Positions 1-64,000 of a stretch of 64,000 nucleotides of DNA are shown here, piece by piece. The first letter of the stretch is position 1. Each line of letters begins with the position of its first letter. Position numbers and translations under genes: made by a program. The stretch is from Octopus sinensis (Eukaryota). The stretch lies in contig NC_043001.1 of assembly GCF_006345805.1 (NCBI RefSeq), positions 37,758,001 to 37,822,000 of the forward strand, read 5' to 3'. The notes under the pieces were generated by a model. It saw only the letters and a list, made by a program, of their open reading frames with translations, did not search any database and was not told the DNA's origin.

Positions 1-777
1 GTCTCTCATGTTCATATTTCTCTTTCGGTGTATCCTCTCTTTAATTTAGCTTCTTTTCTTTCTTTATCTTACCCTCATTTCTCTGGGGTTTTTTTCTTTC
101 TCTTTCTCTAACATACGTCTCTTTTCGGCCATTCTATCTCTCTCTTTCTCTCTCCACTTTATTCTTCTATTAACTCGTTATCACTTTTTATCATCATTTC
201 CCTTGCCCTCTTTCATCACTCCCTCTCTGTCAGTATTTCTATCTTTCTTTCTCTTCCCAATTACTTCCTCCCCTTTGTTTCTCCTGCCTTCTTATTTCCA
301 TTCGCTCATTACTTACGTTATCATTCTTTCGCTGGCAGTTATTTCATTTCATTTTTTAAAATCTAATGTTTCGCTGCATCTCTTATTTCTACTTTCAATA
401 TTGGGTCTCTCAGTTTTGTTTTTCAGTTTTCGTGTCCCATTTAGTTGGGGTTTTTTCTTCCTCTTTTATTGACTTGTGCTGTTTTCTTCTTTCACTCTCA
501 TTTCTGTTTCTTTTATTCTTTCTTTCTCGTCTCATTTTCACTTCTCACTTCACTGAATTTTCTCCCTCCTACATTTCGGAGACCTAAGCTTCAATGATTC
601 CTGTTTAACTATTATGATCCAATCCTCAAAATTCTCATTCAGCTGTTTTCTTTCTTAAAGACCATTTACTTATCTGTCAATGTTTCTTTTCATCTGATCC
701 ATTTCAATCAAGCGACTCTGTATCTTGTCTTTTCTTACACTGCTTCTTCCTTTACCATCATCATCATATCACCACGA

Positions 778-840
<63 letters not shown>

Positions 841-864
841 ATCTATCTAATCTATCTATCTATC
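778..864. repeat. (TCTA)n microsatellite at the end of a CT-rich low-complexity tract
   Basis: About 20 near-perfect TCTA units read directly. Confidence 0.95.
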
Positions 865-1944
865 TTGTGTGTGCCTGTGTTATTGTCATTATAATTTCTT
901 CCTTGATTTATTGTTTCTTTTTCTTTCATTCCTTAGATCCATTCTCCTTTTTCTATTATAATTAGTTATAATTAGTATCTCATTATGTATATACTTGATT
1001 GTGTGTGTATGCGTATGTGCGTGTTTACGTTTTTCGATTTTAGTTCTTTTTTCCTTTCCGTAATGGTATTCATTTCATTTATTTATTTATTATTATTTTT
1101 TTTCATTTCCTTTCCTAATATACCACTTATATCCAGTTGCATTCATTCAACAAGTCAAATTGAAGAGAAGCTTCTCGCAGGACTCAACCTTGATCAAAGT
1201 CCGTATTGTTTCAATTCGCTGTTAATTCCTCTTTGCCTTGAAGGTTAATATGAAGTTCTTGCTTCCTACATCGAATGGAACTTGATTTCCTGGCCTCAAC
1301 TTTCATGAGCTTTCAATTCTTCGGAGATGGTAAATAATAATCCTAGTTTTTTTGTAGAACTGTGATTAAGCCATGTAAATCAAACATGAATAATGACAAC
1401 GCCCACCACATCCATCGAAACAGAAAGGAATGGATAGATGGATGGATGGAATGAATGGCAAAAAGAAAGAGATAAGTTGACAGAACCGTGAAAGAACATT
1501 ACGGCGTAGCGGAGTGACAAATGTAGTGAGTCCTTCCTTGTGTGAGTGGCCTCCTTAACCCTCTCATGAAGGTAACCCTATCAGAAATAGATGAAGAAGA
1601 CACATGGACAGGCGTAGAAACAATGAAACAAACGGATAGATAGACAATCATAGGAACGCGAGAGATGTAAAGTAAAAAGTGAGAGAAAGAATGACTGCAT
1701 CAGTGAATGCTTATATATAAATATTAATGTGGGAATTTGGGTTGACAAAATCGATAGCGCATCAGACAAAATAACATGTGGCATTTAGTTGCGACCGTTT
1801 ATTATGTTCTGAGTTCAAATTACACCAAGGTCAACTTTTATGTTCATTCCTCTTGGAAGTAAATGATAAAATATGTTTTTGTCAAGTACTGAGGTCAATT
1901 TATATTTCAATAATGCATACCATATTCTTTATCTCTTACTCTTT

Positions 1945-2255
1945 TCAGTCATTGGACTGCGGCCATGCTGGGACACCACCTTAAAGGGTTTAGTCGAACG
2001 AGTCGACCCCAGTACTTTTTTTTAAATTTGATACTCATGCTATCATCTCTTTTGTCGAACCGCTAAATTAGAGACGTAAACAAACCAGCACCGGGTGTCG
2101 AGCACACACACACACACATAAATACACACAAACACACGATGGGCTCCCACACGGTTTCTGTCTACCACATTCAATGATGAGGCGTTGGTCGACCTGGGAC
2201 TATAGAAGAAAACACTTGCTCAATGTACTGTGCAGTAGAACAGAACCAGAAATCT
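1945..2255 (-). mobile_element. tRNA-derived SINE, degraded
   Basis: Same body as the copy at 61875-62255 (cagtcattggactgcggccatgctgg...gtcgaccccagtact...gtctacca); tRNA-like head lies on the minus strand. Confidence 0.6.
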
Positions 2256-2619
2256 GGAAAGAAAGGGAAATATAGAGATGAAAATGAATTCTGGCTGCAA
2301 AATTTAAACTCAGAACTGAGGGAATGGAACTGGCCACCAAAGAACATTTTGTCATTCCATCACTGATACTAAGTTCTGATATTCCTTAGAAAGTATCTTG
2401 CTCAGGTTTGAAAGGAACTTTTTAAGTTCAGATTTAGGTGAATCTTCCTCACAGGGCAGTGGAGACAACAAGGTAAAGTTGACAAACTGGATGCTTTACT
2501 GTTCTGAGATCAACTTAGCTGAACCATCTTTACTTGTCTTCTCTTTCTAGTGTGAATAAAATATATATGTTCAATATACTTAGACTTTTTTCATTACAGA
2601 AAAGAATATTGACTTTTTT

Positions 2620-2970
2620 CTTTTTTAATGATTTGGTTAGAAGGAAAGGACTACATTCATGATCTTTTCAGACCTTCCAAGATTGGTGAGCTTGATAAGG
2701 TTGATGCTCTTTTTGAATGATTGTAATTTAATGAGAGCAGGAGAAACATGGGTGAAGAGGGTATTCTAGAAGGATAACTCTCTTGGAAAAAAGGATTGGG
2801 AAAGTATTAGAGTAGAGTCTGGAGTGGGAAGATAGGCACATAATATGGGTAATGAGGAGAGGAAGGATGAATTGGATTAAGTGAAGCTTCTCGGAGGACC
2901 AAAGGTCATAATAATACCAGTATGAAAGATAAAGTGAAGAGACAGTGTGTCTAAGTCAGAAGTTGAAATA
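2620..2970 (-). mobile_element. CR1/Jockey-like LINE 3' end remnant
   Basis: Minus-strand translation ...LQSFKKSINLIKLT resembles a LINE ORF2 C-terminus; similar in character to 39110-40020. Confidence 0.45.
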
Positions 2971-2973
2971 TTC

Positions 2974-3203
2974 TTAACCCTTTAGTGTTCACATTATTCT
3001 GCCAAAATTAATCCGTTTTTATCCACATTGTTTTGAACTAATCATGCATTATCTTGTAGCTATGAGATTTTGATGAGGTAACTGTGAATGTTTTAGAATG
3101 ACATTGTAGGGTTGGTGTGAGAGACCAGATCTAGCCAGTTTGAACATAAAACAGGCAGAATACTTTTGGCCGGATATGGCTGGTTTAAATGTTAAAGGGT
3201 TAA
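2974..3203. mobile_element. piggyBac-like MITE
   Basis: TTAA|CCCTTTA...TAAAGGG|TTAA: TTAA target sites with CCC/GGG termini, 230 bp, no coding capacity. Confidence 0.7.
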
Positions 3204-4759
3204 TGAAAAAATACAATATTAATCATGTTGATAACTTGGCTCTCATAGCAATATCCATCAAAGTGCTCAAAGTACAGATCCAAACTAGGAAGTATAAATA
3301 ATTTCAGAACCTAAATCTCAATATGTTAAAGACCAATTATATCAGAAATCACAAAATGTCAAGTGTCATCTGAGCAGTGGCCCTGCTTTATATACAATAG
3401 GACAATAAAATTTAAATATTGTGTCCTTAATAAGAAACAATGTATGCACAAAATATGCAAGAGATTCCCTGGGTGATGCATAGAATACTCCCTGAAAAAC
3501 AAAGTCTTTGATTTGCCCAGATGGTTCACTAAAAGCTGTAGGCAGTTTTCATTATTTGGATGACCAAATTCATGCCAGAAGTAGTTATAGAGATAAGTAT
3601 ATAAATTTAGTCTAATACTCTAGAGTGAAAAACAGTTTCTCCCTACACACAAAAAGTAGGTAGTGTTAACCACTTTTTCTGTATTCATATATATGTGTTT
3701 GTTCATTTATGCATTTGTTTTTCTATGCTAGCATGGGTCAGATGAATATATTTTTTAGTTATTGTTTTACAGATGGATGCCCTTCCTGTCACTAATCCAT
3801 AACAGATTTTCGAATAACAAATTTCTTATTTGACACCTCTTTGAAATTACAGAACCAGTGACTAATCTGTTCACAAGCAAGACAAAATGACATTACACAC
3901 AACTTTTAGCTAAATAATATTCAGAGAAGTGTAAATGCAGGGAAACACACAGACACAGTTACACACACATGTGTGCGCGTGCACACACAAATGTGTGTGT
4001 GCATGCATGCACACATTGATTAAAACGAAAAGGAACTAAGAGAAACTATGGAGTCAGTGACATGAATTTGGATTACAAAGTCAACAGTGAGGTGTATAAT
4101 ATGCTGAACATAATATATTCTTAATCTATTGCAATCATGTAAAAGAAATGTAATGCTTCACAGTATGGTTGTAAGACATATTTGTTCAACACAGAAGACC
4201 TACAGAAATTAGAGACTAAATGTCTTGGGTGATCATTTGTGATTGTCTTGTTAATTTGCATAATTGCGTAGTAATACTGCATTAAATATATTTGACAATA
4301 TTTACTGAAGAGATGACTACACTGGTATGAAGGGAATGTGATTGAATAATGATTATTGGGTGAGAAATGTATTCCTCTTAGTAACAAATAAAGATTAATA
4401 AAGACATTTAAATAAGTATTGATGCCATACCTCAAGTTGTTGCTCCAGTTCACTCAGCTATAGAAATGAGTTGTGATGTCATTGGTGCCAAGTTGGCCTC
4501 TGCCTTTCCTTTGGACAATATTGGTGGCATGAAGAGGGGAGACTGGTATGCATAGGCAACTACTGGTCTTCCACAAAAAGAACCTTGCCCAGATTTGTGC
4601 CTTGGAAGTGAATTTGCTAGGTGCAGTCTGATGGTCATTCATGACTGAAGGGGATCTTTTACCCTTTAATGTGTGTGTGTATGTGTTTGTACAATGTTCA
4701 GCTGAAAAGTTCTTAGGCTGACCAAGATAATCTCATGCAATGTAACCAAATGAGGTTTA

Positions 4760-5380
4760 TTTTTCAACATAGTTCCACGTTCTGTCCACACACTTCTGCC
4801 ATCGGTGTTGTAGTGCTTGTATTCCATTGGTAAAAAAGCTTTCCTCCTGTTGGTCAAAAAAGTCATAAACAGCAGATATGACATCACAAATACTGTGATA
4901 CTGGTTCCCAGTCAAGTGTTTTATATGTTGGGGAACAGATCATAGTCAGATGGGGTCACATCAGGAGTATAGAGAAGGTGATCAACCAATTCAAAGCCAG
5001 TCTTGAACTGCAGCCATTGAAATCAAGGACTTGTGAGCTGGAGCATTGTCCTGATGAAACAAAATCCATTTCCTTAGTTTTCTTGGACATTTGGTTTTGT
5101 TAGCTTTACATAACTGCATCAGCAGGTTGATATAGTACTCCCCATTGGAGGAGTGACCCATTTAAAGATAGTCAGTATGCACAACAATGCCTTTTGCATT
5201 CCAAAAAATCTGATGCTATCACCTTCCTTGCAGATGAAATGACCTTGGTCTTTTTTGCAATAGTGAAGTGGAGTATTTCCATTGCATGGATAGTTTCTTT
5301 GTGTCTGATTCAAAGTGATTTCCTGGGTTAGGAAACATTCAAGGAAACCAAATGGATCTACCTCAAACAATGAATGTGCA
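4760..5380 (-). mobile_element. mariner transposase remnant (C-terminal half)
   Basis: Minus-strand HQDNAPAHKS, YTPDVTPSDYDLFP and RWQKCVD motifs, broken by stops and frameshifts. Confidence 0.85.
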
Positions 5381-5589
5381 ACTCACCAGAGAGGGGAAGG
5401 AGCCCACATCACCTTGCCTATGTCAACCAGGGCCCTCTGATAGGATCCTTTGTTTTGTTGAGTGAAGTGTGGAGGATAATTCTCATTACAAGGCCTCTAA
5501 CATAGCAGAACAAATTGATATCAGTCCCAGAACAGCTCTCAGGTATCTCCACAAACTTGATTACTATGGTAGAGCAGCAAGAAGGAGGC

Positions 5590-6260
5590 CACTTCTTCAA
5601 CCAGCCAATATCAAATGGAGAAAAGATTAGGCTAGTGAGATGATGGAGTGGCTGCTTGCATTTTGGAACACTATCATATTCTCTGATGAGTTCAGATTTA
5701 CTGTATTTTCTGACAGTGGTCAAGTGTGGGTCTCGAGGCTCTGTGATCAAGAATTTGATATAGAAAGATTGCTGCCAACAATGAAACAAGGCAGTTATTC
5801 TGTGATGGTCTGGGGAGCAATTTAGAGAAATGGTCAATCAGAGCTGGTAGAGTGTGATGGAAGCATAAACTCAGATAAATATGTGTCCATATTGCAGAAA
5901 GGACTCCTTCCAATCTTCTCCAATGGTGAAATGATTAAAGAAGATTATTTATTTATGAAAGATGAGGCTCCTTGTCACATGGCTAAAAAGACCCAAGATT
6001 AGTTGGAAGAGAATAGCATTAAAAAGCTTCCATAGCCAAGCCAGTCAACAGATATGAAATCTATTGAACACTTCTGGGGCATAATGGACAGAACACTTTC
6101 TAAAAAGAACAAGAAAGCATCCACAAAGCCAGATCTTTTGAGAGTACTGCATGAAATTTGGTAAGAAATTCCCCAAGAGAATATTCATCATCTGATCAGT
6201 AGCATGCCTTATAGGATCATTGCTTTGAAAAATGTAAAGGGCATGTCTACTAAATATTAG
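5590..6260 (+). mobile_element. Tc1-family DD34E transposase pseudogene
   Basis: [17 protein letters not shown], then D(EAPCH)-34 aa-E (PSQSTDMKSIEHFW); several in-frame stops. Confidence 0.9.
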
Positions 6261-6891
6261 GTATTCACATTATAATAATTCATAAATAATTTGAATGTAT
6301 AATTTCAGATTTAAATAAATTTTTAATGGTTAAAAGGGTGTATATTTACTTCTGTTATGTCTGTGTACATACATATATATGTACACACAAACACATATTT
6401 ATTTAATTATTTACTTATCTATATATCTATATAATTTTTTCAAGCAAAAGTTTGACAGTGAATTTGAAGTCAGTTTACCTATTGTCATCAGACTGATTAC
6501 TTCGTTTTTTTTACAAACCTTATCTATAGTGTTTTAGGTGGTGCATCCATTTGGAGGGTGGAACAATGTATATGAAAATTAGGTGTGGTGTACATGAGTT
6601 TGTATGGAGAAAGAAGAGCTGGTTTTATAAGAAAGAAGGATGGATAATAAAGGGTTTGGGTGGAGATAAAGGAATAGTAGAGACAATTTTCTGATTTGAG
6701 AAAAGAAGTTTCTTAAAAATTATACATTAACATCAAAAGCAGAATTAACACAGGGGTAATATTTATCCCTATTTAAACATGGAACAAACTCTACTGTAGT
6801 AGTTACCATGAGAGAAACTATCATATTGACTTTACGGTGTAGAATGTGCTCTTGTTTATATTGCTAGCAAGGAGATAAACCCCTGCTGAGA

Positions 6892-6938
6892 CCACCAGAT
6901 CATGTAATTTCGACCTTGTTTGGTCTTGTCAATGATGG
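6892..6938 (-). ncRNA. type I hammerhead ribozyme fold, U3:A8 core variant (left arm)
   Basis: Minus strand: CCAUCA-UUGACAA-GACC aaacaa GGUC-GAAA-UUA ca UGAU-C-UGGUGG; stems I, II and III all pair. Confidence 0.65.
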
Positions 6939-7042
6939 ACACTCAACTGCTCTAATTGTGACACCAGTGCCTGTTCTGGCACTGTCAATCTATATATCAC
7001 TGGCAGGAATGTGAATCATTGCTGCCTCGAGGAGTTGAGTGT

Positions 7043-7089
7043 CCATTATTGACAAGACCAAATAAGGTTGAAATCACATGATCTGATGG
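7043..7089 (+). ncRNA. type I hammerhead ribozyme fold, U3:A8 core variant (right arm)
   Basis: CCAUUA-UUGACAA-GACC aaauaa GGUU-GAAA-UCA ca UGAU-C-UGAUGG; predicted cleavage after AUC at 7083. Confidence 0.65.
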
Positions 7090-7854
7090 TCTTGGCATTG
7101 GAGGTAGTGGGTATTTATTTCCCTGCAAGTGATATAAACGACAGTGTATTCTGCACCAAAAGCCAATATGAGAGTTTCTTTCATGGTAACTACCACAGTA
7201 TGGCTTGTTCTAATAGAACATCCATGTTTAACCAGGGATAAAGAAGTTTGTGTTCTTTGTAGCTACTGCTAGTTTGCTAAATGTGAGGGATTGTCATTCA
7301 TTTACATATTGTTTAGGTTCAGTTTGGTATATATGTAAAGCTAGGTGTTTGATACTAGATTTGTATAGGGGTTCATGTGGCAAATAAGTAACATTAGAAT
7401 GCTATTTGTGGTTGAAAGTTCTCTTACATCTAATCAGGATTTTTTTAATATGTAGATTTGTTAGAGTTTGAGGCTGGTATTTTGAGGTTAATACTGAAAA
7501 ATGTTTATTGATATGACAGGTTTAATTTGTATCAGAGTATAGATCAGAGATAAGTTAAAGATAGTGGTTCTTAAAAGCAAGTCACTAAGAAATCTTTAAC
7601 TGGGCTTGTAAAATTAGATAGGTTAATATTACTATAAACTAACAATTGGAGTATGCCTATCAACTTTTAACAACTGTATAACTATACACATACATAAATA
7701 TGCAACTGCAAAAAAATACATGCACATACACATAAATACATGTATGTATATGTATATGTGTGTGTATGTGTGTGTGTGTACATGTGTGTGTGTATGCATG
7801 TATACTTATATATATATATATATATATGTATGTATGCATATATATATGCATATA

Positions 7855-8112
7855 TTTCCGTGCCGGTGGCACGTAAAATGCACCAATCCGATCGTGGCCG
7901 TTGCCAGCCTTGCCTGGCACCTGTGCAGGTGGCATGTAAAAAGCACCCACTACACTCACGGAGTGGTTGGCGTTAGGAAGGGCATCCAGCTGTAGAAACA
8001 CTGCCAGATCAAACTGGAGCCTGGTGCAGCCTTCTGGCTTCCCAGATCCCCGGTCGAACCGTCCAACCCATGCTAGCATGGAGAACAGACGTTAAACGAT
8101 GATGATGATGAT
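7855..8112 (+). mobile_element. RTE LINE 3'UTR copy (5'-truncated) with (GAT)n tail
   Basis: Matches the sequence that follows the RTE RT at 54290-54945 (gtggcacgtaaa...gcccttcctaa rc...ggacgttaaacgatgatgat). Confidence 0.75.
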
Positions 8113-9423
8113 CATCATCATCATTATCATTGTTTAACGTCCGTTTTCCATGTTTTTCTCTTATAAATATGCACATACAGGAGGAGTAAATTACATATAT
8201 AAAAATACTTTGAATGTGGTTCCCAAGAAACAGTAAAAGTAATTACCCAATGATGAATATTACTGCTAGTATATGTATGTATAAATTAGGGTACCAAAAT
8301 ACCAGCTTTGCTAGAAATAGGAGTCAACACCCTCCTCCAAAGCCACAAATTTCTCACTATAAAAAATACGCACGATTAATGCTGTGAATATAATAAAAAT
8401 AGCCCTTATCTTTGTAAAAACTACAAAGTAAAGGATAGATATCTTGGTAACAATTGATTTCACTTTTTGTGCAAAACCACTGAGGATCATCAGCCAAGCT
8501 TACTGTATAAAACTATTTTTCAAAATATATTCACTACACTGTGCACATAGTAAGAATTCCAACCTCTACCTCCATGAAGAAAAACCTGAGGTATCCCCTG
8601 TATTCCACCATTAAAAAAAATTAAACCTTAGTAACAAACCCGAAAGGCACTCCCCCTACCCTGAGATTCTGGATCCCAGATCTGCTGCTGCTTATTGACA
8701 TCCATGCCGGTGTGCACTTCCCTACCTCAAGCCATACATGGGTAGCCCCCAAGAACAGAACAAATAGACCAAGACATATGATGTTAACTGATTTCACCCC
8801 TACCCCTTTGCCCTTAATATTCAGACCAGACTACATAAGACTTTCTTTGCACTACTTGAAAAGCACTTTACTAGGTTCAGTACCCTTAGGAAAATCTTCA
8901 ACCCTCGACCTATTAAATTTTCATACTCCACATTGCCAGTATAATTTGGTGACTTGTCAATAAGAAGCTACATAACCAGAAATTAGTTAACTATAATCAA
9001 GCTAATACAACACATTCTAACCTCACCCCTGCCCATAGCCTAAGGACATCCTTAAAACCTTCTTACTAACACTGACTCTCATCCCACTAGCCTCAATCCT
9101 AATACTCCATTGCCCTTAACCAACCTAGTGATTAGACTATACCAACTACCAAAGTAGGGAATAATATTACCAGAAACAAGAACTACTATAAGCTACGTTC
9201 TGTTCTTCTGGCTTCATCACTCATTTCAAATCGCATCTTCAGTGAATTAGCTTGGGATTCCCAAATGACGATGTAACCTTCATATCATTAAGGTATCTTC
9301 ATCCTGATGAGTAATTAGCTGAGCACCTCTTGTTGAGTAATTTAGAGGACCTGCTCTCTAGGAAATATATATAACCTGGATTTTACCTGGTCTACTCCCT
9401 CAATTTGGATATATATATATATG

Positions 9424-9652
9424 GGGCGAATTGGCAGAATCGTTAGCGCACCGGGCGAAATGCTTAGCGGTATTTCGTCTGCCGCTACTTTCTGAGTTCA
9501 AATTCCACCAAGGTCGACTTTGCCTTTCATCCTTTCGGGGTCGATAAATTAAGTACCAGTTACGCACTGGGGTCGATGTAATAGACTTAATCCATTTGTC
9601 AGTCCTTGTTTGTCCCCTCTATGTTTAGCCCCTTGTGGGTAGTAAAGAAATA
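9424..9652 (+). mobile_element. SINE (ggcgaattggcagaatcgttag family); further copies near 12300, 13740, 29770, 29960, 32400, 40580, 40790, 42120
   Basis: Box A/B-like head (TGGCAGAATCG, GAGTTCAAATTCC); body near-identical to the TSD-flanked copy at 53106-53327. Confidence 0.85.
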
Positions 9653-9714
9653 TATATATATATTTGGGGGGGGGGCTGAAAATTTAATAGGAGGGGAATA
9701 TAGAGACTTGAAGA

Positions 9715-9850
9715 TGACACCACCATGGAAAACATTGATAGTGTTTCCCACATGGTAATGGATGACAGACAATTGACTATAAATCAAATAGCCAATGCTG
9801 TTAGCATATTCCTTGAGAGGGCTGAGAATATTCTGCAGAATGAACAAAAT
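9715..9850 (+). mobile_element. mariner transposase HTH fragment
   Basis: ENIDSVSHMVMDDRQLTINQIANAVSI...ENILQNE matches the mariner DNA-binding region. Confidence 0.6.
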
Positions 9851-11337
9851 AAAAAGACCCTTCAATGGAGTAGGGGTGTGGTAGAGAGGGATATTTTTTA
9901 TGCCAGATGTAAGCAAAACTTCTCTCAACTTCAAACTGCGATGTTGTTTTTGTTATCTACATTCCCATGATGGAGCTTTGCATATTTGTTAGAAACCAGC
10001 TCTTTCCTTACAGAAAACTTCAAATAATTAAAAATAAAGAGAAAACACACACACACACACATGGTTTAAGGGGCATGGTTAGACTCCCTTCCAAAGTTCA
10101 ATAATACTAGTTTCACATAATATTGGTATAATTTCTCAGAAAATACTCTTAATGGATTTTTTTGTATAGGAACTTGTATTTTCTTATTTATTTTATTTAA
10201 TTTCAAAGTAACTCAAGTAATGAGGGAAAACAAGAAAATAACTTATATTTTGATATGATGTTTGTATGTGTTTTGCACAAATTGTTTAATGTGCTAGAAA
10301 TACCTCAATCTACTTTTGTTGGGCACCATAGAAGTAGTGAATTTGTTAAAGGATAGATTAGATTATATCAGATTTTATTTGCCACTGACTTCATTAAATC
10401 CAAGGAGGATCTGAACTCAGTACTGCTGATAGCAATAGACTGTACCTTTCTTTGGTACCTGGATTTTTTTCAAAAAGATTTGGCAATAAACAAGCATTTT
10501 TGTCTAGTTTCTGAAAAGTCATAATTCAAAACTAAAGTGATAGGGAGAAAAATTAATTTGAATTAGTTCAGTCTAACACCATCATCATCAGCACAAACCA
10601 TTATTATTAAGATTGCCTTTCACCATTATCCTCAACCAATAAAATTCTAAACAAGTCCATACTGAAAACAAGAAGGAAAAAAAGAACATTTCTGATAGTT
10701 TCTTGAATAACCATAATTTTCTTGGCTTATATTTCAAAAGAACCAAAGAGTTTGAGTTGAAAACAAAGTATGGAAAATATAGCTAAATGGTTTTAATTTT
10801 GCCACTACATTGCATGAGTATCCAAAAACGCTTGTTTCAAAACTAAACAAAACTTCTTAAATGTATATTTTTAACTGAAAACTTTTTTCCTTCCCATCTA
10901 CATGCAACCTTGATAACTTATGAAAAATATCTCAAAGAGCAGATAAAAATGATATGGAATTTTTTTTTTTAGTCTTATAAAAAAAAAACAGAATTGCGAA
11001 GTTGTGGATTGTTAAGGGAAGTAACTCCAATGAACATTCATACATTTTAAGCCAACTTTTATTGATTTATTTTTCTTTTGTTAAATCATTTTGAAAAATC
11101 CTTGAAAATATTCTATTTTGAATAGCTAAGATAATATTCAATTTCAGAGAGGTGAATATATAATGCTTGAAACTTTAAAAAGGCAGAATAAGATAAATTA
11201 TTCTAGTATACAAGAAGAATACTATTTGACTATTGTTTCTACATTGACAAAATGGTGAGGTGCTGGTGGAGCAACACCTCTGGATACGTTTCATTTTATG
11301 TAGAACTATTCAGCAGAATGTTTGCCAATGAACAAAT

Positions 11338-11765
11338 CATCATCGTTTAACGTACGCTTTCCATGCTAGCATGGGTTAGACGGTTCGACTGGGGTCTGGG
11401 AAGCCAGGAGGCTGCACCAGGCCCAGTCTGATCTGGCACTGTTTCTACAGCTGGATGCCCTTCCTAATGCCAACCACTCCCTGAGTGTAATGGGTGCTTT
11501 TTACGTGCCACCGGCACAGGTGCCGGGCGAAGCTTGCAACGTCCACGATCGGTTGGTGCTTTTTATGTGCCACCGGCACGGAGGCCAGTCGGGGCAGCGC
11601 TGGCAACGGCCACGTTCGGATGGTTCTTTTATGTGCCACCGGCACTGGTATCACAACTACAATTTCCATTGATTTTTGATCGATTTCGATTTCATTTGCC
11701 TCAACAGGTCTTTGCAAGCAGAGTTTTGTGTCCCAAGAAGGAAAGGTATGCATAAGTGGGCTGGC
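11338..11765 (-). mobile_element. RTE LINE 3'UTR copy
   Basis: Reverse complement of the 54400-54945 type sequence, including internal gtgccaccggcac subrepeats and catcat tail. Confidence 0.75.
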
Positions 11766-12494
11766 TTTCTTGATTCAAAAATTAAGCCAGTTTGAGACAC
11801 CACCCACCACCACTGTCATCATCATCATTTTAACATCCATATTTTAATGCATGAACATGTGAGGTGAACTTCCCTGAGAAAGATTTTCTACAGCAGGATG
11901 TCCTTCTTGTCATCAGCCTTCACCTGTTTCCAAATAAGTTAATATTTCTTCCATTGTTGGATATGTTTCAATGGAAGACTGGAAATGAGGGACACTGACT
12001 TATATGAGAGTAATGCTCATTAACAACCATCATGCAATGTCAAGACAAAGATATATACATACACATACATACTCACTTATTATAGTTAACAGTTAAATAA
12101 GTGAAAGTATAATTAACATTTAAGATACTATAAAGACTAAAAGTAAACATCCAGAGAAAATCCCAATAATTAGTTGTTGAGACAGATTTTAAGCTTAAAA
12201 GCCACACTCCATGCTGACTTTTAAGCTAGTTCCTGTTGAGGGCTAATTGAGCCTTCAGTCCCAAACAGAAGACAGCAATAATAATCTCTAATCTAGGCAC
12301 AAGGCCTGAAATTTTGGGGGAGGGGGCCAGTCGATTAGATTGATCCCAGGATGCAACTGATACTTAATTTATCGACCCCGAAAGGATGAAAGGCAAAGTT
12401 GATCTCAGCAGAATTTGAACTCAGAACGTAAAGACAGATGAAATACTGCTAAGCATTACACCCGGCGTGCTAATGTTTCTGCCAGCTCACTGCC

Positions 12495-12722
12495 TTAGCC
12501 CTTTCATTACCAACCTGGCTGAAACTGGCTCTGGCTCTGAGTACAAATGTCTTGTTTTCATAAGTTTTGAATTAAAATCTTCCACCAAACCTTAGTCACA
12601 ATTTATGTTCCTAACACTAGCTTAATGATAACCAAGTAATTTTACTAAATTCTTTGCTATATTTAAAGTAATTGAAAGAAACACAGAGCATCCCAAAATA
12701 AATACAGTAACGAAAGGGTTAA
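12495..12722. mobile_element. piggyBac-like MITE
   Basis: ttagccctttcattac ... gtaacgaaagggttaa: 16-bp TIR including TTAA site, 2 mismatches. Confidence 0.7.
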
Positions 12723-12819
12723 GAGAGCAATAATAATGAAACATTTATTGCTATCATCTCAAATTTATATCACAGAGTATCATATTTGGAGAATTTTGTA
12801 TCATTGTGATATTTGGAGA

Positions 12820-13000
12820 TCACTGTAAAGCAGTAAGATGAACAAAATTCTTGGTTTTACCATTTGGTGTTAACACGAAGAGATTGTTGCCATTTCCAAC
12901 TCTTGAACAACCAACATAGAGCTGACCATTGTAAAAGTACTGCTGCAAGAGGTGAAGTCCAACGATTTAGAGTGATTGTCCTTGACACTTGTTAATTGTA
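12820..13000 (-). mobile_element. Helitron/Pif1-type helicase C-terminal remnant
   Basis: TINKCQGQSL*IVGLHL...GQLYVGCSRVG then (frameshift) NLFVLTPNGKTKNFVHLTALQ*: helicase motifs V-VI. Confidence 0.8.
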
Positions 13001-14109
13001 TTATTGTAGGTAATGGAGGTAACTGTCACAAAGTTTTGGTATTATATTCAAAAAGTTTTGGTCAGTTTTCTAATACAGACCGTTGTGTTTATTATTATAG
13101 TGCTTGTAAACCATTTAAAATCTCTTATGGTCATCTTACCTGCTAGAAATAGCAACCCAAATGTTCTTTCATCAGATCCCAATGCTGATTGTTCAAGAAC
13201 CAAATGAAGGTCAGATTTTCAATCCTGATTCCAAAAAGGTATAATATGTCTATGCAGAGCAAATGTAGACTGAGATACATGGGTCACAGACAGACAGAAT
13301 TTCACTTTTATCTATATAGAAGTGGAAAACAACTTATCTTTTATGGAAGCATGAAATATTGACAAAAGTAATTTTTTTGTATTATAATTCTGCAATTTTT
13401 ACTAATTTTTTCCTTCTTAGGAAATTCTCTCCTTTGTTGTGCATCGTCTAAGTAAGAAGAGCATTATTTATGATCTTTGCCTTTCGTCAAGAATTGTGGA
13501 GATTGTGCAAATAATTCAACTAAAACATCTGTAGGAAAACCGTTAATAAGGAGTTTAAGGTGGGACATTGTGGAAGTGATAGTTGGGAGAGAGACAAGTG
13601 AAATAGTGTGCCTGGGTGGTGAGGATATGTATTATATTATAGACAGAAAACCACAGCATATTATAAAGTTTATATGACATTACAAATTCTCTTTCTTTCT
13701 CACACACACACACACATTGTAATTACTATTATTATTTAGGGTGGCGGGCTGGCACAACCATTAGTGCACTGGGCAAAATGCTCATACATCCATCTGTATG
13801 TTCTGAGTTCAAATTCTGCTGAGGTTGACTTTACTTTTCATTCTTTTGTGGTCGATGTAATTACTGGCCTTGTGACAAAATTTGAAACCATTATTATTAT
13901 TATAGCCGAGTTCCAACCTGGTTCACAGCAACAAAGTCCACCTGCCACACTTCTTGGTTCAATATCATTGCCTTGCAGTCCTGGATACATTCCAGGCCAG
14001 TGTCTGTTATCAAGTTGTCAATGTAAGTGTGATGATGTGTGCATCTTCTTATAACACCGCAAAGTAGGTTCCATATGACTAATTTGGATGCTTTCAGTTC
14101 AGGGTGGTG

Positions 14110-14470
14110 CACACAATGACCAGATAGTCACAGCCATCTTTGTCTGATCTTCTCACTAACTTTCAGCAAGTTTCCATAAAGGTATTCATTTGTCTGTTGC
14201 AGCTATTTCACATTTAGGGCCATTTGTAGCATCCTTGTGTAAAAGCCCATTTGATAATTTCATTTTCAGTACCCATGTTTCACTGCCATATAATAGCATT
14301 GATTTGACAGATGCAATGAACAGCTTGATTTTGATTTGCCTGGGCAATATGGAGTTCCAGACTCTCTTTAGTTTGTGACAGGCTGTCCATGCTTGTGCCT
14401 TCCCAACCTTGATGTATGTTTCCAAACTGTTCACCCACCACCTAAGTACTTGAAGCTTTCAATATCATTC
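14110..14470 (-). mobile_element. RTE-like LINE RT C-terminal fragment
   Basis: KAQAWTACHKLKRVWNS...KIKLFIASVKSMLLYGSETW. Confidence 0.75.
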
Positions 14471-14519
14471 TATTTCAAACCACTCAAAAAAACAGTTCAG
14501 CATCACTTGATTGGTTGAA

Positions 14520-15490
14520 AGGCATGTATTCAGTTTTCTTGGCATTCATGTGCAGTCCAATTTTGGTAGCTGATGTTTCTACATACATACCTTTGCAGAG
14601 CCTGTCCTCACACCTACATTTGGCTTTCTGGACTGGTCACTACAGGAACTCAAGTTCAAATCTGCAAGCTGCTCAGTGTTACAGGAAACATCATTATCAA
14701 TGGAGATGTAGACAGACTATACTTCCCGTACAAGGATGGTGGCCATGGTCACAAATCTGTATTGATGTCACATGAAGCATGTATTATGACACTGAAACAA
14801 CATCTGCAACAGAGGAAAGAAGCCAGTAACAATCTCACTCAAGTTTGTGATCATGGAATCAACAACATAATTAGGATAGCTAAATAAACTTGAGGGGACA
14901 TGAAATAAGACCTGATACAGATCTGTCCCCAAGGGTAGATAATTTATCAGAGGAAGAAAGCACTATATAGTGTTGGTGGGGAGATGAATTGCTGCTATCA
15001 AGGAAGGTTTTATCTGCCAATGATGCATGAGGAGGTGGCCAGAACAGTCTGGAAGAAGATAAAAAACAAAACAGACAAAGTTGACTATATTGAGACTGAT
15101 GGGTCAGAAGAATATTGGTGGAACTTAAAAATTAAAACAGCCATTAAGTTAAACCACAAATTGCAAGATATTGTTGTGTGGGACCACATGGAAGAGATAT
15201 GTTCCATTGTGGAAATTAGCCGGACACCAATGTGGTTAGTAAAATATAAAAGAGAACCTCTGTGGACCACTGATAAGGAGTTTGCAAATTCAGTACCCAT
15301 GATACACTTTCAGCTTCATATACCTATTATTATTGGAGTAACAGGATACACACCAACCAGTCTGGAGTTAAGTATGACTGAACTTGGGTTCTTGGAGAGA
15401 GAACACAAATCCTTAATTCATACACTACAAATGATCACAATATCTGGGACTATTAAAGTTTGCAAGACCTTAAGATTTAAAGGATGATGA
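14520..15490 (+). mobile_element. R4/Dong-like (restriction-like endonuclease) non-LTR retrotransposon, 3' remnant
   Basis: DVDRLYFPYKDGGHG, MHEEVA (RHD-like), YWWNLKIKT...DIVVWD and IPIIIG motifs of an RLE domain, degraded. Confidence 0.75.
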
Positions 15491-15512
15491 ATAAAACAAG
15501 ATACCTTTCTGG

Positions 15513-15806
15513 GAAATTTTTACCACCTCATCCCAAAGCTTTCCACCAAAATACAAGATTTTTCACATGGAATCAACCCGTGGTGATGAGGAAATGGTAA
15601 ATTTTTACCTCACCCCGACACTTATCACCAAAAAAAAAAAATTTTCCAAAATATCCAGGCTGCAGAGGTGTCGCCCCCACCTTTTTCTGAATCATCAAAA
15701 TAGGGGATTTGCGGGAAAGTAGTTCAGGGGAGTTGATTACACGTGAAAAATCGTGATTTTTTCTCCCTTTTGGTGAAAAGTGTGGGGGTGAGGTGATAAA
15801 ATTTTA
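15513..15806. mobile_element. MITE-like inverted repeat
   Basis: aaatttttaccacctcatcccaaagctttccaccaaaa vs ttttggtgaaaagtgtgggggtgaggtgataaaatttt; related sequence near 26720-26940. Confidence 0.55.
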
Positions 15807-15814
15807 CTTTCGTT

Positions 15815-18020
15815 CAATATACAGTTTGAGACCAGTTAACGAAAAAAAAAAAACCCATTCTACTTAGATGTAAAAAAAATGTGTAGAAAATTAATATGAA
15901 AAAAAAATTGCGCAAACGAACGAAAGCGGAGTGGGTGGTTGGGGAGAGGATTTTCGGAAAATTCACAAGATCTGATTTTCCCATCATAACTTTCAGGAAA
16001 ATGGATATGTAACGGAGCAATAGTTGTAACGGTAGATATTTGATTTGGAATACAATATCATGAAGAAATGTTGGAGTCAGCAAGTGTGACGATAATAATT
16101 TGGTGTTAAAACGACAAGTTGTAATATGTGTAAAAATGAACAATGATTGAAGTTTAAAGAAATATGTTTATTTACCGTTACGTTATAATACCTAGCCTCG
16201 ACGAGCAAGTTGATAAATCCAAAAGCATGCGAAAGTTAGATGCGGTAGAATGTTTCATTACATAGTTTGCTGCAGTATACTTACAGTTCGTAGTAATTAG
16301 AGAAAGATAAAATGTTGTTGTAGGAGAACAGAATTAGAGCTAGAGAGAGTTGTATGGTCTTGTCTCACAGTTGCTTTCTCCCTCTGACCAAGGTTGGTTA
16401 GCCACACCTCGTTGAGTCATCACCGGCTGGTGACTAACTGATTTTTGCTTGGGATGTGCTTGCTTATATAAAGATCCAGAAGGACAGATATATCATTGAG
16501 GACAATAGATTTAGTTTGTGGTCTCGTTATCTATTCGAGCTTTTGGTGAAGTAGAAGAGGTTAGAAAGGGTCAAGTGGTGAAGACATTATTTTGGCCTAG
16601 CTAAAGGCATCTGGAAAATGTAATAACTGCTGCCAGAGAAAAACCATTGTTCCATCGTGGAAAAAGTTCTGTGGCAGTGTTGATTTAAATTTGGCTACGG
16701 TGGATCGAACCCACTTCATGTTTGCAGGATTCGCTACAGATACATATTGATGAAATTTTATAAAAATACCGTTCAAATGACACAAATTACGATTATAAAG
16801 AAATTTCTGCAGAAAACTTTTTCCGAAGGGGTGAGGAGAGAACTATCGGAAAATTCACATGATCCATTTTTTTCCCCTCATAATTTTCAGGAAAATGGAT
16901 ATCTTTCAATGAAAATTTACAGAAACACCTTTCAAACAGCATAGATTACGATTATAAAGAAATTTGTGGGGACAATGTTTTTTCGAATGGGTGAGGAGAG
17001 GACTGTTGGAAAGTTCACACGATCCCTTTTTCCCCCTCATAACTTTCAGGATCTAGTTTAGCGCCTGGTCACCAAAACGGAAAAATAAAGTCTATTAGGT
17101 GTAAAAAATGTGTAGAAAACGAATATGAAAACAAAAAATTGCGCAAACATACATGGACAGAACTTCATCTTGGTTGGTAATTATTTGACGGCAACGATCC
17201 GAGAAAGGAAGGTATCACTTGGCTGCCTCCCACCCCATCCCCGTTCGTTTGCGCAAATATTTTTTCCATATTCATTTTCGACACATTTTAATCTATGCTG
17301 TTTGAAAGATGTTTCTGTAAAATTTCAACAAAAGACATGCATTTTCCTGAAAGTTATGAGGGAAAAATTGGATTTTGTGAATTTTCCGAAAGTCCTCTCC
17401 CCCACCCAACCCCGTTCGTTTGCGCATTTTTTAAATATATATATTTGTTCTCTACACATTTTTTTTACGCCTGTTATATTCTATTTTTCGTTTTGGTGGC
17501 CGGGCGCTAAACTAGATCCTAAAAGTTGAGGGAGAAAAAAACCCGATCGTGTGAACTTCCCGACAGTCCTCTCCCCACTCCTTCGGAAAGAAAAAAACAT
17601 TTTCCCCACAAATTTCTTTATAATTGTAATCTATGCTGTTTGAAAGGTGTTTCCATAACATTTCATTAAAAGATATCCATTTTCTTGAAAGTTATGAAGG
17701 AGAAAAACGGATCGTACGAATTTTCCGACAGTCCGCTCCTCACTCCTTTGAAAAAAATTTCCCCCAGAAATTTCTTTATAATCGTAATTTGTGTCATTTG
17801 GACGGTATTTCTATAAAATTTCAGTAATATATATCCATTTTCCTGAAAGTTATGAGGGAAAAATTGGATCTTGTGAATTTTCCGAAAGTTCTCTCCGCCC
17901 CCACCCGTTCGTTTGCGCAATTTTTTTTTTCATTTTCGTTTTCTACACATTTCTTTACATCTGGTAGGCTGGGTTTTTTTTCTGTTTTGTTTTCGTTAAC
18001 GGGTCTCAAACTGTATATTG
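15815..18020. mobile_element. Foldback-type non-autonomous TIR element with ~157-bp tandem subunits in each arm
   Basis: Termini caatatacagtttgagacc(a/c)gttaacgaaa inverted; motif cataactttcaggaaaatggata recurs at ~155-160 bp spacing on + (left arm) and - (right arm). Confidence 0.85.
16008..16738. mobile_element. solo LTR (731 bp) nested in the foldback element
   Basis: TGTAACG...CGCTACA termini; 4-bp TSD GATA at 16004-16007 and 16739-16742; removing it restores the subunit seen in the opposite arm; TATA-like 16465 and minus-strand AATAAA 16167. Confidence 0.8.
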
Positions 18021-18460
18021 GCCTTACTTTCCAGGTATCCAGTCAAAATTTATTCTGAATTAAACAAAAGAATATACACAAATATAACCACTATGTTGTT
18101 AAACCTCATGAGTTCTGACAGAGCAGACATCTGAAGGCGTAGACAGAGTATTTGAATATTATTTTACAAACACACTCATTATGTACGTATTTTCCTTGTT
18201 GCACACACATCCAGGGGATTTCAAGGGATCAGGATTTCTGTTACACAGTGCTTTCGTTAAGAAATATTTCTTGTCGCCTAGTAACGTGATTTTACCGCCT
18301 TGGACTACTTTTTAGGTCTTTTCTAATTGAAGAATACCAATCTAAGGGCGAGTTACCATAGTTGACTATAATAACGGTGACGCAATATATGTTACCTTGT
18401 TACCGTTAATGACGCTGTCTGATAGCACAACGCTTACATTTTCCTTTTCAAAATTTAAAT

Positions 18461-18754
18461 ATGTCTGGAAAATTTGTAACAGTGAACTACGAAGTTTTTG
18501 GCAAAGTTCAAGGTGTATTTTTCCGCAAATGTACTCAAATTAAAGCGAAAGAGTTGAATGTAGTCGGCTGGGTAATGAATACTAACCAGAAGACTGTGAA
18601 AGGCGTCATTCAGGGTTCCAGAGAGCAAATCAGCCCCATGAAAAAGTGGTTATCAGAAGAAGGAAGTCCTTCTTCATCTATCGAAAAATGTGAATTTTCC
18701 AAAGAAGTTTTTATCCCAACCTTAAAATTCAAAAAATTTGAAATAATACGCTAA
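18461..18754 (+). CDS. ACYP: acylphosphatase, 97 aa, no intron in CDS
   Basis: VFGKVQGVFFR (catalytic Arg loop) and GWVMN (catalytic Asn) signatures, full-length fold, ATG to TAA; CpG-rich upstream region with GTGACGCA. Confidence 0.95.
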   Translation: MSGKFVTVNYEVFGKVQGVFFRKCTQIKAKELNVVGWVMNTNQKTVKGVIQGSREQISPMKKWLSEEGSPSSSIEKCEFSKEVFIPTLKFKKFEIIR

Positions 18755-19408
18755 TAACCTGAAATCGAAAATCTTTACAAAAACATTTGATTTTTTTTTC
18801 CTTTCAATTTATGTGATGTATAATTTATTATTGAATTCATATTGTTTTTATTGCCTTCGTTAGATTTGGAGAAGACTTTTGTTTAAAGAACTTATGGAAT
18901 CGAGTCTTATTAAAAACAACTGCCAAAATACCTTGCAGTGTTTGTTTGTCTCTTGCTGCTCTGCGTTCGAATCCCGTCGACCGTCCTTCGCTTTCCTTTA
19001 TAAATGATATAATTTACCGTTCATACTTTCAGTAAATTAAGTACCACCACTCATGTGTTTATGTCAAATAAATCGCTTATTCTTTTCCCCCAAAAGTTGT
19101 AGCCTGTCTGGGTTCAGATCTAGCTGAAGTTGATTTTTCATTTCTTCATTGACCATTACACATCTTTCTTTTTGATCATGTGTACCTATATCAGAAATCA
19201 TTTTTTACTTTCCCGTGTTTCTATTTATCTGTGTATAATTTGTATATATTTATTTTATTATAAATGCGAAACAACACCACCGAGGAATCGACGAAAGCTT
19301 GAATAATAAACCGCGATATGGCGAGGTATTCCATAAAATACTGGATTATTATTGTCATCTTGAATATTAATATTTTACAACATTTATAATTATGTGTTAT
19401 TGCTTTCT

Positions 19409-19735
19409 GGCATACTCTACAGATTTCTGCCCCCCTCCCGACTTTGGATGATCATAACTTTCAGAAAAATGGATATTTTTAATGAAATTTTCTATGTGTT
19501 ATATCATGTAGATTCTGAATATCCATTTTCTTGAAAGTTAAGTCAATTGAAGTGGACTCCGGTGAATTTTACAAAATTCCCCACCCCTCCTAAAATACAC
19601 CCAAAAAATTTTGTATATTCGGAATCTACATGATATAATACATATTCATAGAAAATTTCATTAAAAAATATCCATTTTTCTGAAAGTTATGAACATCCAA
19701 AGTTGGGGGTGAGTGCAGAAATCTGTAGTTATGCC
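19409..19735. mobile_element. MITE related to the foldback element
   Basis: GGCATA..CTACAGATTTCTGC / GCAGAAATCTGTAG.TATGCC TIRs about 110 bp long; shares cataactttcagaaaaatggatat. Confidence 0.8.
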
Positions 19736-20123
19736 GCTTTTCTGTGTATATACTAAACTCCGAGTAGTTATGTTTTATTATTTTTATGTACTGAGTTTTA
19801 ATCCTGCCGAAGTTTATGAAAGAAGTATCAGTCAATTACGAGTCGGTTTAATTGACCAATTCCTTCTCCAAATTTTGCGACTTGATGCTCGGAATGACAA
19901 AAGGGTGATGAATTTGCAGCATCGTAAGAGCGTCGATGTTTCTTCGGTTCATTGCATTCTGGGTTCAAACCAAGTTTGCCTCATACTGACGTCCTCCACC
20001 CTCTGAGTCAATAAAGCAAAGTACGAGTCAAGTACTGAAGTTGATTTCATCGACTAGCTCCTTCCCCACTTCAGCCTTTATGCTTGTTAAAATCTGTGTG
20101 TGTATGTATAACGTCCTTGTTTT

Positions 20124-20291
20124 TATTTACATTTGCCGGATATTTGCCCTCATTTTGTTTGTTGTTAACACAACGTTTCGGCTGAGGTGTCCTGGGGTAC
20201 CCAGGACACCTGAAAAAGGCTAGTGAGTATATCAGTCGAAACGTGTTAACAACAAACAAGATGAGGACAAATATCCGTTAAATGTAAATAA
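20124..20291. repeat. Penelope-type inverted repeat with decayed hammerhead core
   Basis: ~60-bp inverted arms (ttatttacattt...aacacaacgtttcggctga), central 12-bp-stem hairpin, CTGAAAAAGGCT...AGTCGAAAC at 20210-20242. Confidence 0.6.
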
Positions 20292-20538
20292 TGTACATAA
20301 TTCATCATCTCTCAAATATATAACTGTCCTTGTCTTTATTCTCTTTTATATATGGTTACAAGATTTTTCTAAATTTCTTCAATCACATGAAGTTTTACAA
20401 TTTTCACCTAATTATTAAAATATATATATTGTTCTGATGCTGCATTGCATCACGAAAGTCTTTAGCATGCCCAAATGTTATCCCCGTGTATGTAATCTTT
20501 TATTGTATTCGCGAACCTCGAAAATTATGAATATTGTG

Positions 20539-20714
20539 CCACAGACGTAATCTTTTATCAAACTTACAACCCTCAAAACACTTATTGGACCCCACAGATC
20601 AATATTAGGTATACTTTCTCTTTTCTTATAATAAAACTATACACAAAGTTTGGTATTTAAACCTTGTTTACAGTTTTCGAGGGTTGTGAAATCGATAAAA
20701 GATTACATCCGCGG
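20539..20714. mobile_element. small MITE
   Basis: ccacagacgtaatcttttatc...acaaccctcaaaac vs gttttcgagggttgt...gataaaagattacatccgcgg. Confidence 0.5.
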
Positions 20715-21165
20715 GGACTGACTTAAGTCAGCCGGCCACAAATGAGGAATTAAACAGTGCTGTGGCACAAGGTTTCATCCTTTTTGTTTTTCAGAAGTTA
20801 TGTAGTTACATGAACATTTGGCTGCTATTTCTAGCAGATTAAGAGAGCATGTATAAAGGTTTGGGCTCATTTCCATGGCAATGGTGATCAGCACACGATA
20901 TATCGCCAAATGGAGGCTGCTGATAAACTAAAAATATAAAATTTTAAATGCTCGTAACTTATTCATTTCTAGAAAAAAAAAAAAAAAAAATGAATGTGAT
21001 TTTCGTCATCAATATATAAAACTAAATTAGAAGTACACATTTTGAAAATTTCAAAAACGCCAATTGGGTGGAAGAAATTCAACCTCTTTACCTATTGAGT
21101 CCATTTTGCGCTAGCGATCTAATTTTGTTATAAATTCGAAACGCATATTTTTCTTTTTTAAAAAA

Positions 21166-21202
<37 letters not shown>

Positions 21203-22684
21203 TGTATGTATATATTTGTGTGTATTCCAGTTCACTGAATAAACTACCACATTGATTTAAAGCATGGGTATCACCAGTGACTCGCAAGGGACATCGAGTC
21301 ACTGGCGTTACACGTTAAAATATCCAAGGTTTTATCGGGGGCAGTGCTCCGTTGATGGAGATAACTAGGTTACACCCTTCTCATATCGAACCATCCGAGA
21401 AATACAAAGAAATATGTATGCTGTACATTTTCTAAATTTGAATAATGCAGTTTGATCCACAGTAATATGAGGTTCCATTAAAAAAAGAATCACCCTTGTG
21501 AACTACCGGTGTCATCCATGGTAGTGTAGGAAGTCACTGGTGACCCCCATTATAGGCAAAGGATTAAGTAATTTTGGAATTGTCTTCCCATGAAAACGTT
21601 TTATTCTGGCGATATGTGGAAAGAACTTATTGTAAATGATATAATGGATACTCTAAGATTCAAGAATATTTCCCTTTGCTGTGTACATATTTATGCAATT
21701 GCTCCTTTTGTTTAGTAATAGCGCTAATTTTACTATGTTCTTTAAAATTATACTACAAACAGGTTTTTGTACCTAAGACACGTAAATTATTAAAATATGC
21801 ATAATGTTAAAAATGGATTAATTTGAATTTTTTCTTCTTTGGTTCAATTAATTCATTTTTTGCAAAGGATCTTCAATTTTCTGGTAAGGGTTTTTAATTT
21901 ATTATATTTCGGGATGGTCGTTTTTATTTTTATTTTTCTAACCATTCCGAAATATAACAATATCTGTTTCATTGCACCATCTCACATCAGGAGAACAAAT
22001 TCATAAACGTCTTTAAATTAGGTTTACAGATGTCAGGGGAGATAACTATAAAACATGACCAGGTATAATGCAAAAAAGCTTAATTTACAAGCACTAGAAA
22101 TATTAATTAATTACAACGTAATGAAATGGTTAATCCAATTGACTGAACTTATCCATATTTTCTCCTATACTAAAACCTCAGGATAACCGAGTAAAATTAC
22201 ACCGACATATTCGCTATATGAAAACTTAGTAAAACGGCAGAGCTCGGGTTTATAAAAAAAAAAAACAGGGGAGATAACCCTTGAACTAATGAAACTATTA
22301 AAATGAAGTCGGGAATACAGTAGTGAGCAAGTCATGTATACTAGCATTCGTTTTATTATTAAGTTTTCACTCAGCACGCGTTACTATTATTCGTGCGATT
22401 TGATCCTATACCTGGGCTCCTGAGATATTTGTGCCCGATTCTGACAGGGATTAGAAGCAATGACAATGTAGAAATTGTATCATATATTATGGCAAATGAG
22501 GCTGTCATAACATTTATGGTACAATTTCGACATTGTCATTAAGCTATAAAGCATATACACACTTTACGTGTACTGGTACTTACCAACGATTAGTCTTTCA
22601 AAACATGCGGTACTCAGTGATTCTACATCTATTTACTGTTGCTACGATGTGCATGCCCAGCACTGCCGCCTGTATGTGTGTGTG

Positions 22685-22915
22685 AGGCGCAATGGCCCAG
22701 TGGCTAGGGCAGCGGACTCGCGGTTTCGATTCCCAGACCGGGCGTTGTGAGTGTTTATTGAGCGAAAACACCTACAACTCCACGAGTCTCCGGCAGGGGG
22801 TTGTGGCGATCCATGCTTGTACTCTTTCGCCACAACTTTCGCTCATTCTTTCTTCTATTGGTCTGGTGGCGTCATTTGAAGCGCATTGTGACCAGAGATG
22901 TGTAGCGGTGACGGT
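22685..22915 (+). mobile_element. tRNA-derived SINE
   Basis: Box A TGGCCCAGTGG and box B GGTTTCGATTCCC, anticodon arm missing, non-tRNA body follows. Confidence 0.6.
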
Positions 22916-23259
22916 GACGGATATATATATATATATATGTGTGAGTGTGCGTGCGTGCACACCCTCACACACAAACTACCTAATGAACATATACTGGAAC
23001 CATTCACAAACAAGTATTTCCTGCATTAAATACATTTTAATGAAGTGCGCATAATTAAGCACCAAACAAAACAGTAATAATATTAGATGTGTAGCAAAAC
23101 TTCAATAACATTACATTGCAAGTGAACAGGATGAGTTGAATTCAGATTGCCAATACTGCATATGTTAATGAAACTGAGTGCCCTATATAAGAAAAACTGC
23201 CCTGTATAACAAGAAGCAATTTAAAGGGCATTCATTATGACTGGACACAGCACACGTAA

Positions 23260-24097
23260 TCTCTCTATATATAAACGGCAGTTTGTCTGTCTGTGTGTCT
23301 GTCAGGTTGTACCCTCACCCTCACCACGGCTTTCAACCGATTCTGATGAAACTTGACACATACATAGCCCAATGTCATAATTCAAAACTAACGCAGCGAA
23401 AATTTTGAAAAGTTCCCCCAGTTCTGAAAAAAATTGATAAATTCGACACGGGGTCGAGAATCTAAGCTTCTTATATGCAACACATTTTCTGTTGTAGTTT
23501 TCGCAACTTGCAATCGATTTTCACCAAACTCATGGTGAAGCTTAATGTGAAACTTAATTCTGGTGAAACTTAATTCTGACGTTAGTTTTCCATGCAATAC
23601 CTTACCATCAGAAAAAAATCGATAAAATCATGCCATTTTGGGGAATCGCGTTCAAATTCAAGATGACATATTTTCGACAATATCTTTCACAAATTGGCAG
23701 GAATTTTTTTTTAATTCACAGCGAGCATCATGTATGCTCCAAGGAGCTATATGGCCCTTTTTATTCCAATAGGATACTTTATTACTGGAAAAAATCGGTT
23801 AATTAAATCATATGTGGCACACATAGCAAACCGATTTGTGTATTAAACACAAACCACAGACTGTCTAGGGGGCGCAACTCGACCTTTTAACTCTCTTGGG
23901 AGGCGCAATGATGTTTTCATGTTTTCGCCCAAAGGGACAGCTAGGAACATCGTATACACAGAAGTATTCGAGTGAAGAGAAGACATTGCAACCTACACAT
24001 GCGCCTTCGTTCCCTAGGGGGAAAGAACTAGATTGGGATTAGTCGTAGCCTACTAGGGGCTCTTACATACCCGGGCAACGCCGGGCTATGCTGCTAG
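23260..24097 (+). mobile_element. non-autonomous Helitron with both termini
   Basis: A|TCTCTCTATATATAAA 5' end; CCCGGGCAACGCCGGG hairpin then CTAG|T 3' end; inserted between A and T, no TSD. Confidence 0.85.
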
Positions 24098-24619
24098 TGC
24101 GTAATAAAACCTGAATAGAATTACGTCGCAAAAGATACACATTTAATTTCACTTCAGGAATAAATCCCTCTACAGACAATGATTTGTGATTAAAAAACGA
24201 TTAAGTTTTATTTTGAATTGTGACATATAGAATTATCCAATGTTGGGAAAGGCAGTTAAAATGCCAGTTGTAAAATTAAAACATGGTATGGCCTGGTAAT
24301 CAATATCTAATTCTTTCAACTGGCCAATGAGAGATTAAAGGTTGGCAATAAGAAAATATTTTATGCTAAACTAGTAGCAAGAATAAACTATCATGTAAGA
24401 GTTATCTACCCTTACTCAGAAGGATTTTGTCTGCCTTAAGTGCTGTCAGCTTAATATGTTTTTTCGTGATACCTGTATATATATATGTGTGTGTGTGTGT
24501 ACACACATATACATAATTTTAATGTTCATTTTTGCCACGCATGGGCAGGTTAACAAGTTTTCTTCCACACAGCCTATTATTAATCATTCCTTGTTATCTG
24601 TTTCATAAGGTGTAACAAC

Positions 24620-25075
24620 TTCAGATCTGTCTTCTTTGGTTTCCATTTTCCACAGGTTCCAATTACTTTGAGTGAACAGCATATCTTTATGTATGCCAAT
24701 GCGTCTTCTCTATTTTATATTATATCTGACTCTTCTTATGTTCAGTTTTCTCTCAGATTATTTGTGTTCTGACATTCATGCACACTTCTATGAAACATCC
24801 AGTGGAGCATTCTTTCTTCATTTCTTTCTACCCTCTGCAGATCATCTCTGCACAAAGCCCATCTCCCACTACTGCATAGAACTGCACTTCCCATCCAAGC
24901 AACATATAAACTGCCCTTTACTCTGAAGGAAAAGCTCTGTGTTACCAGCAGAGTTAATAACTCTTTAAACTTTCTACAACCAGTTGTCACTCTGGGTAAT
25001 GTGCTCTCAGATTATCCACAGCCACTTCTAATAAGATCTCCTAGGTAACAGAAGCTATCAAGTACTTTTAAACAA
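24620..25075 (-). mobile_element. RTE LINE RT fragment
   Basis: RKFKELLTLLVTQSFSFRVKGSLY...LERNE-like, same family as 30945 and 53530 copies. Confidence 0.8.
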
Positions 25076-25092
25076 GTCCTGGGTATTGGAAG

Positions 25093-25152
<60 letters not shown>

Positions 25153-25949
25153 TATATATCATCATCGGTTTAATATTTACTTTTCTATGCTCACATGGGT
25201 TACATGGAATTGGGTGAGGTGGATATTCTATGCCTGGATCCCCTTCTTGTTGCCAACCCTCACTTATTTCCAAGTAAGGCCATATTTCCTCAAAACCAGA
25301 TATGCTTTCACAGAAGACTGGTAATGAAGAACACCACTTTCATGATAATGTTCTTCATTTTATAATATCATGTGAAGTCAAGATAAGGGGACAAGTAACA
25401 TATGCACACAGGTATGTGTGTGTGTGAATATGTATATATATGTATATACATATACATACATATATACATATATGTATATATATACCATAAATCCTCGAGT
25501 ATAGTCTGCCTTTGAGTATAATATGCAAGGGATTTTTAGGGGCCTGTACCTCTGAAAAACTTAAATCTTGTGTATAATACACACCCCTTCTCTAACTTGA
25601 GTCAAGGAGGTCTATATAACGTCCTTGGTTTGTAAAAATGTATACGGTAATGTCCTTTATTATTATTGTATATATAACATAATGCAAATGTGTAACCTTT
25701 TTGTGCATTTTGTTTGCAGAAAATAAAGAAATAACAGTAATAACATTTAATAAATATTGCTAACTGCAAGTTATGGATGATTTAAGGTATTTTCGCACCC
25801 GACATCACAAAACATTGCCGGACAGTACATAGAGACTTGGACATTGCTTAGAAAATAATTTTCATTTTTAACCTCGTATATAGTATGCACTAGGGATTTT
25901 GACCTTTAAATTTTGGGGAAAAAATGCGGATTATGCTCGAGGATTTACG

Positions 25950-25982
<33 letters not shown>

Positions 25983-26384
25983 CATACTAGCAGAAATATC
26001 CAGCATTGCTCACTGGTCTCAACTGCTAGTAGCTGAGATACTGACTTTCTACATTAATAACTCTCCGGCCCATGCCAGCATGGAACATAGACGTTAAGTG
26101 AAATGTTAAAAGAAAGTTTTCAACTCATCTATGTATATAAAGTAAATCTATTTAAGTGGAATGTTACACTGAGAAAGGAAATGAATTGGTTTATAATTCT
26201 AATCCAGAAATGCATCCGTAACTAACCCTAGACTTTGTTTTCATTATTTTTTCCTTCTGTTTTACATATGTGAATTACATGGATATATTGTATGTGGAGT
26301 CTTATTTGTAGAAAATAGAAATAAACAGACTTTGCTATTTCTGATTTTTCGGTATGTGGCTAAGCAACCTGTTGCCTGCCCCTT

Positions 26385-26444
<60 letters not shown>

Positions 26445-27117
26445 ATCCAAACAAGAAAGCACAAAAAAACACAACAACGCGAGGATGTGGAACAAATATA
26501 CTATTATTGGACGCTCAGGAAAGAAGGAAAGAAAGAGGGTTTAATGTTTCAAGCGGAGCTCTTCGTCGGAAACATAGGAGAAGGAAAGATCCAGAGAAGG
26601 GAAGACAGAGGAAAAAAAAATCGCCAACGGTACACATGAGGTACAGCTATATATATATAGCTGTTGGTTTTATTAACTGTGTGAAGAGGAGGAGAGTTAT
26701 ATTTTTTTTTTAAATTGAAATTTTACGAAATTTTTTTTTTCAGAATCATTAATCTCCATATTTTTCTATGTATTTTGCAAAAAAACCAAAAAAATTCTGA
26801 AAAAAAGGAAATTGAAGAATTTGGTAGGGGTGGTGAAATTAAAATTTGAAAATGATTTTTTTTTGCAGAATCAGAACCTCCGTACTTGAAAATAGGGGAT
26901 TCTGCAAAAAAAACAAAGTGGGTGCAGTCCACATTCTTTACATCCACTCCGCCTTTAGTCAAACAAATTGACTCTAGGACTTATTCTTTGTAAGCCTTGT
27001 ACCTATTCTATTGGTATCTTTTGTTGAACTGCTGAGTTACAGGGATGTAAACACAGCAACATCGGTTGTCAAGTGATGGTGGGGAGACAAACAAAGACAC
27101 ACACACACACACACATG

Positions 27118-27153
<36 letters not shown>

Positions 27154-28635
27154 GGGCTTCGTTCAGTTTCCATCTACCAAATCCACTCACAAGGCTTTGG
27201 TCGACATGCATTGAATTAGTGCTCAGACTGGTTAGATTCTTAAACTACAATTTTGTAATCAGGATAAAATCATCATCATCATCATCGCTTAACGTCTGCT
27301 TTCCATCCTAGCATGGGTTGGATGATTTTGACTGAGGGCTGGCAAACCAGATGGCTGCACCATCTTGATCTAGCAGAGTTTCTACAGCTGGATACCCTTC
27401 CTAATGCCAACCACTCCAAGAGTGTAGTGAGTGCTTTTTATGTGCCACGAGCACGGTCGCCAGTCAGGTGGTACTGGCAACGACCTCGCTCGAATCTTTT
27501 TACATGTGCCACCAGCACAGGTGAGAGTGAAGCAACGTTGGTAACGATCATGCTCATGGTCTAGCAAAACATGTTCATTCAGGCTATGTAATAGCTATAG
27601 AAATACATAGCTTGAGTGAGCAATAAATTGACAAAAGATGAACCCAAGAGTTATAGATGTCAGTACTTCATTTACATGAGATGTTACATATATATAAGTC
27701 ACATGATAAAAATACAATCTTTACAACTGTTTCAAAGATCCAGCTACTGGATCTTGAAGATATTCACACATGAAGCTTCATGTGTGGTGATTATATTTTT
27801 GCTAATCTGCAGTGTATAATTATTACCTCATTATATATGCCTGATTGCATAAAATACATTATAGCATCAATTAGTCATCCAATCTTTGCAATACCTGGAA
27901 ATGGCTATCTTCTTCTTGTAACTAGATTATGTATATGTGAACATCTCATTAAAATTAATTACTGCTGCCTATAATTGTTAGTCTACCTTTTGTCTTTATG
28001 TTTGTGAGTGTGTGATGAGAGAGATATACATACACACACGCACACATATGCAATTTGCAAGCAGCTGTACCCAGCTTTGCCTTCGTTTATTAATACCTAA
28101 AATAAACTCAGTCACATTAATAAATATCTATAAAGTTGAAATGCGAAAAGATTGTTTGTCTCATTTTGCGATTGGAATGGGTTAAGGGGCACTAGACGGG
28201 GTCGGATTGGCTCCGAAATTTACAGGGACATGTAAAAAGAGGTGAGGAAGTAAGTGGACTAGGTTAAAAACCCCTATCTCAAAAGCTGTGGTTACTAGGG
28301 CAACAAAATCCACACATTGATAAGTGTTTGTTGTTTCTCTCTTTCGCATATCACCCTCTCTTCCTCCATCTCTCTCTTTCCTTCCTTCCCTCCAATTTCT
28401 CTCTATAATGACGTTTGACAGCTTTGCCATCTCTCTGTCACTCTTTCCTCCACCACCTCTCTCACTGTACGTCTGCTTGTATCTATAGAGAGAAAGCGTT
28501 GACAGCTGCAAATGTTTAAATATTCCCACTACAGGTCTTTTAGAATGGTGAATTATTACGTTGATACAAATTGGATTTTTATGTGAAAAGGAGTCTAAAT
28601 GGGGCTGGAAGGGGATTAAAATTTACAGGAGGGGA

Positions 28636-28925
28636 TGTTTAGGAATTCTCTGTTACATCAAGCTAAAAAATTTGCGCCAGCCTTTAAATTGTCAATGTGT
28701 TGCCGTCCATCATGAAGAAGTTTTGAATGCCTGCTATGGTGAGTCAACTGTCATGAGAAAGAATCACTTCAAAACTTGGTGTTTAGGAATTTTCTTTTAC
28801 ATCAAGTTCAGAATTTTGCACCATTAAACTGCCAGTACGTTGCTGTCTATCGTTAAGAAGTTTTGAATGCCAGCCATGGTGAGTCTACTATCCTCAGATT
28901 CTATCCCTTCAAATTTTGGTTTTCA
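28636..28925. repeat. two ~144-bp tandem units in an unclassified element
   Basis: tgtttaggaatt...aagaagttttgaatgcc...atggtgagtc recurs at 28636 and 28780. Confidence 0.7.
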
Positions 28926-30944
28926 ATATTTCTAAAATTTTTATTCAGCTCGCAAGTTCGCCTGTCCCTTTTAAATGTTAGTGTTTTGCTCTCCTCCTTG
29001 AAGCAGACCTTTCCGTTGTCACTGCCTGATATTTATGATTGATCTTTCAAAAAATTTTCTTTCTCAACTTACTCAAGATCTTTTGTTCTTTATAAATGGG
29101 AGAGAGATAGCTAGAGAAAGATAGAGAGTAAGAGAAAGTGAGAGAGAGTCCAAGAGAAAGGAAGAGTAAGAGAGTGGGAAAGTGAGAGAGATTGTGGCGA
29201 TAAGAAACAGAAAGTAACAACCACACCCTCACCCAGCTAGTTTACTATATATTTTAGATAATTTGCTTCAGAAAGATGCTAATAATCTTCAGTTGATCTG
29301 ATAATGTTTACTCACACAGAATAATTGCTTCAAAGAAGATGGTTCATGCGGGACTTCATATCAAAAAAATTAACAAACAATTATACTCCCTAGAATAAAA
29401 TTTTGCTCATACATATTTTATATTTTCTGTGAAAACATTTATTTAAAAGATTTTTTTTTTTTCAAAAACTGCACTAATTTACATAATTATTCTAGATCAG
29501 TGGCTCTTAACCTGGGTAGTAGCATCCACTTAACAGAAATAAAATATTCAAATGAACTCATAGTTATATTTCAAATACCCTTTTTAAAAAATATTTGATA
29601 GAATAGAATATTAATAGGACATTGTGTTATTGATGACTGAGGATGCACCAATGTCCAATGTTCACAATTTGCTTCTTTTAGATCTGAAATCAATAAACAT
29701 AGTTTCTTAATTTTAGTTAAAAAGTATAAATGTTTTTGTATTATTTAGTGCAGTGAGTTTGCAGAATTCTTAGCACACTGAACAAAATGTTTAGCATTTC
29801 TGAATTCTAATTGCTGGTGAGGTCAGTTTTGCCTTTCATCATTTTGGGATTGATAAAATAAGTACCAGTCAAGGGATGGGGTTGATAAAATTGACAAATT
29901 CCCTCTCCCAAACTTTTAGGTCTTGTGCCATTAATAAAAAGGATAATTTCTTAACTTTAGGGCAGGGAGCTGGTAGTATTGTTACTGTGCCAGAGAAAAT
30001 TCTTAGTGGCAGTTCTTCTAACTTTGCGTTCAAATTCTACTGCGGTCAAGTTTGCTTTTCATCTTTTTAGGGGCCAATAAAATGAGTACCAGTCAAGCAT
30101 TGGGGTTGATGTAAACAACTCATTCTGTCTCTCAAAATTTCAGGCCTTGTATTTTTCATAGAAAGAATTATTACTTTATAATGGAAGGAAGGTTTTTATG
30201 ATACTTTTGGGAGTATCGTCTTCCATTATAATTATTCTGTTGATTCGAGAAGCTGGAAATGAAAAGAATGAAGTTCTCAGGCAGAGTAAATTCAATAACT
30301 GTTTATTCACAGATGCTTCATATAAGGGGTTTGCTTTCAGTAACAATCTTCACAGCAGTGTGTAGTTAGCCTTCTCTCCCATACACATGAGGTTCAATAA
30401 CCTCTGGAGACAATGCATGTGGTATCACAGCAGGACAAAAGTCTGCTTTGAACTCCTGGCTTCAAAGTTTTGCTTTGAAGAAATGAGAGGAAAAATGTTG
30501 TCTTTTCCTTAAATAATGGTTGCAGGTGAGATCTCGTTTTTGTCTTGCATATGGCAATGGTTGCAGGTGAGATCTTGCTGTTTCAAAATGGCACTCGCTT
30601 CTTTGTGCCTCACTACAACTTCAATTTAAATTTTCAACACTATTTTTAGATACTATTCTTTCATATTATATACCTTTATTATTAATCAAGTATTGATTTC
30701 CATATAATTTGTAGCAGAGGTGATTTACACTGTTATTATGTGAGATGTTTTCATTTTAACTCATCTAGGCTTAAATACCTGTAAAACAGCTCCACAAGCT
30801 CTTTTTGTTCCAGTGATTACATAACCTCATGATTAAACGAACCTGTTGTTTGTATTGGTCAGCTTCCAGCTATCCAATCGCATTGGTGAAACAGTTTATT
30901 TTTCCTTACACAGGAAATTAATCACCAGATAAGTAGGACAGGGC

Positions 30945-32160
30945 TGTACAAGCCATGCTGTCAGTAAGGTGAGTATAGCAATGAATGAATTCAGGGTAGA
31001 AGTAGGGGTTCACCAGGGATCAGTCCTCAGCCCCCTCTTGTTTATCATGTCTTTCAGGCAATAACAGAGGAATTTAAGATGGGCTGCCCTGGGAGCTCCT
31101 CTATACTGATGACCTTGTTCTTATAACTGAATTACTACCAGAACTAGAGGAGAAGTTTCAAGTGTGGAAGCAAGGTCTAGAATCGAAGGTTAACCTAGCA
31201 AAAGAACAAAGTTTTATTAAGTAGGAAAGTAGACAAATCACAGATCCCTTCAGGGAGATGGCCCTACTCAATCTGTAGGAAAGGTGTAGGCAGAAATTTC
31301 ATAAGATGTACCCAGCGCAAGCTATCAATACATAAGAGGTGCATCAATATCAGGGGGAGGTTAACTGAGAAAATAAGTTTTGTGTGAAAGGTGCACAGGT
31401 ACAATAAAAAATAAAAATGTACATAAAACAGACTCTATCAAATGCCAGGTGGGTAAGCTAGAAGTAGTTGATAGCTTCCATTATCTAGGTGACCAAGTCA
31501 GTAGCAAAGGTGGATGCTCTGAGAGCATAGCTACAAGAATCAGAATAGGCTGGGAAAAGTTCAAAGAGCTCCTACCTCTGTTGGCAACAAAGGGCATCAA
31601 ATATGGTGTGTAAGAGAAATGACTGTGCTGGTATGGTCATGTGATGCATATGGACGAGGACAGTTGTGTAAAAAAGTGCCTATCCCTAACTCTGGAGGGA
31701 ACCTGTGGAAGAGCTAGACTCAAGAAGACATGGGATGAGATGGTGAAGCATGATCTTTGAACTTTGAGCCTCACAGAGGTAATGACTAGTGACCAAGACT
31801 TTTGGCGATAAGCTGTACTTGAGAAGACCCATCAAGCTAAGTGAATTGTAGTCATGGCTGATGCCAATGTCATATAACTGGTACCCATACCAGTGACATG
31901 TAAAAAGCACCTTTTGAGTGTTAGGCCTCACGGAGGCATTGTGACCATTGCCAGTGTTGTGTACCTGGCACCTGTACTGGTGACATGTAAAAAGCACCTG
32001 TCAAGCGTGGAACCTCATAGAATCAATGACAAATGACTGAGACCTTTGGCAATATGCTGTGCTTGAGAAGACGACCCATCAGACCAAGTGAAATTGTAGT
32101 CGTGGCAGATACTGGTGTCACGCAACTGGCACCTGTGCTGGTGACGCATAAAAGCACCCA
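30945..32160 (+). mobile_element. RTE LINE 3' portion (RT to 3'UTR)
   Basis: GVHQGSVLSP, LLYTDDLVL, RWPYSICRKG, FHYLGDQVS, RIRIGWEKFKELLPLL, then 3'UTR subrepeats. Confidence 0.85.
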
Positions 32161-33021
32161 TATCAATTATTAAATATTCTCGTGTGAACATCTTTAATTA
32201 TTTTACATTTGTTTCTTTCATCTTAAAGGTAATCAAAATATTGATATTTGTTATCTTATACCTTAACTTACAAGTACTGAAACTACTTATCTTAAAAGAA
32301 GCCGAATACTGGTTTTTTTTTAATCTTAAAAGTAGACAAACACTAATATTTTAAAATCTTAAATGGTAACTAAACATGATAATAACAACACCAATAATTA
32401 TTTCTACTCTAGGCACAAGGCCTTGAAAATTTTGGGGGAAGGGGGCTAGTCAATTATATTGACCCCAGTGCATAACTGGCAAAGTTGACCTCAGCGGAAT
32501 TTGAACTCAGTACGTAGCAGCAGATGAAATACTACTAAGCATTTCACCTGGTGTGCTAACAATTCTGCCAGCTTGCCGCCTTCACAACACCAATAATATA
32601 GCTGAAACTATTTTGTTTAAAGTTTTGTTTGAAGCAGTTCTTTGTTCTAATTGATATATTTATGTGCACTAATTTCCATAAATTTTTAACATAGGAGGCA
32701 CTAATGTACCCAATATGTAAAATGAGGTCCGGGGTGGATGGGATATTGTAAGAAAATCATCATCATCATTTTGTTGTCTACTTCTCCATACTTGCATGGG
32801 TCAGACGAAATTTATTGTGACAGATTTTTGTACTGCAGAATGTCTTTCCTGTTACCACCTCATACTTGTTTCCAAGTAAATCATATTTCCCCCATTCCAA
32901 ATGTGTTTGCATTGAAGAGGAAATGAATGATACTGGTTATATGACAATGACACATATATAAATATCATGCTATGTCAAGACAAAGGGACACCCCCTGCAC
33001 ACACAACACACATACAAGCAT

Positions 33022-33097
<76 letters not shown>

Positions 33098-33687
33098 CCA
33101 TACAGTTGGCTTCTTTCAATTTCTGTCTACAAGATCCACTCACAAGGTCTTGATTGACTCAAGGTTATAGTGGAAGACACTTTCCTAATGTGTTGTTGCA
33201 TGGTGGGACTGAACTTGAACCATATGGCTTGAAAGCAAACTTCTATGCCACACAACTATGACTGTAGCTAAGGATAATAATACACCATTAAACATTAGCT
33301 TTTGTATAATTAAAATAATTTGTTCTAACAAGTAATGGACATTCTTGTTATTGTGTCAATTACAACATATGCTGCACATTGGGCAGGTAACTTATGCCTT
33401 GTTAGTTAATTCAGTAGACAGAAACTGTATTACACATGTTATATATGAAACCATGCACCACAAAATGAGGTGCAAGCGTGGCTAGGCACAGGTGTGGTTA
33501 GCAACAAGCATGGCTAGGTGCAGGCATGGCTGTGTAGTAAAAAGTTTTCTTTCCAACTACATGGTTCTGGGTTCAGTCCCATTGCATGGTGCCTTGGGTA
33601 AGTGTCCCATTGCATAGCACCTTGAGCAAGCCTTGTGACTGGATTTGGTAGAGAAAAATTGAAAGAAGCCTGTTGTTTATATATGTA

Positions 33688-35274
33688 CAGTGGCGTCATT
33701 TAATTTAAGAACACTAGTATACTAATGTTAAATTGGCATTTTTTATACATTCAAGTTGTAAATTGAGAATTAAGATGTATATCAAAATAAAGAAAATTTC
33801 ATGAACTTCACAGCATAACATCAACATATCAATTTTAAATTAAAAATAAATCTTAATTATCGCAATTTATAGTGCTATTTAATTTAAGAATGATTTGTAA
33901 AACTTCATGTTTTTGCTATAAAAAGTTTATTCTGAGATCAACAAAAAACAATAAGCTCACACAATCAGTATTTGGTTGGTTATCCAAAATTACTTAATGC
34001 AGCATTGCATCTGCGAAACATAGAATTGTTCAGATCATTTATCACTGTTTCTAAGATTTTTTCCTAATTTTGGCTAATAATGTTTAAAAAAATCATCCTT
34101 ATTCTTGGCTTACTATTTGCACAACTCCACCCAACCTTTCCCAAAGATTTTCAATGGGATTTAGGTCGGGCAAATGCACTAGCCACTGCATCAGCCAAAC
34201 TCTCTTAGACCTAATGTAATCTCTGACTAGGTACAAGGTGTGTTTTGGGTTGTTGTCATGCTGGAAAGCCTAAGATTGGCTCAAATGCTTTCAGTTGTTT
34301 GGAAGTATAATCTTATCCAATATTTCTAGATAGGACTTACTATCCATAATGCCCTTGATTCAGATTATAAGACTGATGCCTTTTCCAGACATGCACCTCC
34401 CACACTACCATACTTCCACCACTGTGCTTAATTATAGGTTGGATGCATTCTGGATGATATTCTTTGCCTATATGCCTTCTTACATACTTCTTGCCATCAC
34501 TGTTGAACAAGTTAAGCTTTGACTTATCTGACCACAATACATTTAACCAATTCAAATGCTCTTTTGCAAACTGTATTCAGGCACATTGATTTTTTAGAGA
34601 AATATATGTCTTTTGCAAGAGATTCTTCCTAGAAGTCCAAATTCTTTGAGATGATGATAAAGACACTCCAATGATAAGTCCATATTTTTGCCTAATTTCT
34701 TTTAAAATGTCAATAGTGGTCATTTTTCATTTTACTAGGGATAATCTATGAATGTATCTATCCATTCTTGCCATTGTTTTTCTTGGCTGCCCAGGTTGAG
34801 AGCAGTCTTTATAATCATCAGTCTCTTTATAAAGATGGACAGCATTATAGACAGCTGTTTTAGAGCATCCAACTTTGTTTGAAGTAGCTTTATATGACCA
34901 TGTCAGCCTACTAAGCTGAATGATCCTCGCTCTCTGGTTTCTGGTGTTAAGTTTTGTCTCTTACCCATCACAACTATTAAGTAACTTAAAAATTGTAACA
35001 ACATGCAAATTACCATATCTTTATATTAGTCAATAAAGCAAAAAAATGAAATTTTGCAAATTGTTCGTAAATTAAGTGGTGCCATAAATTACACAAAATA
35101 AAGTTAATTTTTAATTTAAAGTTAATATGTTAATGTTATGCTGTAAAGTTGAATACCATATTAAATTTTCTTTATTTTGATATACATCTTAGTTCACAAT
35201 TTAAAACTTGAATATATAAAAAATGCCATCTTAACATTAGTATACTAGCTTTCTTAAATTAAATGGTGCCACTG
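33688..35274 (-). mobile_element. Tc1 element with ~200-bp TIRs and decayed DD34E transposase
   Basis: TA|CAGTGGCG...GCCACTG termini; VLWSDKSKLNLF, QHDNNPKHT, PDLNPIENLW on minus strand. Confidence 0.9.
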
Positions 35275-35409
35275 TGTATATTTATGCATGTGTGTCTGTG
35301 TTTGTCTCCCCATCATTACTTGACAACTGATGTTGGTATGTTTATGTCCCTGTAACTTAACAGTTTGACAAAAGTGACTGAAAGTATAAGTATTAGGCTT
35401 ACAAAGAAT

Positions 35410-37390
35410 AAGTTAATCTCCATAGTTAGAAATTGGCACTTGTTTATGCAGCTTTCCTCATCCATATGCATCACATGACCATACCAATGCAGACTTCTCC
35501 CTTGCACACTACATCTGATGCCTTTTATGCCCAAGTTTTCTCGCAAGATGCTTACACTCTGTCGTATATGCACACTGATATTACCCATCCAGCTTCATTT
35601 CTTTCAAGCCTTCTCATATCTTCAGCAGTCACAGCCCATGTTTCATTGCCATGTTGCATGGCTGTTTGCTCACGGGCATTGCACAATCTGCCTTTCACTC
35701 TGAGAGAGGGGCACTTTATTACCAACAAAGACAGAAGCTCTCTGAACTTTATCCAGCATATTCTTATTCTAGTAGTTACACTCTCAGACCATCCATCTCC
35801 ACTGCTGACTTGGTCACTCAGATAACAAAAGGTACCTACTACTTCTGAGTATCCCCACTGACATTTGATAAAGTCTATTTTCTGTACATTTCTCATGATT
35901 ATTGTACCTATACCTCTGCCACATGCAATGATTACTTCCTCTGTTAACAGTGTTAACACTATACAAACAGCTGGTCCTGCTATCTCTAGTTTCTATATTG
36001 ACCACCAGATAAGGGAAGGTGAGATCACGTCAAAGGCTTTCTAATTGTACAGAAGTTTGTTTTTGGCTAAGTGCTACTCCTGCAGCTGCCTTGCCTGGAA
36101 TATAGCATTGGAGGTACTTCCTCCTAGCAGAAAACCAAACTGCATCTCATCTAGACTAGCTTTCTTCCTAATTACTTGAGCTATGACCCTCTGTAACTTT
36201 CATCACTTCATCCTTAACTTTCATCTTTTTGTCCAACAATTTGATACGTCTATAGTTATTTCTGTCTAAGGCACCCCCTTTACCTTTGTTGCAGTTGACT
36301 ATGGTGCTGCTACATTGGTCATTGGGAATAACTCATTCATATACACCCTGATTAACTATATGGGTGACTAAACCATAACTCACACCACCAAATATTTTAA
36401 GCGTCTCAGCAGTGATTCCAGATGGGTCAGAGACTTTCCCCATTTTCATATCCTTCATGGCTTTGTCTACCCAGCTATTGTCTATGCAAATAGCTGGTCC
36501 TTCTACTGGATCCACATTGGGTGAGGTTTACTTTTCTAATGAATTCTCTACTTTTAGCAGTCTTTCATTGTGGCACTTCCAAGCCTATTTCTTTGCAGAG
36601 TCACAAACTGCAAGCAAACCATCATCCATGCGAATGCACTTGTCTTCAACAACATCACAATTTTCCCTGACACACTATGTTACAGACCAAAACACTTCAA
36701 GCTGTTGGTCCTCATGCTTCAGAACATTGGCAAACTTCTTTCTTTCTGCTTCATCCCTGGCTCAATATACCTGCCTCCGAGCATCCCTTCTAGCTACCTG
36801 ATATATTTCCTTGTTACTGCTAACTCTTCCAGGCTGGTTTCTTTGCTATAATGGGCCTGTCAACTACACTGCTCCACCACCATGTCACTCAAGGTCTGGT
36901 TGGGACTTTGCAGCAGCTACAAATTTGCTCTGTAACTCCCAGTAAGTTGTCTCATAGGAACTTCCAGTTATTGTCTTTGTTACATGTCTATAACTCCTCC
37001 TCCTCCCCCATTCCTCCTCCTCCTCCTTAAATGCTTCCGTTAGGACATTTCTAAAGCTCTGACTACTCAATTGATCCTTAAGCTTCCAAATTTTTCTTTT
37101 ATAATCTGGCTAGCTTCTTGGAATATTTCTTGCCTGTAGTCTGAAGTTGCTAATGGCTAACCTCTGTTGAGGAGTACATTCTTCACCAGCAAAGGTCTTC
37201 ACATTTATGAGTAACTATGAATCTCACTTTCTGTGAGAATGTAATCAATCTGGTTAGTGTGGTTAAATAGTCATGAACCAACCATCAAACAAGCTTTCCG
37301 CCTAATGTACACACCCTCTTCCTATAGGTTTGAAAACTCCAGGGCTGCAACCATAAGCATAAGCCTGATGAAAAGTACATCTGATGGTAT
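35410..37390 (-). mobile_element. RTE LINE (EN tail, linker, RT), degraded
   Basis: QIDYIL (EN), MKMGKVSDPSGITAETLK, FCYLSDQVS, GNETWAVTAEDMRRLERNEA. Confidence 0.85.
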
Positions 37391-37394
37391 TATG

Positions 37395-37675
37395 GAAATA
37401 TTGGAATGGAGATGAATGGATGTGTGTTATGAGCAAAAGGTAAGGTGGAAATGATTCTCAGCCAAATTCCTCACAGGTGAGAGATAGCAATACAAATTCT
37501 TCTCGATTAGTAATAGCTATAGCAGGGGTGAAATAGGCTTGCTGTTAGCTGGAAATAGACACAAAAAGTAATTAAGGTAGTCAGTTTAGGATAATTAAGA
37601 TGAGATTAGCTGTAGGCAACTGAACATTGGCTGTTATATCTGTATATGCTCCACAGTCAAGATGTAGAATATATA
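37395..37675 (+). mobile_element. inverted 5' endonuclease segment of the adjacent RTE
   Basis: Plus-strand RIIKMRLAVG...LAVISVYAPQ (EN N-half), head-to-head with the minus-strand remainder. Confidence 0.7.
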
Positions 37676-38135
37676 TACATCTACATCTGTAACTGTTTTG
37701 TACAGATATGTACCCATTTTGTACTTTTTGAGATTTCATGGGCTGACTCCACTCTCTTGTATTCAATACCTTCTTCTCCCTCCATCATTCTCCTTCTCTT
37801 ATTGTACCATGTCAACCATTTAATGAAGGATAGCACTGGATTAGTCGTATTGAACCACTCTCTAATACTTTACACCTCTCTATCGCTCTCTTCCTCCCAT
37901 CACAACACCTATCTAATGACTGCATCAGATCTCATAAACTTCTTTATCATCCTTCTCAATTGCAAGCCACCATTCCCTCTCTCCAAGTTTCTTATTATTG
38001 ATATCTGTCACCCTCTCTCACTGACCATTTTTCTGATCCATGAAAGCATGGAGAAGAGAACATCGAAACAGCAACAATGGTAATGATAGTAGTGATGGGA
38101 ATGATGATGATGATCATCATGATGATGACGACGAC

Positions 38136-38195
38136 GATGCCACACCCACTGATGCCACACCCACTGATGCCACACCCACTGATGCCACACCCACT
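38136..38195. repeat. 15-bp minisatellite (GATGCCACACCCACT)x4 next to a (GAT)n tract
   Basis: Four perfect units read directly. Confidence 0.95.
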
Positions 38196-39109
38196 GCTGC
38201 TGCCAATGTTATTGATGACAATTTTCTTCTACTATCCCATCAAACATATACCTCTTTATTTTTAGATATTGTGTGAACGAGACACTCCATGTAAAAAATT
38301 TATGGAAATTACTAAAGGAGGCAAGGACTTATATACTGAAAATAGATTTAGATTTATATTATTAAGGAACATAAATGCATAATTTAGAACAAACAATAAC
38401 TTCACAATTAAAACTGTAAACAGAATACTGCTTGTTTTATAACAGCTGTTGTGAATATGTTTAATTACCATTTAGGATAAAGAAATATCAGTATTTGTCA
38501 ACTTTTAAGATAAAAAAAGGTGCAGTATTCATCTACTTTAAGATAAAAGAAAATCAATATTTGGCTACCTTTAAAATAAGTGGTTTCAGTATTTACAAGA
38601 TAAGGTATATTATAACATAACAAATATTTGTATTTGGTTACCGTTAAGATAAATACATAGATTAGGCTCTGTGGGTAGAGCATTAGGCTCACATTTATAA
38701 GGTAGTGAGTTCAATTCCCAGTCAGAGCCGTGTGTTGTGTTCTTGAGCAAGACACTTTATTTCATGTTGCTCCAGTTCACTCAGTTGTGGAAATAAGTTG
38801 CGATATTACTGGTACCAAGCTATATTGGCCTTTGTCTTTCCCTTGGATAACTTCAGTGGTCTTTTCTTTACTTTACCTTAAAGTGGCAAGCTGGCAGAAT
38901 CATCAGCATACCTGATGAAAAGCTTAGTGGCATTTTGTCCACCACTACTCTCTGAGTGTCAATTTGTTCTACTAAATTTCAAGGTGTTAATTTGTTCTAC
39001 TAAAACCCTTCAAGGCAGTGCCCCAGCATGGCCACGGTCAAATGACTGAAGTAAGTAAAAAAGAAATAAAAGATATTCCAGAAACAAACTCAAAAAGTTT
39101 TAAACGTAG

Positions 39110-40020
39110 ATTTTGAAACACAGTTAGCATAAACAAAACCTACAAATGACTTAAAGAGACATCTTACTGATACCAGTGCCTTAGCGGTCGGTGATATGTG
39201 CATTGCTGTTCATGAGCAGGAGTAGTTTGGAAGCATCATTGCCAACCTTCACCTTTGCTACTTACTTCACATCCGACTCATCAATCTCCTCCAAATCTCT
39301 TTTCCATTCCACTTGTTCCTCCACCATGCTTACATATGCTTCAAGTGTGGAAATACCTCCAATTGCTTCAAACCGACAAAGTCACTGACAATGCTCCTTC
39401 CATTACATTCAAACATTGTGCTCTAGAAGATGCCCTCATAATCACCAAGCTTTTTACTCTCTCATTTGTTATAAAGAAATACCCAGAAATTTTGGAAGCC
39501 TATTTCAGTATGTTCTGTTCCAAAGAAAGGCAATGCTTCTGACCCAACCAACTGTCTTTCAACTGCACTCATCTCTAAGTTACTCATCGATGATCATCTG
39601 TACAACTTTTGCAGAGCTTCTCTTTTGTGTCATTCACCAGTGGGCTGTTTCTTTAAAAACGTTTGTGAAAGCAATGTTGTTACCCCAGACATCAGTAAAT
39701 ATTTTGACCATGTCTGGTATGCAGATCACCTATCCAAACAACTTGCCTACAAGTTATATAACTCTCTCATCTTTTGGATCAATACATTCATATCAGATTA
39801 CATGATCATAGCATGTGTTGATGGGCCTCTTTTTGTTCCAAGATTTGGTTTTGTTCCCACTCTCTTCCTTCTATATATCAATAACATTTTTTGCCATCAC
39901 ATCTAATGACATTCACTCTTGTGCATATGATATAACCTTTCATTCCTCCCAAACTTTCCTCAAGTATACATCATCTACATGCAACCTAGACACTGCATAT
40001 CATCCTACATTGATTGTTAT
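39110..40020 (+). mobile_element. CR1/Jockey-like LINE RT remnant
   Basis: DISKYFDHVW (DISKAFDRVW), PTLFLLYINNI, IHSCAYDITFH (FADD region). Confidence 0.8.
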
Positions 40021-40139
40021 AGTTGAATGAATTGATCACAGAAAAGGCTTAATTTTTAGAAAAAGAAAAGGAAAATAAGGAAGCTTCTAGTAATGCAGAA
40101 AGTTTTACAAAAATCTTTATATTTCATGTGCAAAGAAAT

Positions 40140-40520
40140 GTCTAGTTACACTGATTTCGCTATTATATTTGAACTTCTCAGTCTTTGGGTTAGCAGCAGT
40201 AGCAATAACTCCCCAACTGCTGTTTGTTGTGATGTATTTTCACATGTCAATGGTGGAAGATGGCATTGGTAATGTATGTTATGAGGTTGGCCATAGTCAC
40301 TGTAATGTCTTCATAGGATATACCAGCCCATCTCCAATTGACTGTTGATTTCAGGTTCAGGTGGTGAATGAATATAGCTTCCTTGATATGAAGATTTCCA
40401 CTGTTAATTTTTATTTCAATGGTCTCATCAATGATGAGATTGAATTTGAAATCAAGGGGGATGAAACTAATTTCTGCAAGAAATTTAGTCTCACACTCAA
40501 CTATTTTTGTTATATAACTA
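40140..40520 (-). mobile_element. probable Penelope-like element 3' end (GIY-YIG C-terminus plus decayed hammerhead-like tail)
   Basis: LHIKEAIFIHHLN resembles the IKEAIxI motif; followed by CTGAGAAG...GCGAAAT. Confidence 0.4.
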
Positions 40521-41411
40521 TCTTCAATGGTAACAATGATAATAATAATAAACATGGTTTTGAATTTTGGTAAAGGTCAGTAATTTTAGGAGGAGAGGAT
40601 TAGTCAATTACATTAACCTCAGTACTTGACTGGTACTTTATTTTATCAACTCCAAAAGGATTACGGGCAAAGTTAACCTCAGTGGAGTTTGAACTCAGAG
40701 TTAAAAGAAATGCTGCTCAGCTTTTTGTTTGACATGCTAACAATTCTGCCAGCTCGCTCACCTTAACAACAACAATAACAATAATCCTTTCTACAATGGG
40801 CACAAGGCCTGAAATTTGTGAGGAAAGGATAAGTCGATCACATTAGTCCCAGTACTTGACTGGTACTTAATTTGTCGACCCCAAAAGGAGGAAAGCCAAA
40901 GTCGACCTCAGCAGAATTTGAACTCAGTATGTGAAGACAGATGAAATGCCCCTATGCATTTTGCCCAGTGTGCTAACGATTCTGCCTTAGCAACAACAAC
41001 AACAATAATGATAATGATAACAACAATAATAATGATAATTTTTTTTATTATTAATGACAGCAACAGCAACAACAAAAATCAAATTAAAGCTAACATCTAT
41101 GAGAGATTCAGTTACAAATCTCTTAAAACTAATATTAGAAAAGTAGTGTTGTTGTTGCTGCTGTTGTTGTTGTTGTTGTTGGTCGTGGTGGTGGTGGTGG
41201 TGGTGGTGGTGGTGGTGGTGTGGTGGTGGTGGTGGTGGTGGTGGTGGTGATGGTGGTGATGGTGGTGGTGGTGGAGGATAAATTTGTCATAGCAAGGGTG
41301 ACCCTGGGGGTTATGATCATAATGATAACATAAAATTTTACTTGATAACTTATTAATCAAAACTTTTAAAGAAGGAAGCTTTGAAATAACTTGAATGTTG
41401 TTTTGCTTGTT

Positions 41412-41445
41412 TATATAAAATAATTGTAACTGAGAGATTCAATTC
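41412..41445 (+). promoter_or_regulatory. TATA box plus Inr-like core promoter of the MAM-mucin gene
   Basis: TATATAAA at 41412-41419; TCAATT with A at 41441 (TATA at -29); ATG 13 nt later. Confidence 0.6.
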
Positions 41446-41453
41446 CAAGCGGA

Positions 41454-41520
41454 ATGTCTATATTACAAGTCACAAAAATTAGTTGCCTTTTACTGATTGG
41501 AATCCTTCCATATACATACG
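41454..41520 (+). CDS. MAM-mucin gene exon 1: signal peptide
   Basis: MSILQVTKISCLLLIGILPYTY(G); donor ACG|GTAAGA, phase 1. Confidence 0.8.
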
Positions 41521-41594
41521 GTAAGACATTAATAGATTTATTTTCATGTAACAAATATGTCATATTAGTCTGTTTGATATCTATATACCTAGAG

Positions 41595-41795
41595 CAGTGG
41601 TTTTCAACCAGAGTTCCGCCAGTACAGTCCAGGGGTTCCGCAAGAAGTTACAAAACTGCTAAAATCGGCAGTAATTTTTAATTATCCTGTGCAGATATGT
41701 GTGCATAAGACTATTAAATTATTGCACAGGGGTTCCTCGAGCCAGTGGAATGTTTCCTTGGGGTTCCGCTCCAGCAAAAAGTTTGAAAAGCACTG
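41595..41795. mobile_element. hAT (Charlie-type) MITE in intron 1
   Basis: CAGTGGTTTTCAA / TTGAAAAGCACTG TIRs and perfect 8-bp TSD ACCTAGAG (41587-41594, 41796-41803). Confidence 0.9.
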
Positions 41796-42439
41796 ACCTA
41801 GAGTATAAGGTAAGGTAAAAAAAAAAAACAGCACAATTGTATGACAATGGTTCTGAAAGACCTCAGGTGTACACACACATGCACACACACACTCACACAC
41901 ACATGCACACACACTCACACATGTTCACACACACACATGCACACACACATGCACACACACACTCATACAGGCACACACACACACACTTTCTTGTATATAC
42001 ACTCACTTAAAATACATGAACATGCACATATTTGTGCACACATATTTTTGCACACATACCCACATGAACATATCCATAAATATGTACATGCATTTACATG
42101 TAAACGTTAGGTGACAAGCTGACAAAAATATTATCACACTGGACAAAATGCTCAGTGACATTTCTTATGACTTCACATTTTGAGTTCAAATGTTGCCGGG
42201 TTGACTTTACTATTTATTATTTTGGGGTCAATAAAATAAGTACCAGTTAGGTACTGGGGTTGATGAAATCGACTTCACTACCCCTCAAAATTGCTGGCTT
42301 CATGCCAAAATAAAAGAATTTTTATATGTACACATATATATAAGAGTGTGCTAATTACTATTAGCACTATTTCATCCTGGTCTTGTGAAAGATTTTCTAC
42401 CCACGTGTTAGTCTCATGTCGTACATCTACACATCTTTG

Positions 42440-45400
42440 TATCTCAGGAAAAGGTGACCTTTACTTTACACCCAAATGCCAGTTCACCAGAGACCACATG
42501 TTTTGGAATATGACCATCATCCAAACAACAAACATCTTCAACTTATCAAAATTGTTATTGGAGTGGGAAAAGCAAACATGGAGAATGTGCCTACCCTAGA
42601 AATCCCTTCCTGCCAGCAAATCTCAAGGATTCTGCAAGAACACCTCATATGGAACACATGAAAATTGTTGTTTTTGTGAAAAATGTGTTGTCCACAATTC
42701 ACTGCAATAAATGATTGTACAAAGAACACAATCCTGACAAATGTATTTCTTAGCAAATAATCTCTGATGTTATTCTGCTATACTTTCCAAGTGAGTCTTG
42801 AGAGAGTAATAATTTCATTTCCAGTTGATTTCTTCCCAGTTTCCTTTCTCAGGCAATGTTATCTTTAGCAAAGGAGCCAAGGTATTGAAACTTATGAACT
42901 ACGTCCAGTTACTTACCTTTGATTATAATGCACAGAGGTGCTGGAGTACTTTGTCTCATAACATGGATCGTCTTGTGACTGATTGTAACTCCTAAAAATC
43001 TGTCCATAATACATTTTAGACTTCTGCAGAGATTAAAGATATAGCTTCAACATCAGCAAATGCCAAGTCTCTGATAATAACTTTTCTTATCCCAGTTTTG
43101 ACATTTAGTCTGGCTATATTGAAGATCCAGTCATCTTACTTATCAGATGAAGTCTTGAGTATTTGTTTTATGAGCAGCCTTACGAAGATACCATACTTAT
43201 TCAACACTACTTTTCCCTCCAAATTCACAAGACATTGATCCATCATAGTATACAGAGCTCAACATTCCATTATGGAAAGACCTTATGATAAATTATTGGG
43301 TCATCCCATAAATAATGCAGTTTTTTTTATACTTTTACTTTTCAAAATTAAGATAAAGTTTTTTAATTTAAAATATACTCTCTTTCATTTTCTACATTAC
43401 TCTTCCATCTGTCTGGTAGACATGCAATGCCCCTCTTCCAAAATTCACTTGTCCATGATGAAAACTACTCCTCCAGTACTGTTCTGACCTTGTCTAAAGA
43501 ATTAATATTTTTTCTGTCCAAAGGATTTTGAAGACTGGAATAAATGATAATCAGATGGGGTAGTATCCAACGAATATGATGAATGGGGTATCATTTCCCA
43601 TTCAAACTACTCCAACCTTTGCAATGTCATTCTCACTGTATGTAACTGAACATTAGCCTGATGAAAGAACACCTTTTGTTTTCAAACCAAAGATGGTTGT
43701 TTTTCTTCTAGTACTGATGTTGATAAATGGTTGAATGACCAAATTCAAGCTTCTCTGATAGTTCCTCAACAGTTACAGCAGGATTTTCTTCCACCAAGGT
43801 TTGCAGAATATCTTCATCAAACTCTACAGATCTTCCAGGACAAGGCTCATCTAGGCTGTAGTTTTCAGCTTGGAATTTCTGGAATTGACACTGGTTTATG
43901 CTTATTACCCAATCCCCAAATACTGCATTGATATTCTTTGCATTTTCCATTATGTTGTTGCCTTTATCGAACTCATAAAGCAAAATATGCCAAATATGCT
44001 CCTTTGTCACTTCCATTATAGCTTTGAAAAAATAACTGTTAAAACTGAACTGCACTCTTCAAAACTTGCACTAAGAATAAGTACAAGGTAAAATTACTAC
44101 TTGCTTTTATAGCAAGTTGATGAAGGTATTTTATCCCATCCCCCTCCAATCTTTAGTTCATGCAAATGAAAAACATGCATTATTTATGGGATGACCCAAT
44201 AGATTTGGTTTGCAATCAGTGAATGTTATCATCTTAAAAAGACCATTTTGAACAATGAAATCAAAAGCTTTGCTAGGTTAATGAAGGCTAAATATAATGG
44301 CTGATTATGTTCTCATTATTTTCTTGAACTTGATGCAATGAAAATACCATGTCTGTAGTTGATTACTTGGTATGTGATTGTGACTCAGGATATACTCTGT
44401 CAGCAAACCTTTGCCAACTAAAGCAAGAAGAAATATAACATAATAAATTATTGCAGTCACTACTGTTACATTTTGTTCTTATATTGTGCAACAATATTGG
44501 CATCTCGCATATCCTGAGGAACTGTGCCCTTTCCCAACATTGAATGAGAAGCTTTTGCAGAAGTACAAGGAAGATTGGCATGATGTTTTTAAAGACCTCT
44601 ATCGAAATACAATTTTTGTGGGGGACTCTGCCTGATGGCATCTGATCATGAAGTCCTTCTATTATAGAGAATTCATCTTGTTTGATCATACATGGGAAAC
44701 TTTGAATACCATCAAAGTTGATTGATCAACAAGTTTCTTTCTTCAATGATATTCAGTAAAGTTCCATCCATTTCTCTATCTATTCAGGTCTCTCTGTAAT
44801 TATTGTTATAGATTTGGGCTTTAACAGAGCAATTTATTACTGATTGAAGTATCTTTTTTCTTTTTACCAGAGTACACCTCCCTGATATTACTTGTGTCTC
44901 AGGTTTTTAGGAGGGAGTTGGAGAGGAGTCAATAGTTATTAATGCCTATTCAGACAGTTACTTGAATTCTGCTTCTAGTTGTCACAAGTGTTTGGTGATT
45001 CTTGTAGAAGGCAAGATTTTTGTAGGCCTGAAGAGTCTATAATTTGCAGCACTGAAGTCACATAACCTTTCTAAATAGAATGAATGCCAATTATTGTGCT
45101 GCAGGATTTTTCTCAGAAGATTCTATTGCAGCAATGTGAAAGATTGTTTTGCAGTTGTCCAAGGGCTGCATGGCATTTAATGTTCTACAGTTTCTCAAGA
45201 AGACTTATGAGACCAATGAGTTAAAGTGGACAGGCTTTCCTGGTTTTGTATCGTTTGTTACATTCAGGAATATCAACCCCTCTGTCTTTGGTGCAGACAA
45301 GTGAATAGTCTATATCACAAACTGCCTTGTTTTAAGTCCTGTTCATCCTATCTTAAGTAGCTTTAACTATTATCATTGACCTTGTCAATGTTGTAACAAT

Positions 45401-45900
45401 ATAAGCAAATAGGCAATCTTCTTTTTATTGCATCACCTCTGGCATTAAAGTAGTGAAAAATTATCAAGGTTCTTTTTCTAGGAAATGTTTGGTGTGACTG
45501 TCCAAGTTAACATCGAAGTCATCAACAACAGTAAGTCTAGTGTCATACATATAGAGAAGATGAAATCTTGTGAAGGAAAAGCATACACTCTGTATCTGAG
45601 CTAGTAAGGCTTAAAGAAGTGTATTCAAGACAGCAAACAAAACACTGTGTCCATGAGTTTCATATTCTCTCTTGCCTTACCAGAAAAATGAGTAGACAGC
45701 TTTTCTTAGGCTCCTAGATTCAGTCTGACGGATATCTTGAAGAGCAACAGTGCACATAAAGATCTGACAAGAAGATTCGAAAATAGATTTCCGATGTCAA
45801 TACAAATCCTTTGTACTGATTCTTTAACTTGAGCTAGTTGATGTTAAATAATCAATTTATCAGCATAGTTATATTATGATTTCTAATATAGGCATAGACC
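42440..45900 (-). mobile_element. RTE (BovB-like) LINE, degraded and interrupted by a mariner remnant
   Basis: LLIQCWE, SDCNN, RVYPESQ, IFNIARLNVKT...IRDLAFAD, FHMRCSCRILEICWQ. Confidence 0.8.
43330..44110 (-). mobile_element. internally deleted mariner element
   Basis: HILLYEFDKG...SLDEPCPGRS...LVEENP...EELSEKL (N-term) and YSLDTTPSDYHLF (YSPDLAPSDYHLF). Confidence 0.85.
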
Positions 45901-46203
45901 AAACATGTTGGGGCAACAGAACTTGAAAGATGAGAACTCTATTCTAAATGAAGGAATGTAAAATATTAGACTAAGTTACTTGTTTAATATGAAGTCTACA
46001 ATATAAAAATTTTAATTCACTTACTCAATTAAATCTATTGAGAAAGGTATGAGCATCACAGAATCTCATTTCCCCTTTCTATATTAAACCTAATACTTTG
46101 AGTCTATGTAAAAACAAAAATTGATATTAAAAATAAAGTAAAATTATTCCAGTACACAATACTTTCAGAAAGCTAATAGTGTTTATATTTTCATAATATA
46201 AAG

Positions 46204-46305
46204 GTTCCTGGGAATGCAGTTTCCGAAAGGGAAAGTGTCATTGGTCTACTAGAGATGAATATTGCTCCTGGAAATGGACAAACAAGCAACTTGATGGAGT
46301 TAAAG
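46204..46305 (+). CDS. MAM-mucin gene exon 2: MAM domain N-terminus
   Basis: AG|GT..AAAG|GTGAGA, phase 1-1; SWECSFRKGKCHWSTRDEYCSWKWTNKQLDGVK fits the MAM C-x-F-x3-C-x-W...W pattern. Confidence 0.85.
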
Positions 46306-46929
46306 GTGAGATTTTTTTCCCTTTTTTTCTCTGTAAGCTTGAGAAATATTAGTATTACAAAGTCTTATTTTTTCTTCATTTTCACACATCTTACTATTAA
46401 TATAACAGTTCAAACAAAAATGTCTGAGTAAATATGAAGGAATATTTACATATTTATTAATCCCCAAGAAATAGCAGCCAAATTATTCTTAAATCACACT
46501 CTGGAAGCTCAGACTATATAAAATCTGGTACATAAATAGATGAGTTGGTCATGGTTGGAATTCACAAGGAGATCAAACAGAACCCAGTACCTTCCCAATT
46601 GATTCATCAGTTATAAGTTTCTTCTGATACCTACATTTGTGAAATATATACCCTCATGTTAATGACTTGAAACCAGAATTGACTGTTGTTGAGGGTTAAG
46701 TGGTTTTACACAAAGCATGATATTGTCTCAGACAGTTACTAAATCTCATTAATATACATATACACAACAGAAATGATACTCTAGGTTTTGGAATTTTTTC
46801 TATCTTTGTCAAGAGGAAAGGATGGCAAAAAAACATTTGCAGACCCTCAGAGACCAGTTAGATCAATTTTTTTTTATTCTTTAATTTACATCACATCACT
46901 TGTAGACATTGATTCTAACTTGAAAACAA

Positions 46930-47340
46930 ATTTCCCTCCAGGCTTGTGAGATGACACGACACATGCCAACTCTGAGACAGTGCACAGTCATGAGACATTA
47001 AACAAATTTTCATTCAAATGTTAGATCAATAAAGTCTATGTTCAGCTTGAACATCTGTAAGCTGACATCTGCAAAAACAAGATATCTAGAGTGTTGATAT
47101 GTTGGGGATGAAGGATTGTGTAAAGGAGTTAGTGTGCAACAGTAGGGGTTAGAAGATGAGGAAAGACAGGTGTTTTGGTTTGACTTGGTGGAAGTGGTAT
47201 TAAGTAGCAAGGTTCATTGCAGTAGTGATAGAATAAGAAGAGAGAAGAGAGAATCATATTTCCAAGGCAGTACATTGGTGAATGAATCAATGCCAAAGCA
47301 CTGAGATGACTTTGTATTAGTTAAGACCTTGGGTGTTTGT
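46930..47340 (-). mobile_element. CR1/Jockey-like LINE fragment
   Basis: Degraded post-RT region (KSNQNTCLS...RYL); weak. Confidence 0.4.
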
Positions 47341-47507
47341 GTGCTTAGTAACAGCATCATGTATGACAAACAACCTCAGTGTATATATATATATATTTAT
47401 GTGAGTGTTTGTGTGTGTGTGTGTGTGCATGTGTGCATGTGTATCATTACTATAATATGAATTACTATCACAAACTCATACATGCATACACTACACACAG
47501 GCAGAGA

Positions 47508-47547
<40 letters not shown>

Positions 47548-47579
47548 AATGAGCAGTGAGCAGACAAACAAGAGAAGGA

Positions 47580-49080
47580 CACTCAACAGATTTATTGGGA
47601 GTTACATTACATGTATGGATCAAACAAGTTGATTCAAATTCCTTTAGTACTTCAAGTTTCAAGCGTGATGCTAATCTTCAGCCATTGGAATTAGAATAAG
47701 ATGTCGATGAAGGAGAGTCACTGTTTATTGGTGGGGGTCAGCCTGTGATTGGTCAAGAATATAAACTCATGTGGTTATGTACAAGGGGTAAGAGTATGCA
47801 GGCATGATGATGGGTGTTTCATCTCAGAAGTTACAGTGTCTCCAGAGAAAGTGCATTCTCTTTATCTTTGGATCTGAATGAGTATATGTGCTGGGAGTAC
47901 CTTACCTTAAAGTCAATAGCTGTCATGCCCGTATAGTGCCTAGTGATATCATCAGATGATATAAGGGTAGTTCTATACTACAGCCCTTGAGAGGCAAAAT
48001 CCTTCTAGAAAACAGGTGGTGAGGTTTCGGCAGTTGCAGGATAGGGTTGGGGTTTGTGTGGGCACATTATTGTGTCTGTTGATGCATGTGATATTAGATA
48101 CAATATTGTCTAAACAGGAGTAACTCACTTTGACATTGTGGTGCTGACGAATTTGTAATACTTATGACCTCTGGGGAAATGTTTCTTAATTAACGACAGG
48201 AAGCCCCTGGCTACGTTGGTGGAAACTACTAGGTTAAATGGGGTGGGGAGTTAAACAGATTAGTTTCCTCTTCCTAACTGTCTTGGTGTGAGGAGAGAGG
48301 ATTTGGAGATTGTCCACATATGTGAGCTTCTCAAAAAATCCCCTCCTAGACAAAGCATTGTTGTAGTGGGAAACAGTGCTATTAAAAGTCTCCTTGTTGG
48401 CCAATAGTTTTGATACCCATTTGCTAATACCTGAAAGCAGATTTCTAATTACAGCAGGAGGTGGGGAGTGGTTTGAGCTCTTGTGAATATATGCTGTTTC
48501 ATCATTAGGCTTCCTGTACAGGGTGTACTTACCCATGTTCAGGTCTAAGGTTACATCCAAGAAATCAGCCATAATCAGGTTGGTGGTAACTGTTATGGAC
48601 AGGCTGAACTCTTTGAATATTCATATTTAAGTCCTTCCTAAATGTATTCATGTCATGCTCGTTCATATGGCTTGAGATAGCCAGGCCATCATCCCTATAC
48701 AGAACCAACATATATGGGTGGGTACGTCTCTTGGGGGTGTCCAAAATGTATAACCTGATGAAACAGCCAGCACCAAGTGGACTGTTGTCTACAGGGCACC
48801 ACCATATTTCCCCAGCACTCCTAATTGCCAGCTCTGCCTCCATGAAACCTGCATATCATCTATCAACCTGCAGTCTCCATCAACAAAAACTACAATCTAT
48901 CCTATTTCTATCACCAAAAGGATGTCCTTCTGATAAATTTCAAACCACTGGCTGCTAACAACCCAGATATACCTCCTTAGTACCAGCTACTCCCCTGCAC
49001 CGCCTGTACCAACTAACTATATCAGCCCCATGAGCAGGACCGAAATCCTCAATCTCCAACGCTTCTCCATGCCTGTCTAA
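47580..49080 (-). mobile_element. Penelope-like element remnant (RT, thumb, Cys linker, GIY-YIG, pLTR)
   Basis: LYRDDGLA, FLDVTLDL...YRKPN...SNH, RKRKLI, NVKVSYSC, SCNCRN...C...GFCL...VV. Confidence 0.85.
47637..47692 (-). ncRNA. hammerhead-like fold at the Penelope 3' end (stem II decayed)
   Basis: AAUUCCAAUGG-CUGAAGA-uuAGC aucac GCUu-GAAA-CUUGAAGU-A-CUAAAGGAAUU; GUA cleavage triplet. Confidence 0.5.
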
Positions 49081-49534
49081 CTGCATACTCTCACCCCTTG
49101 TACAGAGCCAAACAAGTTTATATGCATGCATGCGCATGTGTGTGTATGTGAATGCATGTGTGCATCTGTAAATCATATGCATGCATACAGATGTATGCAC
49201 ACTAGTGTATATGTGCATATGCTCATGCATTTGCACTCATGCATGTCCCTTTGAGCAGGTGCATGTTCATGTGTGCTCATGTGCACTGATGTATGTGCAT
49301 GCATACTCATGTGTATGTGCACACATGTGCATATGCTTGTGTGCATCTGAGTAGATGCTTGCATGCACATGTGTATGTGCTTGAATGTATGTGTGTGTGT
49401 ATGTGTGTGTGTGTATGTGTGTGTGTGTGTGTGTTTGTGTGTGTGCGCATGTGTGTATATGTGTGTGTGTTGGTGTCATAAGTATTATTATCACCAAACT
49501 CATACATGCATACATACAGAGAAACAAACAGATA

Positions 49535-49568
<34 letters not shown>

Positions 49569-50383
49569 CACACACATATATATTGAAGATATACTTTTCT
49601 GGAAAGTGATTTCATCTGAGACAGTGAATTGAAATGTTAAAACTAAAACAATTACAGCATGGGGGAGATATATTAGACATTCAAAATGCACAGAGACTGT
49701 TAACTTCACTTAAACATATATTATTTGGTGGATGTCAAACATTTCATTTGGGACACGGTTGTTGTCAGTATATATAGTATATATCAGGGTTATAAATACA
49801 TTTTTAGTCATTCTGATTGTCATTGTTTGGCACTGGTAGTTGGTTCATTAAAACAGTATGTGTTTGTAATATACAAGGTTTCTCTTTCTTCTTCCTTTGG
49901 TATTGTATTGAACAGCAAGTCAGAAATGACAACAAACAAAAAAATGTATAAGTTTCTAACCACAGGTTGACACAAACTCTACAAAATCAGGTTGGGGAGC
50001 AAGTATACTTGTGGATGGAAATCTTGCTATTTTACACATGTTTAATTTACTGAAAACAGAAAAATAAGATGCACTTAAATCTTTATGATAAAATTTTATG
50101 TAAAAAATGTAATAGTTATACAATCTCCCAACTTTGCATGTTTTTAAAGATATGATTTTCTAATTAATGATATTATAATTTCAAGATTTCACATAATGAG
50201 ATGTTGATTGTATCAGGGGTAATGGATAAATACATGTATTCATATGTTGTAAATTAGTACATTAAGTCATGATCTGAAGTATTTTTATAAAAATTTGTTT
50301 GTCTTCATGTAAGTATTTGCTTATCTGTCTCTTCATCTATATATTGGCCTATCTGGCTATCCATCTTGCATTGTTTTACCTAG

Positions 50384-50628
50384 GTTATATGGTTTCCACT
50401 GGACAAAGCAGATGTACATCACAAATGAAATGGAAAGCGGCTACTTGGGGAGAAGCTGGGAAGCCTTTTTCCTTCTTATATCAAATAAATGGAAATGGTA
50501 AAGTTAACTTAACAGTAATTTGTTTTGAATATGGTCTCCTTGGGGATACTCCTCATAAAAAATGGACTTGTAATGCATCTCCAGCACATAGATGGACAAA
50601 GGCTCACATAAACTGCCCTTATAATTTG
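50384..50628 (+). CDS. MAM-mucin gene exon 3: MAM domain core
   Basis: CCTAG|GT...TTG|GTAAGA, phase 1-0; GYMVSTG...FSFLYQINGNGKVNLTV...W.CN...HRWTKAHINCPYNL. Confidence 0.85.
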
Positions 50629-50985
50629 GTAAGAATTCCTTATTGTCAAAATTCTTTTGCTAATATCATTTCTCTCTCTCTCTCTCTCTCTTTCACATAG
50701 ATGCACACATGGATACATTAATTCACACACACATACACATAAACACACACACACATGGACACACGAGGTTACACAGACATAAAATGGACACATGAATACA
50801 GACACACATGCATGTGCAAATGCAGTAAACGCAGACACATGGACATGCATGCAGACACACACATAAATACATACAGACACACAAGCACATGCTCATTAAC
50901 ATACACACATGGACACATACACATGTACACACACATGTGGACATACACATGTGGTATACACACATACACACACACGTGCACACAC

Positions 50986-51018
<33 letters not shown>

Positions 51019-52089
51019 ACACACACACACACAAAACCAATTCTATTGCTGTTCTTGCCTGAAAAATGGTAGGATGATTTCGTTTGGGAAAACCAATGCA
51101 CTTTATCAAGTGATGGGAGCTTTGCCTCATCTCCTTATACTAAGGACAGTCATAATGTGAACTAAGCTGTAATTCAACAAGGTTTGCTACGAAATGTATG
51201 ATGGGAGTGATAAGAAGAAAATACACATACGTCTGTTTTTATAAACTACCACAGTTCATTAGGCCAGAGCTTACATTTGGTTTCTGAGGTATTAAGTAGA
51301 TGACAGTTAAAAAAAACTAGCTTTGAAAACGATATCTCATTTTGTGGGTAACACTTCCCATAGAAACTTATCACACAAATTCATGCTGTGCCCACTAGGC
51401 AATTTGAAGCACAGCTACAGCTAATAATCCTTTGGAAATAGGAAGTTTCAGCCAATGAAAGTGACATGATATTCTGTTAAATCAAATACCTAATTGCATA
51501 CTAAATGGAATTCACAAAAAATTCGTTAAAAATTTATATTTATGCCTTATTTTGACAGAAAAAATATTTAGAAAGTAGTTTTTATTAGCCAGGACAGTGA
51601 GAGTAATAGGCATGTTTCTATCTTATAGAACTTCATCAGCAGAGCTTTGTCAGAACAAAATTTACTTGATCAATTGACAATAGATTTATACATGGATAAA
51701 ATATTTTTAAAAAATAGCAGAAGAAGCATCCCCAGCAATATCTGTTGTAATATCAAAAATTTTCAGATGCAGCACAAATTTTATTCAGTGAAAAGGACAC
51801 TGCTTTGAACAATGAAAATTTTGACTCCACATTACAAATAAATGTTTAAGTGAAGTTATTGGTCTTGTATGATTCTAAATGGCTAATTTATGTCTTCTGC
51901 ATTGCAATCACATTAATTTGCCTCGTATCAAATAAAACTGAATCAACAGATCTGACTATTATTTTCAAATGGATTAAAATAAGCAAAGGGGCAATATTCT
52001 GGTAGCAGGACATGAGTTGCCAGAATCTTGACTAGTTTTTCAATACTCTACCAACTCAGCCAGAAAATAAGAACAATAATTATTTTCAC

Positions 52090-53500
52090 AGAGTCTGGTG
52101 GGTAATTTTACTTGCCACCAGCACGAGGACCAGTCAGGTGGTACTGGCAATGGCCACACTCAAATGGTGTTTTTTACATGCCACGTGCACAGGGGCCAGT
52201 CCAGTGGCACTGGCAATGACCTCGCGCGAATATTTTTTCACATGCCACTGGCATTTTTATGTGCCACCAGCACTGAAGCCAGTCAGCTTTCTGGCAATGA
52301 TCACGCTCAGATGGTGCTCTTAGTGCTCCACTGGCATGGGTGTCAGTCATCGACTTTGATTTCGATTTCGATTTCACTTGCCTCAACAGGTCTTCACAAG
52401 TAAAGTTTAGTGTCCAATGAAGGAAAGGTATGCATAAGTGGGCTGGTTACACCCCTGACATAGGCCATGGGTTATGGTCTCACTTGGCTTGCCGGGTCTT
52501 CTCATGCACAGTATATTTCCAAAGGTCTCGGTCACTAGTCATTGCCTCTTATGTGTCCATAGCTTACACTGGGTACATCTTATAGTGTTTCTACCTACAC
52601 CTTTTCTACAGATCGAGCAGGGCCATCTACCTGAAGGGATTTGTTATTTGACAGCCTTCCTACTGATTAGGACTTTGGGTTTAGCTAGGTTGACTCTAAG
52701 GCCCTTTGTTTCTAATCATTGCTTCCACACCTGAAACTTCTCCTCTAGTTCTCATAGTGACTCAGCAATTAGAGCAAGGTCGTCAGCATACAGAAGCTCC
52801 CAGGGGCATCTTGTCTTGAATTCCTCTGTTATTGCCTGGATGACTATGATAAATAGGAGGGGGCTGAGGACTGAACTTTGGTGGACCCCTCCTTCTATCC
52901 AGAATTCTTCACTGTACTCATTGCCAACCCTCATCTTACTGACAGCATCTCTGTACATGGCTTGCACAGCTCTCACTAACCATTCATCTATCCCTAGTTT
53001 TGTCATTGACCAACACATAAGGGATTGGGGGACCCTGTCAAAGGTTTTCTCCATGTCAATAAAGCCAGGTACAGAGGTTTATCTTTGGCTAGGTATTTCT
53101 CTTGCGGCGAGCTAGCAGAAAGTTAGATTGCCGGGCGAAATGCGTAGCCGTATTTCGCCTGTCGATACGTTCCGAGTTCAAATTCCGCCGAGATAGACTT
53201 TGCCTTTCATCCTTTCGGGGTCAAATAAAGTACCAGTTACGCACTGGGGTCGATGTAGTTGACTTAATCCCTTTGTCTGTTATTGTTTGTCCCCTCTGTG
53301 TTTAGCCCCTTGTGGGTAGTAAAGAAATAGGTATTTCTCCTGCAGCTGTCTTACCAGAAATATAGCATCAGTGGTGCTTTTCCCTGGCATGGACCCAAAT
53401 TTCATCTCATCTAAACTGACTCTCTCCCTAATTAGTTGGGTTATGACCCTCTCTGTGACCTTCATTATCTGATCCAACAACTTGATACCTCTGTAATTGT
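52090..53500 (-). mobile_element. RTE LINE copy (RT to 3'UTR, internal deletion), interrupted by a SINE
   Basis: STTDAIFLVRQLQEKYL / MEKTFDRVP...GVHQSSVLSP...LLYADDL / RWPCSICRK. Confidence 0.85.
53106..53327 (+). mobile_element. full-length SINE with 16-bp TSD
   Basis: TSD TAGGTATTTCTC(T/C)TGC at 53090-53105 and 53328-53343. Confidence 0.9.
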
Positions 53501-53529
53501 TTGTATCTAAAGTGTCACCTTTATCTTTG

Positions 53530-54945
53530 TAAAGTCAACCTAGCTAAAACCAAAGTCCTAATAAGTTGGAAGGCTGTCAATTCACAAATCCCATCAGGTA
53601 GATGGCCCTGCTCGATCTGTAGAAAAGGCATAGGTAGAAACTCTGTAAGATGTACCCAGTGTAAGCTATGGACACATAAGAGGTGCAGCAATATTAAAGG
53701 AAGGCTAACTGGGAAGATAGATTTTGTATGTGGCAGATACTCAGAAGCAATAAACACTGAAAATATGCAGGGAACAACTTCCGCTACATTCCAGGGAGAA
53801 AAACTGTAAGTAGTTGATAGCTTCCATTATCTAGGTGACCAAGTCAGTAGCAGGGGTGGATGTGCTGAAAGTGTAGCTGCTAGAATAAGATTAGCCTGGG
53901 CAAAGTTCAGAGAGCTCTTAGCTCTGCTGGTGACAAACAGCCATGCTACATGGCAGTGAAACATGAGCCGTGACTGCTGAGGACATGCGGAAGCTTGTAA
54001 GGATTGAAGCCAGTATGCTCCACTGGATGTGTAATGTCAGATGCATACTCGACAGAGTGTAAGTACCTTGAGAGAAAAGTTGGACCTAAGAAGCATTAAA
54101 TGTGGTGTGCGAGAGAGACAACTGTGCTGGAATGGTCATGTGGTTAGAATGGATGAGGATAGCTGTGTGAAAAGGTGCAACACCCTAGCAGTTGAGGGAA
54201 CCTGTGGAACAGGTAGACCCAGGATGACCTGGGATGAGGTGGTGAAGCACGACTTTCAAACATTAGGCCTCACCAAGGCACTGACTAGTGACTAAGGCCT
54301 TTGGAAATACACTGTGTTTGAGAAGACCTGGCAAGCCAAGTGAGACCATAATCCGTGGCCTATGTCAGTGGTGTAATCAGCCCACTTATGTGTACCTTTC
54401 CTTCATTAGACGCTAAACTCTGCTTGCGAAGACCTGTTGAGGCAAGTGAAATCGAAATCGAAATCAAATTCAATGACAGTACCGCATGACTGGCATCTGT
54501 GCTAGTGGAGTGCTAAGAGCACCATCCAGGCGTGATCATTGCCAGAGTAGCTGACTGGCTTCCATGCCAGTGACACATAAAAAGCACCATTCGAGTGTGA
54601 TCATTACCAGCATCGCCTCATTGGCACTTGTGCCGGTGGCACATGAAAAAATATTTAAGCGAAGTCATTGCCAGTGCTGCTGGACTGGCTCCTATGCAGG
54701 TGGCATGTAAAAAGCACCATTTGAGCATGGCTGTTGCCAGTACCACCTGACTGGCCCTCGTGCCAGTGGCACGTAAAGGCACCCACTACACTCTCGGAGT
54801 GGTTGGCATTAGGAAGGGCATCCAGCTGTAGAAGCTCTGCCAGACTAGATTGGAGCCTGGTGCAACCATCTGGTTCACCAGTCCTCAGTCAAATCATCCA
54901 ACCCATGCCAGCATGGAAAGCGGACGTTACGCGATGATGATGATT
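53530..54945 (+). mobile_element. RTE LINE 3' portion with full 3'UTR and (GAT)n tail
   Basis: VNLAKTKVL...RWPCSICRKGIGRNSVRCTQCKLWTHKRC, FHYLGDQV, GRPRMTW. Confidence 0.85.
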
Positions 54946-55481
54946 ACATAGTACATCAAATGATATAACCAGACTGGGATATAATTGTACCACCCTACCT
55001 TATAACTGGATAGGTGTATACCATCTAACTGGTCTGCCCTGTAACTGGTTTGCCATATAACTAGTCAACCGTATATCTGTTCTGCCATAAAGCTTGTCAG
55101 CTTAAATTCTAACTTTACAAAAAAACACAGAAACAGTTGCTTCCCTGAACAAACTGCTTTAAGTTATAACTTAGTCTGACACCCATAACACTTCTACTAT
55201 ACCATATCAACTTGATACAATAAATTCCTTGGAATCACGAGACTCAGTTTTGGAAATAACTTCTTCATTGATCTTTGATCTAGTACTTAGAATACCTGGA
55301 TAATTTTCTGAACAAGCAACAGCAACACAACTACAAAATTCTCTACTACATGTTTAATTATAATTAATAAACATTAACCATACAAATAAAGAAAATGATT
55401 CTTGAAGCATCCATTCCTGCTACTGAAGGATTATGTTATTTTGAAAGTTTTCAATCTCATTCTATTTTTATTCTGTTTTAG

Positions 55482-55548
55482 GATAAAATCATTATTGAAG
55501 CTGAGTTTCATGGCAAATCAAATGTCATGATTGGAAAAATATGGAATG
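55482..55548 (+). CDS. MAM-mucin gene exon 4: MAM domain C-terminal strands
   Basis: Long pyrimidine tract TTTTAG|GAT...AATG|GTAAGT, phase 0-1; DKIIIEAEFHGKSNVMIGKIWN. Confidence 0.85.
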
Positions 55549-56119
55549 GTAAGTAAGTTAATTGATATTGAAATCATGGCCATCCACACATACATGCATG
55601 TCCTTTATGGTCATGCACCCCCACACTGACACTCAAATTATCTAACCCCTCTCAAAACACCCCTGTCTTCCCAACACTCACGCAGCCCCCCTCCTCACTC
55701 TCATGTGCCTATCCACACACTCTCCATACTCTCTCTTTGTTCCTTACTCCCCACTCCAAGCCACTCAACACTCTCATGGCACTCTCTTCCTCTATCCTCT
55801 ATCCTCCTCTATCCCCTCTCTATAATTTATACCCTACTCTACGGTTCACTGAGGGTAGGCTCCAATACATCTCCCACACCATCTATTTCACTCTCTCTCT
55901 CTCTCTCTCTCTCTTGCTCCCTCACTCTGACTCTCTCTTTATCTTTCGCTCTCTTTTCCACCTTCTTACTCCTTCCTGTTCTACTGGGTGGCCAAATATC
56001 TCCTCTATAGTAAAACAACTATCCCTCTCTCTCGATCACACTGTAACCTCTTACCTGGCACACAACTGCATCCATCAGTTCTACTCCCTCTCTCAACTAA
56101 GAGGTCTTTCTCTTACAAG

Positions 56120-56390
56120 TTACTTGGCAACCCTCTGATGCTGGTGCAACATAAAAAGTACCTGTGCCAGTGCCGCATATAAAGCACTCGAGCTGGTGTC
56201 ATGTAAAAAGCACCCGGTTCACTCAGAAAGGTGATTGGCATTAAGAAGGGCACCCAGCCATAGAAACCATGCCAAAACAGACAATTGAAACCGGGTACAC
56301 TTCTTCTGCTTACCGACTCTTGTCAAGTCATCCAACCCATGCCAGCATGGAAAACAGATATTAAATGGTGATGATGATGATGATGATGAT
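56120..56390 (+). mobile_element. RTE 3'UTR copy with (GAT)n tail
   Basis: Similar to 7855-8112. Confidence 0.65.
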
Positions 56391-56822
56391 GACAATGACT
56401 ACAACAACAACGGCAATAACAACAGTGATGGCAATGACAATGGGAACAGCAATGGTGATGAGGATGATGACGACGATACTTCTGATGACAATGATGATGA
56501 TGATAATATGTGAGACAGACAAGTCAGAGATAGACTTATGAAACATGGGTAATAAACTCAAGCCTTAGTTGAAGCACTAAACTGTATAGCTACTACCAAT
56601 ATCATTGTTGGGTAGTGAGAGTATCCAACTGTAAAATAATTCTATTTATTGAAACATCTAAATTCATACTTCTCTGCAACTGTTATTCCTAGTAAAATAT
56701 AGATGTAAAAATGACATGTGAGAGAGAGAGAGATATTCTTACCTCACTAGTCATGAATTTGTTTCTCAATAAATATTTATTGCACTGATCCTTCAGTGAA
56801 AGAAAAATCAACTCAATATATA

Positions 56823-57685
56823 CAGGGTACGGTCAATGAATTTTTGTCTAAATTACGCAAAAATGAAAATAACACTGACATCTCATTTTAACAGATATAT
56901 TTACCAAAATTACATTAAAATATCTTGAAATACTAAGATTAATTTTTTAAATAAAATCACCATTGGCTTCAACCACAGCCTCCTGATGACTTTGGAATTT
57001 CCTGCAACTCGTCAGGATGGTTTTCCTGTTTAAGCCATAATCCTTGCCTTCAGTTCATCTTTGGTGTTACAAGGAGTTTTGTTGGTCTGTCACTCAACTG
57101 CACCCCACACATAATAATCAAGAAGGTTGCAGTCTGGGGAGTTAGGTGGCCAGGTGTTAGGAGTGGTGTGGTGACAGAAATTGTCTGACAGTCATGACTG
57201 AGTTCTCCAGTCTGTGTGGCATGGTGCAGAGTCCTGTTGCCAAACACCAGGTCTTCCAGCAGCCATCCTCTTGACTCAGGGCAGCACTACCTCCTCCAGG
57301 CACTTGATGTAGGCCTCCATGTTGTGTCTGAGGCCATGTGGGAAGATGAATGGAGATATAACATTGCAATTATCAGTGGTTATTCCAAACACCATGATGT
57401 TGACAGGATATTTGACTTTCATCACTCTCTGTACATATTGGGTGGGATTTAGTTTGACACCCAACACTCTGAAATGTTTGTATTGGAGCTTCTGGTGCAA
57501 ATGCAAGCAGTACAGCATGTTGTTTCCAAATTTCTGTCAGAGTGAATTGCATCATAGTGCTCTTTTTCTTAAAGACAGTGCCCACTGACCCTACTATAGT
57601 GTGTAGTCGACAAAGTCAAAAACAAACAATGTGCATGTGTGAAAGTAAAAATATAAAATGGCAACAATTTACCCATCACACCCTG
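56823..57685 (-). mobile_element. Tc1/mariner (maT/DD37D-like) element, internally deleted
   Basis: TA|CAGGGT...ACCCTG|TA termini; WPPNSPDCNLLDYYVW and MVFGI motifs; subfamily inferred from motif only. Confidence 0.75.
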
Positions 57686-57689
57686 TATA

Positions 57690-58030
57690 TCCAGGGTGTT
57701 AAGGCTAAATATGACAGTTTGCATAAAAGGAAGAGAAAACACAATATCTCAACCAAAAATAATAGTATTTACTCAAAGCATCTGACCCCAACTTCCACCA
57801 TGGCCTGAAGATGGCTCCGAAACATGGCAAATATGTTCCTCAATGTGTTCCTAAGAAGGTCTTTGAACACCTCCTTGGTCTTGGCCTTGGCTTTGGTGTT
57901 GTAGGGAGAGCATTTGGTGATTTTCTCAACCATGTCCCACATATAATAATCCATGGGATTACAATCAGAGGAATTATAAGGCCAGAAATTGGGGATTGTG
58001 AAGTAGTAGCACTTCTGAGTCTTTCAGGAA
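57690..58030 (-). mobile_element. second maT-like transposase C-terminal fragment
   Basis: DYYMWDMVEK...PYNTK...FRSHLQAMVE...FE*. Confidence 0.65.
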
Positions 58031-58289
58031 GTATGGCAAGGAGTCAAATCCTGCTGCCACACATATTGCATCTATTTATCTTTGAAATGCCTGTATCCTT
58101 GATCTTTTATCTCTTACTTGTTTCAATCATTGTTTCAAACTGTGGCCATGCTGGGGCACTGCCTAGAAGGGTTTTAGTTCAACTAATCAACCTTAGGACT
58201 AATTTTTTAAAACCTAGTGCTTATTCTATCAGTATTGTTGTGATTTTAGTTTTGATCACGTGATTTTGATTGTCTCTTTTGCTGTTATA

Positions 58290-58562
58290 TGACTGCAGTG
58301 CGACTGCGCGGAGTTCTGTTCTGTTTGTACAAAGTCAGAAAACAACACAGCTCCCATGACTTTCGGAAACATTTTTTCACGCTCAGAGTTGCTGAAGCAT
58401 GGAATAAACTGCCTGCGTCAGTTGTTGACTGCCATGACACTGCATCCTTTAAGGCCCTCATGCTTTCCGAAATCCGCCGAAACTACACCTGATTATATAT
58501 ACAATTTAGATGAGTTGTAGTGCACCTGAGCACTGTACACAATTATTATTATTATTATTATG
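58290..58562 (+). mobile_element. CR1-type LINE 3' end with (ATT)n tail
   Basis: RKHFFTLRVAEAWNKLPASVV...SFK. Confidence 0.8.
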
Positions 58563-58599
58563 ACGTGTTTTGTGTTGGTTTTTAGTTAGCCAAGACTGT

Positions 58600-59030
58600 A
58601 GCAACTTGCTACATAAAACTGTTATTGTGTTGAAGTTTGATATTCCAGTTTAGGTTTAAGACAATTTAAGCAACTAATTATAGCTAGAGAGAGAGAGAGA
58701 ATGGACAGCAAATTTATAAAACCAAATTTGTTCACCACTGATCCAAGTTCGAGTCAAGCTTCAAAAGAATAGAAATATTGGTTCAGAATTTAAAAAATTT
58801 TTTAGAATCATTTCCTGCTGAACCACCTATCAGGGATGAAAGCAAACTTAGGTGTTTAATAGCATACATTAATAAAGATGTTTACGAACTCATAAGTGAA
58901 TGTGAGAATTATGCAGAAGCAATTCAAACTCTGGAGAGACTGTATGTGAAACCCTTGAACGTTATTTTTGCAAGACACTTTTTAATGACAGACAGACAAG
59001 AACCAGGTCAATCAGTTAACGTTTATTTAC
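58600..59030 (+). mobile_element. Gypsy-like LTR retrotransposon gag remnant
   Basis: KLRCLIAYIN...YAEAIQTLERLYVKPLNVIFARHFLMTDRQEPGQSV. Confidence 0.7.
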
Positions 59031-59554
59031 CTTCCTTTCTCAATAGAAACAGTGGGTCTTAATGGGTTAAACTGAGTTTGTCTTTCAGTTCATTTAAACC
59101 TTGTCATTCATGTACAAACACATCTGTTTCAATAATAAAGATAATTCATATTCATACTCAAATGGTGGATTAGTTATGCCACACAGCTGGACATTACACA
59201 TAAATTTTATATGAATTTGCACTCAGCCTTTGCATATAGTTTACCAAAACAAATGAATATATATACTTATGTTCAAATAGCTTTAAGGAAGTTATACATT
59301 GTTATATGAGTAATCAGTTCTGAGTGCAATGCTTCTTATAGCAGAAACAGTTGTAAGCTAATGAAAGTGATTACATAATTCTTGTTCTATTGTCATTCCT
59401 CAATTATATTACATTTTGTACTGGCCAGACACTTTACTAAGGATACTTATATGCTAAAGTATAAATATACTGAGGCCGAACAATTGGCTCTTAGTATCAC
59501 TACCCAAAGGGAAATCGTTACACAGATATGACAGAATTAAATAGACAAACCATA

Positions 59555-60019
59555 AATAAAGTATACAGTATACAGAGCAGCTCAAGTCTTTTTGAATTTA
59601 ATTAATTATACTAAATCAAACATATATTCATTAAGCTTTGTCCAATGTGTTTGGTTACACACTGCTTCCATAGTTAAAATCTCATGTTGCTTGCATGAAG
59701 TATACCATGTACGTTTCCATTTTCTCAAATATAATGCAAAGTACATCACTAACTTTTTAATGTTTAAATCTCAATGCCATCAAGTCACTGGAAACGTGTT
59801 TGGATGTGACAATTACAGCATTTATTCATACATAGCATGTACTCAAATGTAATGGGAATTGACTTTGCAGATGTTCTTTATTTCCTTGTAGTTGGGATAA
59901 AATTAATGAAAAAATTGCATATTTGAAATGTATGTACATTCTTACACAGACACACATTCACTCACTCATATATTGCACACACATATTTAAATATGAATGT
60001 GTGTGTGTGCGTGTGTGTG
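59555..60019. repeat. direct duplication, copy 1 (copy 2 at 61182-61667)
   Basis: About 470 bp of non-repetitive-looking sequence repeated 1627 bp downstream with scattered substitutions. Confidence 0.9.
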
Positions 60020-60357
60020 AAAACCTTGAGATCCCACTTACTACGATTTTTTATTAGTGGTTGGTGGTTGTATGGTTGTAGTTGGTGCAGGTGTGACGGT
60101 GGTTGTTGGTGTAGTTGTAGTTGTTGGTGTGGTTGTTGGTATTACAGTTTTTTTTACAGACTGCATGAGACTGTTACTCTTATCTTACAGAGACATCCAC
60201 CACTATGTATAGTTCTGGAGCCCACAGGTGAAATCCACCTTCTAAGAGAGAAAATTGTAAGAGATTATGACTATAACAAATATGATGATGTAAGGAATAG
60301 AGATTATTTCTGTTTCCATTCATGCCATTAAATTTAATTTTAATTCTTTCTTTTCAG

Positions 60358-60923
60358 AAAATGGGCCCCAAACAGAAAATTCTTGTCCACCAGTTCCACC
60401 CACAACCACACAAGCACCAACTACCATCACTCTACCAACAACTACAACCACACCAACAACTACAACCAAACCAACAACAACAATGCTAATGACACCAACC
60501 ATCAAAAGAACCCTTTCACCAAGGACATCAACAAAAGGTATAAACCTCCCAAGTTCAATAATGAGTACAACAATGGAATATCATTCAAGCAAAACTATAT
60601 CAAAATTATTTACAACTTTCCATCCTGGTAAAGATATTTCAACAGTTTCAATATTGGACATTATAAAGAACAGTACAAAGATGTTTAATACCAATACTCC
60701 TTCGCACAAAACATCTATAGCATCTACAACTAACAATATACTACCAACAACTTTATTTCATCATAACACAAATGGATATAAACAGAATGAGACAACACTT
60801 GAAGCAAATCAAGTTACCAAACCAAGCAAAGGTTTTACTGTTTACACCTCAGGAAGGGATAATGTCACATCTTATTTTACCACTGAGAGTAGCAGTAACA
60901 AATTTGATGAACTGAAAAGCTAG
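60358..60923 (+). CDS. MAM-mucin gene exon 5: last MAM Cys and Thr/Ser/Pro mucin stalk, ending at TAG (spliced product ~348 aa)
   Basis: TTCTTTCTTTTCAG|AA phase 1 matches exon 4; ENGPQTENSCPPVPPTTTQAPTT...SSNKFDELKS*. Confidence 0.85.
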
Positions 60924-61049
60924 CTTCGCAAGAAAATAATAATTATTCTTGCATCCATTTTTGGCATTCTAAGTGTTTTAGCAATTATCTACTTGATTGT
61001 GCGGAGCATACGGAGATCAGATTTGCTAAATGAAAGGAGATTGGTGTAA
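60924..61049 (+). CDS. in-frame post-stop extension: 22-aa transmembrane helix plus basic cytoplasmic tail (41 aa)
   Basis: LRKK-IIIILASIFGILSVLAIIYLIV-RSIRRSDLLNERRLV*; AATAAA at 61142 and 61182; translated only if the UAG is bypassed. Confidence 0.6.
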   Translation, partial: LRKKIIIILASIFGILSVLAIIYLIVRSIRRSDLLNERRLV

Positions 61050-61181
61050 CCGGTTTTGATCGTAGATAGACCTGCTTAATAGATCCTGCATTTAATTTTG
61101 TCAGCCAACACATACATACACTCACACTCATGTAGTGAGTCAATAAACTATTGGTATGCTAAATAAGCAATAGAAATTTAC

Positions 61182-61626
61182 AATAAAGTATACAGTAATC
61201 AGAGCAGCACTAATCTTTTTGAAATTAACTGATTATACTAAATCAAAAATATATTCATTAAGATTTGTCCAATGTGTTTGGTTACACACTGCTTCCATAG
61301 TTAAAATCTTGTGTTGCTTGCATGAAGTATACCATGAACGTTTCCATTTTCTCAAATATAATGCAAAGTACATCACTAATTTTTTAATGTTCAAATCTCA
61401 ATGCCATCAAGTCACTGGAAACGTGTTTGGATGTGACAATTACTGCATTTATTCATCCATAGCATGTACTCAAATGTAATGTGAATTGACTTTGTGGATG
61501 TTCTTTATTTCCTTGTAGTTGGAATAAAATTAATGAAAAAAATTGCATATTTGAAATGTATGTACATTCTTACACAGACACACACTCACTCACCCATATA
61601 TTGCACACACATATATCAACATATGA

Positions 61627-61666
<40 letters not shown>

Positions 61667-61667
61667 G
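61182..61667. repeat. direct duplication, copy 2 (overlaps 3' end of the MAM-mucin gene)
   Basis: Aligns to 59555-60019. Confidence 0.9.
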
Positions 61668-61874
61668 CTTAGAGCTTTGGTAAGCTGAACAACAGCAATT
61701 TGTTTTCTTCTACTACAAAATCTCTTATGGTGACAACATGCCCTGTAATTTATTCACAAAATCATTTTTCATACCAAAGTAAGGCTAAGTAACATGTAAC
61801 CTTTACTCTCTCTCGCTTTCCTTTTTCTTTCATTTTTTTGTGTGTGATATTTTACTCTTTTTTACTCTTTTACT

Positions 61875-62255
61875 TGTTTCAGCCATTTGACTGTGACCAT
61901 GCTGGAGCACCACCTTTAGTCGAGCAAGTCGACCTCAGTACTTATTTTTTGTAAGCCTTGTACTTATTCTATTGGTCTCTTTCGCCAAACCGCTAAGTTA
62001 CGGGGACGTAAACACACCAGCATCAGTTGTCAAGTGATGTTGTGGGGACAAACACAGACACAAAAACACACACATATACATATATATATGCATATATATG
62101 ACGGGCTTCTTTCAGTTTCCGTCTACCAAATCCACTCACAAGGCTTTGGTTGGCCTGAGGCTATAGCAGAAGACACTTGCCCAAGGTGCCACGCAGTGGG
62201 ACTGAACCCGGAGCCATGTGGTTTGTAAGCAAGCTACTTACCACACAGCCACTCA
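61875..62255 (-). mobile_element. tRNA-derived SINE, near full length
   Basis: Minus-strand head GTGGCTGTGTGGTAAG...CCGGGTTCAGTCCC (boxes A and B). Confidence 0.8.
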
Positions 62256-62574
62256 AAACTTAGCTGATGAAAACATACATTAATATATTTTCTGTGAAAC
62301 TATCATACAAAAACATTTGTTGTGTGAAAACATCTTTATACATTTACTTTCATATGCATGAACACATGCAAAAATGTAATTATTCCTTATGTTAAAAAAT
62401 AAAGGTGTTTTATTCAAACAATATATATAGATATATATATATACAGACATATCACACACACATACATGCATGCATGCATGCACACATGCATACACCCACA
62501 TACACACACACACCTGTATATATATATATATACTCCAACCTCTATTTGAACTATATATAGTTCAAATAGAGGCT

Positions 62575-62875
62575 TAGTGTTTAGGGTATTCGGCTCATGA
62601 TCAGAAGGTCATGAGTTCAAGTCCGACGTGTTGAGTCCTTGAGCAAGACACTTTATTTCACATTGATCCAGTCCACTCAGCTGGCAAAAATGAGTCGTAC
62701 CTGTATTTCAAAGGGGACAGCCTTGTCACACTTTATGTCATGCTGAATCTCCCGTAGATCTACGTTAAGTGTGCACGTGTCTGTGGAGTAATCAGCCACT
62801 TGCATGTTACTTTCACAAGCAGTCTCTTCATATCAGCTGGGAACCTTGTCGTAACCGACGGAGTGCTCCTATACA
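62575..62875 (+). mobile_element. tRNA-derived SINE (second family; partial relatives near 4440 and 38700)
   Basis: Box B GAGTTCAAGTCC followed by cttgagcaagacactttatttcac...ccactcagctg body. Confidence 0.7.
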
Positions 62876-63059
62876 TACATATAACTTGAAACATCCTACA
62901 AAAGGACCATGATAGGATTCCAAATATACGTCCAAAGTAACATTGATTGGATGATACAGCTGGTACAGTGTAAAAAACTGCACTCAATCTCAAAGGAGAC
63001 ATTATGAATACAGACAAGAGCTTGACCTCCCTCATTAAGATAATAATGAGGACATACCA

Positions 63060-63961
63060 CCAACTAAGGCAGATAAAAGTGTAAGACGAATGTCAAACAA
63101 GGAAAGCTCGAAGAAAATGTCAAGACACTGGTTAGGAAAACCATTGCATGAGAAATAGTCCAAACAAGCTGGGGAAGCCAGTGTAGATATGAAAATAATT
63201 CATCAGTGGCTGCAGAGCACTGGTCTGAAAACCAAAACAGAAGGATTTATCCTAGCAGCAAACGATCAGAGTCTCCTCATCTGGAACTATCAAGCTAATG
63301 TTATGCACAATGAAGGAGACACAAAATGCAGACTCTGTAATGACAATCGCCACAGCATTGACCACATTGATGCTGGTTGCATAGTCCTCGCCCCTACAGA
63401 ATTTAAAACCAAACTTGATTGAGTTGGCTGCTACATGCACTGGAGCATATGCCTTTGCTACAATGTCCCACACCCTAAGAACTGGCATGAACACTATCCA
63501 GAGCTAGTCACTGAAGGAGAGAATATTACTATCCTATAGAATTATGGGATACATACAGGCAAGCAAATAATTGCTAAGAGGCCAGACACTATTATCAAAG
63601 ATCTAAGTAAAAAAATGGACAGTGCATACTAATAGAAACATGTTAGCAAAGGAATTTGAAAAACTGTTGAAAAACAAGAACCTTGAGATTGAGATATCTA
63701 GGAGATGCCATTTAAAAAGCAAAACCATCCCTGTTGTTGTAGGTACCATGGGAATGATCAAGAAAGGTACTGACAAATTTTTCAACCAGATCCCAAGGAA
63801 ACAAGCAATCTATGAGGCTCAAAAAATCATATTGACATCAACTGATTACCTTCTCAAGAAGTTTCTTTCCATCTAATATATATGTGCCTTAGGTCTCTGT
63901 TTGAGACCTGGTCAGAAGATTAAATAAAGTGCAAGCCAAATGGAAAATAATAATAATAATG

Positions 63962-64000
<39 letters not shown>
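63060..64000 (+). mobile_element. R4/Dong-like RLE non-LTR retrotransposon 3' end running into (TAA)n
   Basis: WLQSTGLK..TEGFILAA.DQSL, CRLC...SIDHI.AGC zinc knuckle, KRPDTII, TIPVVVGTMG; (TAA)n from ~63947. Confidence 0.8.

What the first reader, a model, noticed from the sequence alone, without database searches (positions are those of the whole stretch)
60921..61049. A single UAG separates the mucin ectodomain from an intact transmembrane anchor: possible stop-codon switch between secreted and membrane forms
After ...FDELKS-TAG the frame stays open for 41 codons, encoding LRKK, a 22-residue hydrophobic helix and a positive-inside tail (RSIRR...), ending at TAA before two AATAAA signals. 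This is the missing end of a type I membrane protein. The stop is in the last exon, so NMD would not remove the transcript. No in-frame splice bypass is visible. Options: (1) A-to-I editing UAG to UIG (Trp), as at the hepatitis delta amber/W site; UAG is the preferred ADAR triplet and coleoid cephalopods recode extensively; (2) translational readthrough (UAG followed by C, inside the 10-nt palindrome AAGCUAGCUU); (3) a recent nonsense allele or a consensus error. Options 1 and 2 would be a regulated secreted-versus-tethered system.
Basis: partly seen in the sequence, partly recalled or inferred. Interest (0 to 1): 0.85.

Follow-up and report, generated by a model that had tools for sequence, protein, structure and literature searches.

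The report
Recent nonsense mutation, not stop-codon switch
The TAG before the membrane anchor is real in this Octopus sinensis sequence, but the sister species and every paralog carry a sense codon there, so it looks like an ordinary recent truncating mutation or a base-call error, not a regulated secreted/membrane switch.

Summary
The window is Octopus sinensis CM016863.1:37758001-37822000. The finding lies in the last exon of LOC115212404, which encodes a signal peptide, a beta-sandwich domain, a Thr-rich stalk, a TM helix and a short tail.

The sequence is as described. TAG is at 60921-60923, followed by 41 open codons (LRKK, a 22-residue hydrophobic helix, RSIRR...). TAA is at 61047-61049 and two AATAAA signals follow.

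The stop is not conserved. The O. vulgaris positional ortholog, about 96% identical over 19 kb, reads TAT (Tyr) and has an intact 389-aa ORF through the anchor. Three further paralogous copies read TAT and a fourth reads AAT.

There is no long RNA duplex around the site (z = -1.3), no known readthrough motif, and no credible canonical splice bypass.

RefSeq already annotates the truncated form (X1, 348 aa). Its isoform X2 skips 453 nt across a junction that is not GT-AG. That exact junction exists as DNA in a second, short copy of the exon in O. vulgaris, so X2 is probably a mapping artefact of transcripts from such a copy.

Best reading: a recent nonsense allele that yields a secreted protein. 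Editing or readthrough is not excluded, but nothing found here supports it.

The parts
41454..41520 (+). Exon 1 of LOC115212404: start codon and signal peptide (MSILQVTKISCLLLIGILPYTY-)
   Evidence: Exact match to P0002/P0006 and a GT donor
46204..46305 (+). Exon 2: start of the Cys/Trp-rich beta-sandwich domain
   Evidence: AG/GT splice sites
50384..50628 (+). Exon 3: core of the beta-sandwich domain
   Evidence: the model shows an all-beta domain over residues 33-160
55482..55548 (+). Exon 4 (DKIIIEAEFHGKSNVMIGKIWN), ends in phase 1
60358..60920 (+). Last exon, coding part of RefSeq isoform X1: Thr/Pro-rich mucin-like stalk ending FDELKS
   Evidence: P0006, 348 aa
60921..60923 (+). Derived amber codon TAG. 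Homologous copies read TAT (O. vulgaris A and A', B in both species) or AAT (C). The change is T to G at 60923.
60924..61046 (+). Stranded coding sequence: LRKK, TM helix (60936-61001), cytoplasmic tail (61002-61046). No differences from the O. vulgaris ortholog over 123 nt.
   Evidence: helix 202-238 in the X2 model
61047..61049 (+). Ancestral stop codon TAA. It ends the CDS of RefSeq X2 and of the O. vulgaris gene model.
61142..61187 (+). Two AATAAA polyadenylation signals (61142-61147 and 61182-61187)
60489..60941 (+). 453-nt segment skipped in RefSeq isoform X2. Its borders are not GT-AG and share a TAAT microhomology. The same deletion junction exists as DNA in the short exon copy of O. 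vulgaris and is absent from this window.
60057..60143 (+). Intronic inverted copy of the PTTT-coding repeat (partner 60397-60482). It forms a long intron-exon duplex about 440 nt upstream of the TAG.

Best explanation
LOC115212404 of Octopus sinensis descends from a type I membrane protein: signal peptide, jelly-roll beta-sandwich domain, O-glycosylatable Thr/Pro stalk, one TM helix and a short basic tail. In the lineage, or only in the individual, behind this assembly, one transversion at window 60923 turned Tyr349 (TAT) into an amber codon (TAG). Translation therefore ends at FDELKS and the product is secreted rather than anchored. The mRNA is not expected to be removed by NMD, because the stop lies in the last exon. 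The change is recent, so the 41 downstream codons are still intact. It is not a conserved, programmed recoding site.

Shown: the sequence, the gene model, the sense codon in the ortholog and paralogs, and the absence of duplex, motif or canonical splice bypass.

Inferred: that the truncated protein is made and secreted, and that the allele is real rather than a consensus error.
For: 1. The window matches O. sinensis CM016863.1 exactly. RefSeq isoform X1 (P0006, 348 aa) ends at this TAG.
2. The O. vulgaris positional ortholog reads TAT at the homologous codon. It is 96.4% identical over 19.4 kb, lies in the same position upstream of paralog B, and has an intact 389-aa ORF with GT-AG splice sites running through the TM to the same TAA. 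The O. vulgaris annotated protein P0008 reads FDELKSYLRKK...RRLV.
3. Codon table: A of O. sinensis TAG; A of O. vulgaris TAT; A' of O. vulgaris TAT; B of O. sinensis TAT; B of O. vulgaris TAT; C of O. vulgaris AAT. Parsimony gives TAT to TAG on the O. sinensis branch, which split about 2.5 My ago (PMC10700109).
4. There are no differences in the 123 post-stop nt between the species, against 12 in the 692-nt exon overall. This fits a young stop.
5. Loss of the anchor exon is common in this tandem family. B carries shared stops and a frameshift in both species. A' has two frameshifts. C has a frameshift in the PTTT array. The stalk evolves nearly neutrally (pN/pS 0.82).
6. No signature of recoding was found. 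The local fold has z = -1.3 and the UAG sits in a 3-bp stem. The downstream context is CUUCGC. No credible canonical bypass exists.
Against: - No reads were available, so a consensus error or a heterozygous site cannot be told apart from a fixed change.
- Zero substitutions in the post-stop 123 nt is slightly fewer than the roughly 2.6 expected at the intron mismatch rate (P about 0.07). This is also what continued translation of the anchor would produce.
- UAG is a good ADAR triplet, and stop-loss UAG-to-UGG events are known in cephalopod transcriptomes (PMC8382921).
- RefSeq X2 shows that some transcript evidence joins the short stalk to the TM.
Confidence: 0.78

Rival explanations
1. Assembly or consensus error. 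The animal really has TAT (or another sense codon), and the G at 60923 is a miscall in the PacBio-based ASM634580v1 assembly.
For: - It is a single-base difference from a 97-98% identical ortholog.
- The downstream ORF is perfectly intact.
- The assembly is from PacBio reads and is more fragmented than the O. vulgaris one.
Against: - Long-read consensus errors are mostly indels, not transversions (general knowledge).
- Real substitutions between the two species are about 2% per site here, far more frequent than residual miscalls.
- Other copies of the family carry real-looking disabling changes shared by both species.
Confidence: 0.08
2. Regulated recoding at the TAG. ADAR editing of UAG to UIG (Trp), or translational readthrough, restores the TM-anchored form in a fraction of molecules, giving secreted and tethered forms from one mRNA.
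For: - UAG is a favoured ADAR triplet (general knowledge), and cephalopod stop-loss editing is on record.
- The base after the stop is C.
- The downstream ORF is intact and identical to the ortholog.
- A weak AU-rich hairpin (GCAAGAA/UUCUUGC) starts a few nt after the stop.
Against: - The stop is absent from the ortholog and from all five other homologous copies, so it cannot be a conserved switch.
- There is no extended duplex around the site (z = -1.3).
- There is no CARYYA or CUAG type readthrough context.
- The hairpin is equally present in O. vulgaris, where there is no stop.
- The 10-nt palindrome was created by the mutation itself, since O. vulgaris has AAGCTATCTT.
Confidence: 0.06
3. 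The membrane form is supplied by an alternative short terminal exon. As in O. vulgaris, a second, shortened copy of the last exon (short stalk joined directly to the TM) lies just downstream and is missing or collapsed in the O. sinensis assembly. The long exon (now with TAG) gives the secreted form and the short exon gives the anchored form. This is compatible with the best explanation for the TAG itself.
For: - O. vulgaris carries this copy at L003 3413-3633 (also seen in L005). It has exactly the RefSeq X2 junction ATGCTA|ATTATT in DNA, an upstream CACAG acceptor in the right phase, and the same TM and TAA.
- RefSeq X2 (P0002) needs a 453-nt 'intron' without GT-AG in O. sinensis. That is what transcripts from such a copy would look like when mapped to an assembly lacking it.
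- O. vulgaris RNA data are routinely mapped to the O. sinensis genome.
Against: - The short copy is not in the window.
- In O. vulgaris it is identical to the long copy in all shared parts and carries O. vulgaris-specific variants. It may therefore be a young, vulgaris-only duplication, or even a haplotype misassembled in tandem.
- Use of its acceptor is untested.
- X2 evidence may come from O. vulgaris RNA, or from reverse-transcriptase template switching at the TAAT microhomology.
Confidence: 0.2

Closest known systems
Lineage-specific premature termination codon in a last exon (NMD-insensitive truncating variant)
   Same: A single-base nonsense change relative to the ortholog and paralogs. 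It lies in the terminal exon. The downstream ORF has not yet decayed. The product lacks its C-terminal anchor.
   Different: Nothing essential differs. The population frequency in O. sinensis is unknown.
ADAR stop-loss recoding (hepatitis delta virus amber/W site; cephalopod UAG-to-UGG events, PMC8382921)
   Same: A UAG triplet with an open, meaningful downstream frame.
   Different: No duplex was found around the site. The stop is not conserved. No RNA evidence is available.
Programmed stop-codon readthrough (tobamovirus-type UAG-CARYYA; metazoan UGA-CUAG extensions)
   Same: A stop followed by C and an in-frame functional extension.
   Different: The context is CUUCGC, not CARYYA or CUAG. 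The stop is not conserved across species. No stop-specific downstream structure was found.
Secreted versus membrane isoforms through alternative 3' terminal exons (immunoglobulin mu-s/mu-m type)
   Same: In O. vulgaris, two tandem versions of the terminal exon could give different C-termini. In O. sinensis, the long exon now ends before the TM.
   Different: Both O. vulgaris versions keep the TM. Usage of the short copy is not shown, and it is absent from the O. sinensis assembly.
MAM / CBM-like jelly-roll ectodomain proteins on mucin stalks
   Same: The N-terminal domain is an all-beta sandwich. UniRef names the O. bimaculoides homolog 'MAM domain-containing protein'. The MAM domain of neuropilin-1 is among the fold hits.
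   Different: No Pfam MAM hit at E<=0.1. The model is of low confidence (pLDDT 57) and its best fold hits are bacterial CBMs with TM-scores below 0.5.

Membership tests
Programmed stop-codon readthrough | The stop codon and the downstream ORF are both conserved in orthologs | tested here: not met
   O. vulgaris ortholog TAT; copies A' and B TAT; copy C AAT
Programmed stop-codon readthrough | Readthrough-promoting 3' context (UAG-CARYYA, UGA-CUAG) or a stop-specific downstream structure | tested here: not met
   The context is UAG-CUUCGC. The only structure is a weak AU-rich hairpin, which O. vulgaris also has without a stop.
Programmed stop-codon readthrough | Ribosome footprints or peptides beyond the stop | not testable with these tools
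   No Ribo-seq or proteomics access
ADAR stop-loss (amber/W) editing site | Target A in a favourable triplet (UAG) | tested here: met
   UAG at 60921-60923
ADAR stop-loss (amber/W) editing site | Target A embedded in an extended RNA duplex | tested here: not met
   201-nt fold z = -1.30, with the UAG in a 3-bp stem. The strong intron-exon duplex (z = -5.6) ends about 440 nt upstream.
ADAR stop-loss (amber/W) editing site | A in DNA, G in RNA | not testable with these tools
   No reads. Look-ups of window ORFs in read-derived assemblies found nothing.
Lineage-specific nonsense variant | Sense codon in the ortholog and paralogs, one base away from the stop | tested here: met
   TAT versus TAG
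Lineage-specific nonsense variant | The ortholog has an otherwise intact full-length ORF | tested here: met
   389-aa ORF with GT-AG splice sites in L005
Lineage-specific nonsense variant | Variant confirmed in raw reads or in other individuals | not testable with these tools
   No read access
Alternative 3' terminal exon system | Two terminal exons present in the genome | tested here: not met
   The window holds one copy. O. vulgaris has the long and short copies.
MAM domain family (PF00629) | Significant match to the family profile | tested here: not met
   No Pfam family at E<=0.1 for P0006 or P0004
MAM domain family (PF00629) | MAM-like jelly-roll fold | tested here: inconclusive
   The model is an all-beta sandwich with pLDDT 57. 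Neuropilin-1 MAM ranks 18th at E = 3e-4 and target-normalised TM 0.44, among many CBMs.

The most novel reading that the evidence does not exclude
The amber codon is a newborn switch, less than about 2.5 My old. It is fixed in O. sinensis, and partial ADAR editing (UAG to UIG, Trp replacing the ancestral Tyr) or leaky readthrough at UAG-C keeps the anchored form alongside a new secreted form. That would explain why the 41 downstream codons show no change. It would be a rare view of a stop-codon recoding site at its origin, in a clade known for heavy recoding.
Probability: 0.05. Interest if true: 0.6.

Novelty: already known. Interest (0 to 1): 0.15.

Why it matters
As it stands, this matters little. 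It is one truncating substitution, or a miscall, in an uncharacterised and fast-evolving tandem gene family. RefSeq already ends isoform X1 at this codon.

It has three modest uses:
- It is a caution for scans. An intact ORF after a stop is what any young nonsense mutation looks like, and one ortholog comparison settles the question.
- It gives a probable explanation for a RefSeq isoform whose 'intron' lacks GT-AG borders. The same junction exists as DNA in the sister species.
- It documents a small octopus gene cluster whose recognition-type domain evolves with pN/pS of about 2 and whose copies repeatedly lose their membrane anchor.

If reads showed the TAG to be fixed and edited, it would become an example of a recoding site caught at birth.

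Tried and rejected
- Canonical splice bypass of the TAG. There is one AG acceptor (ending 60932) with no pyrimidine tract, and only weak in-frame donors. Rejected.
- The 99-nt AG/GT-flanked ORF at 60191-60289 (RHPPLC...) as a coding cassette exon. Exon 4 ends in phase 1, so including it gives an early stop (my reading). RefSeq does not use it. Rejected.
- L001 (O. vulgaris P0005+P0001) as the ortholog. It is only 82-93% identical and lies about 40-60 kb further along the array, so it is paralog C.
- Independent read-derived evidence. Exact look-ups of the 146-aa TAG-terminated ORF and of the exon-3 ORF found nothing, as did look-ups of P0002 and P0004. The look-up of P0006 returned only the NCBI reference contig.
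- Literature on the locus names: none found.
- Pfam on the protein: no family.
- Wider homolog searches. Only Octopus sinensis, O. vulgaris and O. bimaculoides proteins turned up, so no more distant outgroup was available for the codon.
- The third word-index protein search was left unused because it would have repeated.

Full report
**Where the window comes from.** The last 6716 bases of the window are identical to the start of locus L002, which is Octopus sinensis CM016863.1 from position 37815285. The window is therefore CM016863.1:37758001-37822000 in assembly GCA_006345805.1, made from PacBio reads plus Hi-C (reference list seen). GC content is about 35% and the window is full of transposon fragments.

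- The last exon starts at 60358 after a ttttcag acceptor.
- It encodes ENGPQTENSCPPVPP, then a Thr/Pro-rich stalk, ending ...FDELKS.
- TAG is at 60921-60923.
- The frame then stays open for 41 codons: LRKK, IIIILASIFGILSVLAIIYLIV and RSIRRSDLLNERRLV.
- TAA is at 61047-61049.
- The hydrophobic stretch reaches a Kyte-Doolittle 19-residue mean of 2.88.
- AATAAA occurs at 61142 and 61182.
- An open run of 40 or more codons is not itself unusual here: 10.5% of inter-stop runs reach it. Homology, described below, shows the stretch is real coding sequence by descent.

**The gene.** A protein search with the stalk and TM returned two hits: O. sinensis LOC115212404 isoform X2 (P0002, 239 aa) and an O. 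vulgaris hypothetical protein (P0001).
- P0002 maps to the window at 100% identity.
- The GT-AG exons are 41454-41520, 46204-46305, 50384-50628, 55482-55548 and 60358 onward.
- Its cluster mate, isoform X1 (P0006, 348 aa), ends exactly at FDELKS. The truncated reading is therefore already the RefSeq annotation.
- The protein has a signal peptide, an all-beta domain, the stalk and the helix. In the AlphaFold model of X2, the strands span residues 33-160 and the helix spans 202-238, at mean pLDDT 57.
- Pfam finds no family.
- Foldseek gives only generic jelly-roll matches: CBM16, CBM61, CBM29 and the neuropilin-1 MAM domain, all with TM-scores below 0.5.
- UniRef calls the O. bimaculoides homolog a MAM domain protein.

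**The decisive comparison.** Gene positions show a tandem array. In O. sinensis the order is A (this gene), then B (LOC115212323) 6.2 kb downstream. In O. vulgaris the order is A', A, B, then C further on.
- O. vulgaris copy A is collinear with the window over 19.4 kb at 96.4% identity and sits in the same place upstream of B.
- Its last exon differs from the window's at 12 of 692 positions. One of these is the codon in question, which is TAT (Tyr) in O. vulgaris.
- Joining its five exons at GT-AG sites gives an uninterrupted 389-aa ORF through the TM to the same TAA.
- The O. vulgaris annotated product P0008 reads ...FDELKSYLRKKIIIILASIFGILSVLAIIYLIVRSIRRSDLLNERRLV.

The other homologous copies also carry a sense codon:

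| Copy | Species | Codon |
|---|---|---|
| A | O. sinensis (window) | TAG |
| A | O. vulgaris | TAT |
| A' | O. vulgaris | TAT |
| B | O. sinensis | TAT |
| B | O. vulgaris | TAT |
| C | O. vulgaris | AAT |

The TAG is therefore a derived T-to-G transversion at window 60923, on the O. sinensis side of a split dated to about 2.5 My (PMC10700109).

**Signatures of recoding.** None was found.
- A 201-nt fold centred on the TAG is unremarkable (z = -1.30). The UAG sits in a 3-bp stem.
- The 10-nt palindrome AAGCTAGCTT was created by the mutation itself, since O. vulgaris has AAGCTATCTT.
- The 3' context CUUCGC matches neither of the readthrough motifs I know of, CARYYA or CUAG.
- The weak hairpin just downstream is also present in O. 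vulgaris, where there is no stop.
- Stop-loss UAG-to-UGG editing does occur in cephalopod transcriptomes (PMC8382921). The mechanism is therefore possible in principle, but nothing here points to it.

**Age and constraint.** Between the two species:

| Region | pN/pS | Differences |
|---|---|---|
| Stalk | 0.82 | 8 nonsynonymous, 3 synonymous |
| Domain exons 1-4 | 2.1 | 34.8 nonsynonymous, 4.2 synonymous |
| 123 post-stop nt | n/a | none |

At the intron mismatch rate of about 2.1%, roughly 2.6 changes would be expected after the stop, so zero has a probability of about 0.07. That fits a young stop and does not require continued translation.

Decay of this exon is common in the family:
- B has stops and a frameshift shared by both species.
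- A' has two frameshifts.
- C has a frameshift in its expanded PTTT array.

**The RefSeq X2 'bypass'.** X2 joins 60488 to 60942 and so skips 453 nt (151 codons). No register of the junction gives GT-AG, GC-AG or AT-AC; it has a TAAT microhomology.
- O. vulgaris has a second, short copy of the exon directly downstream of the long exon (L003 3413-3633). It contains exactly this junction in DNA (ATGCTA|ATTATT).
- It is preceded by a 39-nt inverted piece of the 3' UTR and a CACAG acceptor in the right phase.
- It is identical to the long copy in all shared parts (0 of 113 and 0 of 166 nt) and carries O. vulgaris-specific variants.
- The junction is absent from the window.

The simplest reading is a DNA-level, template-switch type rearrangement. 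Transcripts from such a copy, when mapped to the O. sinensis assembly, would then produce the apparent 453-nt intron that lacks canonical splice sites. Those transcripts may well be O. vulgaris RNA, which is routinely mapped to this assembly. Whether O. sinensis has the short copy is open.

**Verdict.** The sequence observation is correct. The 'missing end of a type I membrane protein' reading is also correct. The regulated-switch reading is not supported. The best explanation is a recent nonsense allele that makes the product secreted (confidence about 0.78). A consensus error (about 0.08) and functional editing or readthrough (about 0.06) are the minor alternatives. The alternative short terminal exon (about 0.2) is compatible with the main explanation.

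Noticed in passing
window 60057-60143 and 60397-60482: Intron 4 holds an inverted copy of the PTTT-coding repeat found at the start of the last exon. The arms are 45-48 nt long and 81-87% complementary. The 471-nt fold has z = -5.6 with 0 of 100 shuffles as stable. The repeat is present in gene A of both O. sinensis and O. vulgaris (92% over 48 nt there) and absent from paralogs B and C. It is an intron-exon duplex of the kind ADAR uses, and would target Thr codons of the stalk.
   Followed up: partly
L003 3360-3760 (also L005 about 46040-46300), O. vulgaris: A short second copy of the terminal exon lies directly after the long one. It lacks the 453-nt stalk segment at a TAAT microhomology and is preceded by a 39-nt inverted 3' UTR piece. 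It has the exact junction of O. sinensis RefSeq isoform X2 and is absent from the O. sinensis window.
   Followed up: yes
window 41454-55548 versus L005 26470-40436: The domain-coding exons 1-4 differ more between the two species than the introns do (exons 2-3 about 8-9%, against about 3.6% over the 19.4-kb alignment). pN/pS is 2.1. O. vulgaris exon 3 resembles paralog C. This points to diversifying selection, gene conversion among tandem copies, or both.
   Followed up: partly
L005 1-14142, O. vulgaris: An extra tandem copy (A') lies upstream of the ortholog and has no counterpart in the 41 kb of the window upstream of exon 1. Its last exon has two frameshifts. The O. vulgaris annotated 348-aa protein (P0008) is a chimera of A' and A exons.
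   Followed up: partly
L002 33250-34300 and L003 34380-35450: Paralog B (LOC115212323, annotated as 191 aa) has a recognisable stalk/TM exon just beyond its annotated end. The exon is disabled by stops (MH*SF, and ACI*AII inside the TM) and a frameshift, all shared by O. sinensis and O. vulgaris.
   Followed up: yes
window 59555-60019 and 61182-61647: A direct repeat of about 465 nt (90-94% identical, each copy ending in a (TG)n run) flanks the terminal exon on both sides. It is also present in O. vulgaris.
   Followed up: no
window 18461-18754 (+): An uninterrupted 97-aa acylphosphatase ORF (Pfam PF00708, E = 6.5e-22). It could be an intronless gene or a retrocopy.
   Followed up: partly
window 43711-44055 (-), 52755-53054 (-), 53501-53806 (+): Transposon-derived ORF fragments: a Mos1-type HTH, a reverse transcriptase and a PHD/C1 finger. 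Octopus SINE-like copies are also scattered around the gene, for example at 58100-58230 and 61850-62250.
   Followed up: no
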